Part shown: one piece after another, positions 1-22,195 of the stretch | Numbering within the stretch: position 1 is the first letter of the stretch | How the letters are laid out: every line of letters begins with the position of its first letter | Source: Atractiella rhizophila | Taxonomy: Eukaryota | Assembly (NCBI GenBank): GCA_021432655.1 | Contig: MU271355.1 | Coordinates: 62,001-84,195 of the forward strand | Direction of reading: 5' to 3' | Length of the DNA stretch: 22,195 bases | The notes under the pieces: model-generated | Told to the model about the DNA's origin: nothing | Databases searched by the model: none | What the model saw: only the letters and a program-made list of their open reading frames with translations | Translations under genes and position numbers: made by a program

Positions 1-7
1 GACAGAG

Positions 8-1376
8 ATGGCTAAAGATGGGTTCCTCGAGCAGCGCGGAGTCGGAGGTTCGTCCAATTTTTGTGGCCTGCCTTACGAAGTTCTGCTGTTGATCCTCACA
101 CAACTGGCCGCTTCCGCCACTGGCCAAAGCGACCTCAAGTCTATTTCTATGGCTTCTCAGGCCATGCACAAACTCGCTGTCAGGATCTTATTTCGCAAGC
201 TCAGAATGCCAACGCCATATTTTTTGCGGCTCTCCCCCACTGAAATGTCGAAGCGAGAAAGCCCGATAGACCTCAACACGCTTCCCACTTTGTACCTGCG
301 CTTCGTTCGATCCATAAATATTGCTTTGGAACCAGTCTACCGCTCTCCCCCCCACAGTGACCACCCACATAATCCGAAGAAGTGGTTGAAAAAATACTTC
401 AGTCAGCTTCGGCAGCTGATGATAACCATATTTCGTCACTCGAAACCAACCCACTTGACTTTACTTATTGACAGAACATTCTTTTATGGCACAGAAGGTA
501 CCATCCAGAGACCTGCGGATCTCCCCTCTCGATTCGCACACCCCTTTCGTACCACCATCTGTCCGACACATCCACCCCTTCAGCTCAATGTCCACTACAA
601 GCATTCTCCCTACATGGACTCCCCGTCGAACTTTGACAGTTTACAGAATGGTAATTTGAACCTAACAAAAATTTGTCTTGAGCTTTTACAGTATCGAACC
701 GGACCTGTTTGCAGATCTGGCATCCTTGAAACATTTGGTCGAACTGGACTTGTGTGTCATCCTACGAGGTTTCTGGTTGTACTCTGCTTCGCTTCCAAAG
801 TTGTCAGCTCTAAAATTTTTGACCATCCGTGGACGCAACAATATTCTTCCGCCTACCTTTGACCCAATAGTTAAGGTCTTACAGACTTGCTCCTCCACCA
901 TCGAAAAGTTCCACCTGGACATCCCTCTGAACAAAGGCAACGACCTGCCATGGTTTAATGAACTTGATCTTCCCTGTCTCAATTCCTTGGACATTGGCAA
1001 TAGCTGTGACACCTTCTCCCCACTCCAGCTCAAGCGCTTTATGTCCACTCTTTCCGCTTGTCCGATCCAATTTCTTAGCTTCGACGTTGGGCGAGTCGTG
1101 CCGGAAAACAGTGATGCCACTGTCGAAGAAACTGTTTACCAGTCAACATTCGCTGCCCTTTTGCTGGAAATCGTTTGCAATGAATGTAAGGAAGGGAACT
1201 GGACATACCTGGTAGAACTTTGGATACCGGTGCCAAAGGATTCAACCGGCTTCCAAACGGCTGCTACCAAGAACAATATCAAAGAGTTGGCAAGTGGCGC
1301 AGTTCATATTATGGTTCAGGAGGAGAGAGTGGCGCAGAGGCAGAGGCAATGGGTGGAATTGGATTACAGTTTTTAG
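8..1376 (+). pseudogene. F-box-like domain protein with degenerate LRR-like C-terminus; one frameshift near 668-680 (pseudogene or homopolymer sequencing error)
   Basis: ORF 8..862 has an N-terminal F-box-like motif (LPYEVLLLILTQL...DLKSISMASQAMHKLAVRILFR). ORF 678..1376 has LRR-like segments (LASLKHLVELDL, LPKLSALKFLTI, LPCLNSLDI). Removing one A from the run at ~668-671 joins them (…NLTKFVLSFYSIEPDL…) into about 455 aa. Confidence 0.65.
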
Positions 1377-4148
1377 TCGTTGCAGGCAGCTCCTTTGCAC
1401 GAGAATCATGATGAATATTGCTTCAGTTTACAGATGTATATACTTCAGAACTGGTTATTATAGAAAGCTCAAGAAAGATTGAGATAGGGAGCAAACTGAA
1501 AAGCAAAGCTGGTTGGATGTTTAAGGGACCTTTGTGAACTTGTCGGGAAGAGGTTGGAGAGCCGTGGGAGGACAGTTTGAGAGTGTGCGGCGAGCCTTTC
1601 GACTGGTTCAAATTGGAGTGGTGGTTGTTGAGGAAGCGTTGACGAGCCGCTCTCCCGCCTTCCACGCTTTCCAGAGATTGGAGTGTCACTGTATCTTTAC
1701 TTTCAAAACGACATTCTGATGATTCTACACCTGTATTTAATGTGCAATGTCATGCAAATGGCAATATTGAGCGTCCACACACCGTCCTCCCTCTCCTCCC
1801 CTTCCATCCTCCGCTGTCGTTCAGATTCCCTTCCGTTGACCTCGCGATTCAATCCATCCTTCTGATCGTCGCTCCTTTTTCTGTTCGCCGACACTGACCT
1901 TCCATCCTCGTTCAGCTCCTTTCCCTTCGCCTCCCGTTCAGCATTGCTGCCAATTTTCGTCCTCCACTCGTCCTCGCTCTCCTCCCCCGTTCGCCTCTCC
2001 GTTCGCAATTCGTTCGCCTTCCGCTTCTAGTACTAATCAAGTACTAATCGAGTCAATAGTATTCAAGTTGAGATCGAGTCCGATCCAGCTGGTGTCGAAT
2101 CGAACCCATACCATAAGCACTCTCTCTTCTCTCGTAAAAGCCGATAACCAAGTCGAAACATGAAAAATTGTCGAAAAAATACTTCGAAAATAACTTAACC
2201 CCAAAAGTGAGAATCCGGTGACTTCGAGTAAAAACACGTTTAAAATCGAAAATGCGTCTGTGGACTGACTGCCCGACATCGCTGCTGTAATAGCCGTAGT
2301 TTCGCACGAGTTGCATCAACAATAGTTGGGGAATACTTCGGTTTGGTGTTTCGGGGTTGTCTGTCTTCAATTCCGGGATCGGAAAATCAAAAAAAAGTCG
2401 AATTTTGATTTAGAGAAATGAAAATCTTTAGTGCCCTTTTAAAGACTTATTGCTCTGAACCCAGGCCTCTAGACACCTCTTAAGTGACCACGGAGCAAGT
2501 GAGCAATCAGCAAATTCCCTGGCGCTATAGCGTCTATCCTAGGAACACCGTATAGACCGTTCCTAGCAGCTCCTAGCAGCCCTATGGACCTTTGGGACCC
2601 TATGGCAAACTTCTAAAACCGACCTTCCACAAACTTTAACACCACCCATGACTCTAGAGTGACTCACCGCATTTCCCTATTATTGCCTAAGGGGTCAAAG
2701 CGGATTAGGGGCTCTTCGCTCGTCCAAATTTTTTTTACAAGTTCATCCAGTGTAAATCTCAATCACCTCATTCTCAAGGTCTGCCTGCATTCTGCCTGCA
2801 CAGATTTCCTCAAACTGTCTCCTCTCTCCCTTCCTACAAGCCTTCTCCCCGCCTCCAACCCTCCCAGACATGATGTCTCCAAGCTACTGGCCACGTCACC
2901 CACCTATCTCGTGCTCTGACCCGGTGTCTCAATGGCAACAAAGACAGGAGTCTCGAATCTGAAGGGAGCTGGATTATGTAGAGTGATAAGAGCGGTGATA
3001 TTACTGAGAAGGGTAAGTGGTTGATTTCTTCGGCATACCGTCATGGGTGGGATTTGTGATGCTCTCAATCAATCCTGCACTGATACTTCATTTAGCTCAC
3101 ATCTCCTGCCCATCCTCCCCATTACGGCACCTCAATTATCTGCAGTATTCTTGTTGCACAACTACCCTATCGCAGCTTACGACCTCGCCAGTTCCTCACT
3201 TGGATTCATAGTATTGTTCTGTCTCACTTCATGAGGTGAAGGACTGGTCGGCTTTCACTTGTCTATTTTGAGTTGAATGTGCACAGGTCAGGAAGGACTC
3301 CAGGAAATCAACAGATGGTCATTGAGCGAATTTAACTGTTCAAGCGGCTGTCATGGAGTTGGGTATGCTCATCATACTATTGGTGGTCCTAATGTGAGTT
3401 CTATCTACATCCCTCTTAACTCACATTTACCTCTAAGCGATGACGTTCTCTTAGGCATTAAAGTGGTCATTTGTAGGCTCGTTAGCAGTGATTGGATGTG
3501 ATAAGACAGAGCAGACAAGTGATCCGGTTCCTGCAGCACATGATAGTGTATGCTATAGTAGTTTTGCTGATTAATATAGTGGGGTTTATTGCATTATATA
3601 TATGTCACAAAGCATGGGAAGGCAGCCTACAAACGAAATGAGACAGCAAACAAGGTGACTCACCCATAGCGTGATAGCCCCATAGCGCGATAGCAGCACT
3701 CCTAGCTGTCTAGAATAGAGCCCAGGTGACAAAAACCCTATGAGCTCCTATGAGCTATCATAGCGCCTATAGCTCCATAGACGACCATCCGAAAAGTGCT
3801 GATGAGGAAGGTTTTATTAACGACACAACCAGGAACAACACAATAGGCGGCTAACCCTGAAAGCTCACAGTGTAACCACGACCTTTTCTTTTACCCCCTC
3901 AACGGAGTAGAAACCTCGATTTTGCTCACGTAGGACCTGAACCATTACTCTAACCCTTATGCTGTTTCGGCTCTTTGATTGACTACAATATGTCCACGTG
4001 ACAATAGATTCTAATGGGATAACTGCCCACAGCGCGAGCTTTCACCGTTCTCCAAAAGATCGAAGTGAGAACTCGCCTAACCCTGCAAGTAGCAGAAATA
4101 GTGCAATCTCAATCGGCGTCCTTGTAGTCGCGTGTGAAATGCCCTTTC

Positions 4149-4216
4149 CTCGTACGAAAAGTATGCTGTCTTGCACGAAAGTTTATTTCTCTTGGAAAGG
4201 TTATTTCTCTCATACG
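4149..4216 (+). repeat. Degenerate tandem array of ~21-bp CTCGTACGAAAGGTTATTTCT units (3-4 copies)
   Basis: ctcgtacgaaaagtatgctgt / cttgcacgaaagtttatttct / cttggaaaggttatttct / ctcatacg. Confidence 0.7.
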
Positions 4217-4515
4217 TCCAAGCACGCTGATCCAGTGCTGGTATCGCTCTGACTGGGAGTGCGTTCGAAGGTGTGAGTCGAGGTCTATATGAAATTCGAA
4301 CTCATTTTGTCTATTTGCCAACGCTCTGGGCACTCAGGTGTTCAAACTGCTCCGCGGTTGTGTTTGGTTTCTAGGCTGACGCGTTGAGGTTTGGCTTGCG
4401 AGGGTTCTGCGAGCCAACGAGAGCTTGTGAGCTTTGAAAGCACCCCAAACGAGGTGGTAAGCAAGAAGAAAGGCTCACCCCAAAAGCAGTTCCGAAGTCC
4501 TAACAGGAGGAGAAA

Positions 4516-5979
4516 CTAGCCGTTTCGTCCTGATGCTGTACCGACCACCACACCGCGACGAGGAGCGGCTTTGGCAACTGGTTTGCCTCTTTTCGGTTGA
4601 CTGAACTCATGTTCATGGATGTCTGAGTGTTGGCGGTTATTCGTGGCCTCAAAGCCGCGGTGGGTTATCTCGTTTACCACGACCTGCGCCTTCATTCTGA
4701 TGTAGAGTTCCCAGGAGATTGATTTCCATCTGCCCGCCATCATTATGAATTCTATACCTACCTTGAGAGCCCACAGTCTGCTTGCGCCGCCAATTCTGAA
4801 GCTATGGCCCGACACGTTGTCAATGCCTCGTGATACTTCCGTGTCCTGAGACCATATGTTCTTGCATCTATCCAGGAAGGCTCTTTTCGTGAGCGGGAGA
4901 ATGGTGTGTTCCTTTTGCGACCAGTAGGCGAACAATGGGTCTGAGTCGCTAAGCACGCAGTTGATGCGGAGGTGGTTGAGAATCGCTTCGAGCGAGAGTG
5001 TGTTCCCTATTCTCGCTTGCGGGATGCTGATGTCAACTGGTGTCCCTTTGGACACTTTGTCTTTTGGCAGGCGGAGGCGGATGTAAGGGAGACCTTCTAA
5101 GTCGAATTCTGGGAAAATTTTGTCCCGCGTCATGTGCGTTTTGGGTGAGAACGATGGTTTCGATTTCGGTAAGAGTTCGCCGAGTCTGCAGAGCCCGTAC
5201 AGCCCTGTGACGACGGCAGCCCAGACGCAAGCGTCAAAAGGTTTGAGAGGTCCAGATTCCATTCCAGGGACACCATCATCTCTTGGGAGACAGGTGCTCG
5301 CGGTCTAACAGGAACGTGAGTCTGTGACTTTGGGTTGGAGTTGCTTACTCTTTTTTGTGCGATTGACCCATGATATTGCTTATTCCTCGCAACCATTTCG
5401 TTAACACTACGGGCTTATCCTTCTCCCAGGGCCATGGGGCACCGTGCAGATCATGCCATGATCTGAGTAGTTCTCGAGGGTTTGGGTCCCAATGGTTGTG
5501 AGGGGGCGGAACGCCTGAGGGTAGATATCCGGAGGGCCCGTTGCCCAGAGGCAGAAGGATACGAGGTGTTGTTGGGATTTGATGGGAAATCTGTCCTCGA
5601 AGGGTATGCAAAACTTGTTGCAGAAATAGTTCCATTTGGCCAGTGCCGAGCCGTAAGAGTTCCAGGTGGATTCGGTGAGGGAGGTCTCGTTTGCAGCGTA
5701 CGCTATGGCTCTGAATACGGGCACGTCGAGTAGGAGATGGGAGAAGTTGTCGACGCCGCGCCATAAGCGTAGTCGATCTCCAGCTCGGCAGGGGATGAAC
5801 CTATCCTCCAACTCTTGGTTGAATGAAGCATTCTGTCTAGCGAAGGTCTCGTAGGCTGTGAGGTCACTGTCTAGTTCTTCTCGCGTTCCCCATGGTGGAG
5901 GATTAGGCCTTTTTGCTCTCCTAGGGCCACGTTCCTTGGGTTTGCGTTTAGAGATGCTTGCCTTCCGTTTATTGTTCAT
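4516..5979 (-). CDS. Tyrosine recombinase (YR), ~470 aa, with one 44-nt intron (5305-5348) and two frameshifts (~5467, ~5241)
   Basis: Catalytic motifs CRLGEL (R), LPKDK (K), SGHSFRIGGA (HxxR), GRWKS…LYIR (W/Y). N-terminal STWNSYGSALAKWNYFC…TLENY/LRSWHDLHGAPW. Start context is ACCACCATG at 5979. Confidence 0.9.
5305..5348 (-). other. Spliceosomal intron D in YR (44 nt, phase 2)
   Basis: GTAAGC…ACTCAC…CCTGTTAG; removal gives …HKK GA|A PRAPVS…, a YR-typical segment. Confidence 0.8.
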
Positions 5980-6110
5980 GGTGGTTTCAAGATGGGTTTC
6001 ACTTGCACGTGCCTATTTGCTTTCCTCGCTCTTGGAGGTCTCAGTCTACACTTGTGAATTGAATGATTGAATGTTGATGCTATGTCTGATAGATACATTT
6101 AATGTGATTG

Positions 6111-7900
6111 CTATGCTAAAGTACTAGGTACTGGAAGGGAAGAAGGATTAGAGTGGCTTATAATGAACTTGGATACTGGTTGTGGAACCGGTATGGAGAC
6201 GAAAAGTTGGTATTTGAGATGAGAAAAGGAGCCTCTTGAGGGTCGGTCCGCTGGGTTCTCTTCGGAAGGGATCCATGTGGGTAATACGGTAACATCGAGT
6301 CGTTGTGTAACTTCGCTCAATCTCTTGAGTGACTGGTTTTGTTCGTGGTTCCTTGCTCGCCACTTACGGAGGATTCCTTCGACTCCCTGGTTGTCCGTGT
6401 TGACTATGACGGCTCGATGGTCCTTCTTGAGAGTGATTCTGTTCCTGCTCAGGAGCCATTCGAGTAGGAGTACCCCTAGTTCTACGGCTAGCATTTCACC
6501 CCAGCCTATCTTCCTTTCCTCTCTGGTGGTTTCTGCCCAAGTCCAAACGCTCCAGTGTTCGTGGATCTGGACCGCTATGCCGTACGCCAGGGAGGCGTCT
6601 CCGAACCAGGTTAATGAGACTGGTTTGTCGAGTCTGGTGACTTTGCGGATGGGTGGTCCCTTCGTTAGTTGTTCGTGCCAGTAGAGAAGATCTTTCCGGA
6701 CTCCTTTGGGGAGATGTAGTGTACCGCGCTCGAGGAGCCAGGGATTGTCTTCCCCTAAGGCGTGCGGGAACGAGGCGATGAAGTTTATGAGATTCGTGAG
6801 ATATGGCTTGCACTGGAACATGGCGAAGGCGACGTGTTGGAGGTAGCCGTGGAGGTGGGTGGCTTCCGCTAAGGTCGCTCTAAAGTTCGGTTGGAGCCAC
6901 GTTTGGACCGTGAGGAGTGTTCTGATGAATTTTTCTCTCGGGAGTGAAATGGTGTGTTCGCGGAAGTCCCAAACGAAGCCGATGAACTTGACGAGATGAG
7001 AGAACTTCGCACATTTCTTGAGGTGCCATGGTATCCTTAGGCCGTCGAGGTCGCTGAAGAAGTCTTCCTCTGTTCCCCAGACCTTGAGTGATTTCGACCA
7101 GATTACTTCGTGGTCGTCTACCCACTTCCAGATCTTCTTCCACCTCTTTTTCCTGGCTATGGCTACCCAAGCGTCGTCTACACTACCGAATACGCCTGGT
7201 AGGGATGAGGTTCCGAACGATCCTACCACGTTGATCCAGAAGTTGCCGTTGTAGTCCTGTATGACGAAGGCCCGCCTTGACTCTTCATCGAGAGGGATGG
7301 TTTTGAAGGCTTCCGCTATGTCGATAGTCATTGCTTCGGCGTCTTTCGGGAGCTGTGCAAAGTCGAGGAGCGCCTGTGAGAAGGCAGTCCATTCTGTGGG
7401 AAAGTCGTCAGAGTCGATGAGGTCGTTTACCGAGGGCCAGTCTTCTCCAGACTCGTCTAGACCCCCTTTTGAGGCGTTCTCTATGAGCCTAAATTCGTCC
7501 ATGGTACCGGCCTTTGGGACGGCATTGAGCGGGTTCGACCTCCAGCCCTTGCCCCCAAATATTTCGGAGACTTCCTCCCGGTTGTAGGGTCCAAAGTTCC
7601 TCTTCTTGGCGTTCTCCTCCTGGATGTAGCCGTGGATGAAACGCTTCCTGGCGTCGTCGACTGGGGTGTTGGGTGGGGTGAATGTAGTTTGGGTAGTGTC
7701 GCAATGCCGACGTTGAAGCCATTTCGGATGCCGTGCACGACGTGTTGGAATTCGTTTAGGAGATTATACTTCTTTAGTTGCTTGCGGAAATTAGATGCGC
7801 TGTAGGGGGTAATGATCGTTCGTGCTGGGTCGTTGGGGTTCGTGATGTTGATTCTCGGTTGAGGGACTTCGATCCTCTCATCTGGAGGATCGGGGAGCAT
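6111..7900 (-). CDS. pol: Reverse transcriptase-RNase H (pol) of the YR retrotransposon, ~596 aa, with one 1-nt-deletion frameshift near 7695
   Basis: RT motifs IDIAEAFKTIP, SFGTSSLPGVF, KWVDD, FIGFVWD. RNase H motifs FGDAS, GEMLAV, NTDNQGV, ENPADRPSRG. The N-terminus (ITPYS…GFNVGI) is in the 7481..8050 frame and shifts to TQTTFTPPN…EENAKKRNFGPY…AVPKAGTMDEFRLI, which is continuous with ORF 6111..7502. The ATG at 7900 overlaps the gag 3' end. Confidence 0.9.
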
Positions 7901-10900
7901 GCTGACGAGCTCTGCAGTCCTTGCTGCCGTGCAGGGAGCATACGTGCTTGTCTCTAGGGCAGGCTGTTCCGTCTGCCAGCAGGTTCTTGCATCCGTCTTC
8001 TCGCAGGTTAAAGATTGCGCAAATCTGTTCACCGCTTGAAGCGACGACAAGTGCCTTGGGTCTCTGATGCCTTCCTGAGAGTCTGGAGGGGAGCATTTAA
8101 GTGAGCGCCGTGCAGTTGAAGCTGTGACCTACCGCTTGGAGCCTCCGACGACTGTTCCTTCCTCTTCGCACCTGTTCCAACCGTGGTTGGATGGGGCTCT
8201 GCCACACCTGGCGCAGAAGTCGTGTTTGGAGGGTCGACCTCCTTCTCTAGGTTTCGATGGTAGGTCGTTGTCTGGTCGCTTACTGGCGTTTCTGAGTTTG
8301 GAGGAATCTGATGGTCCCGCGTGGTACGAGCCTGGGTGGAGGTGGTTTCCGGGATTACTCCCCCTTCTCCCTGCCTGCTTCATAAGGTCCTCGAACACTC
8401 TAAGCCTAGCATCCAAGGAGTCTCCTTGCCATAATCGAAACTGCTCGGTCACCTGGGTGTAGATAGTGTCGAGGTATTCCCAGGCGCCAAAGTCGGACGT
8501 CGCCTCGTGCCTGGTTTCGTGGTCCCTTCGGGCCTTCTCCTGGGTTGCCATGATGAGATTCCAGTTATTGTAGTCGGAGGCTCCGTTTAGAGCGTACTTT
8601 CTCTTGCACCAATCCTTCATGGATTGGAGTGCTCCGGCGATGTTCATCAGGAATGTTCTGTCTTCCCATTCTTGCACGACTTTGATGTACCAGTCCATGC
8701 CTTTCTCAAAGTCGGGATATGACGGCCTGTCGTCTCTCGCTCTGGCCCGTTCGATGATCTTGCGAGTTTTGTCGTCGGACAAGATGAGTCGGTCTCCTGA
8801 GTCGAACTTGATTTCTTTCGACTCGTCCAGCCCGTACTCTGCAGAGAGTTGTTTCCACGCCGTTGGTAGGTGGGCAGGGATGTAGGCGTGCGGATTCTCG
8901 TGTATTTTCTTTTTGAGCTCTGGAACGTCGAAATCGACTTGGATGGTGGGGACGGAATTCTTATTGATGACGGAGTACTTCCAGTCTTTCTGAGATTTCG
9001 CCTCCTTGATTAGTCTCTTCTGCCGAGAACGCTCTGACTCTGTTGATGAGTCCGAGTTAGAGGAGGGATCTGATGCATCTGGTCCGCGGCTGGTGTGCCG
9101 TATGTTCTTTCTCCTCTTCTTCCGTCGTCTTTTTCTCCCTTCCGCTTCATCCCCGCTAGAGTGGGAATCAGGAGCGCGATGCTTTCTCCTTGCTGCGGGC
9201 TTTCCCTTCAACGCCGTTGCTTCTGGCTGGTCTATAATTTTTCTCGTTCTTCCGCAGTCGCCCACAGGGTGTCCTTGCTGCTCCTGTGGCTGGGCAGTCG
9301 CGCTGGCTGAAGGGGGGTCATGTGGCTGCGTCTGTCGTCCCTTCGCCGGATGGGGTGTTTCTGGACCTATGCCGGGGGGGTTGGCTTGTGCGAAGTTCTG
9401 GTAGGCGTGGAGAAATTGGGCCCGGGTTGGGGGGGTATTGCCGGGATTTGCGAAAGGTGGGATGGTGCCCGCTGCTTGCACAAAGCTTGCGGGGAATCCT
9501 CTGATGGGGGCATGCGGCGACAGCAAGGGCTGTAGGGGCTGCGTGGGTAATGCTGTGTCTCCCCACCCACCCCCAGGCAGTTGGTGTCCCGGGTTTTGGT
9601 GATTTGGTGGGTTGACGGGGGTGGGGTTCTGGTGGCTTCCCTGGTCAGCGTTGGCTCCTGGTACCTGGGGTCTGAGCCGATTTACTGCGGTCCCTTCTCG
9701 GGGGAGCCAGTTAGACTTAATGGTGGTTGGGAGGGGGCCGCCCCAGTTATGTGGGGTTCTAGTTGATGGTGGTGGAGCGCTGTCGTGGAACCTTCCGCCA
9801 GGGAGAGGATTCGCCGTCGCTTGTGCAGCAGAGTTTGGGGGGAAGCTGAGGAATTCTCCCCCAGTGTGGGGGTTTGCGATTGGGTATACGGCACTGCAAC
9901 CCTCGCGCCTTAGTACGGGCACTCCCACCACGTGGAGCTGCTCACGATGTTGTAAGGATGTTGAGAGATCCCTCCCTAATATAAGGGTTCCCGACAGGTT
10001 GTACGGTACTACAACCGTCACACCTTAGTAGAGGCACTCCCACCACGTGGAGCTGCTTACTGGACAAAGGCGTCGTTGCGAAGACCCCCCCCAGTGTGGA
10101 GGCCCGCCGACCCGCCCTGCGGTCTCGCCACGGAGAATGGCCTGTATCTGAGTCCGGCATTGGAGAGGTGATGGGAGGGTAGGGTTGGCTCCTCTTCCCT
10201 CCCCTTCCCCTTCTGAATCCTCCGGTAGTTCTTGTCGAATGAGATGCGCAGGACTTGGATCTGTTGCGCAGATAAGTTGCGCTCCTCGATGCGACGGTTG
10301 AATTCTTCCGGTTCGGTTGCTTCGAGGACGTATTGGATTGCTTCTACTGCATTCTGCTGTTCCTCTTCCAGTTCCTCCTCCCTCTCTTCTTCCCGTCTTG
10401 CATCTTCCATCGCTTCCCTCTTTACTTCCAGGCCCAGTTCTTCTGGTGTATGCCAGGTGTAGAATACTGGCATACCCAATTCCGTCCATCCTACTTGAGC
10501 CGTTTCCGCCGCTGGTGGTCTAAAGTTAACTCTTTCGTGGGGTCTCTGGCGCCAACGGGAGCTGCTGTAGAACAGGCAGTCGGTGGTGTCCTGCCAGGCC
10601 ATGACGTTGGCGAGAAGGACCCATTCACCAGCGAATTTGTTGTAGGCATAGATTCGAGTGAATTCACGGAGGGGGAGGCCTGATCTGAGGACGTAGCACC
10701 ACATGTCAATGGCTCGCGATATGAGTTGGGTGCGGAACTTCGAGGTGCGTGGCGTGCCGGTTCTGCGAGCCACAAAGGTTAGGATATGTTCTGCTTGCTC
10801 CTCGATGTGGAGTGGGGAATAAACGTTGTCCCCAAACTTGGAAGCGTCCGAAGGGTCAGAGAGAACGTCTACAAACTTGTAAGGCAGAGATGGAAGTACG

Positions 10901-11223
10901 GCGTCTGCGAAGTCTTTCTGATTCAGACTGGAGAAAGGTTTCCAAAGTTTGTCGAAGGTATCAAAGAAATGCGTCGTTTTGGCCTCGTTCACGTCCACGC
11001 CGTCCCTTTCTGCCACCTCTATGAGACCCTTGTGGCAAGGGTCCATGAGAGACCCGGGTTCAGCAGAATACGGAACGTTGGCCAAGACTGAAAGTTCGTA
11101 GAGAAAAAGAGAGTGTGGATTGGAAGTCTCCGGAACGAAGAAAGAGAGACCCAAATTCATCTCTAGCAAGGTGTTGCGACTCATCTGACCACCTTCTGCT
11201 GCCATTTCCTTCAAGAAGGTCAT
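7878..11223 (-). CDS. gag: ORF1 / Gag-like protein of the YR retrotransposon, spliced: join(11223..10061, 10008..9946, 9893..8133, 8082..7878), ~1063 aa; start may lie further upstream
   Basis: Four ORF-track pieces (10057..11289, part of 9942..10160, 8129..10021, 7878..8096) join in frame on removing three GT-AG introns (52, 52, 50 nt). Product has an unknown N-terminal region, E/R coiled coil, KGKGRE, Pro/Gln-rich repeats, basic RKRRRKKRRK, CARC-x6-H-x4-C knuckle, and a C-terminal ICAIFN…GC…C…HVCSLHG Zn finger. Confidence 0.8.
8083..8132 (-). other. Spliceosomal intron C of ORF1 (50 nt, phase 2)
   Basis: GTAGGT…GCTCAC…CCCCTCCAG; removal gives CG|A and joins the CCHC knuckle to the ATG-poor C-terminal Zn-finger exon. 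Confidence 0.85.
9894..9945 (-). other. Spliceosomal intron B of ORF1 (52 nt, phase 2), twin of intron A
   Basis: GTGAGC…TACTAAG…GTTGCAG; 45/52 identical to intron A; removal gives TC|T in frame. Confidence 0.85.
10009..10060 (-). other. Spliceosomal intron A of ORF1 (52 nt, phase 2)
   Basis: GTAAGC…TACTAAG…GTTGTAG; removal gives CA|T and restores the frame. Confidence 0.85.
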
Positions 11224-11326
11224 GTGTTGGCTTTGGTGGGTGTGGCTGCAGTTAGAGAACGTGTTCTCGGGTTGGGGAGTTGGTGACAAAGAGCGGATGC
11301 GGTCGAAGAGAGTTGAAAGGAGAGCT

Positions 11327-11393
11327 CTGAGAGAGCTTGGGAGAGCGGTTGGTTAATGAGTGTTGGTGATCACGGCGCGACTCAGTGACTTAC
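11327..11393 (-). other. Candidate 5' intron of ORF1 (67 nt; alternative acceptor at 11336)
   Basis: Perfect GTAAGT donor, ATTAAC branch-like site, pyrimidine tract and CAG. The downstream frame is open into ORF1 (ALLSTLFDRIRSLSP), but the ATG at 11403 is out of phase by one base. Confidence 0.55.
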
Positions 11394-11442
11394 TCAAGTG
11401 CATTGGACTAGGACCAGAATTTTGGTTTCTGGGCTTTTAAAT

Positions 11443-11508
11443 GTTTATTTCTCTCGTACGAAAGGTTATTTCCCTCGTACGAAAGGTTATTTCTCGTACG
11501 AAGGGTTT
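11443..11508 (+). repeat. Tandem array of ~21-bp CTCGTACGAAAGGTTATTT units (3 copies)
   Basis: ctcgtacgaaaggttatttcc / ctcgtacgaaaggttattt / ctcgtacgaagggttt. Confidence 0.9.
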
Positions 11509-14289
11509 CCTGTAAAAGTGTTACCGCCATATCCCACGAAACCTATCACGCTTTCACTTCGCTGCGTTTTTCATGCAGTCCCAGCCCACCTCTCTCGCGT
11601 CCTCTCATCTGTCCCTGGTCTCCTTCACTCTGGCCGGTCCTGTCAGGATTTTGGCGCGTTGAGCGTCATTCATTGCCACCTGTTCTGTGGCAGTTTTTCT
11701 TGAATGTTCTGGACTTCCATGCTTACCAACGTTTGCCAAAGGTATAAAAGCACCAGATTCTTTATTGTAATACCATGAACTTGTAATTTCATCAGGTCCC
11801 TCTCCTGTTTTAGCACTCCCCCAGCCCCAGCCCCGCCCTCTTTGCATTCCTCTTTCGTCTTAGCTATCCCCCACTGTCCTCTTTCCTCATGCACCTCCCC
11901 ACACGCGACGGCCGATGTAGTCGGTAGCGCTGGTGTGAGCAAGTGATGAGTGGACGAGTATAATTAGTGAGAAGATGGGAGGGGAAGTGAGGTGCATTTG
12001 TGAACAGATGGTACGTAATGGTAGATGAAGAGTGCAGAGATGGAAAGGGAGAGCGAAGCACGAGACGATGACAGACAACACTGACTGAGAAGGAAGATGC
12101 CAGCATTGCTGATCTGTTGACCAGAGAAAGTGAGCCTGAGGACGGCATAGCACAACAAAGGAGGCACGCGATTCAGTGGAGGCAAGAGCGAGTGAGGAAG
12201 GGCGAAAGAGTGGCCAGGTCTGGATCCTACTATGATTAACGGGGGCTAAAACTTTGAAGCAACGAGAGGTGCGAGAGAGGAGGAGGTGACCTCCCCTCCT
12301 CCCCTCCTCCTCCTCCTCTCCCTCTTTTTGCATTTGTGCTTAATGACAACGGGAACAGGTTCCTCGCCCCCTCACCAAGGACGCTCCTCATCCCAACGCC
12401 TCTTGCAGCCGCGTCCGGCCTCAGCACTGCTCACTGCTCGACCCTCCCAGCGTCCCCACTTACCTTCGCTGCCGGGGCCACCGAGCGAGAGAGCAGCGCG
12501 AGGGAAGCGTTGGAGGTAAAAGGAGACACGCAGGAGCGCCATCCTGCATCAAACTCAATACCTCCTTGCGACATATCCCACTTTCCGCTTTACGGTAACC
12601 CTCGCCTTGCTTTCTCTCGCTCCAGCATCCCTCTCCTCACCTCCGAGCTGCTCTCGCCATCCGTCCTCCTCTGCTCCTCCAGCAACTTCTGTGTACCCCG
12701 AAATGAGCTGCAAGTAAAAGCTGGAATTCGGATCGCGAAAGCAGAGGATGGAGGTGACTGAGCGGTACGGGATTGAGAATGGACGTCGGGGGGGGGGGGG
12801 GGCACGGTGTGCTTTCTCCACCGTTACCCCCTTGTTTCACCTCCCTCTCCAACATGCCCAAGCCCATTTCCGCCGTCCCTCGCTTGTGGCCACCTTGCTT
12901 CATCTTAGACATTGGAAATTAACCACGAAGCGTAGTTGGGACTTTTGATGGCGAAAGAGCTAGATTGCGGCGCAGATAAGATGAAAAAGGAGGACAGAAA
13001 GACGTCGCGGCCACCCATTCGCCCATCCCCTAGTCGTGCCGCCGTCTTTCGCCAACGCGCCTATTCTCTCGCTCTCCACCATTGGATAGGCGACGCATTC
13101 CCACTCCACCATCGCTCATCCAGCTTCTCGATCATCTTGGTAATCTAAAATCAACCCAGAGAGCGACGGGTATATCAAATGACGAAAAATGTGGACAGAG
13201 CGAACGAGTTCGGCGGGTGATCGCAGAAGGACGCGAGAATGACCGTCCAGCGTCTCCCGCCAACTCCTTTCGCCTCACTTACCGAGGGCATCCCTCTCCG
13301 CCAAGGTCCACCCTTGATTTCGCATTCCCCCAACCCCTCCGCCTTTTTTCACGTTCTGGCATTCCGTTCTGGTGGCAGTGTATTCCCTTTCTCTCCCTCT
13401 TTCCCTGCCACAAGTGTCCTAACTGACATGCGCACAAGGTCCCTTGCTCCGCGGCTCCATTTTGCTACACTTACTCCACCTCCTCTTACACTCCACCGTC
13501 TCTCACCCCTCCACCAAGCCCGTAACCGCTCGGAAGTCCAACGTGGACTGAACGTTAGAAGTCGGATAGCGAAGGGGGAGGCGGGAGGTGTCAAGGGGCC
13601 GATACTCAGCATAAGATGTCAGAGGGGAGTCTCGCACTTTCTTCACGCCTCTGTTCGCACTCCATCGCCATCTGTCACCCTGCTGTGCCGCTCCAGTGTT
13701 CCATACCGCCCTTCTATTCTCACTTCCACCTCATCCACCTCATCCTGCATCTTCCGTCCCACTCCGGCTCGCAGTCCATGGATCACCTAGAACGGACACT
13801 TGCTTCGTGACGGGATGTCAACAATGAAATGGTTGATGGACAAAGAGGAGGGCTATGTGGGCAGTGTCGGATCACACAAGTGGTCATCTAGGTCGGCAGC
13901 TCTCGTGCTTCTAAGCCTCTGCCATCCATCCCTCTTGTCTCCCGCTACCAACTCAAGTGTCATCGATGTTCTCGCAAGTAGCCTCCTCCGTCTCCTCCGT
14001 CACTCTGATCGCTAACCGCCTATCTAGCCTTCCCTCTCGCAATCAGATCATTGTGGGACGAAGCATCAATATCACAGCGTACTGCTCTAGCTCTCATTTG
14101 AATTGCAGTGTAATTTAGGTACTAGTATTGCAAAGGATTTCAGTTCATTTACATATTTTAGGATTCCCGGTGGCATTATCTGGTAGTTAAGTGCTAGTCA
14201 ACTCCCGCGAACGGTTATGCGATCTTCATCTTCACGATGGTGATATCTGATCAGCCGGATCATTGCGCGGAGAACGTCGAGATGGTTCA

Positions 14290-15168
14290 AGTTGGACAAT
14301 GCGTTGATGCGCTGCAGGCATGACCTGACCTTTCCCCTCACTTGTCTCGTTTAACATGAATTCGTGGGCTTCAGTCCCGCGCATCTTCTCAGGGAAATGA
14401 GGGCGGAGGAAACATTGATTTCACGGAAGGATGATCAGGGGACAGTCTCAATCGTACGGGTTCATCTCATCACCCCAGTAACATTACGACAAGGCATTCC
14501 GATCCACCTCTCCATTCTTCCCTCTTTCCTTTCTCGTTTACCACCACACACTCCGGATCACATTTATCTTGCCTCTTGAATTCTGAAGCGAGGGTAATGG
14601 GCCATCGAAATCGACTTATTTCTCTCTGGAAGGTCTCGAAAATGCAGTCGGAGGCGACGACACAATGAACCTTTCCATTTCCATGACTTTGGGGGAGGAA
14701 AGTATTATGGTAGCCTTTGGGGATTCCAAACATCATGCATCCGTGGATTTGGACGACCTGGACGTGAAGCCCTTCACTTGTTCGTGTTCCAGATAATCGC
14801 TCTGAGGTCATCTTCTACCCCATCGCCCAATACTCCAAGAAGGAACAATGTTTCATTCTTATCAGTGAACGGGGATCAACCATCCCATCCACCGGTCTAG
14901 GGACCACCATCCAACTCGAGATCTAGATATTAGTTCGTGCCCTATCGCAAGGCTACACAACGATATCCTCTCTCTCATCGTCGAGGTCCTATCATTCCGT
15001 AAATACGAAAACATCATCGAAGGTCGTAATGGATACCTCGTTTCCTTCCAGCGACTTTCTGCCGTCTGTCAGCTCTGGAAGGCTGTTTCAGTCCCATGTT
15101 TGGATGAAGATATTTCTATGAAGGAGAGGCATGCTCGCTTGAAAGTGTACCTAATGTTGGACGTTTCT
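14290..15168 (+). pseudogene. Decayed, 3'-truncated F-box protein gene, paralogue of the gene at 17017-19452
   Basis: Shared blocks across several frames: HLSILPSFLSRL vs YLSILPSFLSRL; YFSLEGLENAV vs CFSLECLENAI; CPIARLHNDILSLI…VCQLWKAVSVPCL vs CSISRLPIELLSRI…VCQLWKSVGAPYL. It has stops and frameshifts and ends at the copia junction. Confidence 0.8.
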
Positions 15169-15171
15169 CCT

Positions 15172-16636
15172 CTGCAGATCCTCCGAACGATTTGACGGGC
15201 GCAGGAACCCCATACATCGGTGTGGATCAGTTCGAGCTTTTCCTTTGCGCGTTCGGCGGGGCCGGAGGGGAATGGGAGTTTGCGTTGTTGACCAAGTAGG
15301 CATCCGGTGCACGGTGAGTGGTGATCCTCATCTCCCATCTCTAGTCCCCTGACCATTCCCTTTTCTTGCAACAGCTTGAGGCTCCCGCTCCCGATGTGAC
15401 CTAAACGACAGTGCCAGACATGCGAAGAGGCGGGCTTTGCGGCGCTCGTGAGTTTTGAGCTTGCGCTTTCGTTCATGATTACTGAGGCATCCAATCTTCG
15501 CAGTCCGCTTTCAGCAACGATTTCAGCGACCACAGTACCATCACCCTTCACCACCTTCCCTTGCCTGTCTGCGGAGAATACAACATCGAAACCGCGCGTG
15601 TTCACCTTGTCGGTGGAGAGGAGGGCGCAGTCGATTTCGGGGTCATAGAGAGTGTCAGTTATCTCAATTTCTCTTTCTACTCCTTTGACCTTTGTTAACA
15701 CTTTGACAGTGCCGATGCCAATTGCTTGTGTGACGATGCCGTGGGACAAGCGGATGCAACGTGAGTGGGGCTTGAGTGAGAAGCATTGATGTGGTCCGTG
15801 GCAGCGGAATTGACATAGATCCCCTCACGGTGTATCCTTTCCCCCATAACCGTGTGGAAGGCTTCTGATATTCTAGCTTCTCCAGGTTTCTCTCCTGCTT
15901 CTCTCTTCTTCTCGTGGCAGTCCCATTCCCAATGTCCTTCAATGGCACAATAATGGCATTTCCCATGCTTCTTCTCGCTTTTCAGTTTTCCTCCGCTACT
16001 CCCTCCTTTTGATTTGGTTATGTTGAGGATGTGAAGTCGGAGGTGGCAACGGTGTTGAAGGAGGAGACGACCTTGATCCAGGACTGTGGGAGTGAGATAA
16101 GTAGGAGCATAGGGATATCATCAGGTCAGTTTGGTCTCCCATCGCTTTCAACTCCTGTCCCATGGTTCTGATTCGGTTTACATGCTCCCGCATAGATTCT
16201 CCTTCGACATAACGCTGTGTAAAGCTTCTGGCGGAGCAGTACACACGCTTGTCGGTCCTGGGTCTAGTAGAGCTCCTTAAGCTTGTCCCAGACCTCTTTC
16301 AGTTTCTCAACTCCGATGTCCCGAATGTCAGTAAGTATATGGTCTTTGCAGGCTTCGATGATGATGGAGTAGGCTAGGTATGCTCGCTTCATCCAATCCC
16401 TTTGTGACGCTTCGATTGTGTTGACCCTCATGACGTTCTTTGGTTTCGCTGCCTCCGCTTCCTCGAGACTCCCTGGCTTGGGATCCGTTCCTGCAACGAT
16501 CCCCCAGCAGTTCCTTCCGAGGAGCTTAGCCTGGACTCTAAAGGACTCTAAAGCACCAGGTACGGTAATTCCCCCGTCCTTCGAGTTTCGCGATAGTCGA
16601 TGCAGCAATGAGCGATGTGTCATTACCTTCAGACAT
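15172..16636 (-). pseudogene. copia gag-pol polyprotein remnant with multiple frameshifts
   Basis: ATG at 16636 (MSEGNDTSLIAASTIAKLEG). Pieces lie in ORFs 16264..16647, 15996..16244 and 15069..15749. A 10-nt duplication at 16534-16553 shifts the frame. Confidence 0.85.
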
Positions 16637-16699
16637 CCTGGGCTCATGTCGATGCAGCAATGAGTGATGTGTCATTACCTTCAGACATCCTGGGCTCAT
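16596..16699. repeat. 52-bp tandem duplication covering the copia PBS remnant and gag start
   Basis: 16596-16647 and 16648-16699 are identical except for one C/T. Confidence 0.95.
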
Positions 16700-17016
16700 G
16701 AAGCGATGGAGAACTTGGCTAGATATGAACATAGCTCTCGCTACGATAAATGTGCGAGTGCTGCAAAGTGCGACATAACAAATAAGTATATGTTGCATTC
16801 AGTATGTAAGGAAACTACATTACCTGCGAAGTGTGAGATAACAGATAAGTATGAGTCTCGCACTTGCAGGTGAAGGGCTTTTATAGCTAAGATCCCTGTG
16901 ACAAAAGAAAAGTTGGCACAGTTCTGGAACATGCTCGACGAAAGTGGAAACATGCAAGTGCGCAAGTGGCGAAAGGAGGAGGCGTACGATCTTGTCAATT
17001 CTCGCCCTACCCCATA

Positions 17017-18825
17017 TTATTCTCCCTCTACCACCCTGCTCCTGGCCCTCTCAAACTTATCTATTATGCTCCTGACCCTCTTATCTATTGTGCTCCTGGG
17101 CCTCAATTGCCACTTATCTATTGTGCTCCTGGCAATACCAATCTCTTCCTCAAGCCACTCTCCGAAGAACAAACAAAGTTCAAGACTCTTACACGTCCTT
17201 TGGATGTCAACCACATCACCCTTCTTCTCTTCTCTCCTCCTCCCAAAGAACCAGTCGATAAAATCTATAAATCCTGACCAATCCACCACACAGAACTCAA
17301 TCCGTATTGAGTGGATTGCCTTTGCATTTTTGAGACTATCAAAGAATTGGGGGTAAATCAGATTTGAAGTTTCCTCGCCACCATCAAGATCGAGGTGGGT
17401 GAGGTGTATGAGGTGCGATAAGTCGAGTGGAGTAGGTAGGATGGAGGTTTTTCCGTCGGCAGAGAAAGGCGCAAGCTTGACTGTGAGATTTTGTAGAAGG
17501 GCGGGTAGAGGGGCGCTTGAAAAGGAGGGAGGAAGTGGACACATATTGCTGAGCCTGAGCTTTTGCAGGGACTGTGGGAGGGAGAGTGATGGGAGAGGCG
17601 GGTATTTGTCAAGATCAAGGGACATGAAGCCGTGTCGTAATTGAAGACCCGCCGATGCCGAAGTGTAAGAGTCCAAGTCCTCCACGTCGTATGCTGTGAG
17701 GTGTTTGATCCTGTCACCCATCCTCCGCATAAAGTTTTCGACCTCCTCCTTCATCCACTTTCTCCAACCGCCAGATCTAAATTTTATGTCGTCCACCCAT
17801 TTCAAGCCCTCAATTGCCTTCAATATATCCTTTGCCTCCTCCTCATTCCAATTTGCATCCATGAAAACAAGACTAACTCTCGGTGAACCAGCGATGACCC
17901 TTTTCACCATCTCAACAGCACAATTTTGATAACTCTCTAAGCTAAGCCTCGTCCACATACGTCCACCGGCACGGTACACGTTGAGGAGAGTATTTTTCTT
18001 CTTGATGTACCGAGGTTCCTCTAAATAAGGGGCTCCCACTGACTTCCATAGCTGGCAGACCTTACGCAGCTTCTTGACCGTCTCGAAACTTAGGGTTGTT
18101 TTGGGCGTATATCCTTCTCTGCTGAAATAGAATATTCGAGAGAGTAGCTCGATGGGTAGTCGTGAGATAGAGCAAGTAGTATCACCTGGTGATCGGGAGA
18201 GTGAGAATTGGATGATGAAGGCCGCCCTCGCACTGCATGGAATTGACGATGGTTCGAAATCACTCATGGGTATAAAGCGCGCAATTCTTGAAGAGTATAC
18301 GGCGACAGGGGCATAGATGCCGTTAGAGCGATGTTCTGGCAGGAGATGAAACATGAGAGTGAATACGGCGGTACCACGTCGACCAAGAAGAATACGAAAT
18401 GTGTGAGTGAATGGTTCTGCCAGTGATGGCAGATGATCCGAATCGACAGGTACAGGCTTAGCCAGAACAAGTGTCCCATATTTTTTCTTTCTGATGCTTA
18501 TAACTATGCATAGATTCGCGACACCGTTTTCGATGGCATTTTCGAGACATTCGAGGGAGAAACAGGACATCGCCGATAACGCCTGCGAAAAGTGAATTAT
18601 GGAGAGCTCATGTGGAACAACAGCAACCCGAAGCATGCGAACCGATGGACATAGGCGGGATAGGAAAGAGGGAAGAATGGAAAGATAGAGCAGACTGTTG
18701 TTCCCGAAGTCTGATTGGCTGAAATATTCCGAGTAGTTGAAGAGGTTGATAAACACTTTTGACGCTGGGCCTTGGTGTATTGGTTGTTCTGGCATCGCCT
18801 GGGACAACTGTGGCCCTGAGTTCAT
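17017..18825 (-). CDS. F-box domain / LRR-like protein (602 aa); probably the 3' part of a longer ORF starting up to 19452
   Basis: Long open frame with F-box ISRLPIELLSRIF…LRKVCQLWKSV followed by LRR-like units (LPQSLQKLRLSNM, LPALLQNLTVKL, LSHLIHLTHLDLDG). Confidence 0.8.
   Translation of the reverse strand: MNSGPQLSQAMPEQPIHQGPASKVFINLFNYSEYFSQSDFGNNSLLYLSILPSFLSRLCPSVRMLRVAVVPHELSIIHFSQALSAMSCFSLECLENAIENGVANLCIVISIRKKKYGTLVLAKPVPVDSDHLPSLAEPFTHTFRILLGRRGTAVFTLMFHLLPEHRSNGIYAPVAVYSSRIARFIPMSDFEPSSIPCSARAAFIIQFSLSRSPGDTTCSISRLPIELLSRIFYFSREGYTPKTTLSFETVKKLRKVCQLWKSVGAPYLEEPRYIKKKNTLLNVYRAGGRMWTRLSLESYQNCAVEMVKRVIAGSPRVSLVFMDANWNEEEAKDILKAIEGLKWVDDIKFRSGGWRKWMKEEVENFMRRMGDRIKHLTAYDVEDLDSYTSASAGLQLRHGFMSLDLDKYPPLPSLSLPQSLQKLRLSNMCPLPPSFSSAPLPALLQNLTVKLAPFSADGKTSILPTPLDLSHLIHLTHLDLDGGEETSNLIYPQFFDSLKNAKAIHSIRIEFCVVDWSGFIDFIDWFFGRRREEKKGDVVDIQRTCKSLELCLFFGEWLEEEIGIARSTIDKWQLRPRSTIDKRVRSIIDKFERARSRVVEGE
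17056..17132. repeat. Three ~20-bp repeats encoding RS(T/I)IDK at the F-box protein C-terminus
   Basis: cttatctatt(a/g)tgctcctg at 17056, 17080 and 17113. Confidence 0.85.
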
Positions 18826-19452
18826 TGGATCAGACCGAATTTGGGAACAAACGTCGAATCATGTACCGTTAAGTTCATGTTCGAAAATTGTACTACCTTG
18901 ACTGCTGGTTCTCAACGAAAACTCCAAATCTACTAAGTGATGAATGGCTCGATCAGATGGTCGTCTGTCGAAGTATGCTGTGTAGGAGTCTTCCATTCGA
19001 GAGCTGGTGGGTAGGTGCATACTGCTCGGAGCGTTCGAATAGTCGTCTGCAAGGTATGAGAAGGGAGGACGCGCAGTCGCGAACAAAGTCGAAAGTTCGG
19101 ATGCGTTGGTGGGAGTTTGAATGCTGGTTGAGTGCGAAATGAAGTTTTGATGGCGATCTTGCATAAACAAGGCTGTGGCACTCGCGCCTGGCCCTTGATC
19201 TGCAAGTCGGATTGATGGTCGCTGCCCAATCGTTTCCTGAGAAAAGATAACAGACCACAGCCCAAGACTTATGTTAGATGCGATGAGAAGAAGAAAAGAG
19301 AGATCAGGCCACCATTCTATCCTCCCCCACCGAAACTTGTGCCATTTTGATGGATTCCACTTGATGTCTGCAAATCGACTCTGGAGAAGAAATAACTGAT
19401 GAGATCGGTTGGACATGGATTCGCTGAGGGCATTGTCCGGGACGTTGGACAT
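18826..19452 (-). pseudogene. Probable N-terminal part of the F-box gene, cut off by one in-frame TGA (18859-18861)
   Basis: ORF 18859..19452 is in the same frame as 17017..18825, with 33 open nt between them. The DLEFSL…FEHELNG segment resembles DLTFPL…V*HEFVG in the + strand paralogue. Confidence 0.5.
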
Positions 19453-19640
19453 TTAAGTGATGGAAGAGAACAGCAATTGAAGCGCAAAACCCATGACATC
19501 ATAAATCCTTTCGGGTGGATGAGTCACAGCTTTGATCGATTACTGTGTTCGAAACGCCTCGAATGTTGCTATGATGCGCAAATTACGCAGCCAATCTGTT
19601 GCGAAATTGCGAAGTCGCTTCATAATTGTGCACCCTTAGT

Positions 19641-19980
19641 TTCGTGCGAAAGGTTATTTTCTCGTACGAAAGGTTGTGGTCGCTCGCACGGAGGGTAATC
19701 CCTCTGGTCCGGCTTCTAGTGCGAAAAGGATGGTTGTGAATGAAACAGTCATCTCACGAAACGATCATATTCAATAATTCAGGAGATTACCCTTTCATAC
19801 GTACCGAAGGCAAGGTCCTGCACAGTACGCCTCACTGACTCAGCGATGATGACTGCAGGAGACGTTTCCGAGATCAGCATATCCAGCGCTCAGAACACTC
19901 GATTTTAGCGCAGTAGAATTGTTTGCTCAACGGCAGGGTCATCCCTCAGAAAGGAGGTGAATAACCTTTCGGGCACGAAA
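19641..19980. repeat. Same 21-bp repeat: two direct copies at 19641-19675, further degenerate copies, and an inverted copy at ~19959-19980
   Basis: ttcgtgcgaaaggttatttt ctcgtacgaaaggtt … gaataacctttcgggcacgaaa (reverse complement tttcgtgcccgaaaggttattc). Confidence 0.7.
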
Positions 19981-20659
19981 GCATTGTGAAACAGGAAGGC
20001 GTGGATCCGCAGAATCATTTGCAAAATTAGTGTCGTTTGTCGCTCGTCATCAACATCATCCGGCCACCTTACGCGTCGCAACGTGGCGCAGGCTGGCGCG
20101 TTTGGTCATGCGTCAGTATTCAACAACCGCCGTTTTGACATGTCTTTCAGGCAAATTCCTATGTTCTAATGTGCACCCCAGGATGTGTGTTCTCATTCCT
20201 ACCTATTACGCTCTCTTTCGAAACAGAATGCCCAAGAAATCATTTGCTACGTGCACGTGATCTGCGACCTTCATGGATAATGACGTAAATTTGCCACCCG
20301 GCAAGTGGCCGGCATGAAGTTGACGACGAGCAACAAACGACACTAATTTTGCAAATGACTGCATGGAATTTATTCCAAAGCACCATCTTCGATTTTGTTC
20401 CCATTTACTAAGGATATAGGAGATTATCGGTCGTCGATCTCGTACGAACGACTAAAGGACATGTGCCCATTTCATTCTGTGATCCCTGATGCAGCTAAAG
20501 AGCCCAATCGTGAAGAGCCGAATCGATCGCCATGTACAAGTAGGCAACTGCAACTTAGCCCAAAGAATCTTCGCGTTCGTGCAGTGAATGACCGCTGATG
20601 AAGTGAATGCACCAAACAGTCGAGGGGCACAACGTTTGTTTATTCTCCGTTGCCCGCTC

Positions 20660-21369
20660 GTTTGGAATTCATCCACTCTTCGACTCAACATAATTACAGT
20701 CTGAGTCTAAAGTGTCTTTTTCAAAGGTGGTGCGCTCAAGGATAGGTCGAGTCTTGAAGTGCCTGTAACATTCGGCGGTCCAGCGTGCGACATCAAGATC
20801 TTCACACAAGCACCCATTAAGATATACTCAGTGCATTCAAACAAAGAAACGGTGCACCTATTAGGTCATTGTCAGTCCACTTCTGCTCAGCAGCATAATC
20901 AAGAACAGCTTTCGTATCATTAATGCTTGTTCGCTTCGGCAGCTTCTTTGAAGGTTTTGCTTTCTCCCCCTCACTATCCGTTTCGTGGAATCTTTTTTGG
21001 GAAGGGGTGGGAGAAGTGGTCAGATCAATAGTGGAAGTGGAGGTGGAGAGATTCCCTGGAGAAGAAGGATAGGTGGATGCCATGACAGAACGCAGGTCTG
21101 AAAAAATTGAGGGCTTACTGTGGCGGCTGTTCCTCAGGCTGTTCCTCCTTTCCTGCTCCTACGCGCCATGCGTCACATCGGATTGGACCACGCACTGAAC
21201 CATGCGGAGATCCACATCCACAAAAGAATTTTTTGAGAAATACTCACCCATCCCCGTACCCGCACCCCGTACTGGCGGTCCCCATGACCCCGCGGGTAAA
21301 CCCGTAAGGGGAAGGGGAAGGGACGGGCCAGAGGGATCCCGCGAGTTGTCAGCCCGTGTGGGAGCCTTA
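20660..21369 (-). mobile_element. 5' end fragment of an hAT-like DNA transposon
   Basis: Terminus TAAGGCTCCCACACGGG (21369 downward) and subterminal CCCG/CGGG-rich repeats (21247-21360) resemble fungal hAT ends. Exon 1 (21083-20858) and a 58-nt phase-1 intron (20800-20857) lead to DLDVARWTAECYRHFK, a BED-finger-like opening, then a stop near 20668. No DDE core is visible. Confidence 0.6.
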
Positions 21370-21871
21370 CTCGTCGCTCAATGGTGCATGTTGTTCCTGT
21401 TGCTGAGCGTGTTGCGGCGGAGGAGGTCCGCTGATATGAGGACTCTGATGTGTTTTAGCAGAATGTTCCATCCCACGAAAAAAATAATAAGCGATTCTTG
21501 GGTAGCGAGACAAGGGGCAGAATTTCGTCTCTTATATGGCAACTCAATTTGATATCACCAAAACTTCGTGATCATGCGTTTCACTATCAGGTGCTGCGGA
21601 GTGAATGGCATCGAAAACTGTGTCATTGACCAGTGCGATATAAATCTGTAGAAAGTACAAGAGTGTACAGTGCGGAGTTTGCACCGGAGAGAAAACCATG
21701 TCAGAACCCTTTCGGCATCTTTGTGCCATTCCTACGTGCCTACAGATCCGGCTTCACCTTCATTTTCGCCAACTCCGTCATGATCTGTGAGATGACTGCC
21801 GTCAAAGAACTACATAATTGTTGGTATTGTGAAATTGCAATGATTATTTCGCTATTTTTCTCAGTCTTTAT

Positions 21872-22069
21872 TGTTGGAGATAAGCGACAAACAGTGACAA
21901 TTATGGTCACATGAATGCCCCGCAATGCCCCGCAATGTAAAATACACATATACCCCCCTCACAAGGAATTTTTCCCTTCACGCTTCCCAGTGTGATAGGA
22001 AGAATCCTAGGTGAGTTTCTTCTGCAATGTACGCTTCCCAGTGTGATAGGAAGAATCCTAGTCTCAACA
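21872..22069 (+). mobile_element. 5' LTR (~198 bp) of a second Ty1/copia element running off the window
   Basis: Starts TGTTGGAGA and ends TCTCAACA, immediately followed by a PBS; contains an internal 31-bp direct repeat. Confidence 0.75.
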
Positions 22070-22081
22070 GGTTATGAGCCC
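22070..22081 (+). promoter_or_regulatory. Primer binding site GGTTATGAGCCC (internal initiator-tRNA-Met fragment type, as in copia/Ty5-like elements)
   Basis: Exact GGTTATGAGCCC directly after the LTR-terminal CA. Confidence 0.8.
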
Positions 22082-22195
22082 AACACTCTAGCCGGGAGAA
22101 AACCCTCATCTCGCACCCGCACCTAACAACAGACTTTGGACCCTATCAACAAGGAGCAGGGGTTGGAGATTAGATTATTTTCAGCAGGGGATCGG

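Follow-up and report, generated by a model that had tools for sequence, protein, structure and literature searches.

Elements that are copied through RNA normally lose introns from their sense strand. Such loss is the textbook mark of an RNA-copied element and, to our knowledge, underlies every retrotransposition reporter, including that of DIRS-1. DIRS-1 carries a methyltransferase-like domain, Ngaro elements are defined by split direct repeats (A1 - internal - B1 A2 B2), and the tyrosine recombinase (YR) genes of Cryptons contain introns. For DIRS-1, one report gives experimental proof of the RNA route and describes loss of a sense intron on retrotransposition, cDNA made both from tagged RNA that had been spliced and from tagged RNA that had not, and proteins that act in trans (PMC7192593). 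Ngaro has been reported from Pucciniomycotina and Agaricomycotina, and the absence of a methyltransferase-like domain after its RNase H is said there to separate it from DIRS1-like and PAT-like elements (PMC3783388). Penelope-like elements are described as retaining functional, correctly spliced introns through transposition, with loss of the intron of Penelope abolishing expression of a reporter (PMC2377424). A first-pass annotation of the locus described here mentioned introns in a few fungal DIRS-like elements; no report of these was found in the searchable literature.

Here we describe a family of mobile elements in the basidiomycete Atractiella rhizophila (Pucciniomycotina), the species to which protein searches assign its gene models. 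Four short, real-looking introns of canonical spliceosomal type lie on its coding strand (three within ORF1, the fourth within the YR gene), and full-length ORF1 and YR require that these be spliced out. The copy analyzed, with the order ORF1 - RT/RNase H - YR, lies on a 22,195-nt stretch of DNA, referred to as the window (Table 1), and is fragmented in the public annotation into several "hypothetical protein" models. Contigs of X1, the DNA run in which the window is best represented, were aligned to the window, with depth given as one figure per contig. A total of 580 contigs aligned, i.e., 167 at a likeness of at least 99%, 193 at 95-99%, 152 at 90-95%, and 68 below 90%, and gene models of the family occur on five scaffolds (309835, 129072, 84195, 26694, and 26401 nt). 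This is a multi-copy, dispersed family, as the first-pass annotation had proposed, which rules out a single-copy domesticated gene. Four X1 contigs diverged into unlike sequence before 4217 and four behind 11490; the 3' array sits outside the former boundary, i.e., beyond the shared part, and may be element end or target. The window copy has an extra frame change between the pre-RT segment (frame -1) and the RT (frame -3), which may reflect either mutation or design, and the homologues P0001, P0002, P0003, P0005, and P0010 align to the pre-RT segment and then continue in frame -3.

Table 1. Coordinates of the element copy in the window and of its parts
Feature	Position	Strand	Details
Whole element copy	4217..11490	-	~7.27 kb, ends approximate; contig boundaries in DNA run X1 and ORF layout
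5' terminal array	11439..11502	-	three ~21-nt units (CGTACGAGAGAAATAACCTTT-like); direct-repeat families D2, D3; end-versus-end blastn
ORF1 exon 1	10061..11223	-	frame -2, from first ATG; N-terminal extension
Intron 1	10009..10060	-	52 nt, phase 2; GTAAG..TACTAAG..TAG; frame restored
ORF1 exon 2	9946..10008	-	63 nt = 21 codons
Intron 2	9894..9945	-	52 nt; GTGAG..TACTAAG..CAG; paralogue of intron 1
Tandem duplication of 115-nt unit	9841..10060	-	intron + 63-nt exon; family D1
ORF1 exon 3	8133..9893	-	frame -1; Pro/Gln-rich region, basic stretch, part related to relatives, first CX2C..H..C knuckle
Intron 3	8083..8132	-	50 nt; GTAGG..CTCAC..CAG
ORF1 exon 4	7878..8082	-	frame -3; second Cys/His motif (C..FN...GC....C...H.CSL.G), stop
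Pre-RT segment	7700..7855	-	frame -1, ends in GIRNGFNVGI
RT/RNase H ORF	6111..7763	-	frame -3, 550 aa; RT: TIDIAEAF, WVDD; RNase H: GDAS, E, DN, D
YR gene, first part	5467..5979	-	frame -2, from an ATG
10-nt deletion site	5466..5467	-	other copies: 10 letters put in behind 5466; X1 1 contig, X3 1 contig (66.7 of 66.7 depth)
YR, upstream of intron 4	5349..5466	-	frame -1 in window copy
Intron 4	5305..5348	-	44 nt, phase 2; GTAAG..CTCAC..TAG
YR, downstream of intron 4	5240..5304	-	frame -3 in window copy
1-nt deletion site	5239..5240	-	other copies: G put in behind 5239; X1 4 contigs, X3 2 contigs (92.3 of 92.3 depth)
YR catalytic part	4516..5239	-	frame -2; R in CRLGEL, GHSFRIGGAS, GRWKSISWELYIR, stop
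3' array	4145..4216	-	same ~21-nt unit as 5' array, 73-84% like it; direct-repeat search and end-versus-end blastn

That the locus is an element with RT/RNase H and a tyrosine recombinase, as had been suggested from its ORFs, was supported by both structure and motifs. Pfam matches to the RT/RNase H ORF were weak (RVT_1, E = 0.071; DNA_pol_viral_C, E = 0.0036). The top 50 Foldseek hits to an AlphaFold2 model of this ORF were all RT or RT-RNase H structures, from CaMV, MMLV, XMRV, HIV-1, foamy virus, HERV-K, and Ty3, and the D..VDD motif of the RT and the DEDD-type motifs of the RNase H were invariant across 18 aligned family members. The ORF stops about 35 aa past the last RNase H motif, no methyltransferase-like domain follows, and the subsequent ORFs were without any Pfam domain. 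The YR residues R, HxxR, W, and Y were all present; by tblastn, P0024 and P0025 (named at source as a DNA breaking-rejoining enzyme and a Tyr recombinase domain protein) mapped onto 5793-4660. The N-terminal extension of ORF1 had no relatives outside the family in an HMMER search of 1.84 billion representatives, with only the family fragments P0027-P0029 recovered, and matched no Pfam family.

By gene order and by its direct terminal arrays, the family is a tyrosine-recombinase retrotransposon of Ngaro-type layout. The ~21-nt units at the two ends are in direct orientation, and a direct-repeat search and end-versus-end blastn found no B-type repeat. There were no inverted pairs of 20 nt or longer within 3000-13500, which excludes a DIRS1-like element, i.e., one with inverted terminal repeats and an internal complementary region. 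A Crypton, i.e., a YR-only DNA transposon, is ruled out by the conserved RT/RNase H ORF, and a Penelope-like element was rejected because Pfam searches of six ORFs gave no GIY-YIG match and a YR is present instead.

All four GT-AG segments singled out in the first-pass annotation are present on the minus strand. Removal of introns 1-3 fuses frames -2, -3, -1, and -3 into the predicted 1063-aa ORF1, which opens with the ATG at 11223 and closes with the stop codon at 7878. Candidates of the form GT[AG][AG]G..YAG, 40-70 nt in length, numbered 20 on the sense strand, as against 15.3 ± 5.3 in 300 first-order Markov simulations. Because splice-like motifs are at chance level, the evidence for introns lies in their placement at frame breaks, in collinearity with relatives, and in contigs that skip them exactly. 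The introns showed no special fold (z = -0.10, -0.41, +0.35, and +0.24) by which unspliced RNA might be singled out for packaging.

Intron-skipping contigs came from two further runs, X3, whose molecule type is not on record, and X4, whose type is a guess, so that these contigs may be RNA or DNA. One contig in X3 (depth 196.9, side 64) and one in X4 (depth 3.5, side 28) joined 8082 to 8133, skipping exactly the 50 nt of intron 3, with the ends CT..AC. Intron 2 was skipped in an X3 contig in which 9893 was joined to 9947 with one letter between, and X3 record 7 ended exactly at 5304, the 3' border of intron 4, with 66 more letters. Two predicted gene models use borders given in Table 1: P0026, from the window itself, splices exactly at those of intron 2, and P0028, which lies on another scaffold, exactly at those of intron 1, linking exons 1 and 2. 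At junction 3 the spliced ORF1 tail aligned with 11 relatives without a gap; at junction 4 the spliced product, ..GQSHKK followed directly by EPRAPVSQEMMVSLEWNLDLSN, was gap-free and collinear with 11 relatives, and an intron was present at this site in none of 31 testable related loci. Judged by these alignments, introns 3 and 4 interrupt sequence that runs on unbroken in intronless relatives and are insertions only, with no residue lost or gained at either junction; the comparison covers these two introns, while introns 1 and 2 fall in a region without relatives. Intron 2 was born with the tandem duplication of intron 1 together with its exon. The two D1 copies (9841-9945 and 9956-10060) are 75% identical, and the introns match at 45/52 positions versus 39/63 for the downstream exons. 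In frames, exact skips, gene models, and collinearity, the four segments behave like real spliceosomal introns.

The proposal that removal of intron 4 reconnects the YR held in part: the frame at junction 4 matches that of relatives, but the YR of the window copy stays broken, since the 44-nt removal leads from frame -1 to frame -3 and not to the 4516-5304 ORF (frame -2). With the 10 letters found in other copies restored, the YR frame reads ..ENYISSLRSWH.., like relatives, and the extra G behind 5239 restores ..LDLSNPFDACVWA.. in the YR. Because other copies are free of both deletions, the window copy can be called dead; the window stretch is one dead copy, with at least two YR deletions (10 nt and 1 nt).

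Retention of introns was directly seen in the window and in two X1 contigs, i.e., record 4 (~91% identical), which retains intron 3 with 0 gaps, and record 6 (~98% identical), which retains intron 2 without gaps. None of the 15 X1 joints listed matches an intron exactly, although X1 may still include intron-less copies. Our favored explanation of the family, to which we give a probability of roughly 60%, is that unspliced RNA serves as template, that the proteins act in trans, and that the introns are kept for expression. Translation would occur from spliced mRNA, and the copying template would be a transcript that had escaped splicing; because of that escape new copies would retain the introns, and because the template is unspliced the proteins would have to act on it in trans. 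The scheme is analogous to that of retroviruses, which split genomic RNA from spliced mRNA. By analogy with other systems, the introns may be kept because intron-less transcripts accumulate poorly in basidiomycetes and because poorly spliced transposon RNA draws RNAi. Studies of Cryptococcus describe expression as dependent on introns, and RNAi as fed by transposon RNAs that are spliced poorly (PMC5851062; PMC3744415). The expression benefit supposed here is borrowed from Cryptococcus and Penelope.

A more far-reaching and tentative proposal, which we hold at somewhat under even odds, is that this is the first tyrosine-recombinase retrotransposon lineage with an intron-dependent life cycle, combining intron gain, duplication, selection, and a split between spliced mRNA and unspliced genomic RNA copied in trans. 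Conserved coding sequence of ORF1 and YR would have gained introns in an element copied through RNA, and one intron would later have been duplicated; selection would keep them because, in basidiomycetes, spliced transcripts would be expressed and would escape splicing-coupled RNAi. This would amount to a retrovirus-like division of labor, independently evolved in the DIRS order.

It is unlikely, though still worth serious consideration, that the family moves (or also moves) as DNA, with a YR-excised circle reinserting, as proposed for Cryptons, so that the introns never meet splicing. The presence of introns served as an argument for Cryptons being DNA elements and counts in the same direction here, as do the retained YR catalytic residues, the introns present in the DNA contigs seen, and the assembly of several related elements as circularly permuted contigs (L010, L013, L025, and L037). 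However, circular permutation of metagenome contigs also results from tandem copies or repeat ends, and cut-and-paste alone cannot reach the copy number in X1. The RT/RNase H active-site motifs are moreover conserved even in the window copy, and an RT-RNase H fold is hard to explain unless the RT is used.

We regard it as improbable that the intron-less X3 and X4 contigs are genomic copies of spliced RNA, with introns being regularly lost and a few intron-bearing masters or segmental duplicates persisting. The uncertain molecule types of X3 and X4 leave room for this, the loss of a sense intron reported for DIRS-1 offers a precedent (PMC7192593), and the large part of the summed depth of their bins that the skipping contigs carry in X3 (196.9 versus 176.5 and 206.5, and 110.8 versus 130.6 and 159.5) gives a weak hint. 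Against it, 0 of the 15 listed X1 joints match an intron, two diverged contigs keep introns, and the shares of 31-mers in common with the window (0.47 for X3 versus 0.54 for X1) better fit the same genome read as RNA than a genome whose copies mostly differ in having no introns; segmental duplication alone is at odds with the spread of copies over five scaffolds and with their unlike flanks.

Antisense transcripts of DIRS-1 are known, and an antisense transcript, in which GT-AG introns are unrecognizable, might in principle be the RT template; this is one of three routes named in the first-pass annotation, along with an unspliced RNA template and a YR-excised DNA circle. We think this very improbable, because in DIRS-1 the sense-spliced marker intron is reported to be removed in new copies, which indicates a sense template there (PMC7192593). 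Finally, the idea that the four segments are chance GT..AG stretches over frame breaks in a decayed copy, which draws on the plain indels that break frames in the window copy and on splice-like candidates being as common as in shuffled sequence, is largely refuted by the exact 50-nt and 52-nt skips in contigs of other runs, the identical borders shared by gene models of two different copies, the gap-free junctions 3 and 4 versus intronless relatives, the spliced repeat unit of 63 nt (exactly 21 codons), and the retention of intron 3 without indels in a ~91% identical copy.

A family that encodes an RT, exists in many copies, and must have four introns removed for its own reading frames, yet keeps them, runs against the expected loss. 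It provides a natural system for asking how a retroelement picks an unspliced RNA template, or whether YR retroelements also move as DNA, and a clear example of introns gained in sequence whose relatives have none. With it one can also test whether basidiomycete transposons have to resemble spliced host genes for expression and for escape from splicing-coupled RNAi. At a practical level, ORF-based transposon annotation misses or splits intron-bearing elements of this type.

Of the described systems, Ngaro shares the gene order of ORF1 (with Cys/His knuckles), RT/RNase H, and YR, the lack of a methyltransferase-like domain behind the RNase H, and terminal repeats that are direct rather than inverted, and the host phylum fits. 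The present element differs in its four obligatory spliceosomal introns; neither "intron" nor "splic" occurs in the available text of the Ngaro report (PMC3783388). Its ORF1 of ~1063 aa, of which ~650 aa form an orphan N-terminal extension, compares with 260-315 aa in relatives, and its RT is only 29-37% identical to those of the nearest relatives found. DIRS-1 of Dictyostelium discoideum is likewise an RT/RNase H and YR retroelement, but its terminal repeats are inverted and it has an internal complementary region, whereas the present element has no inverted repeats; the intron studied in DIRS-1 was an engineered marker, and the available text does not describe its own genes as intron-bearing (PMC7192593). 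Cryptons resemble the family as YR mobile elements of fungi and animals with short direct repeats at their ends (PMC3212892), but are without the RT/RNase H that is conserved here. Penelope-like elements belong to another class, in which a PLE-type RT is fused to a GIY-YIG endonuclease and a YR is absent, and the Penelope intron lies in the 5' leader/promoter region, whereas those of the present element split the coding sequence and are needed for its reading frames.

The six long ORF pieces on the minus strand belong to a single element and correspond to ORF1 in four pieces, a short pre-RT segment, the RT/RNase H ORF and the tyrosine recombinase (YR).

Features of the YR retrotransposon copy, in window positions
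Feature	Position	Strand	Remark
Element	~4217-11490	minus	single element; ends approximate
RT/RNase H ORF	6111-7763	minus	550 aa
YR	5979-4516	minus	aligned to Tyr recombinase domain proteins
Intron 1	10060-10009	minus	in ORF1
Intron 2	9945-9894	minus	in ORF1
Intron 3	8132-8083	minus	in ORF1
Intron 4	5348-5305	minus	in YR

In Pfam, the RT/RNase H ORF gave sub-threshold matches only (RVT_1, E = 0.071; hepadnaviral RNase H, E = 0.0036), and the ORF1 and YR pieces had no match. A PDB profile search using the RT/RNase H alignment also returned 0 matches at E ≤ 0.01. Because of this weak signal and the empty profile search, the structure of the RT/RNase H ORF was predicted from an 18-sequence alignment and then searched with Foldseek. 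The best 50 matches to the predicted structure were all RT or RT-RNase H (CaMV, MMLV, XMRV, HIV-1, foamy virus, HERV-K and Ty3), and the invariant columns of the alignment hold the RT catalytic D, VDD and the RNase H acidic residues. The YR matched a protein named at source as a DNA breaking-rejoining enzyme as well as Tyr recombinase domain proteins, with R, HxxR, W and Y all present. Fold and recombinase residues together bear out the YR retrotransposon identity proposed in the first-pass annotation. At both element ends a unit of ~21 nt is arrayed in direct orientation, and neither inverted repeats nor a B-type split repeat was found there. The order of its genes, the absence of a further domain behind the RNase H and the direct ends give the element what appears to be an Ngaro-type layout.

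The family is dispersed and is not a single domesticated gene, the alternative that the annotation had named as one that would refute it. In X1, a public sequencing run, 580 contigs match the element at 85% or better (167 of them at at least 99%, 193 at 95-99%, 152 at 90-95% and 68 below 90%), contigs pass into differing flanks before 4217 and behind 11490, and gene models of the family lie on five scaffolds (309835, 129072, 84195, 26694 and 26401 nt). The window copy itself is dead: its YR contains frame changes, near 5466 and at 5239/5240, that are absent from other copies. Behind 5466 other copies have 10 nt more (one X1 contig, and one contig carrying all the depth there in X3, a second run), and behind 5239 they have 1 nt more (four X1 contigs, and two X3 contigs with all the depth there). 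With the missing letters restored, the YR reads ..ENYISSLRSWH.. and ..LDLSNPFDACVWA.., as in relatives. The frame also changes from -1 in the pre-RT segment (..GIRNGFNVGI) to -3 in the RT; because relatives change frame there too, this is not callable as a mutation. An internally deleted derivative with the two ends only is represented by one X1 contig (depth 316.8, side 47), in which 4435 is joined to 11295 and 6859 nt are skipped; such a form is expected if the family's proteins can act in trans.

The closest RT/RNase H relatives are 29-37% identical, and the set used for comparison comprised 65 metagenome loci (L001-L065). These are compact (about 4.3-5.3 kb) and intron-less, with an ORF1 of 260-315 aa, whereas the window ORF1 is longer by ~650 aa at its N-terminus. 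The extension has no relatives outside the family among 1.84 billion representatives, Pfam and Atlas; an ESM Atlas search with ORF1 exon 1 gave no usable match, and a protein search with the ORF1 C-terminal part gave none among shorter proteins.

Some of these loci have features of their own. In 37 of the 49 that cover the pre-RT/RT site, GLR[DE]GF[DN]VGI is encoded in frame n and the RT proper (..YFENHSSS..), ~34 nt away, is in frame n+1 (e.g., L004:1930-2060, L006:1920-2050 and L012:1850-1960; compare window 7765-7600, minus strand); the remaining 12 are single-frame. Such a consistent +1 offset resembles a programmed frameshift that has been conserved, and in L012 a TGA stands directly at the site; the change in the window, in contrast, is -1/+2. 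In L004:1493-4660, L006:1539-4649, L011:1442-4678 and L014:1810-5043, one ORF of 1037-1079 aa links the pre-RT segment to the YR at its end, crossing the whole RT/RNase H ORF in another frame. The stop-free overlap of the two ORFs, ~1.5 kb, is longer than chance would allow and suggests that a reading frame has been overprinted in this clade; the window's family lacks it. In four other contigs of 4.3-5.3 kb (L010, L013, L025 and L037) the YR match is divided between the two contig ends, so these are circularly permuted, and the related elements are present there as tandem copies or else as circles of DNA.

All four introns share a GT[AG][AG]G 5' end, a CTCAC or TACTAAG motif and a YAG 3' end, and their positions agree in every case with the GT-AG introns with branch-type motifs called in the first-pass annotation. 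Removal of introns 1-3 gives ORF1 the frame path -2 > -3 > -1 > -3 and reproduces the ~1063-aa product predicted there: one ORF, 1063 aa long, between ATG 11223 and stop 7878. Intron 3 interrupts a module kept in relatives, in which 32 residues separate a CX2C..H..C knuckle from C..[FW]N...C...C...H.CSLCG..H, and after splicing its junction aligns without a gap to 11 relatives. Intron 4 lies between ..GQSHKK and EPRAPVSQEMMVSLEWNLDLSN; the spliced YR is collinear with 11 relatives, and the site is crossed in one frame in 31/31 related metagenome loci that reach it (38 had a YR match, and 7 were excluded as fragments or as ending before the site). Given this collinearity, introns 3 and 4 are pure insertions relative to the intron-less relatives. 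The first-pass claim that removing intron 4 reconnects the YR fails in the window copy, where its 44 nt lead from frame -1 to -3. That an ORF (4516-5304) starts at the intron 4 TAG is a coincidence, and in intact copies intron 4 would be the sole interruption of the YR.

Introns 1 and 2 are located in the lineage-specific part of ORF1 and are paralogues, arising from tandem duplication of a 115-nt unit (intron plus 63-nt exon) that when spliced is exactly 21 codons. Identity within the duplication is 45/52 for the introns versus 39/63 for the downstream exons. The two introns have in common an identical 25-nt core with CACGTG; because within the window this core occurs at those two sites only, an introner-like repeat was dropped. 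A structured intron signal marking unspliced RNA was also dropped, since no special fold was found inside the introns, which fold no better than shuffles. Further introns were rejected as the cause of the frame breaks in the YR (near 5470) and between pre-RT segment and RT (near 7690), because homologues are continuous there and leave no room for one. Ahead of the ORF1 ATG, the 5' leader contains a candidate fifth intron of 67 nt (11327-11393, minus strand; GTAAGT..CTCAG) that includes a branch-like motif; none of the joints listed supports it.

Elsewhere the window is transposon-rich. ORFs at 15069-16671 (minus strand) combine a CX2CX4HX4C knuckle with a region resembling gag/pre-integrase and, on inspection by eye, were taken for a fragment of a Copia-type LTR retrotransposon; 17017-18858 (minus strand) holds an open frame of 613 aa.

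Six public runs contain parts of the element, none of them recorded as RNA. Contigs were compared at 85% likeness from X1 (possibly DNA), X3 (kind unrecorded), and X4 and X5 (both guessed to be RNA). Intron 3 is exactly absent (joint 8082>8133, "skips 50", ends CT..AC) from one X3 contig (depth 196.9, shorter side 64 letters) and one X4 contig (depth 3.5, shorter side 28). In an X3 contig, 9893 and 9947 are separated by a single letter, so that intron 2 is removed and the last exon base substituted. The match of X3 record 7 breaks off precisely at the 3' border of intron 4 (5304), and 66 more letters follow. Among the 15 joints listed for X1, 0 are intron-exact, and at least two X1 contigs retain introns with 0 gaps: intron 3 in record 4 (7938-8427; 44 differences) and intron 2 in record 6 (9623-10035; 9 differences). 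Two public gene models, which are predictions and not transcripts, splice at exact borders, P0026 at the window's own locus for intron 2 and P0028, on another scaffold and 87% identical, for intron 1, joining exon 1 to exon 2. P0026 (8452-10160, minus strand), a 533-aa model named "hypothetical protein", is a mosaic, with a wrong-frame start, a read-through of intron 1, the correct removal of intron 2 and then a doubtful last intron, and illustrates how annotation fragments such elements. A rival reading of the intron-less X3 and X4 contigs is that they are copies in DNA, not RNA.

The element's proteins can be made only from spliced RNA, and genomic copies, among them the window copy and the two X1 contigs, retain introns. 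Probably, the working mode is one in which proteins made from spliced mRNA would act in trans on the unspliced transcript, which would be the template for reverse transcription. An antisense template is a rival to this. Movement of the element at the DNA level by its YR is a less likely rival, since the RT is conserved and the copy number high. That the four introns are chance segments is largely refuted. Splice-like motifs taken alone are not significantly enriched (20 candidates versus 15.3 ± 5.3 in simulations) and lie within chance; what supports the introns is their placement and collinearity, together with the signs of exact removal and of retention.

The intron-bearing form is a new feature on a known kind of element, the Ngaro-type YR retrotransposon, although a prior mention is possible. 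Introns in Ngaro or DIRS elements were described in none of the papers reached by full-text searches, which also covered intron-bearing retroelements in general, and neither "intron" nor "splic" occurs in the text of Muszewska et al., 2013, a study of DIRS and Ngaro elements in fungi (PMC3783388). In DIRS-1, new copies lose a sense-spliced marker intron, which proves the RNA route in that element; non-spliced cDNA is also produced, in a position-dependent manner, and proteins act in trans (PMC7192593). Penelope-like elements retain introns, and deletion of the Penelope intron abolished reporter expression (PMC2377424). In Cryptococcus, mRNA accumulation requires introns, and RNAi is fed by poorly spliced transposon RNAs (PMC5851062; PMC3744415). 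By analogy, these findings may explain why selection would favor well-formed introns in an element of a basidiomycete.

Follow-up and report, generated by a model that had tools for sequence, protein, structure and literature searches.

A defective Ngaro-like retrotransposon of Atractiella rhizophila with five probable spliceosomal introns

Introduction

Reverse transcription of mRNA normally erases introns. Intron-bearing retrotransposons are therefore rare and informative; to our knowledge, the known cases are the Penelope-like elements, Ogre and a few others. Elements of the Ngaro type are set apart from DIRS and PAT by the absence of a methyltransferase between RNase H and the tyrosine recombinase (YR), and split direct repeats (A1 ... 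B1 A2 B2) are the defining feature of their termini.

Penelope-like elements are described as retaining functional introns through retrotransposition (PMC2377424). The LTR retrotransposons Ogre, EVADE, copia and BARE, and Cer1 of C. elegans, are reported to apportion their products by splicing, and in BARE translation and copying were shown to draw on distinct RNA pools (PMC3735527, PMC12786077). A premature-stop constraint on short introns is described in a Yarrowia study (PMC2911113) and in Jaillon et al. 2008, cited there. According to that study, intron-retaining RNA becomes untranslatable and a target of nonsense-mediated decay through intron lengths not divisible by 3 and through in-frame stops. 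Ngaro elements are reported to be frequent in Pucciniomycotina (PMC13465315). In a limited literature search no description of introns inside a Ngaro-type element was found, and PMC3783388, on fungal Ngaro-type elements, makes no use of the word 'intron'.

Here we describe a retrotransposon in 22,195 nt of Atractiella rhizophila (GCA_021432655.1, contig MU271355.1, positions 62,001 to 84,195). This whole stretch is called the window, and all positions refer to it.

Results

The element lies on the minus strand, like every feature described below, and is about 7.2 kb long. According to the ORF map, gag, RT/RNase H and YR follow in this order on one strand. Protein searches, on which the homology rests, gave matches for RT/RNase H (E 1e-68) and YR (E 2e-30), and the homologues in Agaricomycetes show 29–36% and 33–41% identity, respectively. 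In Pfam, RVT_1 reached only 13 bits and the YR pieces had no match. No Pfam match to a methyltransferase domain was found in the element, and the pol stop (6111) is followed by the YR ATG (5979) after only 131 nt. By its gene content, the element appears to be Ngaro-like. The closest proteins with a name are Atractiella rhizophila gene models; this fungus is a basidiomycete. The closest matches to RT/RNase H and YR in Agaricomycetes are unnamed or 'hypothetical' proteins, and certain homologues there carry the name 'DNA breaking-rejoining enzyme'.

The contigs of four public runs (X1–X4) were compared with the window; such contigs give no splicing efficiency. The X4 contigs omit exactly four coding introns: intron A (10009–10060, 52 nt, GTAAGC...TTGTAG, joint 10008/10061), intron B (9894–9945, 52 nt, GTGAGC...TTGCAG, joint 9893/9946), intron C (8083–8132, 50 nt, GTAGGT...CTCCAG, joint 8082/8133) and intron D (5305–5348, 44 nt, GTAAGC...TGTTAG, joint 5304/5349). 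A fifth, intron E (4478–4407, 72 nt, GTGAGC...CGCAG), is also omitted and is located in the 3′ UTR, 37 nt past the YR stop. The X1 contigs omit introns C and E. Each skip reads CT..AC on the plus strand and thus GT..AG on the minus strand. The five introns are 44–72 nt long and have a branch-like motif 13–21 nt before the 3′ end (CTAAG or CTCAC, read by eye in all five; CTAAG in intron A). A simple GT..AG enumerator recovered B, C and D together with many false pairs (22 rows), and was excluded from the statistics.

These joints agree with the four junctions of the initial annotation, tgtcCA|GTAAGC (10060), acaTC|GTGAGC (9945), aagCG|GTAGGT (8132) and aaaGA|GTAAGC (5348). As it had stated, all four coding introns are in phase 2 relative to the upstream ORF, and TAA, TGA or TAG directly follows the G. 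The immediate in-frame stops of the retained introns are located at 10059–10057, 9944–9942, 8131–8129 and 5347–5345. It had also proposed a 5′ donor at 11393 (GAGTAAGT, 11395–11388). This site lies in the 5′ leader (11224–11438), and the gag ATG 11223 follows 165 nt downstream. None of the joints begins at the site, and the sole X4 contig over it has a 4-nt gap at 11394. The proposed donor is thus unsupported.

Intron E occurs in both spliced and retained form in these contigs: the X4 depth is 51.9 at 4433 and 4441 versus 187.7 at the joint, and both positions are also covered in X1. It is the only intron with both forms in the contigs, which are unable to show rare retained forms of A–D. According to gene models of the assembly, intron B is also spliced in P0026 (99% identical to the window), and the paralogue P0027 runs ...SHKKE|PRAPV... 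across the intron D junction with the frame intact. P0026 is a mis-framed fragment.

No library type is on record for X4, and that of X1 is only guessed; the joints could be DNA or RNA. If they were DNA, the skipped forms would be intron-less processed copies made from spliced RNA, and the intron-bearing copies would be an older minority. The X4 depth at intron D is that of the spliced contig alone (62.6 in bin 5096–5344, equal to 74.6 x 209/249), and the P0027 protein would be identical if it were read from an intron-less copy. However, X4 lacks the window variants at 5239 and 5466 and is not simply DNA of the assembled strain, intron B is annotated as an intron in the assembly model P0026, and five precise GT..AG removals that outweigh the intron-bearing form resemble a transcriptome. 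We regard the origin of the joints from processed DNA as improbable. Introns A–E are probably conventional short spliceosomal introns taken out by the host spliceosome, three in gag, one in YR upstream of the catalytic domain and one in the 3′ UTR; this estimate belongs to the preferred explanation as a whole.

Exon 1 of gag (10061–11223) starts at the ATG 11223–11221, holds 387 full codons and 2 bases, and belongs to no recognisable family. Exon 2 (9946–10008, 63 nt) forms with intron A one copy of a duplicated unit of 115 nt. Exon 3 (8133–9893) contains P/Q-rich, basic and helical regions and the first Cys/His knuckle, CARCGRAPSNHGWNRC. Exon 4 (7878–8082) contains the second Cys/His cluster and ends at the TGA 7880–7878. 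Without introns A, B and C, gag is a single stop-free frame of 3192 nt and 1063 aa. Retention truncates Gag to 388, 409 or 996 aa, and fully unspliced RNA halts at residue 388. When intron C alone is retained, the 996-aa Gag ends ...GGSKR and the last Cys/His cluster is lost, as had been predicted. No Pfam family was found on the gag pieces, the best ESM Atlas score for exon 1 was 0.83 with no lead, and an AlphaFold model of Gag residues ~700–996 without an alignment was unusable (mean pLDDT 44.9). A gag intron was also sought in the distant relatives L013 and L039, and was rejected: the ORF ending GCG|TAAGTA is not joinable in frame to the next ORF.

YR consists of exon 1 (5349–5979, ATG 5979) and exon 2 (4516–5304, stop TAG 4518–4516). 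An alignment of 13 sequences shows the catalytic residues R40, K83, H167..R170, W193 and Y201 to be invariant, and all are located downstream of intron D. According to the joints, phases, stop positions and these residues, full Gag and the catalytic part of YR are obtainable only from spliced RNA, in agreement with the initial annotation. Its proposal that YR is restored by splicing stands for the intron D joint. The window copy additionally needs insertions of 10 nt and 1 nt, for private deletions at 5466/5467 in exon 1 and at ~5239 in exon 2. The X4 contigs have these 10 extra bases behind 5466 (66.7 of 66.7 depth) and one behind 5239 (74.6 of 74.6). Intron D is absent from distant relatives.

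The pol frame starts at ATG 7900 and is shifted by +1 from gag; its N-terminal part (7691–7900) overlaps the gag stop. Residues 1 to ~70 are in frame 7481–8128, whereas the RT body is in frame 6111–7763. The initial annotation had assembled pol 7900–6111 without an intron, which is wrong for the window copy: a 4-nt indel near 7685 splits it over the two frames. At this break (7681–7700) 4 nt are missing relative to an X2 contig, in which the extra bases behind 7681 restore a single pol frame, and homologues switch frame at ~7700–7690. No canonical −1 slippery site was found there by eye, and a 4-nt deletion is the better reading of the break. The RT/RNase H body (6111–7690) ends at the TAG 6113–6111, and no joint is seen in it. 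In the alignment, invariant columns hold the motifs DIAEAF and WVDD as well as the acidic residues of RNase H.

The pol indel and the two private YR deletions indicate that the window copy is a defective member of a multi-copy retrotransposon family. Paralogue gene models are present at 94% and 88% identity, and the spliced X4 contigs diverge by 1.6–5% from the window. The 4-nt insertion is carried by 0 of 117.6 depth in X4 and 0 of 2.5 in X1. Since the majority contigs of both runs share the pol defect, the expressed copies may be largely dead.

Discussion

The initial annotation regarded the stop at each intron start as a special switch. Wherever a phase-2 intron begins with GTAA, GTGA or GTAG, the frame reads G followed by a stop, and thus the stop is a routine by-product of phase 2 and GTRAG donors. 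In the Yarrowia study, GTGAGT or GTAAGT in phase 2 always yields an in-frame stop (209 of 1,083 introns), and 90–94% of yeast introns are reported to contain one (PMC2911113). As the lengths of introns A–D are not multiples of 3, retention truncates the protein in any phase. The stop in a retained intron would be at most a generic safeguard against translating intron-retaining RNA.

Introns A and B, with their exons, are a tandem duplication of 115 nt, and are not independent, as the initial annotation had cautioned. They were counted as one event, leaving three independent coding introns. With the yeast phase frequencies of 40.2/38/21.8% (PMC2911113), our own arithmetic gives P ~0.01 that all three are in phase 2 and P ~0.13 that all are in one phase. 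The probability that pol has no intron, by its length, is ~0.37 by the same kind of arithmetic, and the claim that only RT/RNase H is intron-free has no statistical weight. Because only three introns are independent, the phase pattern and the intron-free pol are both statistically weak. Three independent introns in the least common phase are, however, not fully explained by the word 'generic'.

According to the initial annotation, these stops bar unspliced RNA from Gag and YR while it delivers RT/RNase H, and spliced RNA gives Gag and the recombinase. In all four coding introns phase 2 goes with an immediate stop, pol shows no joint, intron E occurs in spliced and retained form, and conservation between introns A and B extends far past the donor in their 5′ half (27/28, versus 39/63 in the exon), which could be a signal specific to unspliced RNA. 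On the other hand, phase and donor consensus account for the position of the stop, and an intron-free pol is expected by chance. Moreover, pol is a second cistron in the +1 frame that overlaps the gag stop, both in this element and in all 10 of the relatives inspected (L001, L006, L013, L015, L019, L021, L027, L035, L039 and L047). On unspliced RNA the ribosome halts at 10057, with 2.1 kb and 15 ATGs still between it and the pol start, and pol itself is frameshifted in the window copy and the dominant X4 and X1 contigs. A regulated splice switch is unlikely. As the pol ATG overlaps the gag stop in the +1 frame, pol translation looks coupled to complete gag translation, and RT from unspliced RNA, as had been suggested, is unlikely.

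The ends of the element bear on how the introns persist. About three copies of a 21-nt unit (TTATTTCTCTCGTACGAAAGG on the plus strand) form an array at or just beyond the 5′ end (11439–11507), where X1 and X3 contigs lose the match at 11439 and 11452. A degenerate array of the repeat (4145–4216) is located just past the 3′ end at 4217, where X1 and X3 contigs diverge. One X4 contig links 11287 to 4407, for which we have no explanation. No split direct repeats and no longer 5′/3′ repeat were found around the window copy, only the 21-nt unit arrays at its flanks, and this copy may be truncated.

These direct arrays bracket an element that encodes a recombinase, a solo two-unit repeat is present at 19642–19675, and in one X1 contig the 5′ terminus directly adjoins an 11-nt copy of the 3′ terminus. 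Thus the introns could persist by spread at the DNA level, either by circle excision and reintegration through the recombinase or by segmental duplication, and an unspliced template would not be needed. Intron content was reportedly taken by Goodwin et al. in 2003 as a mark of DNA transposition in the YR-encoding Cryptons. However, the RT and RNase H motifs on invariant columns argue for selection on reverse transcription, excision and reintegration alone do not raise the copy number, and the circle junction is equally expected from a cDNA route. Spread as DNA seems a poor explanation on this balance.

The duplicated introns raise another question. In the first 28 nt, introns A and B are identical at 27 positions, whereas the adjoining duplicated exon is identical at only 39 of 63 (62%). 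This difference hints that introns A and B may have a role other than that of being spliced out. Both share an identical 25-nt block, AGCAGCTCCACGTGGTGGGAGTGCC, which contains the palindrome CCACGTGG. A hairpin as the cause of this conservation was considered and is unsupported, as the folding z of introns A–D is near zero (−0.41 to +0.35); that of intron E is −2.3. The introns might mark the replicative RNA, with the block as a signal on unspliced RNA and the stops keeping ribosomes off the template; the block could slow splicing, or serve packaging or dimerisation. We consider this doubtful. If it were true, splicing would separate messenger and genome in the sense opposite to that of retroviruses, a first among tyrosine-recombinase retrotransposons.

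The explanation that we prefer, and consider probable as a whole, is a defective copy with five ordinary introns, spliced mRNA for all proteins and an unspliced template. Two of the gag introns would have arisen by the tandem duplication of an intron-plus-exon unit. Only fully spliced RNA would encode the 1063-aa Gag and an active recombinase. Most likely, pol is reached by ribosomes that have completed gag, via a frameshift or reinitiation, so that RT would also depend on spliced RNA. The introns appear to be common to diverged copies, which suggests that the family spread together with its introns. Retention of introns through an RNA intermediate logically requires that unspliced RNA be copied. 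We thus infer that the copied template is an unspliced minority RNA and that the spliced RNA is the mRNA.

Splicing is needed for the proteins that build the particle and insert the DNA, and even so the introns seem to be kept in diverged copies. If the introns persist via RNA, the transcripts must be sorted into spliced messengers and a template that escapes splicing and nonsense-mediated decay. The choice of template RNA by a retroelement becomes directly testable in a culturable fungus. For annotation, searches based on ORFs or without introns will miss or truncate such elements, and P0026 is an example.

Comparison with known systems

The element resembles fungal Ngaro-type elements (PMC3783388) in the order gag, RT/RNase H, YR, in the lack of a methyltransferase domain and in a YR with R..K..HxxR..W..Y residues. 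The host, a basidiomycete of Pucciniomycotina, also fits the reported range of Ngaro. It differs in its Gag of 1063 aa, against ~300 aa in the relatives seen, in its five probable spliceosomal introns and in the split direct repeats, which were not found in the window copy.

As described in PMC2377424, copies of Penelope-like elements likewise keep spliceable introns; most of the RNA is spliced, a minority is unspliced, and the intron is proposed to help expression. Those elements encode RT and a GIY-YIG endonuclease and are copied by target priming, and their intron is located in the 5′ leader or promoter, whereas the introns here are inside essential ORFs.

In the Yarrowia introns, as here, phase 2 with GTGAGT or GTAAGT gives an in-frame stop at once (PMC2911113). 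That constraint is reported as a genome-wide property of host genes, whereas here it concerns a mobile element, whose intron-retaining RNA may need to survive for copying.

As in the accounts of Ogre, EVADE, copia, BARE and Cer1, spliced and unspliced RNA differ in coding, and replication would have to avoid the spliced RNA (PMC3735527, PMC12786077). In those elements the unspliced RNA is reported to encode Gag or Gag-Pol and splicing to yield a subset product, and in Ogre splicing joins ORFs. In contrast, the unspliced RNA here encodes neither full Gag nor YR, and the introns are several, small and constitutive-looking.

Element layout and classification

According to the ORF map, one retroelement lies on the minus strand of the window, from about 11439 to 4217. 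The leader is located upstream of the gag ATG (11223), which opens a gag-like gene. It is followed by pol, encoding RT and RNase H (ATG 7900, stop 6113-6111), and, 131 nt past pol, by the tyrosine recombinase gene YR (ATG 5979, stop 4518-4516); the latter two were also identified by homologues. The Pfam signal for the element is near nil (RVT_1 at 13 bits). In the protein searches, the RT/RH frame has 25 homologues (29-36% identity, best E 9.8e-69), some of which are fused to Agaricomycetes proteins named 'DNA breaking-rejoining enzyme', and the C-terminal YR frame has 252. Invariant alignment columns hold the RT motifs D148 and VDD 215-217, the acidic residues of RNase H and, in YR, R40, K83, H167-x-x-R170, W193 and Y201. 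Pfam gave no match for a methyltransferase, and the space in the element is too small for one. With RT/RH and YR present and the methyltransferase absent, the element is judged to be Ngaro-like from its gene content.

Split direct repeats are the defining feature of Ngaro ends; these were sought at the ends of the window copy and not found. On either side of the copy lie arrays of a 21-nt unit (11439-11507 and 4145-4216). A solo two-unit copy of this repeat is located at 19642-19675 (minus strand), with an F-box-like pair of ORFs (19452-18859 and 18858-17017) some 190 nt downstream, and may mark an unoccupied target site or the scar of an excision. The neighbourhood is transposon-rich, with a copia-type LTR retrotransposon fragment at 15069-16671 (minus strand; Pfam gag_pre-integrs, Pol_BBD and Retrotran_gag_2). 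The closest named proteins are Atractiella rhizophila gene models, a gag fragment (99% identity) and two YR paralogues (94% and 88%).

Introns and splicing

All four exon-intron junctions read in the initial annotation were borne out on re-reading of the sequence, and the phase 2 assignment holds for introns A (10060-10009), B (9945-9894) and C (8132-8083) of gag and D (5348-5305) of YR. They are 52, 52, 50 and 44 nt long, start with GTAAGC, GTGAGC, GTAGGT and GTAAGC, respectively, and all end with YAG. Contigs of four public sequencing runs (X1-X4) were aligned to the element. The X4 contigs lack exactly these four stretches, with GT..AG ends on the coding strand at each. The intron C stretch is also missing from contigs of X1, whose organism is listed under a different code. 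A fifth intron, E (4478-4407, 72 nt, GTGAGC...CGCAG), 37 nt past the YR stop, is skipped in both X4 and X1.

Neither X4 nor X1 is recorded as an RNA library, and the joints might stem from intron-less DNA copies. The gene model of a YR paralogue, P0027, spans the intron D junction (...GQSHKKE|PRAPV...), and an intron-less copy would read identically. We take X4 as RNA because the spliced form predominates, because the depth of the bin 5096-5344 at intron D (62.6) is exactly the contribution of the spliced contig alone, and because variants private to the window copy are absent from X4. With this caveat on the libraries, the introns are real. The 5' candidate intron proposed at 11393 has no joint in the contigs of the four runs.

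The gag exons joined by script give 3192 nt and a stop-free product of 1063 aa. Reading of gag in the unspliced RNA halts at residue 388, and retention of intron B or C alone gives 409 or 996 aa. As had been proposed, complete Gag and the YR half bearing the catalytic residues are encoded only in spliced RNA.

Several further observations concern these genes and contigs. The gag model P0026 (9894-10343, minus strand, 99% identity) has a wrong-frame start, leaves intron A unspliced, removes intron B correctly and closes with a predicted intron near 8600 that changes the frame. The model is an artefact of annotating an intron-bearing transposon. An alternative acceptor, CATCAG at 8064, would form with the intron C donor a 69-nt phase 2 intron (8132-8064, minus strand), through which gag enters the frame of the pol N-terminus, open for 193 codons, a possible Gag-Pol fusion by splicing; the contigs of the four runs gave no support for this acceptor. 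In an X4 contig (depth 89.7), the leader at 11287 is joined to 4407, 1 base off the intron E acceptor. The joint skips 6879 nt, its ends are not GT..AG, and the contig may represent a small derivative with an internal deletion, or a repeat junction. In an X1 contig, an 11-nt copy of the 3' terminus of the element (GCGTGCTTGGA) stands immediately before its 5' terminus (ATTTAAAAGCC), at window 11439 and 4217; the arrangement fits a circle junction, tandem copies or a split repeat. At 4217, contigs of X1 and X3 depart from the window, each with a different flank.

Defects of the window copy

The initial annotation assembled pol as a single intron-free frame. Here pol is not one ORF and is split over two frames; the homologues align in frame -1 as far as about 7652-7703 and continue in frame -3, beginning near 7700. 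In a contig of X2 that matches the window at 99% identity, 4 extra bases behind 7681 result in the single frame ...GIATLPKLHTFTPPN.... The shorter form is also present in the dominant X4 and X1 contigs (insertion depth 0/117.6 and 0/2.5). For YR, the removal of intron D is needed, as had been stated, but is not sufficient, as the window copy carries two deletions besides. Missing are ten bases behind 5466, which X4 contigs and the end of an X3 contig have, and one base behind 5239, which X4 contigs have. At the 5466 site the paralogue P0028 has ENYISSLRSWHDL, and at the 5239 site P0027 has LSNPFD. From these deletions and the pol frame break, the window copy is judged to be dead for YR and, in its present form, for pol.

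Phase pattern and the conserved intron block

Introns A and B are not independent, as had been cautioned, and derive from one duplication event. The start of the duplicated 115-nt unit coincides precisely with base 1 of the intron; of the 15 nt before it, 2 match, as against 27 of the first 28 intron nucleotides. Thus, three independent coding introns are counted. Using the yeast phase frequencies reported in PMC2911113 (40.2, 38 and 21.8%) in place of those of the host, P is ~0.01 for three phase 2 introns and ~0.13 for three introns sharing any single phase. Pol makes up 28% of the coding length, and P for zero of three introns in pol is ~0.37.

The introns had been interpreted as phase 2 'stop-switches'. 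According to the intron data of PMC2911113, a phase 2 intron that begins with GTGAGT or GTAAGT invariably brings in a stop in frame; this applies to 209 of 1,083 introns, and 90-94% of introns hold such a stop. Jaillon et al., cited there, describe a wider rule for short introns, whose make-up is such that retention truncates the product. The lengths of all four coding introns are not divisible by 3. Once the phase is known, a stop lying 1 nt inside the intron is uninformative, and the 'stop-switch' is a by-product of phase 2 with a donor of this type.

In the 5' halves of introns A and B, 25 nt are identical (10033-10057 and 9918-9942, minus strand) and hold the palindrome CCACGTGG; the window contains no further copy of this block. 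The duplicated exon beside it is diverged (39/63 matching), and with this divergence as the yardstick, P for one mismatch or none over 28 nt is ~3e-5. Folding gave no stable hairpin in introns A and B (z -0.1 and -0.4). Intron D (5348-5335) has 12 of its first 14 nt in common with intron A (GTAAGCARCTCCA). The block may serve as a signal, for splicing or for the template, or result from gene conversion; its identity beside a diverged exon keeps the bolder reading, a signal, alive.

Expression and template

Pol lies +1 to gag, with its ATG 20 nt upstream of the gag stop that it overlaps (AGA TGA G), and would be reached by ribosomes completing gag. If pol is reached after complete gag, RT should depend on spliced RNA as well. 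A ribosome on the unspliced RNA stops 2.1 kb short of the pol start, with 15 ATGs in between; synthesis of RT from the unspliced template, as had been suggested, is unlikely.

The same junctions are found in spliced contigs differing by 1.6-5% from the window copy. Together with the copies of 94% and 88% protein identity, this suggests that the family spread with its introns kept. The accepted replication route runs from RNA to cDNA to circle. Under this route, the copied template would reasonably be the unspliced transcript; DNA-level spread by the recombinase is a less likely, rival account of their persistence.

Distant relatives

Scanning of metagenome contigs with the RT/RH alignment gave 52 loci (about 25-34% identity). 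At least one of these, L001, is DNA, as a phase 1 intron is kept in the adjoining Zn2Cys6 gene. At the intron D site, 19 of the 31 loci with both YR halves are continuous and stop-free with the expected spacing, 8 are in frame with stops and 4 change frame. As relatives are continuous here, intron D is special to the family of the window element. The gag of the relatives is about 300 aa with a CCHC knuckle at the end; searched against the window gag it gave no hits, and no alignment was possible. Relative to it, the first ~690 residues of the window Gag, housing introns A and B, are an extension. The +1 arrangement of pol overlapping the gag stop is shared by the window and all ten relatives inspected for gag.

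The first ~70 residues of pol are offset by +1 from the RT body in 23 of 34 distant relatives and in frame in 9. At the offset junction, an in-frame TTT CGA is present in 17 of the 23 (L013:2190, L015:7964, L022:2000, L001:4927 and 13 further), with the context A TTT CGA RAA YCA conserved. The motif resembles a site of +1 ribosomal frameshifting, at which the Phe tRNA would slip from UUU to UUC before the slow CGA codon. In L002, L005, L022 and L024 (also L006 and L035), the pol N-terminal frame is open for 888-898 codons, through the whole RT/RNase H region, which is itself read in a different frame, and into YR. This overlap could be a route of YR translation in those relatives; it resembles the overlapping ORFs for which DIRS-1 is known.

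Comparison with known systems

The word 'intron' was absent in a term search of the fungal DIRS/Ngaro survey PMC3783388. We found no published description of introns within a YR retrotransposon; the founding Ngaro papers lay outside the search, and priority is not claimed. An intron-bearing YR retrotransposon, in which splicing is required for Gag and the recombinase, is a real and uncommon feature. Among other retroelements, Penelope-like elements are described as retaining spliceable introns (PMC2377424). In Ogre, EVADE, copia, BARE and Cer1, products are reported to be apportioned by splicing, and BARE has distinct RNA pools (PMC3735527, PMC12786077).

Follow-up and report, generated by a model that had tools for sequence, protein, structure and literature searches.

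The window, a 22,195-nt stretch of Atractiella rhizophila DNA, contains a Ngaro-like tyrosine-recombinase (YR) retrotransposon whose first open reading frame (ORF1) is interrupted by an array of short exons and near-identical introns, and this array grows by duplicating a 115-nt exon+intron block through a shared intron core, a multiplication that is directly seen in other copies of the element. The best explanation of the whole, to which a probability of about 0.72 is given, is that a Ngaro-like element keeps its spliced introns, duplicates exon and intron together, replicates from unspliced RNA and carries intron cores that are constrained. The element offers a compact test case, with five spliced introns kept in every copy examined, an array of two introns in some copies and three in others, a visible crossover and measurable constraint. 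Its features, by position in the window, are as follows.

4217 to 11439, minus strand: Ngaro-like tyrosine-recombinase retrotransposon copy, 7.2 kb; its ends, TAAAAGCC...GCGTGCTTGGA, are common to copies and the flanks are unrelated
10061 to 11223, minus strand: ORF1 exon 1; unspliced, the frame ends after 388 aa at a TAA inside the intron A donor
10061 to 10123, minus strand: unit U1, homologous in its core alone (28/63 against U3; 20/30 in the core)
10060 to 10009, minus strand: intron A, 52 nt, GTAAG...CTAAG...TAG, phase 2; joint 10008/10061 in runs X8 and X6
9946 to 10008, minus strand: symmetric 63-nt exon, unit U2, phase 2-2; present twice in the C577 and C2 copies
9945 to 9894, minus strand: intron B, 52 nt, GTGAG...CTAAG...CAG, phase 2; joint 9893/9946 in X8 and X6; removed in gene model P0026
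8133 to 9893, minus strand: ORF1 exon 3, Pro-rich linker and gag-like region
9831 to 9893, minus strand: unit U3, the start of exon 3; 39/63 against U2
9768 to 9830, minus strand: unit U4, directly continuous with U3 (no intron) in five of five copies; 35/63 against U3
8083 to 8132, minus strand: intron C, 50 nt, at the end of ORF1; joint 8082/8133 in X8 and X1; it contains an in-frame TAG at which the unspliced ORF1 ends
7878 to 8082, minus strand: ORF1 exon 4, Cys/His-rich tail, putatively zinc-finger-like (no Pfam match)
6111 to 8128, minus strand: RT/RNase H region, in two frames in the window copy; weak Pfam match to RVT_1, E=0.071
4516 to 6012, minus strand: tyrosine recombinase gene with an HSFRIGG motif, E=2e-24 to protein P0025; small deletions break the window copy
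5305 to 5348, minus strand: intron D, 44 nt, in the recombinase gene; joint 5304/5349 in X8
4407 to 4478, minus strand: intron F, 72 nt, in the 3' terminal region and in the 480-bp short units described below; joint 4406/4479 in X8 and X1

By the definitions in the excerpted text of PMC3783388, the element would be classed as Ngaro-like, an assignment made by layout and Agaricomycete similarity. Fungal Ngaro elements (order DIRS) carry ORF1/gag, RT/RNase H and, downstream, a tyrosine recombinase in the same order as found here, and have been reported in basidiomycetes, to which the present host likewise belongs (PMC3783388). The closest named RT relatives are Agaricomycete proteins, one of them named Tyr recombinase domain protein, and P0025, the recombinase match, also bears the name "Tyr recombinase domain protein"; a protein of 99% identity carries the NCBI annotation Atractiella rhizophila. 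These RT and recombinase relatives, together with the splice joints, bear out an earlier note on this DNA, made from the letters alone, which had placed the introns inside a retroelement. The recombinase is not recognised by Pfam alone, and a search of solved structures returned no significant match to it; the ORFs scanned have no Pfam match to a methyltransferase domain, in a search that missed the recombinase too. Small deletions distinguish pol and the recombinase gene of the window copy from those of other copies; a deletion in pol splits the RT/RNase H region into two frames, and the copy is probably not autonomous.

Fungal Ngaro elements possess A1-B1A2B2 repeats (PMC3783388), which do not occur in the assembled copies of the present element: split direct repeats of the form A1-ORFs-B1A2B2 are absent from the window copy, and the 5' repeat follows none of the 16 3' ends among the matches listed. 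Self-BLAST revealed no DIRS-like inverted terminal repeats or internal complementary region, and exact inverted matches between the ends reach at most 7 nt. Between the terminal regions 11395-11435 and 4217-4390, an imperfect 15-nt direct repeat of the 5' end is present at 4377-4363 (14/15), and complementary words of 9-11 nt were seen by eye; these short imperfect matches are possible template-switch signals. Units of ~480 bp, in which a 60-nt spacer separates the first 155 nt of the element from the last 265 nt, occur at unrelated sites on contigs C178, C177, C691, C13, C74, C5 and C535 (loci L036-L041 and L053), and the spacer is missing from the window copy. The units are either solo A2-B2 repeats or non-autonomous derivatives and, because they resemble solo A2-B2, the split direct repeats may be collapsed in the assembly. 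In their 5'+spacer+3' composition they are also similar to the SIRE of VIPER (PMC6681497). In one X1 contig, an 11-nt match to the 3' terminus of the element is joined directly to the 5' end (11439), with different sequence further up; this is possibly a circle or B-A junction, perhaps of a related family. The element sits within a degenerate 21-nt tandem repeat (11445-11507 and 4125-4216) without a target duplication, and a similar motif lies near 19640 (19637-19674).

Introns A and B possess GTRAG donors, a CCACGTGG palindrome, a CTAAG placed 15 nt upstream of the end and YAG acceptors, are identical at 45/52 positions, and are ordinary U2-type spliceosomal introns. The branch-point consensus is CTRAY, from which the CTAAG of both introns differs at its last base. 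The earlier description of twin 52-nt introns flanking a symmetric 63-nt exon is accurate; the exon is of phase 2-2, and both segments are spliced. Four of the eight listed sequencing runs were examined, with X1 and X2 lacking coverage of the A/B region, and both 52-nt skips were present at the predicted bases as CT..AC joints in two of the four (X8 and X6). X6 is RNA on record, where the joints are carried by 1-2 contigs at a depth of 3-4; X8 has no library on record and is of unknown kind. Shares of 0.05-0.10 are uninformative about habitat. One 667-nt X8 contig has 225 letters before the 9893 piece, consistent with a single molecule that carries both joints. The suggestion that the 63-nt exon could be skipped in frame found no counterpart, as a 9893/10061 joint did not occur in the four runs, two of which cover the region, and contigs drop rare forms. 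A 52-nt GC-AG skip at 4729/4782 (4730-4781) was seen in one X8 contig, within the coding sequence of the recombinase and next to the HSFRIGG motif; it is probably a cryptic splice and was left out of the five introns.

Introns A, B and C each carry an in-frame stop at their phase-2 donors, and the long ORF1 protein therefore needs all three splices: ORF1 encodes 388 aa unspliced, 409 with A removed, 996 with A and B removed, and 1063 with A, B and C removed. The NCBI gene model P0026 reads through intron A and removes intron B. The N-terminal region (388 aa) has no Pfam match and its atlas matches are all <0.9; homologues of the N-terminus were absent from proteins of 679-2000 aa among 8000 candidates, which is weak evidence. 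In the part of this region compared with C577, nonsynonymous change is 0.027 and synonymous change 0.159. The exon 3 protein has two relatives among 1.84 billion representatives, and because both carry the same species label they supply no outgroup for the array.

Five copies of the element cover the array: the window copy, C581, C802 (71% identical), C577 and C2. The array contains two introns in the first three and three introns in C577 and C2, where the extra block is exactly 115 nt, or one exon+intron. In these copies the duplicated exon matches at 63/63 and 62/63 positions. Among the sites that discriminate A from B, the middle intron of both C577 and C2 agrees with B at position 3 and with A at the 8 others, and the crossover in this lineage falls within intron positions 4-28, where A and B are identical. 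The extra block and its chimeric intron confirm the earlier proposal that introns here multiply by exon+intron duplication. C577 and C2 constitute one lineage, but their insertion sites and 5' flanks differ, so the form with three introns has been copied since its origin. The acceptor of the middle intron reads AA in both copies and is dead, and for this reason the extra exon would probably be removed within a 167-nt intron, leaving the protein unchanged; the 167-nt splice is a prediction, with no RNA from a three-intron copy identified. The alternative acceptor would be an in-frame AG located 33 nt inside the extra exon. Introns A and B probably go back to an earlier event of this kind, either an unequal crossover or a template switch by the RT that the element encodes.

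The 63-nt unit had been counted four times. Ungapped comparison supports U2, U3 and U4 (U2/U3 39/63, U3/U4 35/63, U2/U4 32/63), with lower values for U1 (U1/U3 28/63, U1/U4 27/63, U1/U2 21/63). U1 is homologous in its core only, matching U3 at 20/30 of positions 17-46 and 2/16 of positions 1-16, and U1/U2 is near background, with 120/869 windows scoring as high. Units U3 and U4 are homologous: their identity is beyond that of codon shuffles (p=0.00005) and exceeds all 869 in-frame windows of the same ORF, with one unrelated C-rich window at 34/63. U3/U4 is at least as old as U2/U3, and distances between the window and C802 exons are star-like.

The U3/U4 junction (9831/9830) is intron-less and the spacing falls there from 115 to 63 nt, as had been noticed before. 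A lost intron and an older intron-less repeat are at about even odds as its origin. As an addition to the main explanation, tentative and a little short of an even chance, an intron may once have been present between U3 and U4, or U4 may have been copied from spliced RNA, with a partly spliced template and RT fixing the intron-less junction. The element encodes an RT, duplication of the C577/C2 type requires an intron on either flank of the copied exon, and the similarity of U2 and U3 extends to the final bases of the units (10/17; gapped end score 19 against 8-14 for U1/U2), as if an intron had once followed U3. However, the end of U1 also aligns with that of U2 when a gap is allowed, and no locus covering introns C, D or F shows a precise loss. 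The precise loss proposed in the earlier note is not established, given that an intron occurs at the junction in 0/5 copies, including C802, and that the relative age of U3/U4 fits a 63-nt repeat older than the intron, which explains the junction equally well.

The introns change approximately four times more slowly than synonymous sites, whether copies are compared with one another or A with B. In post hoc, non-independent comparisons on few related copies, the window and C577 differ at 4/72 intron sites outside the splice signals against 81/350 synonymous sites (five flanking segments pooled; Fisher p=0.0003), and A and B differ at 5/36 sites outside the splice signals against 7.5/15 synonymous sites. 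Against C2, A and B together differ at 4/104 sites, whereas introns C and D together differ at 13/90 (p=0.011). Intron 1 of C802 matches A at 48/52 positions, compared with 91/119 for U1 and U2 (p=0.018); C802 intron 2 matches B at 37/51 and is no more conserved than its flanks. Folding of the whole introns does not go beyond shuffles (z = -0.1 and -0.4), the core hairpin has a z of about -1 and is not shared by C802 intron 2, and long-range pairing of the introns is no better than in shuffles. The palindrome is altered in 3/12 introns. The intron cores are probably under selection beyond splicing, with an unspliced-RNA signal or splicing control as the likeliest cause, and would be selected as a cis signal. 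It is conceivable, if unlikely, that the twin introns carry a signal that chooses unspliced RNA for packaging or reverse transcription. Such a role would account for the retention of every intron in a retroelement, for the fourfold slower change of the twin introns relative to synonymous sites and for the persistence of the duplicated block after acceptor loss, the element multiplying its own signal by exon+intron duplication.

The conservation could also arise if retained intron A were translated, its frame being open with exon 2 from an ATG near 10159 to give a shorter Gag. The frame is open through intron A in 5/5 copies, the P0026 model reads through A and splices B, and 12/23 intron changes fall at third positions of the frame (p=0.048). 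Outside the splice signals the proportion is 10/19 (p=0.065), however, and a frame of 52 nt will often be open by chance; in C577 a stop separates the ATG from the intron, C2 and C802 are shifted or stopped upstream, and A is spliced in both covering runs, which together make translation an improbable source of the constraint. Slightly less probable again is that intron-less 63-nt repeats came first, that one junction gained an intron, and that gene conversion copied it to the next. This accounts for introns A and B being more alike (45/52) than U2 and U3 (39/63; Fisher p=0.003), but one old duplication followed by constraint also leaves introns more alike than exons; orthologous introns of different copies are equally slow, so a recent transfer is not needed, and the sole event caught copied the exon along with the intron.

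A retroelement copied through RNA would be expected to shed its introns. Intron C is retained by 2/2 other loci that cover it, intron D by 6/6 loci spanning it, some of which have internal deletions (a seventh locus is truncated), and intron F by all 16 loci aligned, where one is interrupted by an insertion; no precise loss of A, B, C, D or F was found in the copies and loci covering them. Under the main explanation the element would replicate from unspliced RNA and use spliced RNA as mRNA, replication through RNA being assumed from the RT gene. Movement as DNA via the recombinase, in the manner of a Crypton, would also explain the absence of intron loss, and the window copy has neither split direct nor inverted repeats, but close copies retain long open RT/RNase H frames and the 480-bp units leave room for repeats collapsed in the assembly, so that this mode of movement is quite improbable. 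An introner or introner-like element inserted twice, as the earlier note had also considered, would fit near-identical introns of equal length but is rejected as very improbable, since the 12 exact motif matches in the genome are all in element copies, the 6 two-mismatch genome matches (control 3) share just 4-10 of the next 33 bases, 39/39 metagenome matches share at most 14 of 33, and near-identical introns in unrelated genes were not found.

Copies of Penelope-like elements also keep their introns, and the significance of this retention is called unknown in the excerpted text of PMC8557442; those elements possess a telomerase-like RT and a GIY-YIG nuclease, whereas the present one is a YR element whose multiplying introns lie within coding regions. 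Retroviruses and LTR elements divide their RNA into unspliced genomic RNA and spliced mRNAs (PMC10309623), and the same split may operate here, but the pieces removed are host-like introns of 44-72 nt and three splices are needed for the long ORF1 protein. The intron-gain mechanisms listed in PMC3443670 include tandem genomic duplication, intron transfer and introners, and that paper distinguishes true gain from the duplication of introns that already exist. Here too, tandem duplication adds to the number of introns, as a duplication of an exon and not de novo gain, and the duplication mechanism itself is ordinary. A reporter intron in DIRS-1 is spliced or retained depending on its position (PMC7192593). 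The present element differs from the Ngaro elements of PMC3783388 in possessing five spliced GT-AG introns, two of them twins; the word "intron" does not occur in the excerpted text of that paper, and the excerpts of PMC13465315, PMC3212892 and PMC8547959 contain nothing on Ngaro introns. Among the titles and abstracts listed, none was found on introns in fungal Ngaro elements or on such a multiplying array, with most subscription papers and Repbase outside the scope of the search. Goodwin and Poulter reportedly described spliceosomal introns in some fungal Ngaro elements in 2004, and earlier publications may already describe introns in fungal YR elements.

Elsewhere in the window, degenerate Copia-type gag/pol remnants are present at 15069-16671, with a 52-nt tandem duplication at 16596-16700. 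Imperfect inverted repeats at 14495-14650 and 18531-18697 enclose these remnants together with an F-box-like ORF, and the region 14495-18697 is perhaps a DNA transposon that carries both. A MITE-like feature at 20015-20358 consists of a pair of 56-nt inverted repeats that are 86% complementary and 232 nt apart. In the wider genome, a second YR-type RT family, about 33-35% identical, is present on contigs C548, C76, C713, C310 and C35, four of which have 716-aa open frames.
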